Shown here: piece after piece, positions 1 to 64,000 of the stretch
How the letters are laid out: each line of letters starts with the position of its first letter
How positions within the stretch are numbered: position 1 is the stretch's first letter
Assembly (NCBI GenBank): GCA_002269645.1
Contig: NIVC01000420.1
Location: 554,217 to 618,216, forward strand
DNA from: Macrostomum lignano
Taxonomy: Eukaryota
Direction: 5' to 3'
Length of the DNA stretch: 64,000 nucleotides
The notes under the pieces: model-generated
What the model was told of the DNA's origin: nothing
Database searches by the model: none
Seen by the model: the letters and a program-made list of their open reading frames with translations, nothing else
Made by a program: the position numbers and the translations under genes

Positions 1-614
1 CGGTGGGAATACTTTTTCTGAAGTTTTTTTCCCGTTTGTCTTTCCCTCAATTTTTTTTGTCGAAGCGAGAAGAAGTGCTGAATCCGCCTGGAAACAACTG
101 TCTAACCGTTAGTAAGCAAATATTCAGTTGAAATTTTCTGAAGAATTGAACATGAAGAAGTCGAGATGAAGAACTTCCAGTTCTTTACGATTCGGTAAAC
201 GATAAATTGTTAGGAAAATTACTGCTAGCGAAAACGCGATTCTGAAATCTGCTATTTCGCGTGTTGTAAATCTCATCTTTTACCTGAACATTTTCTTGTT
301 ACAACCAGACACCATACGGAATTTTCTAACTATAAACTATCTATTATCTGCCGAACCCTCAGCTTGTGCAGTTACAAAATATGCGCAGCGAAGTTTTATT
401 GAGCAAAATAGTGAGAGTGAGAGAGCGAACAAGACAGAGACAGACAGTTACAAATTTAGACCCACCTTTAAGACAGCGTGAGCAAAGCAGTTTCAAATCG
501 AGGAGATTTTAAAGGTTTCTCCGCGCTCGCGCAGCGCAACCAAGGAGACCGATAGATAGCAACTGGACTGGTAATAACTTTTTCTGAGTTTCAGTGTCCT
601 CAGTTTGCGAGATA

Positions 615-1255
615 GATTATGAGAGATAGGATGAGAGAAGAAATGAGAGATGGGATGAGAGAAGAGATTGAGAGAAGAAATGAGAGATGGGATGAGAGAA
701 GAGATTGAGAGAAGAAATGAGAGATGGGATGAGAGAAGAGATTGAGAGAAGAAATGAGAGATGGGATGAGAGAAGAGATTGAGAGAAGAGATGAGAGATG
801 GGATGAGAGAAGAGATTGAGAGAAGAAATGAGAGATGGGATGAGAAAAGTGATTGAGAGAAGAAATAAGAGATGGGATGAGAGAAGAGATTGAGAGAAGA
901 AATGAGAGATGGGATGAAAAAAAGTGATGAAAGACGAGATGAGAGAAGAGATGAGAGAAGAGATTGAGAGAAGAAATGAGAGATGGGATGAGAGAAGAGA
1001 TTGAGAGAAGAAATGAGAGATGGGATGAGAGAAGAGATTGAGAGAAAAAATGAGAGATGGGATGAGAGAAGAGATTGAGAGAAGAAATGAGAGATGGGAT
1101 GAGAGAAGAGATTGAGAGATGGGATGAGAAAAGTGATGAAAGACGAGATGAAAGAAGAGATGAGAGATAGGATGAGAGAAGAGATGAGAGATGAGATTAG
1201 AGAAGAGATGAGGGATGGGATGATATGATAGATGAGAAAGAAGATAGAATGAGGG
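615..1255. repeat. GA-rich minisatellite, ~37-bp unit (GAGAAGAAATGAGAGATGGGATGAGAGAAGAGATTGA)
   Basis: Tandem periodicity is directly visible; it explains ORF 493..1371. Confidence 0.95.
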
Positions 1256-2150
1256 AGGAGAAGGTGCAAACTACTGTAAAGTGGATAGAGAGATCCCAGG
1301 CCCATCCAGACCCCCAGATTGAGTTGCACCGCAGGCTCTAATCTAAACTCTTCATGGTTCAAGCATTGCAAATTGCATTAGAAATGTATCCACGCAGTGC
1401 CCTGTAGCATTATCACGCCTGAAGAGATTATGAAAACAGTTTAAATACATGTACAGTATTTTACTAAACTTGTGCTCCAGAAAACATCTAGCGGAACTTA
1501 CTTACGGAACATTGAGACTTGGAAAAATATGAACCAAGAATTTTTCTGACCCAGTTTCTGGCTCAACCAAAAACCGTAACTCAGGACAAGCGGTCTGGCC
1601 GGTGTGGGGGTCGCGGGTTCGTTCCCACGGGCTCCGGCTAGAATATAGTGAAAGATGAGCTTACCACATATGCGAGTATTATATGCCTGATCAGAAGCCA
1701 CCATGTAGATGCCGTGTAATCTGAGACAGAACAACAGATTTTATGATTTGAAAAATGAAATATTCAGCTACGAGACCATTTTTTTGGTAATGTCTGTCGG
1801 CTCAGGTTTCAGCTGAATCGCACTATGAATCCCGATCTGTGTATGCAGGGGAACTTTTTCTAATAGACACAGTTTGCTCCCAGTCAGATGACGCGCAGAG
1901 GCTGCGAAGCTGAAACAGGACACCAGTGCTGCAGGATTTTCCGCCGGGTGGAGACCGGAACAGTTGCGTCCTTGCAAAATTGAGAAAAAATGTGTCTAAA
2001 AATATTAAATAACCGAGTGCGTACTTTGGCCCGCTAGATCGAGTTCACTTTGCAACCTGAGCTGTAGCGTGCAAGGAGAAGATGTTAATTAAATACTTTG
2101 ACAACAATATTTAAGTTTTTCATTTTCCATTGTGGGCGTCTTGTTTACTT

Positions 2151-2151
<1 letters not shown>

Positions 2152-2242
<91 letters not shown>

Positions 2243-2770
2243 TCTCATTCTCCTCTCACTCTCCCTCTCACTCTCCCCTCTCATTCTCCTCTCACTCTCC
2301 CTCTCACTCTCCCCTCTCATTCTCCTCTCACTCTCCCTCTCACTCTCCCTCTCATTCTCCTCTCACTCTCCCTCTCACTCTCCCCTCTCATTCTCCTCTC
2401 ACTCTCCCTCTCACTCTCCCCTCTCATTCTCCTCTCACTCTCCCTCTCACTCTCCCCTCTCATTCTCCTCTCACTCTCCCTCTCACTCTCCCCTCTCATT
2501 CTCCTCTCACTCTCCCTCTCACTCTCCCCTCTCATTCTCCTCTCACTCTCCCTCTCACTCTCCCCTCTCATTCTCCTCTCACTCTCCCTCTCACTCTCCC
2601 CTCTCATTCTCCTCTCACTCTCCCCTCTCACTCTCACCTCTCATTCTCCTCTCACTCTCCCCTCTCACTCTCCCCTCTCACTCTCCCCTCTCACTCTCCT
2701 CTCACTCTCCCTCTCTATCTCACTCCCTTCGCTCCCTCTCGCCTAATCCTTCACACTCTCCCTCTCTCAG
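2152..2770. repeat. (CT)n microsatellite grading into a 36-bp CT-rich minisatellite
   Basis: Pure (CT)n at ~2152-2235, then CTCTCATTCTCCTCTCACTCTCCCTCTCACTCTCCC units. Confidence 0.95.
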
Positions 2771-3396
2771 TCTCCCAGATCCGCAATCGGTCCCACCCTT
2801 TCTCCAAAGCCTAATTTAAATTCCGAGTGCGTCGGAGAAGCAAGCAGCAATCAGGGTGCCATGAGAGCGGGAGGATCGAACAAATCGATAAGAGGAACGC
2901 TAAAGAATATTGTACATCTCGCTTTTCAACTGTTTTCAAATGTCTTTACTCAACAGAAATCAATTGATCACAGTAAAATCACAGGGTCCCAAACAGCAAC
3001 ACGGAACAGCACTCGGTGTGCAGCTGACGTCTGCCCGGACATGAGAGAAATTTGAAAGACAGCCGGAAAGAGAAACAGACAGGCGGCTGAGACAGACTGA
3101 TGCGGGACTCAAGCTCATCAAATACAAAAAAATCTTTGTTGACAATCGAAGAGAAAAACAGCCGAAACAGAAAATGCGGACAAGAGATGCTCACTGACAA
3201 GTGACGGGGGGAGGCCACGGGGTGCTTTGATTGGAACGTGTTTCATGCCCCACATACGTCACGAATTGCAGTTCTAAACTTTTTACAGAGCTCTTACAGT
3301 GTTTCCTGTCGAAGAGTAAATCAAATAGTTTTTAGTCTCATTAGTCAACTAGAACTTTTCCTTTTCTCTCTTTCTTCCTCTCTGCCTCCCTTTTTA

Positions 3397-3722
<326 letters not shown>

Positions 3723-4164
3723 GGACTCCATTTAGACCTGGCACTCCAGTTGGCAATCTACAGACGAATGAGAGACTCATGCAGCTCCCTGCCGCAGCGG
3801 TCCCTAGGCAAACAGGGCACTTGAGCTCAGAGCCCCGCCAAGTCAAATATTAGGCAGGTCTCAAAGAGAGAAAAATGAGGAACTTGCTGGAAAGCCTCAG
3901 CGCTGTAAAAGAACAGACAAGCATTTCCACGTCTTTCATTTCCAGTATTTTTGTCTTGATCGATGAACCAGTTCAAAAGCACACGCTGGGCATTTTGAGA
4001 GTTGATGCTGTTTGAGGAGCGGAGAGAGTCCTACAAAGCTTGTTGCATCCGCTGACTGGGGCTCTCAGAATCGCGGGTACTTCAGGCAAGCCAACCCAGG
4101 GAAGGACCTGCTCAACTGCCTATCTTATATCGATCTGAGTTTACTAAGAAAATCTGGGCCAGTT

Positions 4165-4640
4165 CAATCAAACATCCGGGCACACTATTTGAAACAAACA
4201 TCCAGGCACACCAGTTTAAACAAACATCCGGGCACACCAGTTTAATCAAACATCCGGGCACACCAGTTTAATCAAACATCCGGGCACACCAGTTTAATCA
4301 AACATCCGGGCACACCAGTTTAATCAAACATCCGGGCACACCAGTTTAATCAAACATCCGGGCACACCAGTTTAAACAAACATCCAGGCACACCAGTTTA
4401 AACAAACATCCAGGCACACCAGTTCAAACAAACATCCAGGCACACCAGTTCAAACAAACATCCGGGCACACCAGTTTAAACAAACATCCAGGCACACCAG
4501 TTTAAACAAACATCCAGGCACACCAGTTTAAACAAACATCCGGGCACACCAGTTTAAACAAACATCCGGGCACACTATTTGAAACAAACATCCAGGCACA
4601 TCCGTTTTAACAAACATCCAGACACACCAGTTTAAACATT
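4165..4640. repeat. 26-bp minisatellite (AAACATCCGGGCACACCAGTTTAATC)
   Basis: CACCAG recurs at 4261, 4287 and onward. Confidence 0.95.
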
Positions 4641-4688
4641 AACTTGAACATTAAAATTGACTATTAGCATCGTATTGAGTAAAATGAT

Positions 4689-5294
4689 ATGGTGATCAGC
4701 GATCTCACACCAACTATCCACAATCCCACACAGCTGGTCACCCTGCTCTACAACTCGAGAGACATTGTCGCCGACTGCGACTCCGCCAATCGCCAAATGA
4801 CAGCCGGGGCGTCGGCATCAGCGACTGCCGCAGGCGACGACTACAATCAATTCGGCTGCGTCGAAGATGATCGCACAATGTCGGCGGGAGACTTCGCCAG
4901 CTGCGGCGGAGGTCGGTACGAGATCTGGCGGGACCATCGGCAACCGACTGGCCGGTTCCGGCAGAACCACCAGCAGCCGACGTCATGCGGGATGGCAACT
5001 CCCGGCACAGGGCCGACAGTTCGCCGAGTCGCTGGCGCCGCTGGGTCGGCGTCGATGCACGGCAGCAGCAGCTGCGAGGACGTCGACATGTCGGCTGGTG
5101 CAACGCCTTCGACGGCGAACCACGTCGGACAGGTAGTCGGCGGCTATCAGACAATGGGGTCGCTGAGGTACCAGCGACTGTTTCAGCAACAGCAACAGCA
5201 ACAGCAGCAGCAGCAACAACAACAGCCGCAGCAGCCAGTCTACAGCCCAAAAAAGTCATTGAAAAACACTTACTTCGAGACCAGCTTTGTGTAA
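4689..5294 (+). CDS. Probable terminal coding exon (or single-exon gene) of an unidentified protein; poly-Gln tract and C-terminal TYFETSFV* (class I PDZ-binding type S-x-V)
   Basis: GC-rich 201-aa ORF with coding-like composition. A possible acceptor CCCACACAG|CTG lies near 4733. No family recognised. Confidence 0.6.
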   Translation: MVISDLTPTIHNPTQLVTLLYNSRDIVADCDSANRQMTAGASASATAAGDDYNQFGCVEDDRTMSAGDFASCGGGRYEIWRDHRQPTGRFRQNHQQPTSCGMATPGTGPTVRRVAGAAGSASMHGSSSCEDVDMSAGATPSTANHVGQVVGGYQTMGSLRYQRLFQQQQQQQQQQQQQQPQQPVYSPKKSLKNTYFETSFV

Positions 5295-6010
5295 CAAGCG
5301 AAGGCGTCCCTGAGTTCGACTCTCTTGAGGTTAAAAATATCATTAGTTTTAATTCAGCACCCAGTCTGTTATGCAAACCACCCAGATCTAAGTTTGTATG
5401 CTCGATAAAGCTAAGTTTCAATGCTCTATGTAGGCCAAAACAGCCAATTGTATTTTCTTTCTTTGTAATTACTAGCTGACACACACCACAAATAAATCAT
5501 ATACGAGGCTTAATGCTTTTCCTAAAAAAGGTGTGACTAAAGCCGACAGTTCAAGGATTAGCGCCAAAAAATATGAAATCGAAAGTGAGCAGAGAGTCTG
5601 TGGGGGAGTCGTGCCTACCTTATTCTAAACCTAGGATTGACTCACTGCCAAGTCCTCTTTTGCATTTGTAGCAATTTCTGGGATTTACACGGACTTACGA
5701 GTAAAAAGCTCTAATCCCCTTTGTGTCCTCTGCTAGACAAACTATTTCGATTGACATGCTGGCTAGATTAAGCGGCTTTATTCAAAATACGTATTTATGG
5801 TTTTTTAAGCAATGCTTCTTTGAGCAATAACTAGGCTAAGTTTCTGTCTCGGGATTCTCTTTATTTCGCAAATATAATCCTCCCTTATCAATCTTCCCCA
5901 TGTCTGCCAGTGAACTGTCAGACTTGTTAGAGTTGCAGTATGAAGCTGGACATCTGCTAAGCTGCACAGCTTCCGCCCGTGTCTTTGCGACAGACTAATC
6001 CTGCCTCAAG

Positions 6011-7092
6011 ATGCCTCAGGTGGAGGCAGCGGCTTCTCACTGTGAAGAAGGACCTCAGGTGGAGGCAGCGGCTTCTCACTGTGAAGAAGGACCTCAGGTT
6101 GAGGCAGCGGCTTCTCACTGTGAAGAAGGACCTCAGGTGGAGGCAGCGGCTTCTCACTGTGAAGAAGGACCTCAGGTTGAGGCAGCGGCTTCTCACTGTG
6201 AAGAAGGACCTCAGGTTGAGGCAGCGGCTTCTCACTGTGAAGAAGGACCTCAGGTTGAGGCAGCGGCTTCTCACTGTGAAGAAGGACCTCAGGTTGAGGC
6301 AGCGGCTTCTCACTGAAGAAGGAACTCAGGTGGAGGCAGCGGCTTCTCATTGTGAAGAAGGACCTCAGGTTGAGGGAGCGGCTTCTCACTGAAGAAGGAA
6401 CTCAGGTGGAGGCAGCGGCTTCTCATTGTGAAGAAGGACCTCAGGTGGAGGCAGCGGCTTCTCATTGTGAAGAAGGATCTCAGGTGGAGGCAGCGGCTTC
6501 TCACTGTGAAGAAGGACCTCAGGTGGAGGCAGCGGCTTCTCACTGTGAAGAAGGACCTCAGGTGGAGGCAGCGGCTTCTCACTGTGAAGAAGGACCCCAG
6601 GTAAAGGCAGCGGCTTCTCACTGTGAAGAAGGACCTCAGGTAGAGGCAGCGGCTTCTCACTGTGAAGAAGGACCTCAGGTAGAGGCAGCGGCTTCTCACT
6701 GTGAAGAAGGACCCCAGGTAGAGGCAGCGGCTTCTCACTGTGAAGAAGGACCTCAGGTAGAGGCAGCGGCTTCTCACTGTGAAGAAGGACCTCAGGTAGA
6801 GGCAGCGGCTTCTCACTGTGAAGAAGGACCTCAGGTGGAGGCAGCGGCTTCTCACTGTGAAGAAGGACCTCAGGTGGAGGCAGCAGCTTCTCACTGTGAA
6901 GAAGGACCTCAGGTAGAGGCAGCAGCTTCTTACTGTGAAGAAGGACCTCAGGTGGAGGCAGCGGCTTCTCACTGTGAAGAAGGACCTCAGGTGGAGGCAG
7001 CGGCTTCTCACTGTGAAGAAGGACCTCAGGTGGAGGCAGCGGCTTCTCACTGTGAAGAAGGACCTCAGGTGGAGGCAGCGGCTTCTCACTGC
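6011..7092. repeat. 39-bp minisatellite (TGTGAAGAAGGACCTCAGGTGGAGGCAGCGGCTTCTCAC; CEEGPQVEAAASH in one frame)
   Basis: About 27 tandem units; two units carry a 2-nt deletion near 6313 and 6389. Confidence 0.95.
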
Positions 7093-7671
7093 ACTTTATT
7101 CACAACTCAATCCGAACATCGCAGTTCAAACGCAGGTGGAGACACAGCAATACTTAGCGATGCCCTGTGCACGCAAAAAATTAAGGAAGGGTCAAAGCAA
7201 GTCAACAGCCAGTCATTTTTGGGCCATAAATTCTGCTTCCAGACCCTCCGCCTCTCTCTGAAGGGAAAGCAGGCGACCATCAACCAGTCGCCACTCTCAT
7301 CCTCCTTGTTTCCACGATAAACTCGACCACTACCGGTGGTAAAAAAGATGCCTTCCCCTTCCCTGCCCTCGCTAATGGGATAAAGAGGGCAAAAAGAGGG
7401 GAGGAGATTTCCAAGAAAGAAAAAAGCCATCAAAACAGGCCTTCCTTCCCATTTAAGCTGAAAGCGGCTTTGTCTGCACTGCCCGCGTCCCCTCAGCGCG
7501 AATCTCAGACCGCTTCCTGGGCGCCGTTCCGGTCTGGCTTGTTCATTGTTCATCTTCTCTCCGCTTGACAACTGATGCGGGGAGAGGCTCCAGCTTCTCC
7601 CGATTTGTTTCGGTGCATCGGTGCGCAGTTCCTCAACTGCTCACAATAGCCTCTGCTCGAGCGCTAATTGA

Positions 7672-7746
7672 TTTGTCTGTCTGCCTGTCTGTCTTGTCTT
7701 AGACAGACAGACAGACACTATCTGTATTAGGTTCTGTCTGTCTTAG

Positions 7747-7805
<59 letters not shown>

Positions 7806-7806
7806 G

Positions 7807-7847
<41 letters not shown>

Positions 7848-7850
7848 TAG

Positions 7851-7889
<39 letters not shown>

Positions 7890-7910
7890 GTCTGTCTGTC
7901 TATGTGTCTG

Positions 7911-7941
<31 letters not shown>

Positions 7942-8018
7942 TTCTGTCTGTCTGTCTGTCTGTGTCTGTCTGTCTATGTGTCTGTGTCTGTCTGTCTGTC
8001 TGTCTTAGTGTCTGTCTA

Positions 8019-8095
<77 letters not shown>

Positions 8096-8185
8096 GTGTC
8101 TGTCTGCCTGTCTGTCTATCTGTCTGTCTGTCTGCCTGTCTATATGTCTGTCTGTCTGTCCGTCTGTCTATTTGTCTGTCTGTCT
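7672..8185. repeat. (TCTG)n microsatellite
   Basis: Directly visible. Confidence 0.97.
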
Positions 8186-9712
8186 GTTATCGTCTCTGCT
8201 GCCACATGCAAACATGTCCAAATCGCATGCTCTGACAGCTTAAGAGGCAAAGCTCGCATGGACGACACGGCCGAGGAGTCCCCATCATAAAACGATCCCA
8301 TAGCCGGTGTTTTGCATCGTAAAAAAGCTGCCTAGCAATAAGCAGCCCCAGCCCGTGAGTGAGCAGGTCTCCCAGCACGCGATCTCTCTCTCTCTCTCTC
8401 TCTCTCGCACAGTCTAAAAGAGCGACCCAACTGTCCCGACAACAAAACAGTCGGGCACTCAGCACCGCCATCCCGGACTCATTCACAGATCTGGAGAAGT
8501 TTAGAAAGCGGAGAAAGCTTTAAAAAACCTGAAACTGAGTTTGAGTTCAGCAACTTCCACTCCCCCCCCATCCCGTTGTCGTGGCGGTTTCTTTAACAAG
8601 CACTCCCGCCTCCAGTTTGGGTGCGGTCCAGAAAAGTATAGGGACCAAAAGAACTTGATTTTTTCTTCCATAAAAAGCGATTTCTGCTGGGCAAGGAGTG
8701 TGGCGCCTGCAGTGGCTCAATGCGAGTTTGCGTGACTCGGCCACCGCCCATCTCACCGCTGCTGCTTAACCCCAGTCATTGCGGAGGGCGTCAAGTATTC
8801 AGTCAGTTTTTTGAACTGCAAATCTTTAAAGCCATTAGGTGCAGTAGTGAGGGGGGGGGGCTGTCGCACGCACTCAGGTACTGCTTACTGGTTCGTATTC
8901 ATGAATTTTAGATACCTCACATGTTTGATAGGAAATGCGTTGTTGAATTGCGATTTCATTGTAAAATAGTTGAATAAATCAATTCTGATATTCTCTGTTC
9001 AAGAAACTTTTTGTTATTTATAGTTCTCTCATCTTTCATCTCCTTTCCCCTCCCGCTTCTTTTCCCTGCCACTATCTCCCCTCTTCTTCCCCTCCATTCT
9101 CCCATCTTCTCTCCTCTCCTCTCCATTCTTCTCTCTTCTCATCTCACCCATTCCTTTCCCAGCTTATAGCCACTTTCCTCTCTCCCCTCTCTCACATGCC
9201 TCTATATCTTCTTCTCTCTTCCCATGGAGATTTCTACTCAGTACTAAATTAAAAAGGCAAGGCACACTCGAGCCATGCACATCAAGCACATCGAGCGACA
9301 CAGGGAATCCTCCCAACCTGATGCATCATATAGGAGAGAGCTGAAAAGTGACTAAGACAGAGATGCTACTCCGATGCGAGCCATTAAAAAAATATGCTCC
9401 CGGGCTGCTTGCGTACAAAAGTGGGCAAAAGAGCGAGACAGGCCGAGAGCCCCGTGGCTCAATGAAGCGTTGGAAAGCCAGCCTAGATAAGGCACTGGAG
9501 TGGGGGAGGCTGAGGCAGCGCCTCATCATAAGTCTTCGGATTCTCCGATAACCTGGCTTAGTATTAGTACAAGGAGATCTTGACGAGAGCCTGGAGTGCC
9601 AACTCTACCCCCTCAATTTTAGATACGGTATTTATTACACAGCAGATTCACTGTGCCTGATTTAAAAAAATTGAATTGCTAAATTATAATAATCACGTGA
9701 TCAATTCAGCAA

Positions 9713-10700
9713 TCAGCGCCCCCCGTTGGGGAGCCAAAAAAATGCAGTACAAGTTTTTTTAATAAACTACATGTAAGCGTCTCTTTGCATTATACCTTGT
9801 AAGCCTTGACATGTCAGAAAATCCCCCCACAAGCCTTAGCATATCAACCCCCTTGACATCTTAGCAATGCCCCATAAGCCTTGCAATCTTAAAAAATCTG
9901 TCAACCTTCTAACCCTAACCCTAACCCTAAAGCATTGACATTTCAGTAATTCTCTCCAACAGTCATTATAGCACTACAGCATTATAGCGATTCCCTGCAA
10001 GCCTCGACATCGTAGGGATTCCCAAATGAATCTCTTAACTTCGACATGAAGCTTCTTTTATTTTTTACATTACACTTTTTCTATCAGCAATCCCTCCCGT
10101 GAGGAGCCAACAAATAATGAAAAAAAGTTTTCAATAGAATACATGTAGCTTCTGACTTTAGCCTTGACATCTCATTTATTCCCCCATGAGCCTTGACATC
10201 TCAGCTATTCCCCTGTAAGCCTTGACATGTCAGCAATGCCCCGCATAAACCTTGATATCTGAAAAATCCCCTGTTAACCTTGAAACCCGCTAAAATATAA
10301 CCCTCAACCCAAACCTGACCTAAACCTAACTTTAACCCAACCTATAAAAGCCTTGAAATCTCAGCAATTCTTCTCCCCTAAGCCTTGACAATTTAGTGAT
10401 TCTTTCTTCAAGAATCACAGCACTATAGCAATTCCCTCCAAGCCTTGACATTGTGGCAATTCCCAAATGAATCTTTTAACTTCGACATGACTCTTCTTTT
10501 ATGTATACATAGTGCTTCTTTTCTTTTTTACATGACTCTTCTTCTATCAGCGCCCCCCCCGTGGCGAGCCAACAAAGAATGTTATAAAAAAATTGAGTAA
10601 AGTACATGTACTTTGAAGTAGCTTCTGACTTTTGCTTTGACATCTCAGAAACCCCCCCGTAATCTCAGTTATTCTCTGAGAGCCTTGACATCTTAGTAAT
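9713..10700. repeat. Diverged tandem duplication, ~370-460-bp unit (starts near 9713, 10086, 10548)
   Basis: Each unit opens with CAGC...CCCGT.G.GAGCCAA...TACATGTA and contains repeated AGCCTTGACAT motifs. Confidence 0.75.
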
Positions 10701-10789
10701 TCTCCCCAGCACAGCACGATGGCTTCATTTAATTTTTACATGACACTTCTTTCATGTCTGACATTTTTTATTGTCACTTGATTTTTTAT

Positions 10790-13310
10790 GTCAGTATGAT
10801 TTTTTTACATGACGCTTTCATGATTGTTTACATGACGCTTCTATGATTTTTTATATGACGCTTCTATGATTTTTTACATGACGCTTCTATGACTTTTTCA
10901 TGACGCTTCTATGATTTTTTACATGACGCTTCTTTGATTTTTTACATGACGCTCCTATGATTTTTTCATGACGCTTCTATGATTGTTTACATGACACTTC
11001 TATGATTTTTTACATGACGCTTCTATGATATTTTACATGACGCTTCTATTATTGTTTACATGACGCTTATATGATTTTTTATATGACGCTTATATGATTT
11101 TTTAAATGGCGCTTCTATGATTTTTTAACTGACGCTTTGATGATTTTTTACATGACGCTTTCATGATTGTTTACATGACGCTTCTATGATTTTTTACATG
11201 GCGCTTCTATGATTTTTTACATGGCGCTTCTATGATTTTTTACATGACGCTTCTATGATTTTTTACATGACGCTTCTATGATTGTTTACACAACGCTTAT
11301 ATGATTTTTTACATGACGCTTCTATGATTTTTTCATGACGCTTCTATGATTTTTTACATGACGCTTCTATGATTTTTTCATGACGCTTCTATGATTTTTT
11401 ACATGACGCTTCTGCGATTGTTTACATGACGCTTCTATGATTTTTTACATGACGCTTCTGCGATTGTTTACATGACGCTTCTATAATTGTTTACATGACG
11501 CTTATATGATTTTTTAAATGACGCTTCTAAGATTTTTTACATGACGCTTCTATGATTGTTTACATGACGCTTCTATGATTGTTTACATGACGCTTCTGCG
11601 ATTGTTTACATGACGCTTCTATAATTGTTTACATGACGCTTATATGATTTTTTACATGACGCTTCTATGATTTCTCAAATGACGCTTCCATTAGTTTTTA
11701 TATAAGGCTTCTATGATTTTTTACATGACGCTTCTATGATTGTTTACATGACGCTTCTATGATTGTTAGATGACGCTTCTATGATTGTTTACATGATGTT
11801 TTTATGATTGTTTACTTGACGCTTCTATGATTGTTTACATGACGCTTCTATGATTGTTTACATGACGCTTCTATGACTTTTCATGGCGCTTCTATGATTT
11901 TTTACATGACGCTTATATGATTTTTTACATGACGCTTATATGATTGTTTACATGACGCTTCTATGATTGTTTATATGACGCTTCTATGCTTTTTTACATG
12001 ACGCTTCTATGCTTTTGTACATGACGCTTATATGATTGTTTACATGACGCTTCTATGATTGTTTATATGACGCTTCTATGCTTTTTTACATGACGCTTCT
12101 ATGCTTTTGTACATGACGCTTATATGATTGTTTACATGACGCTTCTATGATTGTTTACATGACGCTTCTATGATTTTTTACATGACGCTTCTTTGATTTT
12201 TTACATGACGCTTCTATGATTTTTTCATTACGCTTCTATGATTGTTTACATGACGCTTCTATGATTTTTTACATGACGCTTCTTTGATTGTTTACATGAC
12301 GCTTCTATGATTTTTTACATGACGCTTCTATGATTCTCTACATGAGGCTTCTATGATTTTTTACATGACGCTTCTATGATTCTCTACATTACGCTTCTAT
12401 GATTGTTTACACGACGCTTCTATGATTTTTTCATGACGCTTTCATGATTGTTTACATGACGCTTCTATGATTTTTTTACATGACACTTTCATGATTGTTT
12501 ACATGATGCTTCTATTATTTTTTACATGACGCTTCTATGACTTTTTCATGGCGCTTCTATGATTTTTTACATGACGCTTCTATAATTATTTACATGACGC
12601 TTCTATGCTTTTTTACATGACGCTTATATGATTGTTTACACGACACTTCTATGATTGTTTACATGACGCTTCTATGCTTTTTTACATGACGCTTCTATGC
12701 TTTTGTACATGACGCTTATATGATTGTTTACATGACGCTTCTATGATTGTTTACATGACGCTTCTATGATTTTTTACATGACGCTTCTTTGATTTTTTAC
12801 ATGACGCTTCTATGATTTTTTCATGACGCTTCTATGATTGTTTACATGACGCTTCTATGATTTTTTACATGACGCTTCTATGATTTTTTACATGACGCTT
12901 CTTTGATTGTTTACATGACGCTTCTATGATTTTTTACATGACGCTTCTATGATTCTCTACATGAGGCTTCTATGATTTTTTACATGACGCTTCTATGATT
13001 CTCTACATTACGCTTCTATGATTGTTTACACGACGCTTCTATGATTTTTTCATGACGCTTTCATGATTGTTTACATGACGCTTCTATGATTTTTTACATG
13101 ACGCTTCTATGATTTTTTACATGACGCTTCTATGATTTTTTCATGACGCTTTCATGATTTTTTACATGACGCTTCTATGATTGTTTACATGACGCTTCTA
13201 TGATTTTTACATGACGCTTCTATGATTGTTTACATGACGCTTTTATGATTTTTTACATGACGCTTCTATGATTTTTTACATGACACTTCTATGATTGTTT
13301 ACATGACACT
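10790..13310. repeat. 22-bp minisatellite (TTTTTACATGACGCTTCTATGA), ~2.5 kb
   Basis: Directly visible periodicity. Confidence 0.98.
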
Positions 13311-13361
13311 CTTGTCCTTTATTTGTCCTTTAATATAAGCTTTTAATAAAAAAACTTTTCA

Positions 13362-13428
13362 CTACCAAGATTCGAACCCAGGTCGCTGCATTTGCAGTCT
13401 AGTCTGTTCACATCTAGGCTAGCTCTTA
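13362..13428 (-). other. tRNA-derived (SINE head or pseudo-tRNA) fragment
   Basis: The minus strand reads TAGCCTAGATG (A-box-like)...GACTGCAAAT...GGGTTCGAATC (B box). No complete acceptor stem was seen. Confidence 0.45.
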
Positions 13429-14042
13429 TCGTATTTATAAATGAAATTGTAGCACTTATATTATTCAACACTCACTCACGAAGCAGTTATGACATAATCA
13501 ATTTCCCAGGCAAGTCAGTATCAGTCTCAATTAAAGTTGACAATATGGTTACCCAATCTAAATCACGTCTGGTGCTACGCTTCCACACTGCATTTTCAAT
13601 ACTGTGACGCAATTCAAGTCGGAGTTACAATTCATTTATGATGCAATCTATTTCAGAATCAGAATTCAACCAGTCAGTTTTTTCTCTAGCATTCTTACAA
13701 TGCATTTCAAGTCGAAAAGTTTGCTTGACCTTTGCAAAAAAGCATGTTTTTCGAATATTTAATCGCTTTAACATGGAGCAATTTCTTAGCCAAGATGCAT
13801 GTACCGTAACGGGAAAATTTCTGATCGAACAGTGCAAGTCTCATGAAAATCGGTTAAGCCATTTTTTCTCTAATCGATTACAAGCAAGCAAGCAAGATTT
13901 TCATTTTTAGTATATTGGATTTATTACACAGCAGATTCACTGTGCCTGATTTAAAAAAATTGAATTGCTAAATTATAATAATCACGTGATCAATTCAACT
14001 TTTGCGAACAGAGAAGTTATTTTTTATTCGAACTAAAAATAA

Positions 14043-15120
14043 TCTCCTCTCTCCTGTCCACACTGCCCTCTTCTCTCTAGTCTCCTCTCTCCTGTCCACA
14101 CTGCCCTCTTCTCTCTAGTCTCCTCTCTCCTGTCCACACTGCCCTCTTCTCTCTAGTCTCCTCTCTCCTGTCCACACTGCCCTCTTCTCTCTAGTCTCCT
14201 CTCTCCTGTCCACACTGCCCTCTTCTCTTTAGTCTCCTCTCTCCTGTCCACACTGCCCTCTTCTCTCTAGTCTCCTCTCTCCTGTCCACACTGCCCTCTT
14301 CTCTCTAGTCTCCTCTCTCCTGTCCACACTGCCCTCTTCTCTCTAGTCTCCTCTCTCCTGTCCACACTGCCCTCTTCTCTCTAGTCTCCTCTCTCCTGTC
14401 CACACTGCCCTCTTCTCTCTAGTCTCCTCTCTCCTGTCCACACTGCCCTCTTCTCTCTAGTCTCCTCTCTCCTGTCCACACTGCCCTCTTCTCTCTAGTC
14501 TCCTCTCTCCTGTCCACACTGCCCTCTTCTCTCTAGTCTCCTCTCTCCTGTCCACACTGCCCTCTTCTCTCTAGTCTCCTCTCTCCTGTCCACACTGCCC
14601 TCTTCTCTCTAGTCTCCTCTCTCCTGTCCACACTGCCCTCTTCTCTCTAGTCTCCTCTCTCCTGTCCACACTTCCCTCTTCTCTCTAGTCTCCTCTCTCC
14701 TGTCCACACTGCCCTCTTCTCTCTAGTCTCCTCTCTCCTGTCCACACTGCCCTCTTCTCTCTAGTCTCCTCTCTCCTGTCCACACTGCCCTCTTCTCTCT
14801 AGTCTCCTCTCTCCTGTCCACACTGCCCTCTTCTCTCTAGTCTCCTCTCTCCTGTCCACTCTGCCCTCTTCTCTCTAGTCTCCTCTCTCCTGTCCACTCT
14901 CCCCTCTAATCTCCTCTCTCCTGTCCACTCTCCCCTCTTGTCTCTAATCTCCTCTCTCCTGTCCACTCTCCCCTCTTCTCTCTAATCTCCTCTCTCCTGT
15001 CCACTCTCCCCTCTTCTCTCCTCTCTACTGTCCACTCTCCCTCTTCTCTCCTCTCTACTGTCCACTCTCCCTCTTCTCTCTAGTCTCCTCTCTCCTGATC
15101 ACTCTCCCCTCTTTTCTCTC
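14043..15120. repeat. 38-bp CT-rich minisatellite (TCTCCTCTCTCCTGTCCACACTGCCCTCTTCTCTCTAG)
   Basis: Units start at 14043, 14081 and onward; the array degenerates at its 3' end. Confidence 0.97.
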
Positions 15121-15574
15121 GTCTGCCCCCAATGAAATTGTATTTCAAGCAGAAGATAACCAACCCTACAGCGTATGAAACTGCTAAAAGGCTGAAAAGC
15201 CTCTCTGCATGAAAACTCTTTTACTGTCCATTTGGAGAATGTATAGCAATTTGGTGTTATGACGGATATTTCTTCATCTATGAAATTTAATGAAAATAAG
15301 GGTTAGGAGGGAAGAGTCGCTACTCCAATTTCTCTCTCAAGTTCTCCTTGCCTAGTCTCAGCGAGGCTCACTCATACGTATCAGAGTCACCGTCTTCAGT
15401 CTTCTTCTTCTGCTTCTAGAGGCAAAATATTTTCCTAATTTCATGCGCAACCAACCGCGACTTCAGGATCCGCATCGCAGCATAGACGGTCCCTCCAGTA
15501 GAATCCTCAGCCAACTTTTTAGTCTAAGTGTAGCAATTTATTTTTCAGGGTTAGGTACTTAGCTGTATGGATGG

Positions 15575-16300
15575 AGAAGTCTACTAGGAAGGTAGACAGG
15601 AGAAGTATGCTATAGAGGTAGACCGGAGAAGTAGACTAGAAAGGTAGATCGGAGAAGTATGCTATAGAGGTAGACTGGAGAAGTAGACTAGAGAGGTAGA
15701 CCGGAGAAGAATGCTATAGAAGTAGACCGGAGAAGTAGACTAGAAAGGTAGATCGGAGAAGTATGCTATAGAGGTAGACTGGAGAAGTAGACTAGAGAGG
15801 TAGACTGAAGTAGGCTACAGAATTAGACTGGAAAAGTACATGTAGGATACAGAGGTAGACTTGTGAAGTAGGCTACAGAGTTAGACTTGAGAAGTAGGCT
15901 CGGCTGGTAGACTGGAGAAGTAGGCTCGGCTGGTAGACTGCAGAAGTAGGCTCGGCTGGTAGACTGGGGAAGTAGGTTAGGAAGGTAGACTGGAGAAGTA
16001 GGCTCGGGTGGTAGACTGGAGAAGTAGGTTAGGAAGGTAGACTGCAGAAGTACGCTCGGGTGGTAGACTGGGGAAGTAGGTTAGGAAGGTAGACTGGAGA
16101 AGTAGGCTCGGGTGGTAGACTGGGGAAGTAGGTTAGGAAGGTAGACTGCAGAAGTACGCTCGGGTGGTAGACTGGGGAAGTAGGTTAGGAAGGTAGACTG
16201 GAGAAGTAGGCTCGGGTGGTAGACTGGAGAAGTAGGTTAGGAAGGTAGACTGGAGAAGTAGGCTATAGAGGCAGACAAGAGAAGTAGACTGAACAGGTAG
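15575..16300. repeat. ~26-bp purine-rich minisatellite (GGTAGACTGGAGAAGTAGGCT...)
   Basis: Directly visible, with alternating variants. Confidence 0.9.
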
Positions 16301-17124
16301 ACAGAAGTTTTGTCCAAAACCGGACACCCATGAAGATCAAACTTTAACGATGGCAGAGCAGGCACGAGAGAGACAGAACGCCGCAGGGGAAGAGCGAGGT
16401 GACGGAGATAGGAGGAGAACCTGGAAGGCACAATGGGATCTGCGCATAGTAAGCATTGACAGCCATCAAGCGACAGAATCGTCAGCTTTTTTCTCTTGCA
16501 CCGGAGACGCGCAGGGAGCCACCAGCAAGTTCCGGCGTGTTAGCCACATCCGCATTGAAGTTGGAGTTTGACCCAACACGGATCAGAGTGGATGAATGGG
16601 CAGCAGCTGCAGCATCTGCAGCAACAATGGCTCCCCCATCGCCTATTATTTAAAAGCCGATCGCAGAGAGCAGAGCCAGCCCAATGGACTCTGGTCAGAG
16701 GAAGAGATGGGGCTGAAGGCTATGGCAGCTGGAGTAGGTAAAAAAGTGAGCTAAAGGAACAGCAGCTGCCCGAGGATGAGGAAACAGGATGGGACGCGTG
16801 AAGCGACTGCAAAGTTTGGGTAAAATTATTCTGCTCAAGTTCAGCTTGGCTCAGGACTGATGAAGATTATCCTGAATTCCCGTGTAGTAAATGATTAATT
16901 AAGTGTTAACAAGGACTAATTAACATAATTCAAATTAGTAAAAGCACTCAGTATTGCTGCCTGATTAAGCTAACAAATTTGTACCTGTATATTATTTTAA
17001 CACTTTCAATGTTGAAATATCTGCATTATCTGCATAAAAAGGCAGATAATGACGATTCTGGCTGAAATGTAATTTAGTTCTAATTAGACTCAATGTAAAT
17101 TTGCCTCTACTAGCTCTAAAGGGC

Positions 17125-17680
17125 ACTCACTCATTCATTCTAATCAACTCCAATGTACATTCATTCTTATCAAATCCAATGTACTTTCATTCTTATCACC
17201 CCCAATGCACTTTTATTCTAATCAAACCAAAGTACATTCATTCCAATCAACTCCAAAGTACATTCATTCTAACCAACTCCAAGTACATTCATTTTTATCA
17301 CTCTAATGTACATTCAGTCTAATTAACTCCAAAGTACTTTTATTATAATCAATCCAATGTACATTTATTCCAATCAACTCTAATGTACAGTCAGTCTAAT
17401 AAACTCCAAAGTACTTTTATTACAATCAATCAAAAGTACATTCATTCCAATCAACTCCAAAGTACATTCATTCCAATCAACTCTAATGTACAGTCAGTCT
17501 AATAAACTCCAAAGTACTTTTATTACAATCAATCAAAAGTACATTCATTCCAATCAACTCCAAAGTACATTCATTCTTATCAACTCTAATGTACTTTCAC
17601 TCTTATCGACTCCAATGTACATTCCTTCTAATTAAATCCAATTAGCTCTAATGTACATATATTTTAATCAACGCTAATGT
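17125..17680. repeat. Degenerate AT-rich minisatellite (CAACTCCAAAGTACATTCATTC...)
   Basis: Recurrent GTACATTCATTC and CAACTC motifs. Confidence 0.8.
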
Positions 17681-18117
17681 ACATTACATACAAGCATTTG
17701 ATTTTTGATAACCAAAGTTATCCATTATCAAAAGAAACCGAGTTACGAGAGCTGAAGTATTTCGCTTAACAAAAGAGTTAATTTTATATACACTTTAAAA
17801 ACAGCAAACTAGAAAAACAACTCAAAATACATAATCATAAAAGTACAACACTGCAGTCGAATGAATGTGTATTACATAGGTACAACAATTGATAAAAGAA
17901 CCCTGACCAAAAGGCAATCTAAAAAAGTAAAAATATAAAAAAATCTTTAAAAAACCTCAATATTAAGTTGTCAAAGCCAAAAAATCTGTCCACTCAAAAC
18001 CTGATTACATCTGTACAAAGCACGCACCAAAATATCAATAAAAACAGATCTTATGTACACACGAGGAAGTTGGTACAAATTAACTTGTATTATAGAAAAT
18101 TCTAGCAAGAAAACATT

Positions 18118-21100
18118 CTAGCGAGTACTATTGTTACTACTGGTACTAGTAGTATTAGTAGTAGTGCTACTGCCGTAGTTTCCGCTGACAAGAATATCAG
18201 AGAGGTCCGGCTGCGATTCCAGTTGGAGATTCTGAAATAAATCCGGATTAATCACTAACTAATAATTATTATGCTGATAGTTTAAATAATAAGGTTTCGG
18301 TTTGCATCAATTATTAAATAGCACTGGATGCTAATCTGTTTGGCTACCAGTTTAGCTACCCATTTTATCTACCAGTTTAGCTACCATTTTATCTACCAGT
18401 TTAGCTACCATTTTATCTACCAGTTTAGCTACCATTTATCTACCAGTTTAGCTACCATTTTATCTGCCAGTTTAGCTACCATTTTTTCTACCAGTTTAGC
18501 TACCATTATATCTACCAGTTTAGCTACTATTTTATCTACCAGTTTAGCTACCATTTTATCTACCAGTTTAGCTACCATTATATCTACCAGTTTAGCTACT
18601 ATTTTATCTACCAGTTTAGCTACCATTTTATCTACCAGTTTAGCTACCATTATATCTACCAGTTTAGCTACCATTATATCTACCAGTTTAGGTACCATTT
18701 TATCTACCAGTTTATCTACCCTTTTATCTACCAGTTTAGCCTCCATTTTATCTACCAGTTTATCTACCCTTTTATCTACCAGTTTAGCCTCCATTTTATC
18801 TACCAGTTTATCTACCCTTTTATCTACCAGTTTAGCCTCCATTTTAGCCACCAGTTTAGCCAATCCAGAACGCACCTGTTCCCCCGCCAAGTGCAGCAGA
18901 CAGTTGAACACCAGCTGAACCGAGAGCTCGCCACCAGAGCAGGCGCCAACAGCCGCCGGTATCCCTGGCAACTGTTGCAACAATTGCGTAAAGGAAGACG
19001 ATTGCAAACTTGTAGTAGTTGACTGGGATGATGGGCCCCCACCGCCGCCAACCAGCTGCCACATTGCTCGTTTGAGTCGTTTAGCATCGACTCGTTTAGC
19101 AGTTCGCGCGTAGGCCAGATCAAGCCGCGCCACCTTGTACGGCGGCTCCAGCACGCCGTCGGCAAACGGATCTCTGGTTGTCGACACTTCGACAGACGAC
19201 GCTTCGTCCGACAATAGCGACGCCGCGGCCGCTTCAGCCTCGGCCGTTGTTGTCGACGACGAGACAACTTCGGTTGAATCGTCAGCAGCCGCGGCTTCAA
19301 GGATAGCGTCGGTATGTTCTTGTTCGTCAAGATCTTCGTCTTTGTGTTGTTCAACAACATCAACAGCAACTGGAGTCGGCGCGACATCGACTGCCACCGC
19401 ATCCTGACCAGCCAACCGACGACTCCGCCGTCGGCCATCTGGAAAAGCCGACGAAGCGGACGAATTCAAAGCGTCGGCCGTGGCAGCTTCGGCCAGTCGG
19501 CGCTGTCGACGCTTCGACACTAATTCCGACCGGCGTCGGCGCTGCTTCGAACAACTTGACGGCGGCTGCTGCTGGTCACCCTTACTCTGGCTAACGCTAG
19601 AACCGACTGGCGACAATAAACCCTCGCCAATACTGCTACTACTACTATGAGTAGCAGTAGTAGCAGCAGCAGGTTTTAACAACAAACGACGCAACGGCAT
19701 AGCAGACTCAGAGGCGCCGGGCCACCAGGCGCCCAGACGCAACAGTTGAGTCGATGTCGATGCCGACTCATTGTCCGTTGTCGTTGACAACAAATTCCCG
19801 TCGGACAGGCCGAGGAATCGACGAAGTCCGCCAGCAAAATCGGCGATAGAAGCGGCGCGATTAGCGACAACCGTTGCCGGGACAACCGCGGCGTCGCCAT
19901 CTGCCGTAGCCAGCTGCGCCTGCCAGTGATCGACATCATCATCATCATCAGCATCATCATTGTTGGCAAAGTGATCATCAATGTCGACAGAGGCTGACGG
20001 CAGTCGCAGTTCTGACAACTCGCAGCACAACTGCAAATCCTTGGCCAGCTTCCTATAGGACAAGCGCTGCAGAGCCGGAGTGAAGACTCCGCAATCAGCC
20101 GCTGCTGTGGAGGCGGAGTCTTCATCGGCATCGCCAATGCGCAATCGGGCGTCGGAGTCCAGCAGGATCTCGCAGTCGTTGTCGGCAACCCTAGCAGCAT
20201 TGAGTCGCAGCTCCCAAGCTGCCGATTCGTCGTAGGCGGCTGCCTGCTGGTGGAACAGCGGGTCCAAGTCGAAGCGCAGACTGGACGGCTTCAAGCGGAT
20301 GCGAGCCAATCGGGCCGGATCCACCGACTTCCGGCTGCGAGGCTGCTGATTGGCCTGCGAGGTTCGGCTGCGCTTTGGTGCCACCGGCTCGCCGCTGCCG
20401 CCCTCTGCTGGAGGCAGATGATGGGATATTTGTAGGCTGATGATGGGATATTTGTGGGCAGATGATGGGATATTTGTAGACAGATAATGGGATATTTGTG
20501 GGCAGATGATGGGATATTTGTAGACAGATAATGGGATATTTGTGGGCAGATGATGGGATATTTGTAGACAGATAATGGGATATTTGTGGGCAGATGATGG
20601 GATATTTTTGGGCAGATGATGGGATATTTGTAGGCAGGTGATGGGATATTTGTGGGCTGATGATGGGATATTTGTAGGCTGATGATGGGATATTTGTGGG
20701 CAGATGATGGGATATTTGTAGACAGGTGATGGGATATTTTTAGATATGTGGGATATTCATAGATAGATGATGGAGATATTTGTATATATGCTGGGGATAT
20801 TTGTAGATATGATGGGGATATTTGTAGATATGATGGGGGTATTTGTAGGTAGATGATGGGGGTATTTGTAGGTAGATGATGGGGATATTTTAGATATGAT
20901 GGGAATATTTGTAGATATGATGGGGGTATTTGTAGATATGATAGGATATTTATAGATAGATGATGGGGATATTTGCAGACATGATGGAACAGTGAGGACT
21001 AACCATCCTCAACGCCAGAGTCCACTCCACCCGCGGCAGTTGCCGAAGACCTGCCCAGCTCGGCCATGACTTTATAGGCCTCTCGATGCACAGCATCCAC

Positions 21101-21343
21101 CCGGCCGGCATAGATCTTGGCTCCGGCATCCAGAGAACTGCTGGCTAATTGAAAATTAGAAAACTCACAGTCTCCCTTCACTAGGCCTTCTAAATAGTCG
21201 ATTAAATTTAATGCGAAGGCATTCTTGGCGGATATTTTGCCTTCAGCCGATAGCCGCATGCAATTCTCATATTCACTGAGCTGTCGGGCAGACAGGCGCC
21301 GAGTCAAGGTCAGCGCCGTGGGGCCCTCGCCAGCGCTCGCCAT
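18118..21343 (-). CDS. NCAPH: Condensin complex subunit 2 (CAP-H / barren kleisin); exons 21343-21004, 20407-18876, 18231-18118
   Basis: Motifs KISAKNAFALNLIDY, NFQLASSSLDAGAKIYAGRVDAVH, FDLDPLFHQQAAAYDE, YARTAKRVDAKRLK and LSVQLVFNCLLHLA(GEQ|NLQL..DLSDILV) match the CAP-H family. GT-AG junctions join in frame (phase 1, then phase 0). Confidence 0.93.
18340..18862. repeat. 24-bp minisatellite (ACCAGTTTAGCTACCATTTTATCT) filling NCAPH intron 2
   Basis: Lies between the donor at 18875 and the acceptor at 18232. Confidence 0.95.
20412..20990. repeat. ~22-bp minisatellite (GATGATGGGATATTTGTGGGCA) filling NCAPH intron 1
   Basis: Runs up to the acceptor at 20408. Confidence 0.95.
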
Positions 21344-22600
21344 TGAGGAGCTGGCAGCAGAATGAGCGACTGATGAGGACAGCAAGTTGAAATTGAAATG
21401 GCAGTATAAAAGTTATGACCTTGCTATTAGCCTTGACCCAACAGAAGTCTATTGGACAAAAGCTGAGAACATTTCTTTGCATATGCAAATTTATTCAATA
21501 ATACTAACATCTAAAGTTAGCGTTATTCATATTTTTCATTACAGTTATGATTACAGAGAAATTTTATAGTCTGTTACCAATTACAGACTATTATTGTCAT
21601 GGAAAAAGATGCTAGGCCTAATAAATTTCCCAACCACAACCTATTTTTAATGCTTTAACAGAAAATTAGCACATAATATGAATAATGATTACAAAAAACT
21701 TATAATTTATTATATATATCAAACAAGTTACAAACATTCAAAGTTACAACTGTCATTATTTCTGAAAAAATTTAACTGGTATCTTAACTGGTTGACTTAT
21801 TGTCATAACTATTAATATACTAATACTATAATAGTATAAAATTACTAATATTGTTTTTAATGTTATAATTACTCATTTTTATGTAACTGATTTAGATTTT
21901 GAAGCTAAATCAATATCCTATATACTAGGATATACTTTCGCTCAAAATAAACCCTAAGATGCACAGTATTGTGCAAAACGCGTCATTAAGGTAAGTTAAT
22001 GTTGATTTTTGCTTTTTCTATATACTATTAGTAACAATAAAATAATAATTATAATAATATAGTTAATATTGTAATTACTTATTTTTATGTATACAATAGG
22101 GCAGATAACAATGTCATTAGTATAACTAATATGGCATTAAAGGTGCATAAAGTGTACATATACAGTGTAAATATGCGCATTTCCAAAATTCTAATGCACA
22201 CTGTACACCTTTTATGCACCTCTATTGCAGTGCAACTTTTGTTCACCTTTCACTTTACCAATACCCTTAATTTCTACTTTGTTCACCTTTTGTGCCTCCA
22301 ATGCACACTGTGCCCCTACCACCTATTTTGTGCTTTAAATTCACCTTTTGACCTTGCCAAGGCACTTAGATAAACATGTAGCATAAAAATATTACAAAAT
22401 AGACATAAGCAAGGCAAAAGTGAGATAGAAAGTACAAAACTCTTCACCTTTTATGCCTATTACTATAAAAGTCTAAATCTAACAAGATGTAACTAAATAT
22501 ATTGTGTCCACTCTTTGTGATACACTTGTTGAAACTATCATAATGCATGCAATACTAGATTTCAAATTTGCTCCTTGGCAGGTATTAGTATTTATTAAAA

Positions 22601-22743
22601 GGCAGTACTTATTCCAATACTGTAGGAATAATTTCTATCTTATTCTGCTTATCCACATGGCACACTTAACAAGATAGCTGCCCAGTCTTCTATATATGCT
22701 ATGGGAATAATTTTGCTTGCAGCTGAATAGTCAGGCGCTGACC
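22601..22743. mobile_element. Decayed, shorter copy of the MITE-like element at 34975-35401
   Basis: GGCAGTACTTATTCC...GGAATAATTTCT...ATGGCACAC...AGATAGCTGCCC aligns by eye with 34975-35110. Confidence 0.7.
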
Positions 22744-22969
22744 TTAAAGAAAGACTACAATTGCTTGCCAATCTCAAAAAACTATTAGGCAGCACAAAAG
22801 CATGTCATTCTAAAATGTGATAATACTATGCAACATACATCAGATTGGTATATGTCAGTCTAGCTATTAGTAATGCCTTTGGCCAATCCAAGTTGTGCAC
22901 TGATCTTCAAGCCAATGTAGCAAGAAATGTCTCTGACCAATCAAGCTATGCACTGATCCTCTAGTCAAC

Positions 22970-24464
22970 CAAGGACTACTTAAGAACACAGGACGTTACA
23001 CTTGCAAATATTGGCAGAATTCTAAAAGGCCGCTTTGAATGCATGTGTCTATGGTTTTAGTGGCCTTTTTGCTTAGTAATTTGCATAGCAGCGTAGCATG
23101 ATACTCATAACCCATAAGTCTACGTTAGAGCATTAAGCAGACAAGATCGCAAACAGCTCACTTTATTGTGTTCTCTGGATCTTTTATTTCTTTCTTCAAA
23201 TTAAATTATCAATTGAGTTATACAAGATGCTGACGAAGTGTTGCGTTCCAGGCTGCACAAGCAACTACAAAAGCGGTAAAAGGTGCACCATATATACTTT
23301 TCCGAAACAAGAGGCTGAAATTGACTCCTGGATGAAGGCTTTGCCCATTGCAACTAAGGTAAGATAACATTTTATGCATTCTGGTATTCCCCATTTCGTC
23401 TCGAAGCATAAATTAAATCGCTCGATTCGTATTGCAGCAGGCTACTGCGTACATGGGCGTATGCCGCAAGCATTGGCCGGAGGATACTAGAATGAAGCAA
23501 GCCGGGCGTCACATGCAACCTATCGACCCTCCATCTGTCTTTCAAGGCTGGCCATCCAGTAGCTTACGGCTTTCTGCTTCCAGTAAGTGTATTTAATAAA
23601 AGTGCATTTGAAATGTGAGTTATCTTTTCAATGTTCCAGACTGCCTATGACACAACAACATTTTGCATTGTAGAGCGCTCAAGGGATGCCAGCCAACAAG
23701 GCGTTCTGTTTGCTGATAGAGCAGCTATTGCTGACGAGATTGTTGCATTCAATGCCATCGACAAGATTTTGTGCTGGGCCCAGTTTCTGGTATCTGTTCT
23801 TACTCTTGGCTTCGTGACCTCTGGAGGGTGGTTAGTTCAGCGACATGAACATCGAGTAGATTTTCTTTTCATTTATGATCGCATTGTTGAGTCATCTGTT
23901 CGCGTGAACAGCGATTTTACCGTCCTTGCCAGTCGGCGTGACGTGATGGTTCAGTCAACTAGAAGCTATTGCCAACAGAGTAAAAAACTTCCAACTGCCT
24001 GCAACCACAGCTGCAGCCGCTCATATTGAGGCACTTGCGATTGATATCGTCGAGATTGAAGAGCGCTCCTGTGGCCACATCGTTCGACCAACTACACTTA
24101 GTCCTGTGGCTTGCCATCCATCACCACTTGAGCGTCAGAAGGTATCGCTTGTCCTTGATGTATTTAATGAAAAGACGGTTGCTGCATTGTGAGTGAACAA
24201 AAGGCTCAAAACGTTCTTTGTTTTTTGTTAAACTTCTACACCCTGTTCATGATGATCTATTTGGAGAAAATATAAATATTTTGTCGGTATACATGCATAT
24301 AAAAAGCTTTATTCACTAGGCTTTAATTTCTATTCATGTATTATACAAATTGCTTCAAATAGCAAAAAGGCCACTAAAACCATAGACACATGCATTCAAA
24401 GCGGCCTTTTAGAATTCTGCCAATATTTGCAAGTGTAACGTCCTGTGTTCTTAAGTAGTCCTTG
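22970..24464 (+). mobile_element. Internally deleted P-superfamily DNA transposon: 104-bp TIRs, 8-bp TSD TAGTCAAC
   Basis: 22970-23073 is the reverse complement of 24361-24464 and starts CAAGG. The TSD is at 22962-22969 and 24465-24472. The interior has THAP exons and the transposase motif ERQKVSLVLDVFNEKTVAAL near 24130-24190. Confidence 0.92.
23227..23582 (+). CDS. THAP zinc-finger domain of the P-type element; exons 23227-23358 and 23438-23582
   Basis: Spliced translation MLTKCCVPGCTSNY...FPK...WMKALP..|..VCRKHWPED...IDPPSVF gives the C2CH THAP signature. Both donors are GTAAG. Confidence 0.8.
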
Positions 24465-24484
24465 TAGTCAACATTGCAAAAAAC

Positions 24485-25050
24485 ATCTCTGACTAATCCA
24501 AGTTGTGCACTGATCTTCCAGCTAACACTGTAAGCAACATCTCTGACTAATCCAAGTTGTGCACTGATCTTCCAGCTAACACTGTAAGCAACACCTCTGA
24601 CTAATCCAAGTTGTGCACTGATCTTCCAGCTAACACTGTAAGCAACATCTCTGACTAATCCAAGTTGTGCACTGATCTTCCAGCTAACACTGTAAGCAAC
24701 ACCTCTGACTAATCCAAGTTGTGCATTGATCTTCCAGCTAACACTGTAAGCAACATCTCTGACTAATCCAAGTTGTACACTGATCTTCCAGCTAACACTG
24801 TAAGCAACACCTCTGACTAATCCAAGTTGTGCATTGATCTTCCAGCTAACACTGTAAGCAACATCTCTGACTAATCCAAGTTGTGCATTGATCTTCCAGC
24901 TAACACTGTAAGCAACATCTCTGACTAATCCAAGTTGTACACTGATCTTCTAGCTAACACTGTAAGCAACATCTCTGACTAATCCAAGTTGTGCATTGAT
25001 CCTCCAGCCAACGCTATAAGCAACATCTCTAGTTAATCCAAGTTGTGCTC
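24485..25050. repeat. 54-bp minisatellite (CTCTGACTAATCCAAGTTGTGCACTGATCTTCCAGCTAACACTGTAAGCAACAT) interrupted by the P element
   Basis: Units start at 24487, 24541 and onward; diverged units continue left of the element at 22880-22969. Confidence 0.95.
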
Positions 25051-26379
25051 TTTGACTACAATCCTTTTCCCAACTGTCTTTACAAGTCAAGCAAGTATTT
25101 GTACACTAGCCAATCTTATGACAAGTGATGATTACTCATATTTATAAAAAAGGTAGCACATGCACTCATAATATCAAACTTTAGCCTCATGATGATAGTT
25201 GCTGTCTTCTTTGTGATATTTCTATAATATACATTGCAAGTGTTTGTTATCTCTCTATTGTTGTATACCATTAGGTAAAATGCTTTGTCCTTAGATGAAA
25301 GATGCCCAAAGTTTGGGACAATGTTTGAGATTTCTCTAATAAACCTATTTTGAATTGGAATATACAATGCTAAGCTGCATTTAAAAACAAAATGAGTATA
25401 CAATGACTATCATAGTTAAAGTATCTATATTAAAAATACATTGATATGATCAATTTTATATTTTAGAATAAAATATTTTATACATAGGCTTTTTACAAAA
25501 TGATCCTTTTTTCATTTCAAAAAATCACCACTGGAGGTAACTTGAATATTATTTTTTTCATTTTATTTCTACTTTACTTTTGAACTATTGAGCCACATAT
25601 AAGTTTGAAGTAATATACTTGCAGTTGAATAACTATACATTGTATCATTAAAGCAAAATAACATATATATACATACATACATAATAATCTAGAACTGATT
25701 TGAGTTTATAGATTAACAGCTTCTTAGTATCTTCAAGTTCCTTTATAATGAGCTATGAACTATTCATATACAGCATTACATGAGTATACAAATTCTAAAC
25801 ATGATAATGCACTGTTGAATGCACACATCACTTTTATGAACCTATCAAGCTACATTTAAATAAGATTTTGCATGTTCAGAATCAAACTAAATATCCTCTC
25901 ATTTGCAAGCATTGTTAAGGGGTTATAAGTGCTATGTATTTGGCTGCAAATCTGGCTATGCATCAGAGAAGACAGAAAATGAGAACTATTATGCTTTTCC
26001 TATTTAGACACCAATTTGCAAGTGCTAGCTTTGCACCATTCCAAATAATGATTTGAATGCTTCTGAATTTCAATGCACTTACTTGAAGCATTTTACTGAA
26101 TCAGATTTTGTGAAGAGTTCATTGGATACAAATTAATGCCAGAAGAAATTATGCTTTTCTGCATTTGAATTGACTCAAAGATGAGTTCTATTTCAATTTG
26201 AAGGCTTGCTAAGATATCTAATCAAGCCTATTACATAGGTAAGAAGTTAAATGCTACTTCCACTATGTGCTTCATAGGAGACCTTAGATAAAGAAATCAA
26301 CAACTATCTTGGCTCCAATGAGTTACACAATTTTAGCAATTTGATTCAAAAGCTGGCACAAGCTACAATTCCCTCTGGA

Positions 26380-29085
26380 TTTGTCAGAAGTATGGAAGCT
26401 GATTTTTGATAAAACTTGATAAAAAGATCTGACTCAATTTGAGCTCCTTGTTCAGCTCTATGATAGTACTGCAGGACTTACCTTCCAAGTCTTCATCTCT
26501 GGCCTTTCTTGCTCTGATAGCATGTTTAAACACCTGCTCAAAGATGACTTGCACTATATGTGCATTAGCTTTCAATTTACTTGATCTTTTCAACAAGTTG
26601 TACCGCCTATAAGGCAATCCTAGACAATGGTGCCCTTTTTTACCATCTAAAAGAGGTAGAAATTCTGTTCTTTCAAAGGATCCTAGAGTGGTTGAGGAGA
26701 AGAGGACAGTTGCAGTTGAGGACAAAGTTGCTATCTAGCAAAGAGAAACATATTGTGCTTATTATTGATAAGGTTGCAATAGCTAAAACAATCAAGTTCA
26801 ATTATAGGTCTATTTATTGTCTTGCAAATGACAATAAAATGACCTCTTCCATTTTTGCCTTTCTATTTCTAATCAACTCTATTGGTGCATCCTATTAGGA
26901 TGTGGTTTGTCTATCTCCTATTAACTGCTTGACCACTTTAAAAATATATAGCATGGCTAAAGAAGTGATTGTGGCTGTCACAAAGAGAGTGAATTTGAAA
27001 TTGTTGCATTGTCCTATGACAACTCTTGTCAACTGAAAGTTTTACTCAATGTCAGCTATACCAGAACATGGGCTGTCTATGCAACTACTGTGTGACAATC
27101 AGAAAGAAATTTTCATTGCTGATAAACACTACTTACAACATTAATAATGTGTATAACAACTTTTAAAGATAAGGTCTATTTTAGTGTCTAGCATTTGACA
27201 ATGGCAGGAACTTTATGACTAGGTTCAATGATATTGTGACTTTTTTTTAAATTAAAAGAGGTCAGATATCAAAGATTGCTTTCTATCTGACAGAGAAGGT
27301 TTATGTCCTCTTAATGTTTAGAAAACTAGTGCTTTACTGGTTGCAACTGCTTTTGGTAATACAATAGTTTCTATACTCAGACTGTATTCAAGCACAAAGA
27401 GCATAGACATAGACACTTCAATGTTCAATAACATAGCCAATTTTTTGTCCATGATCAGGAAGCTATGGGCAATATTGAATGTTTAAAAGCCATTTGTAGG
27501 TCAACATAAAGAAGATAGGAAAGTGAGCCATTGACTAATATGCAAGACTGGCAGCTCCAATACAGTGTACCTTACTGACTTTGTTGGATTACTAGAGAAT
27601 TGGCAAATGGTATCAATAGGCGCAGGTAGTCTGATAAACAAGACTTTTGGTAGCCTTATTCAAACATGCTCAGCCATTCTACTATTGTATGCAAAACTTT
27701 TTCTATTGGCCACTTTGACTACATTTTGCTAGGAAAGTTTTTGTCTGATCCTCTTAAAAGACAATTTGGAAAGTATAGGCAGATATCCAGTACATTTATA
27801 TTTTATCAGTGCAAAGCAAGTCATTTAGTCATTTAGTCATTTAGTCTGAGAATAAACTTTAAATGACTTCATTGTTTAAACATTCAGAAATAGACTTGCT
27901 ATGCCTAAAGAAGTCTTTCATAAAGGATATTGAGCAGGACACTGATATTAGTCTAAGAGCAGCAAAAATCTTTGCTAATGTATTAGATAAGCCATGCATG
28001 ACCTTGCACAGTAACAAAATAGGCTGCTTGAAAATGATATTCTACATAGCAAGCTCTACTTTTCAAAGTCTATCAGCAAAGAATATGCTGATTGTAGAGA
28101 ATTTTTGGTGAGCAAAGACAAGGTCCTTCTAGTAGAAGCGACTCTTGACAATGCTTTTAATTGTGATTTCCTAGTTTGCTAGCTATCACAAGGAGGACTA
28201 TACAAGCACAACTCCCCTGATTTACACTGGCCATGCAACTTAACTGTAAAAGAAACCCTAAAGCAAAATTAACACAGTTTTGAGTAAATGGCAGGAGTAA
28301 CAATGACTGTCTTATCAGGCCTAAATGCCTTGGCATCTAATTAGTACTATGTCTATTCTTTGGGGTGGTATTTTTGTGACTTACCCCTGGTCTACCACAA
28401 TTTATGGTGGCCAGATCGGCTAGGTCGGCCAACAGTTGCGCATGTATGAGGAGGACTATGCTATCTATATAATTACTACTTTTGTTCTCTACATGACAAT
28501 GTTCAATTCATTTGAGCTCATCAAAGGTTCTAAATCTGTTCTAAATAGCTATTGCAGAAGCTTCTTAGCTTTAAATAGCATCAAACTTTTGCATCAGTCA
28601 TGATGGTAAAAACTTAAAATTGTGCAACTTTTCTGGCTTATTGCTTCCCTTTCTCAAATCATTTACTAAGACAAGTCATTTGGCAGTTTGCTTTCCAACT
28701 CCTAAACTGTTTTCTAAATAACCTTTTTCTGAAGCTAACTGTCTATCTGCTATTGGCAATAGGGACCATAACACTAGAAATTCTTGTATCTACAGCAACC
28801 TCCAAAATTCAGTTGGCCGTGCGACTTAGTTTTAACAAAAATGCGATGTAGTTATTGGCCAAAATGCAACTTACATGTAAAAAACCCTAAAGCAAAATTA
28901 ACGCAACTTTGGGTAAACGGCAGGAGTAACTATGACTGTCTTATAAGGCCAAAATGCCTCGTCAGCTACTTAGTACTACTACTTTGGTGTTTTTTTGGGT
29001 GGGCATTTTTAAAACTTCCATGGTTGGCCGCCAAATCAGTCAGCCGGATTGGCTGACTCGGCCGACTGTTGCGCATGTATGTACA
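26380..29085 (+). mobile_element. Heavily mutated P-type (THAP9-like) transposase relic
   Basis: Translations KHIVLIIDKV, SY*DVVCLSPI, NVYNNF*R and LLGKFLSDPLKRQFGKYRQIS resemble P-transposase motifs. The 3' subterminal segment is duplicated (28250-28450 and 28880-29085). Boundaries are approximate. Confidence 0.65.
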
Positions 29086-31299
29086 GATATGGGGAAGCAA
29101 GAAGGTAGGGATATTTTCAGTGTCTACATGAATTTTAAAATACACTTAACAAAGTCAAGTTTTCCCATTTTGTACTTTGTAATTATGTAATTAAACTTTA
29201 ATTATAGATGATTTGTCTAACATAAATTGGAAGTTCAAATTGAACTAAGAATATAATTGTTTTCATTTTTATAACATTTTATGTTTCATTTTTTTTGTTT
29301 GCTGATTTAAGACATTAGTTTTGATTCTAGTTTTCTAATATTTCCAACATTTAAGCATGCAACAATAGTATTAGTAGGATACTATAGTGGTTGTTTATCT
29401 AAGACACTTGAATTGTATCTAAGATAGTTAGAATTAGAACTCATTAAAAACTTCAATAGTTTTATTTATTTTCATTTAGACTCATTGGAATATTCTCCAA
29501 TTCTATTGTTCCAGAAACCATGAAGTTTTCTCCCAAAAAATCAGTGTTCCCACTTAGCAACCTTTATTTTTTGAGCCAAGCCATTCATTTTTGCACCATA
29601 GATATTTTTGTGCCATTATCACTCTACCTCTAAGGCTCTAATGCAGTGTGATATCCTTTGAGATATTTAAAAACTCATACCTAACATCCAGGGACCTAGA
29701 TCATAAATCATCTAATTTTGGACAAGATAAGACACTACAACTTGGCAAAAAATAGCAACAACAGCATGAGTATCAGACTATTAATTTCTCTAAATCAATA
29801 TTGCAATTAAAACATAAAAGTTCTATCCAACACCATCAAGGTTGGCTTTGTTATTCTATTGGTATACAAAAAGTATGCTTGTTCCTCATATTAGCAAAAA
29901 GGATGTTAAGAGAATTTTTAATTAGCACTAATAATATCATGAAATACCCATAGCTATAGATTATACTTAGTCCCTTGGAAAAGATAACCAGCACTATAGC
30001 AAAATAAATGTAATAACAATAGAGTATAATTTGTATAATAAAACATATAGAAAATGGAAAAAATAGGTAAGAAGCCAAAAAGGCAACATAAAAGGCACTG
30101 TTTAATTCCTACAATCTCAACAGATAGCTATTACGGTAGATCAAGAAAAAAAGGTGCAAATATGCAATGCATGTCTCACTTTTGATAGAATTTGGAATAT
30201 CATGTATGTAAACATATTCAATCATAGATTCCAAATGGGGACACCTCAATATCTAAACTTTAAAATACCTAACAGGCTCTTACAATTATATCTAGCCTTG
30301 TATCTATCCTTAATACCAAAAATGGTATCAAGATAAGGTTAGGTTCAGGGTTAGTATTGCATGTCAATCTAGATTGCAGTGTGGATTTTTTAAATTATGC
30401 TCATGGTCATGGCACATAATGTTACAATATAATTATTTATATTATGCTCCCAACCTTATAAATATCTAATAATTATTACTACATGCTGATAGGCAATTTA
30501 TGATTGAGGATATGAAAGTTTAATGTAATTTGGAAAATGACAAAAATAAAAAGAATAAATCTTGTATTGCTGTCTCTACTGCAGATGAAACTTCTTACTC
30601 TATATGCTTTTAAGCAACCTTTTGCCTGTCAAAGAAGACAACAGAATGTTGCTAGCAACACACTTAAGTATAGACTCAATTATACAAAGATTTTCTTTTT
30701 CTTTCTTCTTTAGAAGCTTCGCTTGCTCACATCATAAATCTTCCTACTCCTTGTCCATTGACTACATATTTTTCTGTGCTGTCTCCTTTTCTCTTTTTTG
30801 GCAATCTTGTGCTCTATTTCACTAGCCTTTATCTATAGCGCTAGTGCCTCTTTAGCATTGCAGAATGTCTTGCTGGTCCTCTTCTCAGATTCAACCTTCA
30901 GAATTAAAGCTTCTTCTAGTTGCTTTTAGTGGGCCTCTTCAGCTTCCTTTTTCTTATCTTTCATGTGTTGGTTATACGCAGCTCTGGCAAAAGAGCAAAA
31001 ATTTATCAGCTTTGCTATTACTCAAAGCAAGGCTGCAATCTAGTTCTTGACATTCAAGCATTATTGTGTTACTATCAAAGCCTAAGTAATGTTAGGCGCA
31101 AGTAGTGAACACTTCTTGGTGATGATTATGTTGGTGTAGGACCAAGACAAGAAGATTCGCCAGGGGTTAGTAAAATGGGTGACAATGCTTTCTCGCTGTT
31201 TCTAGACACACAGAGCCCCCTGCAGTAAGTCAAGTAAGACCAAGACCGCCACATACAAAGACCACTACACTTAGGAGCTAGGAGAGGAATTTGGCTCAA

Positions 31300-33270
31300 T
31301 GTGTTATTAAATGGTGCTAGAAAGAAGATAAGTCAGTAGGAAAGCCAATAGGACAAGCCTGCAAGAGAGGAACCTATGACTAGGCCTATAAGAGGAGGAA
31401 TAGCAATGATTAAAGATTGGTAGGCTCCTTGATACCAATAGCCAATAGTGCCAACCAAGCCCTGTAAGCCTGGAGGCAAAACCAAGAGATCACCCCCGGC
31501 TACTACAAATGAAGAACCGAGACTCAAGTGGGCTGCTTTGTTAGCTTCTCAAGCCACGGCACCAGTACGATCGATGGTAGTGAGGGCTACCCCGCCAAGC
31601 AGCAGCCGTACAATCCAAATTGAAGCACCGGCCAAAGCACCGACAGCTTGAGGTTCAAAGATGCCGCATCAAAGCACGCCTGCGTCTGCAGCCACCGCGG
31701 CACCGATATTGTCACGGCTGGGACCAAGAACATCGCCTTGGCGAAGCCCAAGACGATCATCACCATGGAGCCAGGGAGCTTTGCTGCCGAGCCCAAGAGT
31801 GTCACCACGGAAGAGCCTGTCGCCAAGACAGCAGAGACGATCGCCGCCAAGGGAGGCAGCCGACTTTCGTAGAATAGTACGCAGATTGATCGAAACCCAC
31901 GGCGCCGACATCGAGAGGCTGCACTATAATTTTTGGCAGTACATGCTTTACCAAAGCTTACCACTAGCACTAGCTTACCTTCATCTGGACATACGCCAGC
32001 AACTGCCGCAAGCCTCCAAGGTCTGGCCAAGTGTCAAAATTCTGCGGGAACAGTACTCCCATCAGGAAGCAGTCGCCATCCTCCAGGATGTGGCTGACCA
32101 GTTGCACCAGAACTTCCGCAGTGACCGTCGACCACCCAACCACCAGCTGATCAACGCCGAGATCGATTGGCTTTTCGGCCAAATCAAGTGGCCGTACTAC
32201 CGTGACCTACCGCATCCCTGCCAGTTTTAAGGACTGAGTGTCGAGTGATCTTAACAATTTGCACTATAAACAATTTCTTTCTTATGCTGTACTCTTTATT
32301 AATGTTGTACTTTTAATTTTAGCACTATTAGTTGAAATTTTTGCACTTAAAATTCATAATATTACTTTTGCGTTTAAAAATTTCTTTCAGAGGAGGAAAG
32401 TTGTGCTAGTGTATGTTCCTATTAATTACCTTTACTATTCTTTGTGCCTGATAAAATGCCTATTACAATTCATACATATAAATTAGCCGATTTATGACCA
32501 TGTTAAATTCGCATGCAAACTAGAAACTAATTTTAGCATTTGTTTTATTATGCAAAATATTATCAATAAATATTTTTGTTATAATCATAGCCATCTAAAA
32601 CAGTATATATACGAGTGATTTTGCCAAATAAAAGTAACCTTTTCTTGCTCTCGAAATATTTGTGCGCTATAATATTGGTTTGTTCTATATTCTCAGATAA
32701 ACCTTGAAATCTTGTTGAGTTAGTTATTTTAAGGAAAGGGGAGTGACAGTGCTCAGAAACTTACTAAGAGAAGGGATTGGGAAAATATTACAAAAGGGAA
32801 ATTCAGAGAGTTGTGCTGTGACCCTCTAATCCCAGTGAACACCCGACTAGGACAATCTAAAAAGTTCATGTACTAGTACTAGAGTACTAGACCGCTCAGG
32901 CCATACAAAGATGCTACCAGACTAATACATAAGACACTACATCAGACTAATACATAAAACGCTACCAGAATATTCAAATGAAATTCTAAGAAACAGGTAG
33001 AAACATTAAGGAAGATTTGGTTACAGGTTATAGCAGTAGGATTTTGTATCGTACGGGAACACCCCTGCGACAACTTTGGTGTTAGCAGTAGAATTAGTGA
33101 GATATTATTTAGAAGGAAGAATAAGCCCTGTTACAACTTTGGTGGCATAACGGTGGAATTTTATAGAGAGCCAAAAGGCCCGTAACAACTTGGTATCAGG
33201 GGTTGTGATTAAAATTGATAAAGTAGGAGGTAAAACACCTGTTACAATATTGTGCAGTAGTAGTAGAAGC
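31300..33270 (+). mobile_element. LTR retrotransposon relic: unidentified ORF, polypurine tract (32731-32743), LTR starting TG at 32744, then several LTR-end/PBS-like modules
   Basis: AAGGAAAGGGGAG|TGACAG junction; ...TTACA/TAACA followed by TGGT(A/G)-type PBS-like sequences at 33026-33265. No RT or integrase motif was recognised. Confidence 0.5.
31661..32230 (+). pseudogene. CpG-rich ORF remnant (Ser/Pro/Arg-rich stretch, then a helical region) inside the LTR relic
   Basis: 189-aa open frame with no recognised family; flanking sequence is full of stops. Confidence 0.35.
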
Positions 33271-33948
33271 AATCAACTTGGACTGTTTCTAATGCTGTTT
33301 CCAAGCTAAAAAGTCGAAAGGCGAAGAAAAAACCGAATGACTAGTGGCATGGACATGAAGCCCAAAGTAGTGTTAATTAACCCCTTTAAAAACCTTGATA
33401 AAGGTTAGAACGTTACGTCTAAGGGGCTAATATCTTTAGACCCTATGCATGCTAAGTCAACGCTAAATGAATTTGATGGAAAAAAAACTTGGCACGAACA
33501 GCAAAAAGTAGCGAGGAACATTTCAACCGCCATCTTTGACCCAGCACGCCTTAGCGAGAGTACTGAACTGAAATCAATCGCTCTGTCAATTTCCCAGCCT
33601 TATGAGTAGGCTTGAGTAGTAATTCGTCTTATTGATAACACGATGGATAATTATAATAACGTATTTTAAAGGGTTTGCTGCACGATGATTTTTATGTAGG
33701 TGCTGTTTCTAAAAAACTGTATTTTAATCCTAAAAAGTCAAAGGACTTAAAAACCATAATTTTAAATTCTTAAAAAAGCACGTCAATAAGTGAACAAAAA
33801 GGTTAACCTTTATAGCATGCGACAAATTTTAACATAAATTTTGTTTAAACTATCACAAATGAATTTATCAATGCAAAAGTTTTAAAAAGCTATTTGCCTA
33901 AAAAAATACTATATCAGCATTGATCAGAGGATTTCTCCCGGTAATAGC

Positions 33949-34220
33949 TAGGGTTCCGGCACCGGACCCGTTTTCTAATGTCTACGGATCCGGCAGTCTT
34001 CTGCAGGCAGTTATCTACTAATGAAGTCTTGAACATTAGAAGTATCTTGATTTGAATCTCATCGTTTCGTTTTGATCTTATCTTGAACAAAACGCAATAT
34101 CAACCACCCGTTAAAAAGTAAATGTTTCTGCTATATTATACCCATAAATTGCACTATTGGAATACATACCACTGCCAGATCCATAGCCGTTAGAAAATGG
34201 GTTCCGGTGCCGGAACTCTA
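33949..34220. mobile_element. hAT-like MITE, 272 bp
   Basis: TIR TAGGGTTCCGGCACCGGACCCGTTTTCTAA versus TTAGAAAATGGGTTCCGGTGCCGGAACTCTA. The 8-bp flanks GTAATAGC and GCAATAGC differ at one base. Confidence 0.8.
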
Positions 34221-34974
34221 GCAATAGCCATTTCTCCCTGTCCCTAATGGATTACTTTGTGGTCTTCTTAGTTTTCTGGCCTTGGGTTATTTGAGTTGCA
34301 ATTTAAGTTGCTTTTTATACCATCCTGTGGTTATTTTTTACAATGTTTTATAGTCGAATTAGTACTGGTACTAGTAGCTTTGTATTGTATTGTAATTTGT
34401 AGCACCTTGACCTTCCAGTATTTTTTCACTTTAACTTTAAGATAAGGTTGTTAATTTTTATTTTAAAAAAGCATTATTAACATCTATTTGTTCTGTAAAT
34501 TTTTATGTTCATATTCAAATTTGGTGTAAACTATAGTAAATTTTTTTTATCACTGACCAAGAAAACAATGTTAGGCCTATGTTAATGTGGTGAATATTAT
34601 TTGTAATTAAATTTGTTTTGTAATTTTTTATATATAAACCAAATAAAAAAAGCTCCATTCATAATTTTTTGTATTGGCCAAGATATCCAATTTAATAACA
34701 ATAACATAATGACCAACTAAATTTTTAAAAAGCTTTTTGAAAAATGAGACAAATGAGATGCTTTTGTCTTTGGACTTAGGCATTAGAAGCCATAGTTCAA
34801 AACACTGTTTTTAACTATCCTAGAAAAAAACAACCACATTTTTCGTATGTACTAAGTAACCAATTTATATTGGATAGGCCTATATATGTTATAAGCCTAT
34901 TTATTCATAGTTGATTTATCTTAGGCCCTATTATGTCACCAAGTTCTTATAGTGCAAAAAATCCTTTTATAAAA

Positions 34975-35401
34975 GGCAGTGCTTATTCCCACGGTACTGT
35001 AGGAATAATTTCTGTCTTATTCCAATGGTACCGTGCGAATAATTTTCTGCCTATCCGCATGGCACACTGATGAGATAGCTGCCCTATCTTCTACATATGC
35101 CGTGCGAATAATTTCTGCTTATCCGCACGGCACACTGAGGAGATAGCTGCCCTATCTTCTACATATGCCGTGTGGGAAGTTTAGTACATACGATTTGAGT
35201 GCAGTATAACAACATAACTTGGCTTGAACATTTGTTCTAAAGAAATAAAGATTTAACGACTTTACTATGAGAAAGAATTTTTTTGTGTAGTAACAAATGA
35301 TTTAAATTGCGTGCCGTGCGGATAAGCAGAAAATTATTCGCACGGTACTGTTGGAATAAGATAGAAATTATTCCTATGGTACCGTGGGGATAAGCACTGC
35401 C
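34975..35401. mobile_element. MITE-like element with GGCAGTGCTTAT TIRs and internal repeats
   Basis: GGCAGTGCTTATTCCCACGGTAC ... GTACCGTGGGGATAAGCACTGCC inverted ends. TSD unclear. Confidence 0.75.
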
Positions 35402-37477
35402 TTTATAAAAATCTTATATCCATATTATACAATTAGATGCGAATACAATCCACTTTGATAATAGCCATTTTGGCATTCTTTCATTTTACAATCCCTGAGC
35501 AGGTCAAGTTTCGTCTTATGATCCCTATTAAAAAAAGAGTTGAAAAGACATTCTAGTTTATCAAAAAAGTATGTTTCACATTCATTTTCCAATTGCAACT
35601 CACTTTCTAGTCAACCTAATTCATCACTGCAACTCACTTTTCAGTCAACTTGAGGATCCTCAGCGTAGCATTAGTTATGAAAGCATGTAGCTTATATTCA
35701 CTTTTGTCATACAATCATTTAAATGGTGAAGTTATATGTAGATGATCACAAGACGAAACCGAAAGAGCTTGTAGGTTTTTAATTACAATCACTGCATTGG
35801 TAGAATTGTATTAGAGAGATCGTATAACAAAAGTGAATGGATTACACATTCATCCCTGGCAAAGTTGCACTAATTCACGGCAGCTTCTCTAATCTCTATT
35901 AACAATCTACAGGGTTCAAGAATGAAATTGTATTCATTATAAGATTCACAAGTGTCATCCCCCCTCACTTTCATCATACGATCCCCCTAGTTTATTGGAC
36001 CTATGTGTTATACCAAGTGGTGATCGTATGACAAAAGTGAGGGGGGGGGGGCATAAGGCGGCGTCGGCGCCCAAAAAGGCTGTGCAAAAAGAGCTGTGTA
36101 AAAAGTGGGTGGCTTTTGGTTTGTGGATATATTAGAGGCTGCAATTGATTGTTTCGTTGAAACGTCTATTATAAGACAATATTTTTTGTTAAAATAACAC
36201 TTAGAAGTGGTCCCATTTTGAAGTTCAATTTTAAGAGCAATTTTCCATTTTCCCTTGGGGGGGGGAACGTATAACAAAAGTCTCGACTCCCATAGGGACA
36301 GTGCTAGGTGATCGTAAAACAAAAGAATGCTGCCATTTTGGTAACAGCCACTTCAGTAACAAAAAATGACCACTTCAATAATAGCCATTTTGGTAATAGC
36401 CACTTTGGTAACAAAGGAGATTTATAACTGTCAACACTTTATTCTTATGATAATTAGGTTTAGCAATAACTAGTTTAATAATTAATATCTAAAATATCTT
36501 ATTGCTATATATGGTTAAAGTTTATAATTCAACTAATTAAACTTGCAGGTTAACTTTGTAAAAATTTAAAGGCAAAGAAAATTAAGTTAAGTATCAAGCA
36601 AGCTTGCATACATTGAAATTAAAGCAAAATTTAAATAATTAATAAAGAAAAAGGTACATTCTGCAATTTTAATTGCTATTCACTAACTAGATCAAAGATT
36701 CTAATGTATCCAATATACAATATTTGGTTAATTATAGGATGTCTTAGGTCCATGTATTTGACTCATTTAGAAATTATATACAATCGCATTTTCTATATAG
36801 ACTAGCATAACCTAAAAATGATTGTAAAACTAAGACTTCTATTTAAAAAACACCAATCAAAGACACAGGCCTGCCCAACCACTAAAGCATGTCTTAGACT
36901 TTTAAAGATAGTGCTTTATTCAATTAAATGAATAAATGGTTTTTTAGGCTAGCAGACTGCGTGGCTAGCCCTAGATGGCATAATTAATGGATTAGTTAGA
37001 TATTGACTGAGTCACTTAGGCTGAGAGCAGATTTAACTTACCATTCAAGAATAATGCCAGTGTTATCTTCTGGTTGGCAACAAAAGCAATGACTGGAATA
37101 CTGATATTATGACTTGCATGGGGACAGTTTTCAATTGTAGCAGCAAAGCCTATTCTGTCCAAAAGCTTGATGAACTGAGTAATAAGTAAAAGCCTGCTTC
37201 TAATTTCTTTAAATGCCTTGCAAAGTAGCAACAATAGCTTCTATGATAGGGTGTAGAATTTAAGCAAGTATATTATCCTTTATAGTAAGGATTTCCTTTG
37301 CAGAATCATGCTTATTATTTATATTTGATACCATAACCACATAATATACTTGTATGACATTACTTTACACTTGTAAAGAAATTAATGCAATGATTTTAAA
37401 GCAGTTTACATGATAAAAAATAAATATTGTTCTCTGCTTCAGATAATGTTGCGCCTTTGAAAGTCAGAAAAACCACA

Positions 37478-39759
37478 ATGTCTTTCAAATTGTTGCCCAA
37501 GTCTACAGAAGAGTTTTCTGATACCAAATTTTGGGAAGGATTTTTTAAGACACGCGGAAGCAAGGCGTTTGAATGGTATTTCTTTGATTTTGTGTTATCA
37601 CGGATTTAAATAAGTGATTAATTATTGATTTAATGCTAATAAAATACTTCTAGGTATGGGGAATACCAGGACATGGTGGAGTTGTGGGCACAGTATGTGA
37701 AAACTGGCGATCGCGTACTCAACATTGGCTGCGGCAATTCCAATCTGGGCGCTGAGTTGCACGACTATCAAAACTGCGAAGTCCTGTGCATTGACACCAG
37801 CTCCACTGTGGTGCAACAGATGTCACGAAAGCACAGTAAACGACCCAAACTATCCTATCGCGTGATGGACGCCGCCAATCTTGAAGGCCTCGATGATGGC
37901 AGCTTTGCCTGCGCTGTAGACAAAGGCACCCTTGATGCTTTGATGTCGGCCGCAGATTCCTCTATTCAAGCTGTTGTTGATGGCATGCTGGCCGAGGCGC
38001 ATCGGGTACTGCGGGTTGGCGGCAGGCATCTCATTGTTAGCCTTTGTCAGAAACAAGTTGTTGATAAACTAGTGCAGCACATCTCTCTGAGGTTTGTGAA
38101 TTTGTCTTATGTTCTTTTTGGAATAAAAATCCCCTTGGAAAGAAATCTTACTAATCATGTGAAAACCTGCCACTCATTCCTTAAAAATCTCATTTGTATC
38201 CCGTGCGAAATCTTAGATTTATCCAGTGAGAAATCTCCCATTTATCCAGTGAGAAATCTCCTATTTCTATACTTATTATCTCCCATAAATTTTGCAGGCC
38301 GTGGATAGCCCGAGTCCACCAGGTCGCATCAACATCGGCCTCGGACTCTTCCGGCTTTCCTTTGCCGGTGTTTTTTATCGCCCTAACCAAACTGCGCCCA
38401 GCAGCAACGGCAACTGCAGTCTCTTCCATAGTGCAGGTGCAGGACGCCTATTCCACTGGACCGCCTGAACGACTTGATTCAGTGGCCAGCCTCACTGATT
38501 GGATTCGGCAAGTTCAACTAACAGCTTATTCCTTGTCTCGATCTTCCGGTATGGAAATCAACAGCACTGATGCTTTCGGCGATGCCGACAGTCAATGCCG
38601 GGTGACTCAGTTCAGTTATTCTTGCGGTCGCACCGGTTTGCCAACTTTCACCTGTCACTTGTTGACGCATGTCGCTACATCGTCTCGTCGACGTACTGGC
38701 TACGCTGTCTTTATTGAACCGTTAGGATCGTCTGCCTGTCGATTGTCGCCTAGCGATCGGCGAGATCTGCTAGAATCGCAGTCTAATTTGCGTCGATTAT
38801 TATTTGTTAAATTGCATCCCTGGCTGCACTACCAGTCGGACACAGCGTTGCAAGCTTCGCTGTCTCGCCTAGTGATGGCATTTGCGCCTAAGCCTGGCAT
38901 GCCAGAGTCTCAGGTGCCTTTCTTAAGCACTGGCCGGCTAGCTTATCCTTATCAGTCAGTTGCTACTCGAGTTGGGTATATTGTTGAACAATCCGAGGAT
39001 GATAGTCAAACTAAAGAGCTCCGATTGCTACGCCCGGAAAGCGACCTGTCGCCGCTGCTTTGCTGCGCCAATGCCGCTCTGGTCAAGTCAGTGTCATCGA
39101 CCGTCTGTTCCGACATTGTTGCTGAAGCTGGCAACAGTCCGTTGGGTCGCCTGCTAGATCAGCTTATTGGTATTAGTAGCGACACCAACCCATGTGCTTT
39201 GATCAATTGGCCTTGCAATCTTGACTGGCTGTTGACGTACAAGCATCGTCAACCTGAGAGGCCGCCTCCGAAGCTGTACGTGTCTGCATCGTCTCCGGCT
39301 GTTAGCCTTCTTGCCGAGTATTTTAACCTCACCTGGACTGCTACTAAGCAGCCGTTTGCATTGGATTCTCGGCACCGTCTAGTGGTTCTGTTTCCTCCTG
39401 CTGACTCTCTGGCATCATATGCTGCAGCTGTGACACCCGAATCTATTGCTAGCCTAGCCAGTGCTATAGAATCGGACGGCTGCTTGCTGCTGGCTACTAG
39501 ACTATTCGATTCTAAGCAACAAGTTTCGAATATTAATGCCGGAGCTGTAGATTCGCTGCGTCAGTGTAGTCAATTTGTTGACGTCATTTGCGCTGCCTTT
39601 TCTGATGAGGATGTCAACGTTGAACAGGTAGAAATTGACGAGTCCGCTGAGCATCGCTGTCGTTGGTGGATTGCCTGCGCTCTGATGTCGATTGAATCGA
39701 AGTCTTTGATTGAAGACTTTCTTGCTGGTTTGCCTGGCTGTCAACTGATTAAAGCTTGA
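37478..39759 (+). CDS. METTL13: eEF1A lysine and N-terminal methyltransferase homolog; exons 37478-37575, 37654-38091, 38298-39759
   Basis: LLPKSTEEF..FWEGFFKTRGSKAFEW|YGEY, VLNIGCGNS, VDKGTLDAL, RVLRVGGR, WIARVHQV, LPVFFIALTKLR and QVPFLS follow METTL13 in order. Both introns are GT-AG, phase 2. Confidence 0.92.
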
Positions 39760-39996
39760 GCTGACTATGATGAGTTACGGCAAAAAGTAGATTTTGTGTT
39801 TTTAGAGAACATTAAAGGTCATTTTGAAGTCAGTTGTAAAATAAAATTATGAAAATTTGATACTCTATGTGAGAAGCATTTGTTGTCATTATTGACCAAC
39901 AGTTCTGCCAATTCTTTTAACAACACGTCGCTTTTTGTGTCTTTTTTCAATTTTTAGCTTCTAGGTTAAAAGTTTGTGTTATTAGGTTAGGCAAAA

Positions 39997-40066
39997 ATGA
40001 TGATATTACTGGTCCGTGTTTCTGAGCCACCCGTATTGCGGTGCTGCTGATAACTACCAGATCTGA
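39997..40066 (+). ncRNA. Box C/D snoRNA, U18/SNORD18-like
   Basis: Box C ATGATGA, then guide TGGTCCGTGTTT followed by D' box CTGA (antisense to the conserved 28S AAACACGGACCA), terminal D box CTGA; 70 nt. Confidence 0.8.
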
Positions 40067-40120
40067 ATGCCTTTGAGGATGCGTCTATTTATATTAGACT
40101 TTATTAGATCCATATACAGC

Positions 40121-40984
40121 AATGATGAGATTTCTGGTCCGTGTTTCTGATTACCCATTCAAGCGGTAATGCTGTTACTTTTTACCAGAACTGAATGCTG
40201 TTTAAATTAGTCTCAAAACCTGAAATAATCAGCAATGATGAGATTTCTGGTCCGTGTTTCTGATTACCCATTCAAGCGGTAATGCTGTTACTTTTTACCA
40301 GAACTGAATGCTGTTTAAATTAGTCTCAAAACCTGAAATAATCAGCAATGATGAGATTTCTGGTCCGTGTTTCTGATTACCCATTCAAGCGGTAATGCTG
40401 TTACTTTTTACCAGAACTGAATGCTGTTTAAATTAGTCTCAAAACCTGAAATAATCAACAATGATGAGATTTCTGGTCCGTGTTTCTGATTACCCATTCA
40501 AGCGGTAATGCTGTTACTTTTTACCAGAACTGAATGCTGTTTAAATTAGTCTCAAAACCTGAAATAATCAACAATGATGAGATTTCTGGTCCGTGTTTCT
40601 GATTACCCATTCAAGCGGTAATGCTGTTACTTTTTACCAGAACTGAATGCTGTTTAAATTAGTCTCAAAACCTGAAATAATCAACAATGATGAGATTTCT
40701 GGTCCGTGTTTCTGATTACCCATTCAAGCGGTAATGCTGTTACTTTTTACCAGAACTGAATGCTGTTTAAATTAGTCTCAAAACCTGAAATAATCAGCAA
40801 TGATGAGATTTCTGGTCCGTGTTTCTGATTGCCTATTCAAGCGGTAATGCTGTTACTTTTTACCAGAACTGAATGCTGTTTAAATTAGTCTCAAAACCTG
40901 AAATAATCAACAATGATGAGATTTCTGGTCCGTGTTTCTGATTGCCTATTCAAGCGGTAATGCTGTAAATTTTACCAGAACTGA
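40121..40984 (+). ncRNA. Tandem array of eight near-identical U18-like C/D snoRNA units (113-bp period)
   Basis: Units start at 40121, 40234, 40347, 40460, 40573, 40686, 40799 and 40912. Each reads ATGATGA-GATTTCTGGTCCGTGTTT-CTGA...ACCAGAA-CTGA. Confidence 0.75.
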
Positions 40985-41077
40985 AATTACTTAGTCTATG
41001 AAGGTTAGGTTTATTGATTAATTAAGGCAGGTGTTTTCATACTGTTACTATCGTTAATTCCAGCTTAAGCTAACAAC

Positions 41078-42717
41078 ATGACCAACACCAAGGGTATTCG
41101 CCGCGGCACGCGGTACATGTTTGCCAGGGATTTCCGACGCCGCGGTGCCCTCCCCCTGTCCACCTACATGCGGGTGTTTAAACGCGGTGATATTGTCGAT
41201 ATTAAAGGCAACGGCAGCATACAGAGAGGTATGCCGTATAAAACCTATCACGGCAAAACTGGCCGCGTGTACAATGTCACACCACACGCTGTTGGTGTGA
41301 TTGTTAATAAGCAGGTAAGTTCGCAAAAAATTTATACAGAATCCTGAATTTTAAAACTCCTGACCACTTGTAGTCACCCTGCAGTGACTGTCAGTCCTGT
41401 CACTTGAGTGACTCACCTGTCATCTGAGTGACTCACCTGTCACTTGAGTGACTCACCTGTCATCTGAGTGACTCACCTGTCATTTGAGTGACACCTGTCA
41501 TTTGAGTGACTCACCTGTCATTTGAGTGACTCCCTGTCATCTGAGTGACTCCCTGTCATCTGAGTGACTCACCTGTCATTTGAGTGACACCTGTCATCTT
41601 AGTGACTCATCTGTCATCTTAGTGACTCATCTGTCATCTGAGTGACTCACCTGTCATCTGAGTGACTCACCTGTCATTTGAGTGACTCACCTGTCATTTG
41701 AGTGACTCACCTGTCATTTGAGTGACTCATCTGTCATTTGAGTGACTCATCTGTCATCTTAGTGACTCACCTGTCATTTGAGTGACTCATCTGTCATCTT
41801 AGTGACTCATCTGTCATTTGAGTGACTCATCTGTCATCTTAGTGACTCACCTGTCATTTGAGTGACACCTGTCATTTGAGTGACTCACCTGTCATTTGAG
41901 TGACTCACCTGTCATTTGAGTGACTCATCTGTCATCTGAGTGACTCATCTGTCATCTTAGTGACTCCCTGTCATCTGAATGACTCACCTGTCATTTGAGT
42001 GACTCATCTGTCATCTGAGTGACTCATCTGTCATCTTAGTGACTCACCTGTCATCTTAGTGACTCACCTGTCATTTGAGTGACACCTGTCATCTGAGTGA
42101 CTCTCCTGTCATCTGAGTGACTCCCTGTCATCTGAGTGACTCCCTGTCATCTGAGTGACTCCCTGTCATCTGAGTGACTCACCTGTCATTTGAGTGACTC
42201 ATCTGTCATTTGAGTGACACCTGTCATCTGAGTGACTCATCTGTCATTTGAGTGACTTATCTGTCATCTTAGTAACTCACCTGTCATTTGAGTGACTCAC
42301 CTGTCATTTGAGTGACACCTGTCATTTGTTTGACTTACTTGTCATTTGAGTGACTCGCCTGTCATCTGAGTGACTCACCTGTTATCTGAGTGACTCACCT
42401 GTCATCTGAGTGACTCACCTGTCATCTGAATGACACATAGCGATCGCCTCACCACCCCACAAATTCACCAGGTGCGCAACCGCGTGATCCCCAAACGGAT
42501 CAACGTCCGCATCGAGCACGTGAATCCCAGCAAGTGCCGACTGGACTTTCTTCGCCGGGTCAAAGAGAACGACATCAAGCGACGCGAGGCCAAAGCCGCT
42601 GGCAAGAAAATCTCCCTGAAGCGTCGGCCGCAGGGTCCGAGGCGCGCCACCATTGTGAAGACTAAGAAGAACAAGCCCCAGCTGCTGGAGCCGCTGCCCT
42701 ACGAGCTGATCGCTTAG
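41078..42717 (+). CDS. RPL21: 60S ribosomal protein L21 (eL21); exons 41078-41314 and 42472-42717, 160 aa
   Basis: [17 protein letters not shown]...[18 protein letters not shown]|[17 protein letters not shown]...EPLPYELIA*; canonical phase-0 intron. Confidence 0.98.
41385..42432. repeat. 20-bp minisatellite (TGAGTGACTCACCTGTCATT) filling the RPL21 intron
   Basis: About 50 units. Confidence 0.97.
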
Positions 42718-42944
42718 GCATTAAAAGGGGCCTGCGTAATTCTATACAATATTACATCTGGACTCGAGTAATGGGCAAATGAATTTTCAATTCCGAGAAT
42801 TATGAAATAAAAAACACCGGCCTGTGGTTGTGTTGTTGTTGGACAACTAAAGCTCTATTGGATGAAAGATTTGCGTTGGTGTTGTGTTGCTTCTTTTCGA
42901 TGATAATATAATTAGCTTTTTCTATTGACTTTCGGCTTGTTAGG

Positions 42945-43512
42945 CTGCAATGTACAGCCTCCCAGATCATCAGTTGCTTGGCTATTGTCACTCCCTGATC
43001 CCCAGTTGCTGGGCCATCCAGCCTCCCAGATCCTCAGTTTCTGGGTCAGCCTCCCAGATCCTCAGTTGTTGGGCCACCAGCCTCCCAGATCCTCAGTTGT
43101 TGGGCCACCAGCCTCCCAGATCCTCAGTTGTTGGACCACCAGCCTCCCAGATCCCCACTTGCTAGGCCAGCCTCCCAGCTCCTCAGTTGCTGGGCCAGCC
43201 TCCCAGATCCTCAGTTGTTGGGCCAGCCTCTCAGATCCTCAGTTGTTGGGCCACCAGCCTCCCAGATCCTCAGTTGTTGGACCACCAGCCTCCCAGATCC
43301 CCACTTGCTAGGCCAGCCTCCCAGCTCCTCAGTTGCTGGGCCAGCCTCCCAGATCCTCAGTTGCTGGGTCAGCCTCCCAGATCCTCAGTTGTTGGGCCAG
43401 CCTCTCAGATCCTCAGTTGTTGGGCCACCAGCCTCCCAGATCCTCAGTTGCTGGGCCAGCCTCCCAGATCCTCAGTTGCTGGGGCAGCCTCCCAGATCTC
43501 CAGTTGCTAGGC
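42945..43512. repeat. Minisatellite (CAGCCTCCCAGATCCTCAGTTGTTGGGCCA variants) between RPL21 and the next gene
   Basis: Directly visible; it explains the overlapping repetitive ORFs. Confidence 0.93.
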
Positions 43513-43583
43513 CATTGTTACCTAGTACTCAGACTCAACTGCGTGTTACCGTCACCATTTCAGCCAATCGGACAACCAACACA

Positions 43584-46500
43584 ATGGCAACCGCTGTGCT
43601 ACCTCCGCCGCCCTCAATGCCGGATCCGAACTCCTCTGGCGGCAGCTTCAGTCCGCTAACTCTGTTCGAATGCACCATGACCAATGCCGGCATGCTGGTG
43701 GACAGTATGCCAGTTAGGGACCTGGTCTCGGCCCTGCGCATCATTGGCACTCTGCACACTCACGTTGTCAACATCATGGACCCTGGCGTGGCCAGCGTGT
43801 GCGACCTGGCCGATCAGTTCAACTCTCACCGAATTAAATGTCCCGCTGCCGCTGCCGAGACCGCCGCCACCTCAGCTGCCGCCGCCGGCGAGGCCGAGCA
43901 GTCGCCAACTGCCAACTCCTCACTAGACGGAGGCGGCAACGCTAAGAAACGCTTGAAACTGGACGATAATTCTATGGCCTCATCGTTAAACGATCAGAAT
44001 TCTACGGATAACAACCAGACACTTAATAACACCGCTTCTGCTGCTGCCAATGTCAAGTCCGAATCTGTTGCCGAATCTGATGATGATTGCTGTATCCTTG
44101 ACGACGGCGGCTTAGGCCTGATTGGTTCCGACTTTTACACCAGCATGCAGCAGCAGCAGCAGCAGCAACATCAGCCTCGCAATCCGCAGATATCCTCAGC
44201 AGCTTCAGCATCTGCCGCTCCACCCTATGGCGGTCCCGTGCAAGATTCGGCAGCTATGAAGCAGATTTTACGCAACACCTACAAAGCTATGCGAGCTGGC
44301 GGTCCGCACCTATACGATTTTAATAGGCCGTGAGAGATTCATCTGTGTATTCTCTTAATTTTCTACTGGGTTTGTTAAATATGACGGATTATACTACTGA
44401 ATTGAGAGTAGCTTAATACTGCATGTGCCTCACAATTTATTAGCTTGAGCTTAAAAATCAACAAATTATACTACTTAATTGATTGTAGTTTAATGGCACA
44501 TGTACGGACTTATTAATGCTTCTCAGTAATCATTACAGCGGTTTAAAAATCTCAGAAGAGACTACACTACTTAACTGAAAGTAGTTTAATAGCACATGCA
44601 CGGACGGAGTTACAGTATTTATGCTTCTCGGGAATCATTTCTACGAGTTTAAAAGTATTATAAGAGATAATACTACTTACTAAAATAAAAGTAGTTTATT
44701 AGCACATGCGCATAGTTTTTCATTCCTAATAATCGCACAATCGTTTTCTCCCTACCCTCACTGCCTTGTCTGCGCCAGCTGGAACGATCCATTGAACCAG
44801 TCCGTGACTGAACGAATTGTCAGCCAAATTGTTGCCACAACGCCTGACATTTCCGTGTCTCCAGACGACTGGCGAAGTGAGTGCAGCTCCATTTTGAATG
44901 TGTATAAAAATTATTGTGTGATTTGTATATATGTAGATATTGAAACATTGGCGCGGTAGCATTTGCAGAGGTTTACAACCCCCAGTTACTGTTTCATTAT
45001 TATTAATAATAGTATTATTATTACTATCCTCATCCTCAAAATGAGAGCCTGATACTCTCTTGACACACTGATGAACCATTAATTGTATGAATTAATTAAC
45101 TAATTAAAGCATTAATTGGCCTGTTAACAATGCATAGTGCCGAGCATTAACAACAATAATAATTCCACTGCAAATTCTAATGACATTTAAGGTCAGTCAG
45201 TCTCTATGCAGTTCTAAAGCCTATTCGCATTTTTGCAGCCCAAATGCTCAGACTATGGGAAGAATAGCATCCAAGGCGCGATGTACAGTTGAAAAAGCTT
45301 AGAGACAGGAAATATTGTCGAGTGAAAAGAGTAAGTTAAGCAGTATGAGGAAATATATATTAATTTAGCCTTAAAAACTACTGCCGTGTGCAAATGATAC
45401 TACTGCCCGCGTGAATCTAAAACTCAGCCAAAAACAACATTAATTTATGCTACCTATTAACTCTACACTGAAACACTTGGACTGTAGAACTGTGCAGTCA
45501 GTTAATCGGGCAGCTAATGAGCAATCCGTCTGGCAGAAATCTTGATTTGAAACGTCAGACCATGAGAAAGTGCGGCAGATTGCGCACCGTAAGACACTTT
45601 TGCTACTTACAGGGGTGGGGAACTCCGGCCCCCCGGGCCCTGTGACACTTAACTCTCTTTCTCTCGCCTCTCCACTCTCCTCTCCTATCCCCTTTTCTCC
45701 TCTCTCTTATCTCTTGTGTCTCTAGTAAAAACGTTTGCCGACCCCTGTGCCACTAGAAGATTCTGTAGCCGTTTGTTATTCCTGCTTTCGCAATCCTCTG
45801 CGAACTGCATTATCGTTGCGCTAATAAAAAGAATCCGAAGCAATGCTTAGTAGTATGTGTTGGGCATGGTGATGTCTCTCTATCTGATAAATTTGCAGGC
45901 AAATGTGCCGTAGCAATATTCACCCCGCTGCATAGGGAGACGGTTGTCAAGCACGAGGATAGGAAGCGGGTTAAACGAAAATATTCCCGAGTTTCCGCTG
46001 TAAGTTGACCTTGATTTCTAAGAAATAAGCCAAACCCTCGCCCTCACCGTTTCCTCTGCGAAAGTCGCCGACATTTGTATACAAAATAAATAAAGCACAA
46101 CTAATTTTGTTTTAAACTGTCAATCCTATCTGTAGTTCGATGCAATTTAACATTTTTTGACAATTCCGCGTCAATGAAAAGCGACGCCGTGTTGAAATAC
46201 GAGGCCAGAAAACGGTCAATGCGTAAATATGCCAGAGTTAGCTCTGTAAGTAGTATATGCTTGGGGGAAATTGTCCACTAACACTTGAACAAGATCTCTG
46301 CAAATTAAAACCACAAGTGCCCGTTAACCACCAAAGTTTCACTGTGTACTTTTTATTGGGTTGGAATGCTTATTTTACTTTAAACACTTGCAATTAATGA
46401 TGTCTAGGCGGTATAGACGAATTTGTGCGCACCGTTTTGGACGAAGAGATGCGCAATATTAAATCGCGCGGTTATAAACGGCGCTATAGCCGTATTACTG

Positions 46501-48321
46501 CGGTAAGTCTCATTAACCCGGGGGTGTGTGTGTGTGTGTGTGTGTGTCTGCCTGTCTGTGTATGTGTCTGCCTGTCTGTGTATGTGTCTGTCTGTCTGGC
46601 TGTCTGTCTGTCTTAGTGTCTGTCTGTCTATCTGCCTCTGTCTGTCTGTCTGTCTGTGTAGTGTCTGTCTGTCTGTGTGTCTGTCTGCCTGTCTGTCTGT
46701 CTGTGTATGTGTCTGTCTATCTTGTCTGTCTGTGTGTCTGTCTGTCTCTGTGTGTGTGTCTGTCTGTTTGCCTGTGTGTCTGTCTGTTTGCCTGTCTGTC
46801 TGTCTGTCTGTTTGCCTGTCTGCCTGTTTATCTGTCTGTCTGCCTGTCTGTCTGCCTGTCTATCTGTCTGTCTGTCTGTCTTAGTGCCTGTGTGTCTGTC
46901 TGTCTTAGTGTCTGTATGTCTGCCCGCCTGTCTGTTTGCTTGTCTGTCTGTCTATTGGCGTTAACCTATGTATTAAAAATCCAAGCCCTACCTAGGCTGT
47001 CTGTATTTAGAGTATATAGAAAACTGGGCAAATTAGAAATTCATTTAGGCCACTGAGAAGTCCTTTTTTCTCAACCTCTGCTAGTCGCTTTCCGTTGTGT
47101 ATTTAACTTTTATTTGCTGGTTTTGAGTGTTTTTACTTACTATACTCCAATATAACTATGCGGTTCTGACTAGGACTACTGTACCATATAATGTTTGACG
47201 ATGGCCGCTACACTGGTAGCGAGGGCGGTTCTTGTACCAAAAATCGACTCAAATATTGGCGTCGTTATAGGCGAATCTCTACAGTAAGTTCCCTCTGCAC
47301 TTGTCATATCGGCCTAAGCAACAGTTATTATGTTGCTTGCCCTTAGCAACAAAGATTTTATATGCTGAGCAGTAGTACACAAATACCTTGTATTGCATAC
47401 AGCTTTAATTAAGGAGATATTGTTTACAAAGCAGCGAGCTGATCTGGCCGCCGCGCGGAAACGCATGCGCGTACGCTGCGTAAGTTCAATTGGTCAATCG
47501 GCTTTTTTACATTATATATCTACTCAACCCGCTACTGATAGTAATATAATTAAGTCTGAGCACTTGTTTTAAAGTTTCTTTTTGTCTACAAATTGGAGCT
47601 TCATTAGAAACCTGCAAAAAAATCTGAACAATCTGCTTGGACTTTTCTAATTGATGTACGTCTAGGTCCCGGGTTCGAATCCGCGTCGCGACTTGCACCT
47701 TAGGCCCTGACCACTAATGCATAGTAACTAAAATTTGTGGATATGCTGGGGTGAAGCGCAATAAATGGAGACTTCTTTCCCAATAGGAGGTTTTTGACAA
47801 ACTTGACTCCCACTTCTAATTGAATTCCCATTGCTATATAAATTGACAGGGGTGCGATTCCCCCATGAGGGCCAACCCCCACCCCTAAACAGTGTACATG
47901 CCTGATGATTGAAGTGTATGTTCTCAGGATTCATTGCGCACCACCCCCCCCCCATTGCTCGCTTCGCCATCCCATGCAGAAGCTGTCCCGTCGTCAGAAG
48001 GCATTTGAACAAGTCCTGCCATCGCTGAACCCGGACGATCTAGACAAGTATCGAGTTGTACTATCGCGCGATTTCACTTCGTCAGACGAGGAGACTGAGG
48101 ACGAATCCACTGGCGAGACGGCCCTGCGAGTTCGAGAACTCGTTTGGGAGTCGGAGGAGGTCCGCCAGGTGAAGCAGCGGCTAGATCAGACGTTTATGAA
48201 TCGATTTGCCACGCAGAAGCAGCGAGCCACTCTGCAGCGCTGCATTCGAAACGCCGGCTGCACGAGTTCGAGGACGCCACCCGCTGAAGCGCCGGACTGG
48301 GCTCTGCGAGCTCCCGAGTGA
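43584..48321 (+). CDS. Nuclear protein with a C14orf93/DUF4616-like C-terminal region; constant exons 43584-44329, 44779-44876 and 47980-48321, plus one variable cassette exon from 45239-47479
   Basis: In-frame joins DFNR(P|)WNDPLNQ...DDWR|cassette|KLSRRQKAF...FTSSDEE...LVWES...LD...SSRTPPAEAPDWAL. NLS-like AKKRLK and SUMO-type VKSE in exon 1. The family call is from recalled motif similarity, not a search. Confidence 0.78.
45239..45330 (+). pseudogene. Cassette exon A (92 nt) with in-frame TAG: (T)QMLRLWEE*HPRRDVQLKKLRDRKYCRVKR
   Basis: TTTTTGCAG acceptor, GTAAGT donor, same phase and C-terminal motif as the other cassettes. Confidence 0.6.
45488..45588 (+). CDS. Cassette exon B (101 nt): (K)LCSQLIGQLMSNPSGRNLDLKRQTMRKCGRLRT
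   Basis: CTGTAG acceptor (weak pyrimidine tract), GTAAGA donor, open in phase 1 to 0. Confidence 0.6.
45610..45747. mobile_element. Small hAT-like MITE inside the cassette array
   Basis: CAGGGGTGGGGAAC ... GTTTGCCGACCCCTG inverted ends. TSD not clean. Confidence 0.55.
45899..45999 (+). CDS. Cassette exon C (101 nt): (S)KCAVAIFTPLHRETVVKHEDRKRVKRKYSRVSA
   Basis: ATTTGCAG acceptor, GTAAGT donor, open in phase 1 to 0. Confidence 0.75.
46136..46245 (+). CDS. Cassette exon D (110 nt): (I)RCNLTFFDNSASMKSDAVLKYEARKRSMRKYARVSS
   Basis: CCTATCTGTAG acceptor, GTAAGT donor; clearly paralogous to cassette C. Confidence 0.78.
46408..46502 (+). CDS. Cassette exon E (95 nt): (S)GIDEFVRTVLDEEMRNIKSRGYKRRYSRITA
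   Basis: TGTCTAG acceptor, GTAAGT donor, open in phase 1 to 0. Confidence 0.75.
46525..46955. repeat. (TG)n/(TCTG)n microsatellite between cassettes E and F
   Basis: Directly visible. Confidence 0.95.
47174..47283 (+). CDS. Cassette exon F (110 nt): (R)LLYHIMFDDGRYTGSEGGSCTKNRLKYWRRYRRIST
   Basis: TTCTGACTAG acceptor, GTAAGT donor, open in phase 1 to 0. Confidence 0.72.
47403..47479 (+). CDS. Cassette exon G (77 nt): (T)LIKEILFTKQRADLAAARKRMRVRC
   Basis: TTGCATACAG acceptor, GTAAGT donor, open in phase 1 to 0. Confidence 0.7.
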
Positions 48322-49119
48322 AAATTGCATTGACTATTTTATTCAAGGGCGACTTAGCTAGAAGGCGGAGAGCAATATGCTTTGTTTCTTAAAAAAGCTT
48401 TGAAGGCTATTTTCTACGCAGAAATCGCTCGATGCAAGCCGGCCTTCAAATATTTTCTAAGAAAACCCAAAGTTTCCCATCCTCGGACTTCTGTGCTACT
48501 GACAGTAGTTTTTTAAGTCAGCTTTTGTCTAAAACGATTTCTTGTATTTAAACTTGTGGCATCAAATTTGCAATTATTTGTGTTACACGAAACTTAATAA
48601 ATTTGACTGGCAGTTTAAATACCTGGGTGTTGCATTTTGTTGTGTAAGCTGTCGGTGAACCAGTTACAATTATCTGTAGGATTTCTGCAATCGTTTTTTA
48701 TGTATATTAACATGTTTTAATTTATAGTAATTCTCGTCTCGCATATATTCTATTCTCTTGTTTGCACCGATTTTGTTTATAAATAATCAAACAGGTTAAC
48801 TTTTTACATTTTCTTAACAAGTTGCTACGGCTACAGATTAATGTTAGTGTAATATATAAACATGCAGCGCAAAGTGACTTGTCGAAGTTGTCGTTGTCAA
48901 CATAATCCATACGCTTGTGCATCCTGTTTAATACCTGCCATTATCCAGCTGTACTTCGTTGAACAAAGCTTGAATACAAATACAAGTTTAGTGTTATTCT
49001 TAAACAGCAGACCAGAAATTTACTCATGAAGGCACCGTGCTTATTGTCATGCTCGCTATTCAATTGTGTCCATTGATGTGTCTTCAGATCTTTAGCTTTT
49101 TGTTATTGATGAAAATCGA

Positions 49120-49400
49120 CAGATAGGTAGGTAGATAAATAGGTGTGTAGGTAGGTAGATATAGATAAATAGATAGATAGATAGATCGATAGATAGATAG
49201 ATAGACAGATAGATAGATAGATAGATATAGATGGACTGATAGATGGATAGATAGATATAGATAGATAGAAAGATAGATAGATAGAAAGATATATAGATAT
49301 ATAGATATAGATGGATAGATAGATAGATAGATAGATAGATTGATTGATTGATTGATAGATAGATAGATAGATACATTCATAGGTAGATAGATGCGTACGT
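49120..49400. repeat. Degenerate (ATAG)n microsatellite
   Basis: Directly visible. Confidence 0.95.
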
Positions 49401-49852
49401 AGATAGACTATTTAGAATCTCTATAGTAATAACAGTATCGCAATATTGCAAGGAGTTGGGCGGATGTGCACTGAAATCTCTTAGCAGCCACTTTGAATAT
49501 TTGTCCCAGATTCAATAGCCGATTTTTGCAGACAGTACGGGCTCTCAATAGTGAAGAGCCGAGCCCAGTTCGAGTCGCACGTGCTCTGAAAGTAGAAAAT
49601 TCTCGAAATTGGGTCAGCGCGTCTGAATTAGTGTGGGGGAGTCAAGATTTGAGACTTCAAAAGTCAGTCGCAGACATGCAGGTACCCGTATTTTTTAACA
49701 TTTTTGAAAGAGAGAAGTGAAATATCCACGCTGAGGGAACGCAAGCACGGATATGAATTCGAGTCGCTATTTTCAAGCATTCAGAATTTAACGTTTTAAC
49801 TTTATCTATTCAGCAGCAGTTCTTTTGGTTGGAATTGGATAATCAGATCTTT

Positions 49853-50190
49853 CCGAAGCTTCACAAATCGTCTAGAAGTCTTGCTTGTTGCCTTCACATT
49901 CACAAGCTCAAAGCTTCACAAATCGTCTAGAAGTCTTGCTTGTTGCCTTCACATTCACAAGCTCAAAGCTTCACAAATCGTCTAGAAGTCTTGCTTGTTG
50001 CCTTCACATTCACAAATCGTCTAAAAGTCTTGCTTGTTGCCTTCACATTCACAAGCTCGAAGCTTCACAAATCGTCTAAAAGTCTTGCTTGTTGCCTTCA
50101 CATTCACAAGCTCAAAGCTTCACAAATCGTCTAAAAGTCTTGCTTGTTGCCTTCACGTTCACAAGCTCGAAGCTTAATAAATCGTACAGA
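49853..50190. repeat. Minisatellite (TCACAAATCGTCTAGAAGTCTTGCTTGTTGCCTTCACATTCACAAGCTCAAAGCT variants)
   Basis: About six units. Confidence 0.9.
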
Positions 50191-52789
50191 AGTCTTTTGA
50201 TTAGATAAGCTCCATAATTCTGGAGAAGTTATGCTTGTTGCTTTCACAAGCTCTGCTTTCAATCCACACTACCAGGTCTTTCTATAATCACTTCACTAGC
50301 TGACGACTTAAACCAGTTCGACCAATGTCAATTTTCGAACTATAGGAAAAGCTGTCCTTGCTATTCTCTGGAATTCCCCTATTGCTTTTAACAGTCGTGA
50401 CTTTTACGTGTATATCTGCAGTAGGTGCGGGTTGTCTCCATGTCTAGCCTCGGGGTTGGAATACTATTATTATATTATATCAGCCAAGACGTAATTCTTT
50501 GCTGTAGTTTCTCGTGTATTTCAACCGACACAAGAAGCCCATTAAGCTGTTATAGTGGCTATAAAATTCTCCCACTGAGTGCCTCTACGGACACAGCCAT
50601 ATTACACGTGGAAGTCAAAAGTTAAATTACACCCGATAAATTAAATACGAGTAGATTTTATTTAATTTTCGCGTATTACCCAACTTCCGTTTTTAGGGAA
50701 CTCCCGTCAGTCGCTATAGGAGTCCTTTGCGAACGTGCAACAGGCGTATAACACTGTAGCTACTGTTAATAGGGCCGATAAGTCTTTGTTCTTGTCACGC
50801 GCTTGAATTCGGATTCCCCGCTGGTCAGTGGTTCGCTCCGGAGGGTTGGGTTAAAAGTGTCGTGATGCAATCAGCATTAATTAGAGCTGTGTCCTCCACG
50901 CGTGTGTCTGCTTAGGTCCGGAGTTATCGTTATGATAATGGATGGCTGGTTGCAGGTATGAAGTTTTAACTGCAGGATTTCCGCTTCTTCTTTTAATTCT
51001 TGAGTCATCGCGCGCTGAGTTGTCTCGAAGAACTTGGGAGCTAGTGGCCGCGGCCCGCACGCGAGCACATCCGAGTGTTCGGGAACAGAGCTAACAGATG
51101 GGATAATTTCATAGCTGGATTGGACTGCAGATTCTGATAGGCAGATACAAGCGGAAGATTGAGGAAGCTGAGTCTGGCTTGCCTGCATCATCATCAACCC
51201 CGTGCTGTTTCCGCTGACCAGTTCGCTACATTGAACAGTGTCGCCCGTCTGCGCGCCCCAGAGCACCACTTCTAACACTTAATTATATATCGAACCGCTA
51301 TATTCTGGCTGCAGTTATGCAATTGGGAGAATGCTCAAAATATGAGGCTGGTGTAAAGACTATATAATCTCGTATAGAAAGAAGACCCAAAAGAAATTTG
51401 TTGCTTTTTTGAACGCCCGGCTGAGCAGAGAAACCGCGAGTTCCCCGCTGTTTGAGCGCAGGTGAAACGTAACAACAGACATCCTTTTAGTATCGGCAAT
51501 AATTCTCTTGAGTCGACACCTAAATCTACAAGCTTCTCCAAGGTCCCGAAGATAAGAGATTTCTGCTTTATAGCAGGCAACACAGAATTGCAGTCTGAGA
51601 TAGATAAAAATGCATATATTTTAAGACAAACTGATAAGAGACTTACAAAACCTAATTTTGAGCAAACAGATGCTTTGTGTAGACGCGCAAAGAAATAAGA
51701 TCCAAGATAGATCATAAAATCTGTTATCAAAACGCATGTTAAGTCTCTGACTACAATCCAGATTCGTCTAGAATATGATTTTGTTCAGTGTCCGACCATC
51801 AGTTTTATCCTGTCTGCATGGAACCATGGCGGTTTCCGTGAAATTTGAAGCAACCGCCATTCCATGACGGCACGCGCCTCTCGTTTCCTGAGATTTGACC
51901 CTTCCCGCCCCTTGCCAGACTTCAGAAGCGGCTACCGCTGTTTGTTAAGGATTCCATGCCGTGTCTCCGTCCGGTCGCCTCTTGGATTTATAGTGACTCT
52001 GCCGTCACTGTGTCCCTACAAAGTTAGCAAACAGTAAGCAGAGATAGGAGGCGCGAGAAGGGAGTTGAGAACCGGTGTTTGCTCAACCACACGCTCCCTG
52101 GATGGACTCATGCCTCATAAGACTGAGCTAGTCTCTAAGCGGAGTCAGCCTCGCTCGTTCGGTCTCTATGCAACGTCGGCACTTAAACACACAACCGCAG
52201 TGAGAAACTTCATCATCAGAGCTGTTTTCCTACTGATTTTCAATATATCCAACAGCCATCTGCATGCGCCAGCGTCCTCTGAAGGCATGCGCCTAAACAG
52301 AACAACATACATCCGTCATCATTCGTTCGCCCTTGTTTTCATTTCTCAATATTCGAAGTTTTTCGAGGTCAGATAGATGGGGGGGGGGAAGTAGAGGTGA
52401 CCCCTGCAGTGATCCAGCTGGACAAACTTTGCGGCCGGGGGTCGGGCGATGCAAAAGTGTCCGGAAATGAGACGCTTTGAGCTTAGGGAAATATTTTCTT
52501 CAGGTGCCCGGTCTGCGGTTACCAAGATATTATTTGTTTATTAGGAATGAAATTCCACGATTTCTCTGCGCATGTCTACATTTAAAAAGCGGCGTGATGC
52601 CTGAAACTTCAATAGCAATTGACACTTGACATTGTGGACAAAGGAGCCAGATGGTCAAGGCTGGTAAGGGTGAGAAGGGGGAGAGAGGAGGAATGAGACA
52701 GGGGAAGAATCGCAGAGGTGAGTGAAGACTGTGATGTGACTGCAGAAGAGATGGGAGAGGTGAGAGTGAGGGAGAGAAAGTGAGATAGA

Positions 52790-54175
52790 GGGAAAGTGAA
52801 TATGAGAGGAATAGAGTTGAGATCGGAGGGAGAGAGTGGAGATGGGAGAGAGGAGATTGGACGGAGAGTGATGGGAGAGTGGGGATGGGAGAGTGGAGAT
52901 GGGAGAGTGGGGATAAGAGGGAGAGGAAATGGGAGGGAGAGTGGAGATGGAAGGGAGAGTGGGGATGGGAGGGAGAGTGGAGATGGGAGAGTGGGGATGG
53001 GAGAGTGGGGATGGGAGAGTGGGGATGGGTGAGTGGGGATGGAAGGGAGAGTGGAGACGGGAGAGTGGGGATGGGAGGGAGAGTGGAGACGGGAGAGTGG
53101 GGATGGGAGAGTGGGATGGGAGAGTGGGATGGGAGAGTGGAGATGGGAGAGTGGGGATGGGAGAGTGGAGATGGGAGAGTGGGGATGGGAGAGTGGGGAT
53201 GGGAGAGTGGAGATGGGAGAGTGGGGATGGGAGAGTGGGGATGGGAGAGTGGAGATGGGAGAGTGGGGATGGGAGAGTGGGGATGGGAGAGTGGGGATGG
53301 GAGAGTGGGGATGGGAGAGTGGGGATGGGAGAGTGGAGATGGGAGAGTGGGGATGGGAGAGTGGAGATGGGAGAGTGGAGATGGGAGAGTGGGGATGGGA
53401 GAGTGGGGATGGGAGAGTGGGGATGGGAGAGTGGGGATGGGAGAGTAGGGATGGGAGAGTGGAGATCGGAGAGTGGGGATGGGAGAGTGGGGATGGGAGA
53501 GTGGGGATGGGAGAGTGGGGATGGGAGAGTGGAGATGGGAGAGTGGAGATGGGAGAGTGGGGATGGGAGAGTGGGGATGGGAGAGTGGGGATGGGAGAGT
53601 GGAGATGGGAGAGTGGGGATGGGAGAGTGGGGATGGATGAGTGGGGATGGAAGGGAGAGTGGAGACGGGAGAGTGGGGATGGGAGGGAGAGTGGAGACGG
53701 GAGAGTGGGGATGGGAGGGAGAGAGGAGATGGGAGGGAGAGTGGGGATGGGAGAGTGGGGATGGGAGAGTGGAGATGGGAGAGTGGGGATGGGAGAGTGG
53801 GGATGGGAGAGTGGGGATGGGAGAGTGGAGATGGGAGAGTGGAGATGGGAGAGTGGGGATGGGAGGGAGAGAGGAGATGGGAGGGAGAGTGGGGATGGGA
53901 GGGAGAGAGGAGATGGGAGGGAGATGGGAGGGAGAGAGGAGATGGGAGGGAGAGTGGAGATGGGAGGGAGAGAGGAGATGGGAGGGAGAGTGGAGATGGG
54001 AGGGAGAGTGGGGATGGGAGGGAGAGTGGAGATGGGAGGGAGAGTGGGGATGGGAGGGAGAGTGGGGATGGGAGGGAGAGAGGAGATAGGAGTGAGAGAG
54101 TTGAGACGGGAGAGAGGAGATGGGAGGAAGAGAGTTGAGATTGGAAGGAGAGAAGAGATGAGAGGAGATGGGAGG
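52790..54175. repeat. G-rich 14-bp minisatellite (GGGAGAGTGGGGAT / GGGAGAGTGGAGAT)
   Basis: Directly visible. Confidence 0.97.
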
Positions 54176-54784
54176 CAGATCAATGCAGGATTCTGTTACG
54201 AGCTATACAACCTCAAACACCGGGAAAACATTCATGCCGGAAATTCTCCATCGCCCAACCTGCCGGGGGGGGGGGGTTGGGGATGTAGGTATTTGGCTGC
54301 GCGCGTGTCTCGCTCGCCTATCTGCGAGTGGAGACTTGAGTCCGGTCGAACTTTCATTAGAATTTAATAAGCTTGAGTGTGTTTGGTCACGCCGCCGCCT
54401 TTGGTTGCGGTCTCGCTGGCCTAGGTGCGCGTGACTCCTGTTTTGGCAGGTGCGTGCCTGGGGACTCGCTGTGACTGGCTCTATAATATATGGCTTGAAA
54501 TGAAATTCAAAATTGGACTGATTGAATCGGTGTTGCTGTCTCGGCGTAGCTGGGGTTGAGAGTGGTCGCATGCTTTTATTGCTTGAATTTCGGTTGAAGT
54601 GGGCTAATCTATGCATATACATAAATATATATGGCATACTTGATTGCGGTTGATACACAACTTTTCGGCAAAAGCTTTCTGGATTCTGTACAAAAAAATA
54701 ATGGATGTTGTGGAGGTGTTAGGGGCCACTTGCTGTTTCTGAGGCGTCCTTGATGCCTCTGGTGTCCTTTCACTTGCGTCCATC

Positions 54785-55190
54785 AGTTGTTTTTGGCGCC
54801 AATCGGTTGTTTTAGATAATCGGTCAATCGGTCGTTTTTGGCGCCAATCGGTTGTTTTTGGCGCCAATCGGTTGTTTTAGACAATCGGTCGTTTTTGGCG
54901 CCAATCGGTTGTTTTTGGCACCAATCGGTTGTTTTTGGCGCCAATCAGTTGTTTTTTTACACCAATCGGTTGTTTTAAACAATCGGTTGTTTTTGGCGCC
55001 AATCAGTTGTTTCTGGCACCAATCTGTTGTTTTTGGCACCAATAGGTTGCTTTTGGCGCCAATAGGTTGCTTTTGGCACCAATCGGTTGTTTTTGGCGCC
55101 AATAGGTTGTTTTTAGCGTCAATCGGTTGTTTTTTAGCGTCAATCGGTTGTTTTTAGCGTCAATCAGTTGCTTTTGGCGCCAATTGGTTG
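54785..55190. repeat. ~20-bp minisatellite (TTTTGGCGCCAATCGGTTG...)
   Basis: Directly visible. Confidence 0.92.
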
Positions 55191-55884
55191 TATGAATGGG
55201 CACCCCATTCAACTGCATTCGTTGAGAGCGACAAACAGAAAGGCAAAGAAGATTTTCTTTCAATCAATGCAAATTGGTTGCCACCTTTTCTGTGGCCTCC
55301 CAGTTTCAAGAGGGCCGCACGGCGCGCCAGTCTCCCTTAATTGTTGTGGCCGTGGGAAAAACCAGTTCGTTCACACCCGAGCAGCTGTGGGAGACGGCCA
55401 TGCTGCGAGCGGATACTCTGACTATGAAGAGAATTAATTTTAAGGGAAATTACAGTTTAATAAAGGAAGAACCAAAATGGGTGGTGGCATTCGGAGAACA
55501 AAGGTATGAGACTAGCAAAAGAACCTGTCATCCATTGTGTTGTGTCTTGGTCAGCATTTCACTATCAATATGCTTTTTTCGCCTAAGTAGGCACGTGACC
55601 CGGGCCTTCCGAATGCAGAAATCTGTGCTCAGTGAGTTTTTTATTTGCGTTTTTGTTTTATTGTCATCGAATTTATTCGAAAATTAATAGCCACCGCAGA
55701 CCCGTAGTTGCAGTTGGCTTGGCAACCTAGAGAATTATGCGAAGATAAAGGCGAGATATGAACAAGGGGGAGGGGCCATCCGCAGTTTCATTCGATCACG
55801 TGACAGCTGGTAATTAAAATATATCATATTGAGTATAAACTGATTCAAAATTTGCAATTATTCAGATGCGAATTTTAGCATTTG

Positions 55885-56552
55885 AAGGGCCATTTCTCAA
55901 GTCAAGTGTGCCATTTCTAATAGTAAAATTTCCATTTCTCAAATTCAAAGCGCCATTTCTCAGATCCGAAGCGCCATTTCTCAGATCCGAAGCGCCATTT
56001 CTCAGATCCGAAGCGCCATTTCTCAGATCCGAAGCGCCATTTCTCAGATCCGAAGCGCCATTTCTCAGATCCGAAGCGCCATTTCTCAGATCCGAAGCGC
56101 CATTTCTCAGATCCGAAGCGCCATTTCTCAGATCCGAAGCGCCATTTCTCAGATCCGAAGCGCCATTTCTCAGATCCGAAGCGCCATTTCTCAGATCTAC
56201 AGCGCCAGTTCTCAGATCCAAACCACCAGTTCTCAGATCCGAAGCGCCATTAATCAGATCTACAGCGCCATTTCTCAGATCCGAGGCGCCATTTCTTAGA
56301 TTCTAAGCGCCATTTTTCATACCCAAAGCGCCACTCCTCATACCCAAAGCGCCATTTCTCAGATCCGAGGCACCATTTCTCAGATCCTGAGCGCCATTTC
56401 TCATACCCAAAGCGCCATTTCTCAGATCCAAAGCGCCATTTCTCAGATCCAAACCACCATTTCTCAGATCCAAACCACCAGTTCTCAGATCTACAGCGCC
56501 ATTTCTCAGATCCGAGGCGCCATTTCTCAGATCTACAGCGCCATTTCTCATA
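55885..56552. repeat. 21-bp minisatellite (GAAGCGCCATTTCTCAGATCC)
   Basis: Directly visible. Confidence 0.97.
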
Positions 56553-57164
56553 TTCGAGTGCCACTTTGTCCATCGAATGTGCCAAAGCAAATCATTGAGA
56601 AACCGGACCCACTGGTTAACAAAGAAATCGTTGACATGAAAAAGTTCGTCAACAGAAGGCCTCAAGCAGACCGCAGACGATACAAAACGTCTCTAATGTC
56701 TTCGATTTTTTATCTAGGAAACAAATTATAGTTCAAAACACTTTTTTTCATATCAGAGTTTTTCATCCGCCAGATCTCTATGGGTTAAATTTGAGTCAGC
56801 ATAACGGCAAATTACCCTGCTTCTTCTTCTGATTTCTGAGCTCAGGTCACGCCGCGTTGCTAGGGCAAGCTTGTCTGCAATAAAACTGACTGAAGGTGTG
56901 CCGGCGAGTCGAAAGAGTGTTGGAACTGAGGATGGAGCTAGTTCGGAGTACCAGCATCTCTTATCGGGTTTCAGGTGTCTCCAGGATCCCCCCCCCCATT
57001 GTCAGGCAGAGTCCTGCGGAGTCCCGATTGCAGGACGAGTAATTGCCGGGACGCACGTGTTCCCGAATTGCTGCCTGTTTTCTACAATTTTGCTGAAATT
57101 ATCAGTTTTCATCAACTAAAGTTGCACGTCCAGGCGAACCCGCATGGCAACAGAGCTTAGGGAA

Positions 57165-57762
57165 ACGGAGAGGAAAGTAGAGGAGCGGAGAGAGAAGTAG
57201 AGGGGCAGAGAGAAAGTAGAGGGGGATAGGGAAGTAGAGGAGCGGAGAGAGAAGTAGAGGAGGGGAAAGAAATTAGAGGGGCGGATAAGGAAGTAGAGAG
57301 ACGGATAAGCAAGTAGAGAGCGGATAAGGAAGTAGAGGGGCGGATAAGGAAGTAGAGGGGCGGATAAGGAAGCAGAGGGGCGGATAAGGAAGTAGAGGGG
57401 CGGATAAGGAAGTAGAGGGCGGAAAGAAAAGTAGAGGAGCGGAGAGAGATGGAGAGAGGCGGATAGGGAAAGTAGAGAGCGGATAAGGAAGTAGAGAGAC
57501 GGATAAGCAAGTAGAGAGCGGATAAGGAAGTAGAGGGGCGGATAAGGAAGTAGAGGGGCGGATAAGGAAGCAGAGGGGCGGAAAGAAAGTAGAGGAGCGG
57601 AGAGAGATGGAGAGAGGCGGATAGGGAAGTAGAGAGCGGATAAGGAAGTAGAGAGACGGATAAGGAAGTAGAGGAGCGGGGAGGGAAGTAGAGGAGCGGA
57701 GAGAGAAGTAGAGGGGCGGATAAGAAAGTAGAGGGGCGGATAAGAAAGCAGAAGGGGCGGAG
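57165..57762. repeat. Purine-rich ~21-bp minisatellite (GCGGATAAGGAAGTAGAGGG...)
   Basis: Directly visible. Confidence 0.93.
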
Positions 57763-58164
57763 TGGGTGAGCCAGTCGCTCCAAGGCCCCTCTCGTGAGCC
57801 CAAGGTGCTGTCCACAATTTCCGAGCGTCTCAGCAGCTGCTCCAGGCCACATCCACCAGTTTTTGATGGTGGCCGGTCACGCTCGCTCACCGAACGTTTC
57901 CGTCGTGCTCGCATAAAATTTATTGCTTGAATTTTTCTGCTCGATATGAAAGCGAACTATTGCGCAGCACAATTTAATATTCGCCCAACCAATGCCGTCA
58001 GTGGTGGCCCGTTTTCCCATCGTGCGACACCAGAAGGGATCGAGAAGAGCGAGCACGTTGGCCGCCAAATATCGGTGTGACCGAAAATACTTTCATCTAG
58101 TGTTGTTGACTCGTGTTGTTGTGCGCATGTTCCTGCTTTCATTCGTGGTCTGCCTGATCTTTTA

Positions 58165-58647
58165 TCTACCTCTCCACCTCCTTCTTAATCTCTCCCTCTA
58201 TGAGCTACATCTCTCTCCCTCTACGAGCTACATCTCTCTCCCTCTACGAGCTACATCTCTCTCCCTCTACGAGCTACATCTCTCTCCCTCTACGAGCTAC
58301 ATCTCTCTCCCTCTACGAGCTACATCTCTCTCCCTCTTAATCTCCTTCTTAATCTCTCCCTCTACGAGCTACATCTCTCTCCCTCTACGAGCTACATCTC
58401 TCTCCCTCTACGAGCTACATCTCTCTCCCTCTACGAGCTACATCTCTCTCCTCTACGAGCTACATCTCTCTCCCTCTACGAGCTACATCTCTCTCCTCTA
58501 CGAGCTACATCTCTCTCCCTCTACGAGCTACATCTCTCTCCCTCTTAATCTCCTTCTTAATCTCTCCCTCTCCATCTCTCCCTCCATCTCTCTCTCTCTC
58601 CTCTCCATCTCCCTCTCTCTCTCCCTCTCCATCTCCGTCTCTCTCCC

Positions 58648-58722
<75 letters not shown>

Positions 58723-58760
58723 TCCCTCCCATCTCCCTCTCCCTCTCATCCCCTCCTTCA
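58165..58760. repeat. ~23-bp minisatellite (CTCTACGAGCTACATCTCTCTCC) grading into (CT)n
   Basis: Directly visible. Confidence 0.93.
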
Positions 58761-59444
58761 ATATTTTCTAATTTATTCGGTGCATTTTATTCCATTTGCA
58801 ATATCTGTACGAAAAAAATGCGAGTTCGCTTCAATCCCTCAAACTGGTCGCTACGAGACAAGACAAAGACTCTCTACACCTGCATTGTTCTCTCGCACAA
58901 ATACCCTTATATTCGTAGTAAAATACCTTCAGCTCTTAACAGCTTTTAGAGGAAGCTTGGCCCAGCCTCCGGGGTTATGAAGCAGCTCTCTGTGAGTGTC
59001 ATTGAGCGGCGCTGGCCAAACAACTTCAAGAGCTGTGCCCGAAAATCACCCCCGACCCAAACCCTTAGGGAATAAAGACACGGAGAGGGGAGTCAGAGAC
59101 AAAGGAAGCTGCTCAGAGGTTTCTATCCTTCCTTCATCCCCCGCCTCAGTTTCATAAGTCTCCCGAAGCTCCAGTAGACCAGTAGCCCTGGCTGTTTATT
59201 CTCCCTCTCTCTCTCTCTCTCGACGCGCCGGTTGCCACCCGCCGAGCCCTCTTATTTTCCAGAAAAATGCAAGCGGCTATGGTCGAGCGCCAGTAAATGT
59301 GGGCGCCCAGACGCAAAAAACCTCTTCAATGGGGTAATTATAAGGGATTTTCAATTTGGGCTGTTGTTTTTGTCTTGACGATGGCTCTGCTTTTGATTGT
59401 GGATTTGCCTGTTCGAGATTGATCATTTGGTTGCTTTGGGGACT

Positions 59445-60165
59445 CTACCATTTCCCCTCTACTCTCTCCCCTCTACTCTCTCCCTCTACTCTCTCCCCTC
59501 TACTCTCTCCCCTCTACTCTCTCCCTCTACTCTCTCCCCTCTACTCTCTCCCTCTACTCTCTCCTCTACTCTCTCCCCTCTACTCTTTCCCATCTACTCT
59601 CCTATCTACTCTCTCCATCTAATCTCTTCTCTCTACTCTCTCCTCTCTACTCTCCAATCTACTCTCCTATCTACTCTCTACCTCTACTCTCTCCCCTGTA
59701 CTCTCTCCCCTCTCTACTTTCTCCCCTCTCTACTCTATCCCATCTACTCTCTCCCATCTACTCTCCTATCTACTCTCTCGCATCTACTCTCTCTCATCTA
59801 CTCTTCTATCTATTCTCTCCCTCTACTCTTCCATCTACTCTCTATCTACTCTCTACCCTCTACTCTCTCCCCTGTACTCTCTCCCCTCTCTACTTTCTCA
59901 CCTCTACTCTATCCATCTACTCTCTCCCATCTACTCTCCTATCTACTCTCTGGTATCTACTCTCTCTCATCTACTTTTCTATCTATTCTCTTCCATCTAC
60001 TCTCCTATCTACTCTCTCCTCTCTACTCTCTCCCATCTCTACTTTCTCCCCTCTCTACTCTATCTCATCTACTCTCTCTTATCTACTCTCTTATCTACTC
60101 TCTCGCATCTACTCTCTCTCATCTAATCTCTCCCATCTACTATCTCCCATCTACATCTTCCTCTA
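59445..60165. repeat. Degenerate CTCTA/CTCTC-rich tract bracketed by a 35-bp direct repeat
   Basis: TTGCCTGTTCGAGATTGA(T/C)CATTTGGTTGCTTTGG at 59405-59439 and 60166-60200. Confidence 0.9.
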
Positions 60166-60644
60166 TTGCCTGTTCGAGATTGACCATTTGGTTGCTTTGG
60201 TAGAAGGTATTCAGCAATAAAAATATGAATTCTTGCTTCAATTTATTTCGAGAATATTAGAGACTGAACTCATTGAACTCACCAGATGCTGCTTGTACAA
60301 AACTCTATGACTCGAACCCCAGCGATTTCAGTTTGCCCTTTGACTCTTAACCCCAGGATATCACGACGGTTTCACTGGATAATTCGTTAAACTGTTATTA
60401 TCTTCCCTATCATGGATAATTTGGGATTTTTGTTCAGTCTGGCAAACAAATTGCATGGTATGCTTAGCCTACAAGCTTTAGATAATGGAGTTTATCAGCC
60501 TGTATATGTGAGAATGAGAACGTTTTAAAACGATACTATCGATTGCAGAGAGGTTAAATGTCATCAGGCGCAGTTGCTTTGATTTTTGATAAGCTGGGTA
60601 CACAGATGGAGGTGAAGAGATTGAGGTGCATACAAATTGATGTT

Positions 60645-61750
60645 GAAAGGTTGAGGTACACAGATTGCGGTACATAGATCGAGATACACAGATCGAGATA
60701 CACAGATTGAGGTACACAGATCGAGATACACAGATCGAGATACACAGATCGAGGTACACAGATTGAGGTACACAGATTGAGGTACACAGATTGAGGTACA
60801 CAGATTGAGGTACACAGATCGAGATACACAGATCGAGATACACAGATTGAGGTACACAGATTGAGGTACACAGATTGAGGTACACAGATCGAGATACACA
60901 GATCGAGATACACAGATCGAGATACACAGATCGAGGTACACAGATTGAGGTACACAGATTGAGGTACACAGATTGAGGTACACAGATCGAGATACACAGA
61001 TCGAGATACACAGATTGAGGTACACAGATTGAGGTACACAGATTGAGGTACACAGATTGAGGTACACAGATTGAGGTACACAGATCGAGATACACAGATC
61101 GAGATACACAGATTGAGGTACACAGATTGAGGTACACAGATCGAGATACACAGATCGAGATACACAGATCGAGATACACAGATCGAGATACACAGATCGA
61201 GATACACAGATCGAGGTACACAGATTGAGGTACACAGATTGAGGTACACAGATTGAGGTACACAGATTGAGGTACACAAATTGAGGTACACAGATCGAGA
61301 TACACAGATCGAGATACACAGATCGAGATACACAGATCGAGATACACAGATCGAGGTACACAGATTGAGGTACACAGATTGAGGTACACAGATTGAGGTA
61401 CACAGATTGAGGTACACAGATTGAGGTACACAGATTGAGGTACACAAATTGAGGTACACAGATCGAGATACACAGATCGAGATACACAGATCGAGATACA
61501 CAGATCGAGATACACAGATCGAGGTACACAGATTGAGGTACACAGATTGAGGTACACAGATTGAGGTACACAGATTGAGGTACACAGATTGAGGTACACA
61601 GATCGAGATACACAGATCGAGATACACAGATTGAGGTACACAGATTGAGGTACACAGATTGAGGTACACAGATTGAGGTACACAGATCGAGATACACAGA
61701 TCGAGATACACAGATCGAGGTACACAGATTCAGGTACACAGATTGAGGTA
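60645..61750. repeat. 14-bp two-variant minisatellite (GAGGTACACAGATT / GAGATACACAGATC)
   Basis: Directly visible. Confidence 0.97.
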
Positions 61751-62484
61751 TTTTTCAACAAATGGGCGGAGATGGTCAAAGTCAGCATTTAAAAACCCTG
61801 CCAAGTCTTGAACAGGTCACTTCAAACTGTTTGAGAGGCCGAGAAAGGAGACGGGGAGAGAAAGCCAGTGGCACTTGACCTTATGCCACAAAGCTCTCCA
61901 TTTCACTCTAACAGATGGGTTAATAAAGATATTTTAACAACAACACACAGCTTGGTGAATGACTTGAGAGCACGAGGAGGGAGGGGGTTTTTAATCCGCC
62001 GGCCAGTCATTGCTTTGAAGTTTATTGCGCAAGTGCAACAGTGATCCTAACAGAGTGCGCAATCAGGCTCAAGCCGCCAGTGCACTGTAAACACACCATT
62101 AAGGGTTGAATAATAATGGTAGAGAAGCGGAGACAATGGTCAGTTGCCTCATCCGCAATCGATTGAATTTCTTCTGAGTGACTTTCTGTGTTTTGTTTGC
62201 TTTTTAGGCTAACCCACCACACGTTGAGTGGCCCTCCGCCCGCCCGCACGCGTTTAAAACTCTACTTAAAAATATTTTAACGGCTGCGGCTGCGGGCGGG
62301 TGCTCAGGGCCACTCAACTCTGCTGGTGGGTCACTTGACTGGCCACCCCAACCTCTGGAGTCCACCTGGCGGCCACTGCTACCCGCTAAACCTCATCCAT
62401 GGAGTCCTCGATACAAGAATCTGGACAAATGACTTTGTTATGCCGTTTTTACTAAATTTATCTACACTTATTCAGGAAGACTCT

Positions 62485-63955
62485 AGTTTGTGAAGATTCT
62501 ACTTTGTGAAGATTCTATGGCTTTCTGAAGATTCTATGGTTTGTGAAGATTCTATGGCTGTTGAAGATTCTATGGTTTGTGAAGATTCTATGGTTTGTGA
62601 AGATTCTATGGTTTGTGAAGATTCTATGGTTTGTGAAGATTCTATTGTTTGTGAAGATTCTATGGTTTGTGAAGCTTCTATGGTTTTCTGAAGATTCTAT
62701 GGTTTTCTGAAGATTCTATGGTTTGTGAAGATTCTATGGTTTGTGAAGATTCTATGGTTTGTGAAGATTCTATGGTTTGTGAAGATTCTATGGTTTGTGA
62801 AGATTCTATGGTGTGAAGATTCTATGGTTTGTGAAGATTCTATGGTTTGTGAAGATTCTATGGTTTCTGAAGATTCTTGGTTTTGAAGATTCTATTGTTT
62901 GTGAAGATTCTATGGTTTGTGAAGCTTATATGGTTTGTGAAGATTCTATGGTTTGTGAAGATTCTATGGTTTGTGAAGATTCTATGGTTTGTGAAGATTC
63001 TATGGCTGTTGAAGATTCTATGGTTTGTGAAGATTCTATGGTTTCTGAAGATTCTATGGTTTCTGAAGATTCTATTATTTGTGAAGATTCTATGGTTTGT
63101 GAAGCTTATATGGTTTGTGAAGATTCTATGGTTTGTGAAGATTCTATGGTTTGTGAAGCTTATATGGTTTCTGAAGATTCTATGGTTTGTGAAGCTTCTA
63201 TGGTTTGTGAAGCTTCTATGGTTTGTGAAGATTCTATGGTTTGTGAGGATTCTATGGTTTGTGAAGATTCTATGGTTGGTGAAGATTATATTTTGTGAAG
63301 ATGCTAGTTTGTGAAGATTCTATTTTGTGAAGATGCTAGTTTGTGAAGATGCTAGTTTGTGAAGATTCTATTTTGTGAAGATGCTAGTTTGTGAAGATTC
63401 TATTTTGTGAAGATGCTAGTTTGTGAAGATTCTATTTTGTGAAGATGCTAGTTTTGTGAAGATGCTAGTTTGTGAAGATGCTAGTTTTGTGAAGATGCTA
63501 GTTTGTGAAGATGCTAGTTTTTGAAGATTCTATTTTGTGAAGATGCTAGTTTGTGAAGATTCTATTTTGTGAAGATGCTAGTTTGTGAAGATGCTAGTTT
63601 GTGAAGATTCTATTTTGTGAAGATGCTAGTTTGTGAAGATTCTATTTTGTGAAGATGCTAGTTTGTCAATATTCTAGTTTGTGAAGATTCTATTTTGTGA
63701 AGATGCTAGTTTGTCAATATTCTAGTTTGTGAAGATTCTATTTTGTGAAGATGCTAGTTTGTCAATATTCTAGTTTGTGAAGATTCTATTTTGTGAAGAT
63801 GCTAGTTTGTGAAGATTCTATTTTGTGAAGATGCTAGTTTGTCAATATTCTAGTTTGTGAAGATTCTATTTTGTGAAGATGCTAGTTTGTGAAGATTCTA
63901 TTTTGTGAAGATGCTAGTTTGTCAAGATTCTAGTTTGTGAATATTCTAGTTTCAA
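62485..63955. repeat. 18-bp minisatellite (GTGAAGATTCTATGGTTT), drifting to GTGAAGATGCTAGTTT variants
   Basis: Directly visible. Confidence 0.97.
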
Positions 63956-64000
63956 CCCCAATGTACCTATTTTGACTAAAAGTTGAAAATAAAGCTTTTG

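What the first reader, a model, noticed from the sequence alone, without database searches (positions are those of the whole stretch)
39997..40984. A 'minisatellite' whose unit is a C/D snoRNA: one divergent plus eight amplified U18-like copies upstream of RPL21
Seen: every 113-bp unit holds box C (ATGATGA), the guide TGGTCCGTGTTT directly before a D' CTGA, and a terminal D box CTGA about 73 nt from box C. Known: this guide is the U18/SNORD18 element, antisense to the conserved 28S sequence AAACACGGACCA; vertebrate U18 is hosted in RPL4 introns rather than by RPL21. The units have no convincing splice sites between them, so one-snoRNA-per-intron release cannot apply. They would need endonucleolytic, polycistronic processing, or only terminal copies mature. 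The 5' TTCTGGT and 3' ACCAGAA of each unit are complementary, which could occlude the guide. This looks like the genome's tandem-repeat amplification acting on a functional RNA.
Basis: partly seen in the sequence, partly recalled or inferred. Interest (0 to 1): 0.7.

Follow-up and report, generated by a model that had tools for sequence, protein, structure and literature searches.

The report
Tandem U18 snoRNA genes beside RPL21
The flatworm Macrostomum lignano carries nine head-to-tail copies of the ordinary U18 rRNA-methylation guide RNA gene just upstream of the ribosomal-protein gene RPL21, and sister copies of the locus carry from 4 to more than 50, so this genome's rampant minisatellite expansion has captured a working small RNA gene; whether the copies are expressed is untested.

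Summary
Window 39990-40984 holds one divergent copy and eight near-identical (98%) 113-bp units. Each has box C, the 15-nt U18 guide plus D' (9 exact matches, 0.1 expected) and a terminal box D.

Rfam calls nothing at its gathering score. In E-value mode all nine copies hit SNORD18 best, at 31-34 bits against a cut-off of 41. U18 copies inside RPL4 introns of environmental eukaryotes score 32-77 bits, so the shortfall is not evidence against membership.

The window is Macrostomum lignano contig NIVC01000420.1. Three other versions of the locus in the same assembly carry 4, at least 46 and 52 copies. The large arrays use a different 154-bp unit, so amplification happened at least twice. Tandem repeats make up 32% of the window.

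The divergent copy matches the amplified unit at 28/28 box and guide positions but only 30/50 elsewhere. That indicates long-term selection on snoRNA function.

There are no splice motifs inside the array. One consensus donor lies upstream and one spliced-leader-type acceptor lies 14 nt before the RPL21 ATG. This fits release from an RPL21 5' leader intron or outron, which is inferred, not shown.

Verdict: a new, unusually amplified member of a known snoRNA family, of moderate interest.

The parts
39990..40071 (+). Divergent U18 copy (D0): stem GGCA...TGCC, box C ATGATGA at 39997-40003, guide plus D' at 40009-40025, C'-like TGCTGA, box D at 40063-40066
   Evidence: SNORD18 32.0 bits. 28/28 identical to the amplified unit at boxes and guide, 30/50 elsewhere.
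40117..40200 (+). Amplified U18 copy 2, with an intact 5-bp terminal stem CAGCA/TGCTG
   Evidence: (34.0 bits)
40230..40313 (+). Amplified U18 copy 3, with an intact terminal stem
40343..40426 (+). Amplified U18 copy 4, with an intact terminal stem
40456..40539 (+). Amplified U18 copy 5. Its 5' stem strand is CAACA (A.C mismatch), and the terminal stem is lost in the minimum-free-energy fold
   Evidence: (31.4 bits)
40569..40652 (+). Amplified U18 copy 6 (CAACA variant)
40682..40765 (+). Amplified U18 copy 7 (CAACA variant)
40795..40878 (+). Amplified U18 copy 8: CAGCA stem, internal hairpin variant TTGCC/GGTAA (a G.U pair keeps the pairing)
   Evidence: (32.9 bits)
40908..40984 (+). Last U18 copy 9: CAACA 5' strand and a unique 3' flank AATTAC, so no terminal stem. 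Its second antisense region differs (GTAAATTTTACCAGAA)
   Evidence: (33.8 bits)
39840..39845 (+). AATAAA, the probable poly(A) signal of the upstream methyltransferase gene (coding sequence ends at 39759)
39869..39873 (+). The only consensus cis-splice donor (GTGAG) between the upstream gene and the array; a candidate 5' end of a leader intron
   Evidence: motif from PMC8629364. About 0.5 such motifs are expected by chance in this stretch, so this is weak evidence.
39941..39948 (+). CTTTTTTC polypyrimidine (TOP/TCT-like) stretch; a candidate RPL21 transcription start 49 nt before D0
   Evidence: Read from the sequence; inference only
41058..41063 (+). TTCCAG, the only match to the M. lignano spliced-leader/cis acceptor motif [T/C]TNCAG between the array and the ATG, 14 nt upstream of the RPL21 start codon
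   Evidence: motif from PMC8629364. Kept as TTTCAG in L003 but read as TGCATG in L001/L002.
41078..41314 (+). RPL21 (eL21) coding exon 1, followed by donor GTAAGT
   Evidence: The spliced product equals PAA83430.1 of Macrostomum lignano.
42472..42717 (+). RPL21 coding exon 2, through the stop codon

Best explanation
The array is a cluster of U18-type (SNORD18 orthologue) box C/D snoRNA genes in Macrostomum lignano. Its D' guide would direct fibrillarin to 2'-O-methylate the adenosine in the conserved large-subunit rRNA sequence GAAAC[A]CGGACCA, the site equivalent to human 28S A1326.

An older small tandem set was the substrate: the divergent copy D0 plus about three further copies, as still seen in locus L003. 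Minisatellite-type unequal exchange or replication slippage then expanded it. In the window's haplotype a 113-bp unit (84-nt snoRNA plus 29-nt spacer) grew to eight copies. In another haplotype a 154-bp unit grew to about 50.

The copies lie on the RPL21 strand, between the poly(A) signal of the upstream gene and an acceptor 14 nt before the RPL21 ATG, with no splice sites between them. They are therefore most likely transcribed by RNA polymerase II as part of the RPL21 5' leader. That leader would be a 5'UTR intron or an outron removed by spliced-leader trans-splicing. Each snoRNP would assemble on its own C/D kink-turn, and nucleases would trim away the unprotected spacers.

Copies with an intact terminal stem (D0 and copies 2, 3, 4, 8) should mature best.

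Shown here: sequence anatomy, family resemblance, conservation pattern and copy-number variation. Inferred: transcription route, processing and methylation.
For: Array and guide statistics.

Family resemblance:
- SNORD18 is the best Rfam family for all nine copies, with the guide plus D' (15 nt) matching the family consensus.
- U18 uses a D' guide from fungi to humans (PMC2780460). Human SNORD18 targets 28S A1326 (PMC12288042).
- RPL4-hosted U18 copies in environmental contigs score 31.8-77 bits, several below the cut-off of 41.
- The internal helix next to boxes C and D is family-wide. The mean longest complementary run is 5.43 against 4.80 +/- 0.13 in permutations, reached by 0/1000. It is 7 bp here.

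Selection: D0 and the amplified unit are identical at 28/28 box and guide positions against 30/50 elsewhere (Fisher p = 2.4e-5). Their terminal stems differ in sequence, GGCA/UGCC against CAGCA/UGCUG.

Amplification: the same assembly holds versions of the locus with 4, 9, >=46 and 52 copies and unit lengths of 113 and 154 bp. The flanks are 96-98% identical. Neighbouring minisatellites vary in copy number too (52.8 against 18.1 copies). Tandem repeats are 32% of the window and 15% of the genome (PMC5730564).

Leader-intron or outron route:
- There are zero donor or acceptor motifs in the array, one donor at 39869 and one [T/C]TNCAG acceptor at 41058.
- 30-39% of M. lignano genes are SL trans-spliced at this motif (PMC8629364; PMC5730564).
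- The upstream gene also has CTTCAG just before its annotated start.
- A T5 run inside every amplified copy argues against RNA polymerase III.

Precedent: four U18 copies lie in one RPL4 intron in L052 and three in L037.
Against: - No expression, 5'-end or methylation data could be consulted.
- Rfam's gathering threshold is not reached. Whole-window E-values are only 0.016-0.07 per copy.
- The acceptor TTCCAG is not conserved in L001/L002, which read TGCATG. The donor GTGAG would be expected about 0.5 times by chance and lies only about 25 nt past the neighbour's poly(A) signal.
- Folding z-scores are unremarkable, -0.3 to -1.35.
- Four of the nine window copies, and all 154-bp units, lack a good terminal stem.
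- Within the array the few variant sites fall in the snoRNA body, not the spacer. There is therefore no sign of selection on the recent copies themselves.
Confidence: 0.6

Rival explanations
1. Only the old copy D0, and perhaps one or two neighbours, makes U18. The recently amplified units are neutral minisatellite by-products. They would be snoRNA pseudogenes, either unprocessed or degraded. This overlaps with the best explanation and differs only in how many copies work.
For: - Copies 5-7 carry an A.C mismatch that removes the terminal stem from the predicted fold. Copy 9 and all 154-bp units have no terminal stem.
- Variant sites inside the array fall in the snoRNA body, while the spacer is invariant.
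- Every minisatellite at this locus varies in copy number between haplotypes. Amplification therefore needs no selective explanation.
- In L052, three of the four U18 copies in one RPL4 intron have a mutated guide or D'.
Against: - Boxes C, D' and D and the 13-nt guide are intact in every one of the >100 copies seen.
- Copies 2-4 and 8 have a perfect 5-bp terminal stem, better than D0's 4 bp.
- The copies are too young (98-100% identical) for decay to be informative either way.
Confidence: 0.3
2. Each unit is an independently transcribed RNA polymerase II gene with its own TATA-like promoter in the spacer, as for many snoRNAs of yeast, plants and nematodes. RPL21 would be merely a neighbour.
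For: TTTAAATT (113-bp spacer) and TTTATATT (D0-to-copy-2 spacer) both start 34 nt before box C, which is 29 nt before the first stem base. The 154-bp spacer has TTTAAATT at -48.
Against: - The spacers are 67-73% A+T, so such octamers are likely by chance. No such element lies upstream of D0, and the 154-bp unit has it at a different distance.
- A 29-nt spacer leaves no room for a terminator or 3'-end signal.
- A T5 run inside the RNA excludes RNA polymerase III.
Confidence: 0.1
3. The multi-copy array, or its copy number, is an assembly artefact of a repeat-rich, partly duplicated PacBio assembly.
For: - The 154-bp arrays end at an N-gap (L001) and at a contig end (L002), and are 100% identical over 7-8 kb.
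- The assembly is known to be redundant (PMC5730564).
- L003 is 100% identical to the window for 2,991 bp upstream but 96% identical downstream, which could mean a chimeric join.
Against: - Four separately assembled contigs all show several tandem copies with the same D0-first order.
- The window's array is fully enclosed by unique sequence. It also carries ordered internal variants (G,G,G,A,A,A,G*,A*), which a collapse or over-extension would not create.
- The smallest version still has four copies.
Confidence: 0.05

Closest known systems
SNORD18 / U18 box C/D snoRNA (Rfam RF00093; human SNORD18A-C in RPL4 introns; yeast snR18 in an EFB1 intron, the latter from my own knowledge)
   Same: - Box C, guide UGGUCCGUGUUU directly before D' CUGA, terminal box D and a short terminal stem.
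- The guide plus D' is identical to the family consensus.
- A helix joins the post-box-C segment to the pre-box-D segment.
- Several copies occur per locus.
   Different: - Scores 31-34 bits, below the Rfam cut-off of 41.
- It is about 84 nt long against 71, and the spacer between box C and the guide is 5 nt shorter, so the internal helix overlaps the first four guide bases.
- The neighbour is RPL21, not RPL4.
- Copies are not separated by exons.
Intronic snoRNA gene clusters (several snoRNAs in one intron) of rice and Drosophila, and the environmental RPL4 loci L052 and L037 found here
   Same: Several snoRNA copies lie head to tail, 100-290 bp apart, with no exon between them and on the strand of a ribosomal-protein gene (PMC2780460).
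   Different: - Those clusters have 2-4 diverged copies inside an intron flanked by coding exons.
- Here there are 9 to more than 50 near-identical copies upstream of the start codon.
- Whether this stretch is an intron, an outron or intergenic DNA is unknown.
Mammalian SNORD115/SNORD116 and SNORD113/114 tandem arrays
   Same: Dozens of near-identical C/D snoRNA copies arranged as a tandem repeat (PMC2766290 abstract).
   Different: - The mammalian units are kilobases long, each with its own exon-intron pair. They carry orphan guides and are imprinted (from my own knowledge).
- Here the units are 113-154 bp, lack splice sites and carry a canonical rRNA guide.
Polycistronic or tandemly repeated snoRNA clusters of plants, trypanosomatids and Euglena
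   Same: Closely spaced snoRNAs that must be separated by nucleases rather than by splicing (PMC2780460).
   Different: - Those clusters usually mix different snoRNAs and have their own promoters.
- No RNase III-type extended stem is predicted in the spacers here.

Membership tests
Box C/D snoRNA (class) | Box C (RUGAUGA) near the 5' end and box D (CUGA) near the 3' end | tested here: met
   ATGATGA and a terminal CTGA are present in 9/9 window copies, and in all copies in L001-L003. One L003 copy has GTGATGA, which is still RUGAUGA.
Box C/D snoRNA (class) | A short terminal stem pairing the flanks of boxes C and D | tested here: inconclusive
   Present in D0 (GGCA/UGCC) and copies 2, 3, 4, 8 (CAGCA/UGCUG). 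Weakened in copies 5-7 (CAACA). Absent in copy 9 and in the 154-bp units.
Box C/D snoRNA (class) | An antisense element of at least 10 nt ending next to D or D', complementary to a known methylated rRNA site | tested here: inconclusive
   The guide is identical to the SNORD18 consensus, whose target is human 28S A1326.
Box C/D snoRNA (class) | A stable ~70-90-nt RNA bound by fibrillarin, Nop56, Nop58 and Snu13 | not testable with these tools
   No RNA or protein data were available.
SNORD18 / U18 (RF00093) | Covariance-model score at or above Rfam's gathering score (41 bits) | tested here: not met
   No hits at gathering; the copies score 31.4-34.0 bits. This is an operational cut-off, not a biological one. 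U18 copies inside RPL4 introns of other eukaryotes score 31.8-40.6 bits in L031, L037, L052 and L083.
SNORD18 / U18 (RF00093) | Guide UGGUCCGUGUUU placed before the internal D' box, not before box D | tested here: met
   9/9 copies. The D' position matches U18 of Neurospora, yeasts, Arabidopsis and human (PMC2780460).
SNORD18 / U18 (RF00093) | An internal helix between the segment after box C and the segment before box D | tested here: met
   7 bp in the amplified copies and 5 bp in D0. The helix is family-wide in 53 unique environmental U18 sequences.
SNORD18 / U18 (RF00093) | Hosted in an RPL4 intron (typical of animals, not defining) | tested here: not met
   The neighbour is RPL21. RPL4 was found next to U18 in 12 of 120 environmental loci and RPL21 in none.
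Intronic snoRNA gene cluster | Several snoRNAs with no exon or splice site between them | tested here: met
   No GT[AG]AG and no [TC]TNCAG in 39997-40984.
Intronic snoRNA gene cluster | The cluster lies inside a spliced intron of a host gene | tested here: inconclusive
   One donor motif (39869) and one acceptor motif (41058) bracket the array. The acceptor is not kept in L001/L002, and no transcript data were available.
Minisatellite (tandem repeat with unstable copy number) | Head-to-tail units of tens to hundreds of bp with copy-number differences between alleles or paralogues | tested here: met
   Period 113, 98% identity. Versions of the locus in one assembly carry 4, 9, >=46 and 52 copies.

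The most novel reading that the evidence does not exclude
RPL21 is spliced-leader trans-spliced at TTCCAG (41058-41063). Under this reading the whole U18 array lies in its outron, or in the intercistronic stretch of a methyltransferase-RPL21 operon. The snoRNAs would then mature from the discarded by-product of trans-splicing, a biogenesis route for snoRNAs not described in animals as far as my searches show. Repeat expansion of that outron would set U18 dosage, with copy number differing more than ten-fold between subgenomes or alleles.
Probability: 0.25. Interest if true: 0.6.

Novelty: new member of a known kind. Interest (0 to 1): 0.4.

Why it matters
- It gives the first concrete snoRNA gene model for Macrostomum lignano. 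A full-text search found no paper describing snoRNAs of this species.
- It shows that Rfam's SNORD18 cut-off misses real U18 genes outside vertebrates.
- It offers a natural experiment. The same functional guide RNA sits in arrays of 4, 9 and about 50 copies in one neopolyploid animal that can be made transgenic. One can therefore ask directly whether snoRNA output and rRNA methylation scale with gene copy number. One can also ask how closely packed snoRNAs without intervening exons are released, and whether an outron can serve as a snoRNA precursor.
- The family and the general layout are otherwise ordinary.

Tried and rejected
- Rfam at gathering threshold on the whole window: no hits.
- tRNA scan: none found.
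It worked through cluster members.
- U18 near RPL21 in Schistosoma mansoni, Mercenaria mercenaria and Dimorphilus gyrociliatus: none within +/-10 kb.
- Exact Macrostomum-type unit in metagenome contigs: none.
- Supplementary files of the genome paper searched for the gene ids, RPL21 and snoRNA: nothing held. RPL21's trans-splicing status therefore could not be read.
- RNase III-type long stems in the spacers: not predicted. Dimer folds have z-scores of -0.6 and 0.05.
- RNA polymerase III transcription: rejected because of the T5 run inside each amplified copy.
- A second guide function for the conserved UACCAGA before box D was considered. It is only 7 conserved nt with no rRNA at hand to search, and it is better explained as the 3' strand of the family-wide internal helix.
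- One snoRNA per mini-intron in the 154-bp unit (AG|GTAGGT and AG|GTAAAT in its spacer) was noted as possible by eye. The acceptors are weak and the exons would be about 15-28 nt. I did not pursue it.
- Sub-threshold mir-214 and mir-4433 hits lie in or beside repeats (7664-7730 next to the TCTG array, 35070-35160 in a 68-bp repeat, 35957-36048 on both strands). I treated them as spurious.

Full report
**Observation**

The stretch 39990-40984 contains one divergent and eight near-identical head-to-tail units. Tandem Repeats Finder reports 40120-40985 with period 113, 7.7 copies, 98% matches and no indels.

The 15-mer GGTCCGTGTTTCTGA (guide plus D') occurs nine times in the 64-kb window, all on the + strand. 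Shuffles give 0.10 expected, and 0/100 reach nine.

Read from the sequence, each amplified unit has these parts in order:
- 5' stem strand CAGCA (copies 2-4 and 8) or CAACA (copies 5-7 and 9)
- box C ATGATGA
- GATTT
- guide CTGGTCCGTGTTT
- D' CTGA
- a 19-nt segment that can form the hairpin TTACC...GGTAA
- a degenerate C' TGCTGT
- TACTTTTTACCAGAA
- box D CTGA
- 3' stem strand ATGCTG
- a 29-nt A+T-rich spacer

**Where it is**

Splicing the two coding exons (41078-41314 and 42472-42717) gives a 160-aa eL21. It is identical to Macrostomum lignano PAA83430.1. The window is contig NIVC01000420.1 of assembly GCA_002269645.1.

Upstream on the same strand is a 676-aa class I methyltransferase gene that ends at 39759. 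Pfam finds methyltransferase domains. By my reading of the N-terminal FEWY motif it is METTL13-like. An AATAAA lies at 39840. The array fills most of the 1,319 bp between that gene's stop codon and the RPL21 ATG.

**Is it U18?**

Rfam finds nothing in the window at gathering thresholds. In E-value mode, all nine copies hit SNORD18 (RF00093) as the best family, at 31.4-34.0 bits against a cut-off of 41. E-values are 3.5e-4 to 1.5e-3 for the 1.4-kb search and 0.016-0.07 for the whole window. The next families score 23 bits or less.

The alignment shows box C and the 15-nt guide plus D' matching the consensus. It also shows a 5-nt deletion between box C and the guide, and a longer 3' half.

To judge the shortfall, I collected 120 environmental eukaryotic contigs carrying TGATGA-N4-24-GGTCCGTGTTTCTGA. 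I then ran Rfam on the 12 that also encode RPL4. Their U18 copies score 31.8-77 bits. Several copies inside RPL4 introns are below 41: L083 at 34.4 and 34.5, L031 at 31.8-35.4, L052 at 33.5-40.6, and L037 at 39. The cut-off is therefore too strict for non-vertebrate U18, and failing it is weak evidence against membership.

The position of the guide before D' matches U18 of Neurospora, yeasts, Arabidopsis and human (PMC2780460). Human SNORD18 targets 28S A1326 (PMC12288042). By the fifth-nucleotide rule (established knowledge), the guide here selects the A in GAAAC[A]CGGACCA.

**The 'guide-occluding' helix**

RNAfold puts TTCTGGT/ACCAGAA into the minimum-free-energy structure of every copy. I tested 53 unique environmental U18 sequences with a terminal stem of at least 4 bp. 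I compared the segment from box C to the fourth guide base with the 12 nt before box D. The mean longest complementary run is 5.43, against 4.80 +/- 0.13 when partners are permuted between loci. None of 1000 permutations reaches the observed value.

The sequences differ between lineages, for example CCACTTC/GTGGAAG, CTTCA/GAAG, TTGG/CCAA and ACAATTG/GATTGT. The helix is therefore a trait of the family, not an oddity of this array. Here it is simply long (7 bp) and shifted into the first four guide bases, because the spacer between box C and the guide is short. The permutation test ignores relatedness among contigs and is approximate.

**Evidence of function over time**

In a feature-anchored comparison, the old copy D0 and the amplified unit are identical at 28/28 positions of boxes C, D' and D and the 13-nt guide. 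They match at only 30/50 other positions (Fisher p = 2.4e-5).

Their terminal stems differ in sequence but both pair: GGCA/UGCC against CAGCA/UGCUG. The hairpin between D' and C' is kept as TTACC/GGTAA, as TTGCC/GGTAA (with a G.U pair), and as CACC/GGTG in D0.

This is the pattern expected if both lineages of copies have been working snoRNA genes. Folding z-scores are unremarkable (-0.3 to -1.35). That is usual for this loosely structured class (my own knowledge).

**Amplification**

The same assembly holds three more versions of the locus.
- L003 (NIVC01002369.1) has four copies: D0 plus three, spaced 125, 113 and 115 bp.
- L002 (NIVC01001318.1) starts inside D0. It then has one 113-type copy followed by 50 copies spaced 154 bp, which are 100% identical.
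- L001 (NIVC01001317.1) has 46 such copies, ending at an N-gap.

The 154-bp unit contains the same snoRNA with a different, longer spacer and the 5' flank AATCA. Two different repeat units were therefore expanded independently from a small ancestral tandem set.

Unique flanks are 96-98% identical between versions. This fits the duplicated, neopolyploid genome described for this species (PMC5730564; PMC10733133, abstract).

The neighbouring minisatellites also differ in copy number. The 20-bp repeat in RPL21 intron 1 has 52.8 copies here against 18.1, and the 28-bp repeat downstream has 19.1 against 11.9. Thirty-one arrays cover 32% of the window. The snoRNA array therefore behaves like any other minisatellite in this genome, and no selection for dosage needs to be invoked.

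The exact numbers in L001 and L002 are lower bounds or uncertain, because those arrays touch a gap and a contig end.

**How the copies could be expressed**

Inside the array there is no match to the M. lignano donor motif GT[G/A]AG or the acceptor motif [T/C]TNCAG (PMC8629364). There is one donor at 39869, about 25 nt after the neighbour's AATAAA. There is one acceptor, TTCCAG, at 41058-41063, 14 nt before the RPL21 ATG.

That acceptor motif is the one enriched at spliced-leader trans-splice sites. [quoted passage not shown] Repeats are known to inflate operon spacers. The upstream methyltransferase gene likewise has CTTCAG just before its annotated start.

The acceptor is TTTCAG in L003 but TGCATG in L001/L002. 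In L001/L002 only a CTTAAG|C seven bases downstream remains.

A polypyrimidine CTTTTTTC at 39941 could be a TOP-type start. A T5 run inside each amplified snoRNA speaks against RNA polymerase III.

Taken together, the most economical reading is that the array is part of a polymerase II precursor of RPL21 and is removed as a leader intron or outron. snoRNPs would protect each unit while nucleases remove the spacers. No extended spacer stems of the RNase III-substrate type are predicted.

All of this is inference. I could not reach any transcript data.

**Comparison with other loci**

No U18 guide lies within 10 kb of RPL21 in Schistosoma mansoni, Mercenaria mercenaria or Dimorphilus gyrociliatus. 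None of the 120 environmental U18 contigs encodes RPL21, while 12 encode RPL4. The RPL21 linkage therefore looks lineage-specific.

Multi-copy U18 without intervening exons does have precedents.
- L052 has four U18-like copies, 103-290 bp apart, in one RPL4 intron. Three of them have a mutated guide or D'.
- L037 has three copies spaced 123 and 153 bp before an RPL4 exon.
- L089 and L008 have tandem pairs.
- Among the 120 loci, 105 have one copy, 10 have two and 5 have three.

'Intronic gene clusters' are described for rice and Drosophila (PMC2780460).

**Verdict**

This is a real U18-type snoRNA gene cluster, not previously described for this species as far as full-text searching shows. It is remarkable mainly for minisatellite-scale, haplotype-variable amplification and for its position in front of RPL21. 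The family, the guide and the general idea of clustered snoRNAs are all known.

The open and more interesting question is whether an outron or operon spacer serves as the precursor. Existing M. lignano SL-read and RAMPAGE data should settle it.

Noticed in passing
window 1-64000: Thirty-one separate tandem-repeat arrays (periods 2-164 bp, up to about 2.5 kb long) cover 32% of the window. This is well above the 15% reported for the whole genome.
   Followed up: partly
window 41396-42434 (RPL21 intron 1); L001 10325-10678: A 20-bp minisatellite (CCTGTCATTTGAGTGACTCA) fills most of RPL21's only coding-region intron. It has 52.8 copies here and 18.1 in the L001/L002 version of the gene.
   Followed up: partly
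window 42955-43514: A 28-bp repeat (19 copies) lies just downstream of RPL21. Because 28 is not a multiple of 3, it yields long open reading frames in all three + frames (PPRSSVAGPASQILSCW-type peptides). It runs into the 401-aa ORF 43128-44333, which overlaps the next annotated gene. Whether the repeat is coding is unclear.
   Followed up: no
L003 6422-9412 compared with window 37000-39990: The 2,991 bp upstream of the array are 100% identical between L003 and the window, while sequence downstream of the array is only about 96% identical. This suggests recombination or gene conversion with a breakpoint in the array, or a chimeric assembly join.
   Followed up: partly
L003 10001-10030: The RPL21 copy in L003 lacks one base in codon 4 (ACCAACACAAGG against ACCAACACCAAGG) and is annotated as a partial 138-aa protein. 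It is either an uncorrected long-read indel or a decaying paralogue.
   Followed up: no
window 37430-37480: The annotated start of the upstream methyltransferase gene (37445) is preceded by CTTCAG, a spliced-leader acceptor motif, and is followed within five codons by a stop. The conserved N-terminus (MSFKLLPKSTEEF...) starts at the ATG at 37478. The deposited gene start is therefore probably the trans-splice site, not the start codon.
   Followed up: no
L052 950-1760 (environmental contig Ga0209617_10022903): A single RPL4 intron of an A+T-rich eukaryote holds four U18-like copies. Only one has an intact guide plus D'. The others read GTTGCTGA, GTTACTGA and GTTTATGA. This is a small natural example of U18 duplication and decay within one intron.
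   Followed up: partly
L002 330-400 (154-bp unit spacer): The 154-bp spacer contains AAAG|GTAGGT and GTAG|GTAAAT donor-like sites and weak AG acceptors. In principle each unit of the large arrays could therefore be a mini exon-intron pair. The 113-bp unit of the window has nothing comparable.
   Followed up: no
window 7664-7730, 35070-35160 and 35957-36048: Sub-threshold Rfam microRNA hits (mir-214 at 24-31 bits against a cut-off of 66.7; mir-4433 at 27-30 bits against 77). They lie on both strands, in or beside repeats (next to the TCTG array, inside a 68-bp repeat) or as a both-strand match at 35957-36048. They are most likely spurious hairpins.
   Followed up: no

What the first reader, a model, noticed from the sequence alone, without database searches (positions are those of the whole stretch)
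44779..48321. Dscam-style array of seven mutually exclusive cassette exons that swap a basic helix in a nuclear C14orf93/DUF4616-like protein
Seen in sequence: seven AG...GTAAG-bounded segments lie between constant exon 44779-44876 (ends ...DDWR plus 1 nt, phase 1) and the last exon at 47980 (starts KLSRRQKAF, phase 0). They are at 45239-45330, 45488-45588, 45899-45999, 46136-46245, 46408-46502, 47174-47283 and 47403-47479. Their lengths (92, 101, 101, 110, 95, 110, 77) are all 2 mod 3, and six of seven are open in exactly the phase needed. All end in a related basic motif R-[KR]-Y-x-R-[VI]-[ST]-x (RKYCRVKR, RKCGRLRT, RKYSRVSA, RKYARVSS, RRYSRITA, RRYRRIST, RKRMRVRC), while their N-terminal halves are highly divergent. 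Skipping all, or including two or three, breaks the frame, so a productive mRNA carries one. Inference: the gene makes at least six isoforms differing only in a positively charged helix that probably binds nucleic acid, i.e. a switchable-specificity regulator. I know of no description of such an array in this family. The ORF track misses it because each exon is under 40 codons.
Basis: partly seen in the sequence, partly recalled or inferred. Interest (0 to 1): 0.93.

Follow-up and report, generated by a model that had tools for sequence, protein, structure and literature searches.

The report
Flatworm exon array with RNA docking switch
A gene of the flatworm Macrostomum lignano carries seven interchangeable mini-exons, of which one at a time fits the reading frame. 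The introns hold a Dscam-like set of matching RNA sequences that probably picks the exon; I found no report of that mechanism in flatworms.

Summary
Seven AG...GTAAG segments lie at the stated coordinates. All lengths are 2 mod 3, six are open in the required phase, and all end in R-[KR]-x-x-R-[VIL].

The window is Macrostomum lignano. Published models of this gene use cassette 5 (NCBI) or cassette 2 (UniProt).

Two other genomic copies keep all seven cassettes and their splice sites. Cassettes 2-7 are far more conserved than the introns. Cassette 1 is broken in two of three copies.

New finding: a unique docking site (44944-44976), 68 nt after the constant exon, is complementary to a selector 56-87 nt upstream of each of cassettes 2-7 (-25 to -31 kcal/mol). 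No random or shuffled control reached this.

Paralogous genes carry arrays of 2, 3 and at least 5 cassettes. Their own docking/selector pairs have co-varied.

Any double inclusion gives a stop within six codons.

AlphaFold places the cassette in the middle of a 46-52-residue helix.

The C14orf93/DUF4616 label and nucleic-acid binding are not supported.

No read-level evidence was available, so use of five of the seven cassettes is inferred, not shown.

The parts
43584..44329 (+). Coding exon 1: ATG to donor CC|gtgaga, ends in phase 2. Encodes the N-terminal helical domain and a disordered acidic, Q-rich region.
   Evidence: Identical to residues 3-250 of P0001 (BOX15_Mlig033261g1).
44779..44876 (+). 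Upstream constant exon (...WNDPLNQSVTERIV...SPDDWR plus 1 nt).
44944..44976 (+). Docking site AACATTGGCGCGGTAGCATTTGCAGAGGTTTAC, 68-100 nt downstream of the constant exon.
   Evidence: no control reaches its pairing energy. Unique in the window. Identical in L002 and L006.
45166..45176 (+). Degenerate selector 1 (CCACTGCAAAT, one mismatch to the core), 62 nt upstream of cassette 1.
   Evidence: Weak pairing only: (-14.7 local). The best duplex anywhere upstream of cassette 1 is -20.5, the same as background.
45239..45330 (+). Cassette 1 (92 nt). In-frame TAG at 45265-45267 in this copy. A different TAA in L002. Open in L006.
45382..45414 (+). Selector 2, ending 73 nt before cassette 2 (-28.1 kcal/mol, 25 bp).
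45488..45588 (+). Cassette 2 (101 nt; KLCSQLIGQLMSNPSGRNLDLKRQTMRKCGRLRT).
   Evidence: Used in UniProt models P0002 and P0007.
45794..45826 (+). Selector 3 (core CCTCTGCGAA), ending 72 nt before cassette 3 (-30.7, 25 bp).
45899..45999 (+). Cassette 3 (101 nt).
46052..46079 (+). Selector 4 (core CCTCTGCGAAAG), ending 56 nt before cassette 4 (-25.5).
46136..46245 (+). Cassette 4 (110 nt).
46291..46326 (+). Selector 5 (core TCTCTGCAAAT; 14-bp ungapped run), ending 81 nt before cassette 5 (-27.7).
46408..46502 (+). Cassette 5 (95 nt; SGIDEFVRTVLDEEMRNIKSRGYKRRYSRITA).
   Evidence: Used in NCBI models P0001 (this locus) and P0006 (copy L002).
47072..47101 (+). Selector 6 (core AACCTCTGC), ending 72 nt before cassette 6 (-26.6). 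It sits at the exon-proximal end of a 671-nt intron.
47174..47283 (+). Cassette 6 (110 nt).
47284..47315 (+). Selector 7 (core CCCTCTGCA), ending 87 nt before cassette 7 (-28.0).
47403..47479 (+). Cassette 7 (77 nt).
47980..48321 (+). Last coding exon (KLSRRQKAFE ... DWALRAPE, stop).

Best explanation
This is a Macrostomum lignano gene of an uncharacterised animal protein family that has no Pfam model.

Between two constant exons lies a tandem-duplicated cluster of seven alternative cassettes. A productive mRNA carries exactly one. Six are intact in this copy.

Exon choice most likely works as in Dscam1 exon 6. One docking site sits in the intron just after the upstream constant exon. [quoted passage not shown] The pairing loops out the cassettes in between and brings the chosen 3' splice site next to the constant exon's 5' splice site.

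Two further layers back this up. All cassettes are 2 mod 3, so 0, 2 or 3 cassettes break the frame. Each of cassettes 2-7 has a stop within its first six codons in the frame entered after another cassette, so double inclusion ends at once, probably followed by NMD.

At protein level the cassette replaces the central 26-37 residues of one long basic helix in the well-folded C-terminal module. This changes both the helix length and its surface.

Shown: the anatomy, conservation, complementarity and covariation. Inferred: actual pairing in vivo, use of cassettes 3, 4, 6 and 7, and NMD.
For: Anatomy and frame logic.

Organism and gene models:
- One search identifies M. lignano (BOX15_Mlig033261g1, 94% identity and 100% query coverage to a query built with cassette 3).
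- L001, the locus that encodes P0001, is an exact sub-string of the window.
- NCBI models P0001 and P0006 use cassette 5. UniProt models P0002 and P0007 use cassette 2.

Purifying selection across three genomic copies (window, L002, L006):
- Cassettes 2-7 have 7 variable sites in 594 nt and no gap columns (no indels). Other non-coding sequence has 73 in 1707 and 158 gap columns (Fisher p=9e-5).
- Only 2 of the 7 changes are non-synonymous, although 77% of sites are (p=0.009).

Docking site and selectors:
- A scan of the first intron finds one window that pairs with the upstream region of each of cassettes 2-7 at -24 to -31 kcal/mol. Cassette 1 and the last intron reach only about -20.
- Selectors end 56-87 nt before their exon whatever the intron length.
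- The CCTCTGC core occurs 7 times in 64 kb, and 4 of these are in the array.
- 0 of 1500 random 24-mers and 0 of 500 shuffles reach the observed mean energy.
- 0 of 61 random 362-nt segments and 0 of 61 dinucleotide shuffles of the intron reach it when scanned in the same way.
- The dock and six selectors show 1 variable site in 225 nt across the three copies, against 4.3% elsewhere (p=4e-4).
- Apart from the selector block and the 3' splice site, the introns upstream of the cassettes do not align.

Replication in paralogues:
- L007 has three 77-nt cassettes, a dock at +72 nt and selectors 48-76 nt upstream.
- L008 has at least 5 cassettes. Probing with its dock complement located selectors 40-100 nt upstream of cassette-like open exons.
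- L003 and L004 have a dock AACGTTGCAGAGG and a perfectly complementary 13-nt selector 77 nt before cassette a.
- Dock and selector cores co-vary: CAGAGG/CCUCUG, CAGGG/CCCUG, CAAGUU/AACUUG.
- Cognate pairs average -25.6 kcal/mol against -15.7 for non-cognate pairs, and the cognate dock is best in 15 of 16 cases.

One-at-a-time use in a paralogue: models P0003 and P0008 carry cassette a, and P0009 carries cassette b. P0167 shows cassette skipping with exactly the predicted frameshift.

Protein: AlphaFold gives one helix, residues 279-330, spanning the 32-residue cassette (284-315), with block-mean pLDDT 87-98. With a 26-aa cassette the helix is 46 residues.
Against: - No RNA-seq or long-read data could be consulted. 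Only cassettes 5 and 2 occur in deposited models. The cassette-2 models read on into the intron and may be ab initio predictions.
- The three genomic copies differ by only 3-6%, so the selection tests rest on few substitutions.
- The docks of L007 and L008 were chosen because they pair well, so the cognate versus non-cognate contrast is partly circular.
- Selectors are homologous by descent, through duplication of exon plus intron. Their similarity alone does not prove function.
- RNAduplex energies for 30-nt windows allow bulges and G-U pairs.
- No clear dock was found for the 2-cassette array L009.
- Nothing here shows RNA-RNA pairing in vivo or NMD.
Confidence: 0.72

Rival explanations
1. 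Only one cassette (5) is a working exon. The other six are relics of tandem duplication that are never or rarely spliced.
For: Both full-length NCBI models of this gene use cassette 5. Cassette 1 carries independent nonsense mutations in two of three copies, so decay of cassettes does happen.
Against: Cassettes 2-7 keep open frames, AG/GTAAG sites and 2-mod-3 lengths in all three copies. They have no indels and mostly synonymous changes. Their selectors are conserved. Cassette 2 appears in UniProt models. A paralogue demonstrably uses either of its two cassettes.
Confidence: 0.1
2. The cassettes are genuine mutually exclusive exons, but exclusivity comes only from the frame rule, early stops, NMD and ordinary splice-site competition. 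The conserved CCTCTGC-type intron block is a protein-binding splicing element, and its match to the first intron has no function.
For: Every double inclusion gives a stop within 2-6 codons. The selector core is pyrimidine-rich and could bind a PTB-like factor. Selectors are homologous by descent.
Against: The docking site is unique and is conserved at the same offset from the constant exon in paralogues. Dock and selectors change together between paralogues. A protein-binding motif would not require the complementary site to change with the selectors. No control sequence pairs as well.
Confidence: 0.15
3. Chance arrangement or annotation artefact: there is no real exon array.
For: Each exon is under 40 codons and is missed by ORF lists. 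Some deposited models (P0017, P0028) join cassettes in series in an implausible way.
Against: There are seven matching splice-site pairs, a shared motif in the correct frame, conservation in three copies, deposited gene models that use the cassettes, and homologous segments in all family members.
Confidence: 0.01

Closest known systems
Drosophila/pancrustacean Dscam1 exon 6 cluster (docking site plus selector sequences; described in PMC6071210 and PMC4691838)
   Same: A tandem array of homologous variable exons. One docking site in the intron directly downstream of the upstream constant exon. A selector upstream of each variable exon that pairs with overlapping parts of the dock. The same upstream-dock topology.
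   Different: 7 cassettes instead of 48. A flatworm, not an arthropod. An unrelated, uncharacterised and probably intracellular protein rather than an Ig-domain receptor. Exons are 2 mod 3 with early out-of-frame stops, which adds frame surveillance. No experimental proof and no known repressor such as hrp36.
Insect 14-3-3zeta, Mhc and MRP1 mutually exclusive exon clusters with competing RNA pairings (PMC4691838; summarised in PMC6071210)
   Same: Small clusters of mutually exclusive exons governed by competition of several selectors for one docking site.
   Different: In those genes the docking site lies downstream of the cluster (PMC6071210, introduction). Here it lies upstream.
Ivanov and Pervouchine's model for the origin of competing structures by duplication of an exon plus one arm of an intronic stem (PMC6071210)
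   Same: Each duplicated unit here carries an exon plus an upstream selector arm, while the other arm (the dock) stayed single. Arrays of 1, 2, 3, at least 5 and 7 cassettes in paralogues look like stages of this process.
   Different: That paper analysed annotated exon clusters in genomes other than flatworms. This family adds several paralogous arrays whose dock and selector sequences have diverged together.
Mutually exclusive exon clusters in metazoan muscle myosin heavy chain genes, including Platyhelminthes (PMC3912159)
   Same: Shows that clusters of mutually exclusive exons exist in flatworms.
   Different: A different gene. From the search listing (title and abstract; the paper itself was not read), no docking/selector RNA mechanism is described there for flatworms.
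Human C14orf93 / Pfam DUF4616
   Same: From my memory only, unverified: a basic segment followed by an acidic SSDEE-type stretch near the C-terminus.
   Different: No Pfam DUF4616 hit at E<=1 for this protein or for 39 family members. Two profile searches recovered no homologue named C14orf93.

Membership tests
Docking-site/selector (competing RNA structure) mutually exclusive exon cluster, Dscam1 exon 6 type | Tandem array of homologous alternative exons between two constitutive exons | tested here: met
   Seven cassettes with a shared motif and matching splice sites. They are homologous to the single segment present in all family members.
Docking-site/selector (competing RNA structure) mutually exclusive exon cluster, Dscam1 exon 6 type | Exactly one variable exon in each mature mRNA | tested here: inconclusive
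   Every plausible deposited model carries one cassette: 5 or 2 here, a or b in the paralogue. Only single inclusion keeps the frame. No read-level data were available.
Docking-site/selector (competing RNA structure) mutually exclusive exon cluster, Dscam1 exon 6 type | A single docking site in the intron next to a constitutive exon | tested here: met
   44944-44976. It is unique in the window and was the best of all scanned windows by about 10 kcal/mol.
Docking-site/selector (competing RNA structure) mutually exclusive exon cluster, Dscam1 exon 6 type | A selector sequence next to each variable exon, complementary to overlapping parts of the docking site | tested here: met
   Six strong selectors end 56-87 nt upstream of cassettes 2-7 (-25.5 to -30.7 kcal/mol). 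The selector for cassette 1 is degenerate.
Docking-site/selector (competing RNA structure) mutually exclusive exon cluster, Dscam1 exon 6 type | Evolutionary conservation and covariation of dock and selectors | tested here: met
   1 variable site in 225 nt across three copies, against 4.3% in other non-coding sequence. Dock and selector cores co-vary in paralogous arrays L007, L008 and L003. Caveat: the paralogue docks were picked by their pairing.
Docking-site/selector (competing RNA structure) mutually exclusive exon cluster, Dscam1 exon 6 type | Disruptive and compensatory mutations change and restore exon choice | not testable with these tools
   Needs minigenes or transgenic or edited worms.
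Frame/NMD-enforced mutually exclusive exons | Exon lengths are not multiples of three, so that 0 or 2 exons shift the frame | tested here: met
   All seven are 2 mod 3. Paralogue cassettes of 95, 77, 77, 77, 77, 86, 77 and 98 nt are too.
Frame/NMD-enforced mutually exclusive exons | Premature stop upstream of the last exon junction on double inclusion | tested here: met
   All 15 pairs of cassettes 2-7 stop within 2-6 codons of the second cassette. The chance of six out of six early stops is about 2.5e-4.
Frame/NMD-enforced mutually exclusive exons | Aberrant isoforms are degraded by NMD | not testable with these tools
   Needs UPF1 knock-down plus RNA-seq.
C14orf93 / DUF4616 (Pfam PF15394) | Match to the Pfam DUF4616 profile | tested here: not met
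   No hit at E<=1 for the protein. No hit at E<=0.01 for ten homologues. DUF4616 is not among the 25 families shown (of 78) for 39 members at E<=1.
C14orf93 / DUF4616 (Pfam PF15394) | Profile searches recover proteins annotated as C14orf93 or carrying PF15394 | tested here: not met
   Searches returned only 'hypothetical' or 'uncharacterized' proteins with no precomputed Pfam domain. The cluster names agree. Homology too remote for these searches is not excluded.

The most novel reading that the evidence does not exclude
A flatworm gene family has kept, across at least four paralogous genes and their polyploid copies, Dscam-exon-6-type arrays. Each has one upstream docking site and 2-7 selectors, and each array has its own co-evolved dock/selector 'code'. 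To my knowledge this would be the first multi-selector docking system described outside arthropods. It would offer a natural set of compensatory variants for testing how RNA competition picks one exon. It could also diversify a long basic helix in a cell-specific or stochastic way in a regenerating animal in which transgenesis is available.
Probability: 0.55. Interest if true: 0.8.

Novelty: new member of a known kind. Interest (0 to 1): 0.72.

Why it matters
Selection of one exon by competing RNA structures is best known from arthropod Dscam1 and a few insect genes.

If reads and mutagenesis confirm this array, three things follow:
- The upstream-dock, many-selector design exists in Platyhelminthes, either by deep conservation of the principle or by repeated origin through exon-plus-intron duplication.
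- The family supplies arrays of 1, 2, 3, at least 5 and 7 cassettes with diverged but matched dock/selector sequences. This is a ready-made covariation series.
- It adds a clear third safeguard: an early stop in the wrong frame of every cassette.

It also flags an uncharacterised, confidently folded protein module found in molluscs, amphioxus and cnidarians. In Macrostomum its central helix has been turned into a swappable part.

In practice, current annotations of these genes are unreliable. Models read into introns or chain cassettes together, and UniProt names are inconsistent.

Tried and rejected
- Pfam scans of the protein, ten homologues and a 39-member alignment found no DUF4616 or any consistent domain.
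- Two profile searches aimed at naming the family returned only uncharacterised proteins.
- Foldseek of the AlphaFold model against the PDB found no match at E<=0.001.
- Rfam found nothing in 43000-49000. ARAGORN found no tRNA.
- Alternative pairing layouts were tested and are at background. These were a dock in the last intron and selectors downstream of the cassettes. The downstream signal that did appear is the same selectors seen from the other side.
- Steric hindrance is rejected because the inter-cassette introns are 119-671 nt. U2/U12 incompatibility is rejected because all sites are GTAAG...AG.
- No convincing dock was found for the 2-cassette array L009.
- Literature searches for the gene identifiers, and for docking/selector systems in flatworms, found nothing.
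- I did not use a C14orf93 sequence recalled from memory as a test.

Full report
**1. Observation**

Seven segments are each preceded by AG and followed by GTAAG. Their lengths are 92, 101, 101, 110, 95, 110 and 77 nt, all 2 mod 3.

The upstream constant exon 44779-44876 ends ...SPDDWR plus one base. The last exon 47980-48321 starts KLSRRQKAF in phase 0.

In the required phase, cassettes 2-7 are open. Cassette 1 has a TAG at 45265-45267. All seven end in R-[KR]-x-x-R-[VIL]-x-x. An alignment with paralogue cassettes also shows a shared hydrophobic patch near the N-terminus.

Within the 3.1-kb interval, GT[AG]AG donors preceded by an AG at a distance of 2 mod 3 occur only at these seven donors.

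**2. Organism and gene**

The assembled protein matches BOX15_Mlig033261g1 of the flatworm Macrostomum lignano. Identity is 94% over 100% of the query, which carried cassette 3. The locus fetched for that protein, L001, is an exact sub-string of the window.

The gene model is:
- exon 1, 43584-44329, with donor CC|gtgaga
- exon 2, 44779-44876
- one cassette
- last exon, 47980-48321

The NCBI models P0001 (this locus) and P0006 (a second copy) carry cassette 5. The UniProt models P0002 and P0007 carry cassette 2 and then read into the intron. P0005 retains the intron after exon 2.

**3. Are the cassettes under selection?**

M. lignano holds two further copies of the locus, L002 and L006, at 94-97% identity. 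All seven cassettes, their acceptors and their GTAAG donors are present in both.

In a three-way alignment:

| Region | Variable sites | Gap columns |
|---|---|---|
| Cassettes 2-7 | 7 of 594 nt | 0 |
| Last coding exon | 8 of 342 nt | 0 |
| Non-coding, excluding the microsatellite intron | 73 of 1707 nt | 158 |

- Cassettes versus non-coding gives Fisher p=9e-5.
- Five of the seven cassette changes are synonymous although 77% of sites are non-synonymous (binomial p=0.009).

Cassette 1 behaves differently. It has a TAG in the window, a different TAA at its first full codon in L002, and an open frame in L006. It is therefore a decaying exon in two of three copies.

The divergence is small, so these tests are suggestive rather than overwhelming.

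**4. The family and its arrays**

A full HMMER search of cluster representatives found 381 relatives at E<=0.001. They include many M. lignano paralogues. More distant proteins from a mussel, amphioxus and a sea anemone share only the C-terminal module.

Every member has a basic segment at the cassette position. The paralogous loci carry arrays at the same place:

| Locus | Cassettes |
|---|---|
| L005 | one, 98 nt |
| L003/L004 | two, 95 and 77 nt |
| L009 | two, 86 and 77 nt |
| L007 | three, 77 nt each |
| L008 | at least five |

In L003/L004, models P0003 and P0008 use cassette a, while P0009 uses cassette b. This documents one-at-a-time use in that paralogue.

P0167 is a transcript model of another paralogue in which the cassette is skipped. 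It shows exactly the predicted frameshift.

P0017 and P0028 chain several cassettes through odd splice sites and look like prediction artefacts.

**5. Mechanism of choice**

I scanned 24-nt windows of the first and last introns for pairing with the regions flanking each cassette. One window stood out. The sequence 44944-44976 (AACATTGGCGCGGTAGCATTTGCAGAGGTTTAC) lies 68-100 nt after the constant exon.

It pairs with a site upstream of each of cassettes 2-7:

| Upstream of cassette | Energy (kcal/mol) | Selector end to exon (nt) |
|---|---|---|
| 2 | -28.1 | 73 |
| 3 | -30.7 | 72 |
| 4 | -25.5 | 56 |
| 5 | -27.7 | 81 |
| 6 | -26.6 | 72 |
| 7 | -28.0 | 87 |

- Each duplex has 19-25 bp.
- The selector-to-exon distances hold although the introns range from 119 to 671 nt.
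- Upstream of cassette 1 and in the last intron the best duplexes are only about -20.

Further points:
- The selector core CCTCTGC occurs 7 times on this strand in 64 kb, 4 of them in the array. Its complement GCAGAGG occurs once in the array.
- The docking 19-mer is unique in the window.
- 0 of 1500 random 24-mers from the window and 0 of 500 shuffles of the dock reach the observed mean of -26.1.
- When whole 362-nt sequences are scanned the same way, 0 of 61 random real segments (median -15.2, minimum -22.7) reach it. Nor do 0 of 61 dinucleotide shuffles of the intron (median -14.2, minimum -20.2).
- The dock and all six selectors are identical in L002 and L006 except for one change in an unpaired position. 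That is 1 variable site in 225 nt against 4.3% elsewhere (p=4e-4).
- The introns upstream of the cassettes do not otherwise align.

**6. Replication and covariation in paralogues**

*L007.* The best of 771 first-intron windows lies at +72 nt from the constant exon, the same offset as in the window. It is AUUGUCCUGGAAACGUCGCAAGUUCUCACC. It pairs with sites 67, 48 and 76 nt upstream of the three cassettes, with ungapped runs of 15 and 17 bp for two of them.

*L008.* The dock is GGACGUUGCAGGGC, within 4508-4545 (+107 nt). Searching the 14-kb interval with it found sites 40-100 nt upstream of open, 2-mod-3, cassette-like exons whose peptides are homologous to one another. This amounts to a successful prediction.

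*L003/L004.* AACGTTGCAGAGG pairs perfectly over 13 bp with CCTCTGCAACGTT, which lies 77 nt before cassette a. A second selector-like site lies in the next intron. In these loci repeats have pushed the dock away from the constant exon; L004 also carries a mariner-like insertion.

The dock cores are recognisably related, and the selectors change with them:

| Array | Dock core | Selector core |
|---|---|---|
| window | CAGAGG | CCUCUG |
| L008 | CAGGG | CCCUG |
| L007 | CAAGUU | AACUUG |

Across 16 cassettes and three docks of equal GC content:
- cognate pairs average -25.6 kcal/mol and non-cognate pairs -15.7
- the cognate dock is best in 15 of 16 cases
- Mann-Whitney p=4e-8

Caveat: the paralogue docks were chosen by their pairing, so part of this contrast is built in.

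The topology, with the dock downstream of the upstream constant exon and selectors upstream of each variable exon, is that of Dscam1 exon 6. In other insect clusters the dock lies downstream of the cluster (PMC6071210).

**7. Frame surveillance**

- Skipping all cassettes gives a 290-aa product that stops 29 nt into the last exon.
- All 15 pairs of cassettes 2-7 stop within 2-6 codons of the second cassette. Any pair that includes cassette 1 stops at cassette 1's own TAG.
- Each of cassettes 2-7 has a stop in its first six codons in that frame. The chance of six out of six is about 2.5e-4.
- Every cassette of the multi-cassette paralogue arrays also has a stop in that frame. The single-cassette paralogue has none.
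- This removes the usual objection that four cassettes would restore the frame.

**8. The protein**

AlphaFold2, run on a 30-sequence family alignment, models residues 220-428 confidently (block-mean pLDDT 64-98; nearly all blocks above 80). Residues 279-330 form one helix. It covers the end of the constant exon, the whole 32-residue cassette (284-315) and the start of the last exon.

For the paralogue isoform with a 26-residue cassette, the helix is 46 residues. Helix length therefore tracks cassette length.

The cassettes carry a net charge of +3 to +7.

Foldseek found no PDB match. No Pfam domain, and specifically not DUF4616, was found. No profile search recovered a protein named C14orf93.

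Function is therefore unknown. Nucleic-acid binding and nuclear location remain guesses.

**9. Comparison and novelty**

The kind of system is known: a cluster of mutually exclusive exons with competing RNA structures. The evolutionary route, duplication of an exon together with one arm of an intronic stem, has been proposed before (PMC6071210).

Clusters of mutually exclusive exons in flatworm myosin genes are known (PMC3912159).

I found no paper in the library describing a docking/selector system in flatworms, or this array. I therefore classify it as a new member of a known kind. It has unusual value because several paralogous arrays carry matched, diverged dock/selector pairs.

**10. Verdict**

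It is wrong or unsupported on the family label and on function.
- The main gap is transcript evidence for cassettes 3, 4, 6 and 7, together with any experimental test of the pairing.

Noticed in passing
window 45239-45330; L002 11330-11421; L006 (homologous cassette): Cassette 1 carries two independent nonsense changes: TAG at 45265-45267 in the window and TAA at its first full codon in L002. It is intact in L006. Its selector is also the weakest. It looks like an exon being lost after polyploidisation, or one used as a poison exon.
   Followed up: partly
L002 7627-11297 (ORF 8190-10565): The second genomic copy has a 3.7-kb insertion between the docking site and cassette 1. It carries an intact 791-aa ORF with a hAT-family dimerisation domain (Pfam E=1.7e-7). 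This apparently intact hAT transposase ORF stretches the dock-selector distance in that copy.
   Followed up: partly
L004 7451-11013: In one copy of paralogue B, the intron before the cassettes holds (GATA)n repeats, a second copy of the ...GLPMDVWR exon end (7907-7930), and ORF fragments with mariner-type motifs (for example HPPYSPDLAPADFALFPELK). These push the dock 3.3 kb away from the constant exon.
   Followed up: no
window 46525-46953: A (TGTC)n microsatellite of about 107 copies fills most of the intron between cassette 5 and selector 6. It is the most divergent part of the locus between copies. It creates long spurious Cys/Leu/Ser/Val-rich ORFs.
   Followed up: no
window 42955-43514: A 28-nt satellite (CAGCCTCCCAGATCCTCAGTTGCTGGGC, about 19 copies) lies directly upstream of the start codon. 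It is in frame with the coding sequence, so ORF lists extend the gene by about 150 false codons.
   Followed up: no
window 37444-39759 and 41078-42717: The upstream neighbours on the same strand are a 676-aa methyltransferase-domain gene and ribosomal protein L21. The L21 intron holds a 20-nt tandem repeat (42000-42434). The same gene order is seen in copy L006, and L21 is also the upstream neighbour in L002.
   Followed up: no
window 47666-47695: The last intron contains a tRNA-like T-arm sequence (GGTCCCGGGTTCGAATCC...). ARAGORN calls no tRNA. It is possibly a remnant of a tRNA-derived SINE.
   Followed up: partly
protein clusters: UniProt gives near-identical members of this family unrelated names (BEN, CUT, PDZ, FHA, Ras-GEF, Rho-GAP, Nse4_C 'domain-containing protein'). 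No such domain is detectable in the members I scanned (P0001 and cluster representatives P0015, P0020, P0027). The names look like artefacts of merged or mis-predicted gene models.
   Followed up: no
L005 7342-7439: The only paralogue examined with a single cassette is also the only one whose cassette has no stop codon in the frame entered after another cassette. This fits the idea that such stops are selected only where there are several cassettes.
   Followed up: partly
window 44511-44709: Two diverged copies of a 105-nt unit lie in the intron between exons 1 and 2. Similar 'tactacttaa...agtagtttaat' palindromic pieces recur in introns of the paralogues, which suggests a MITE-like element.
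   Followed up: no
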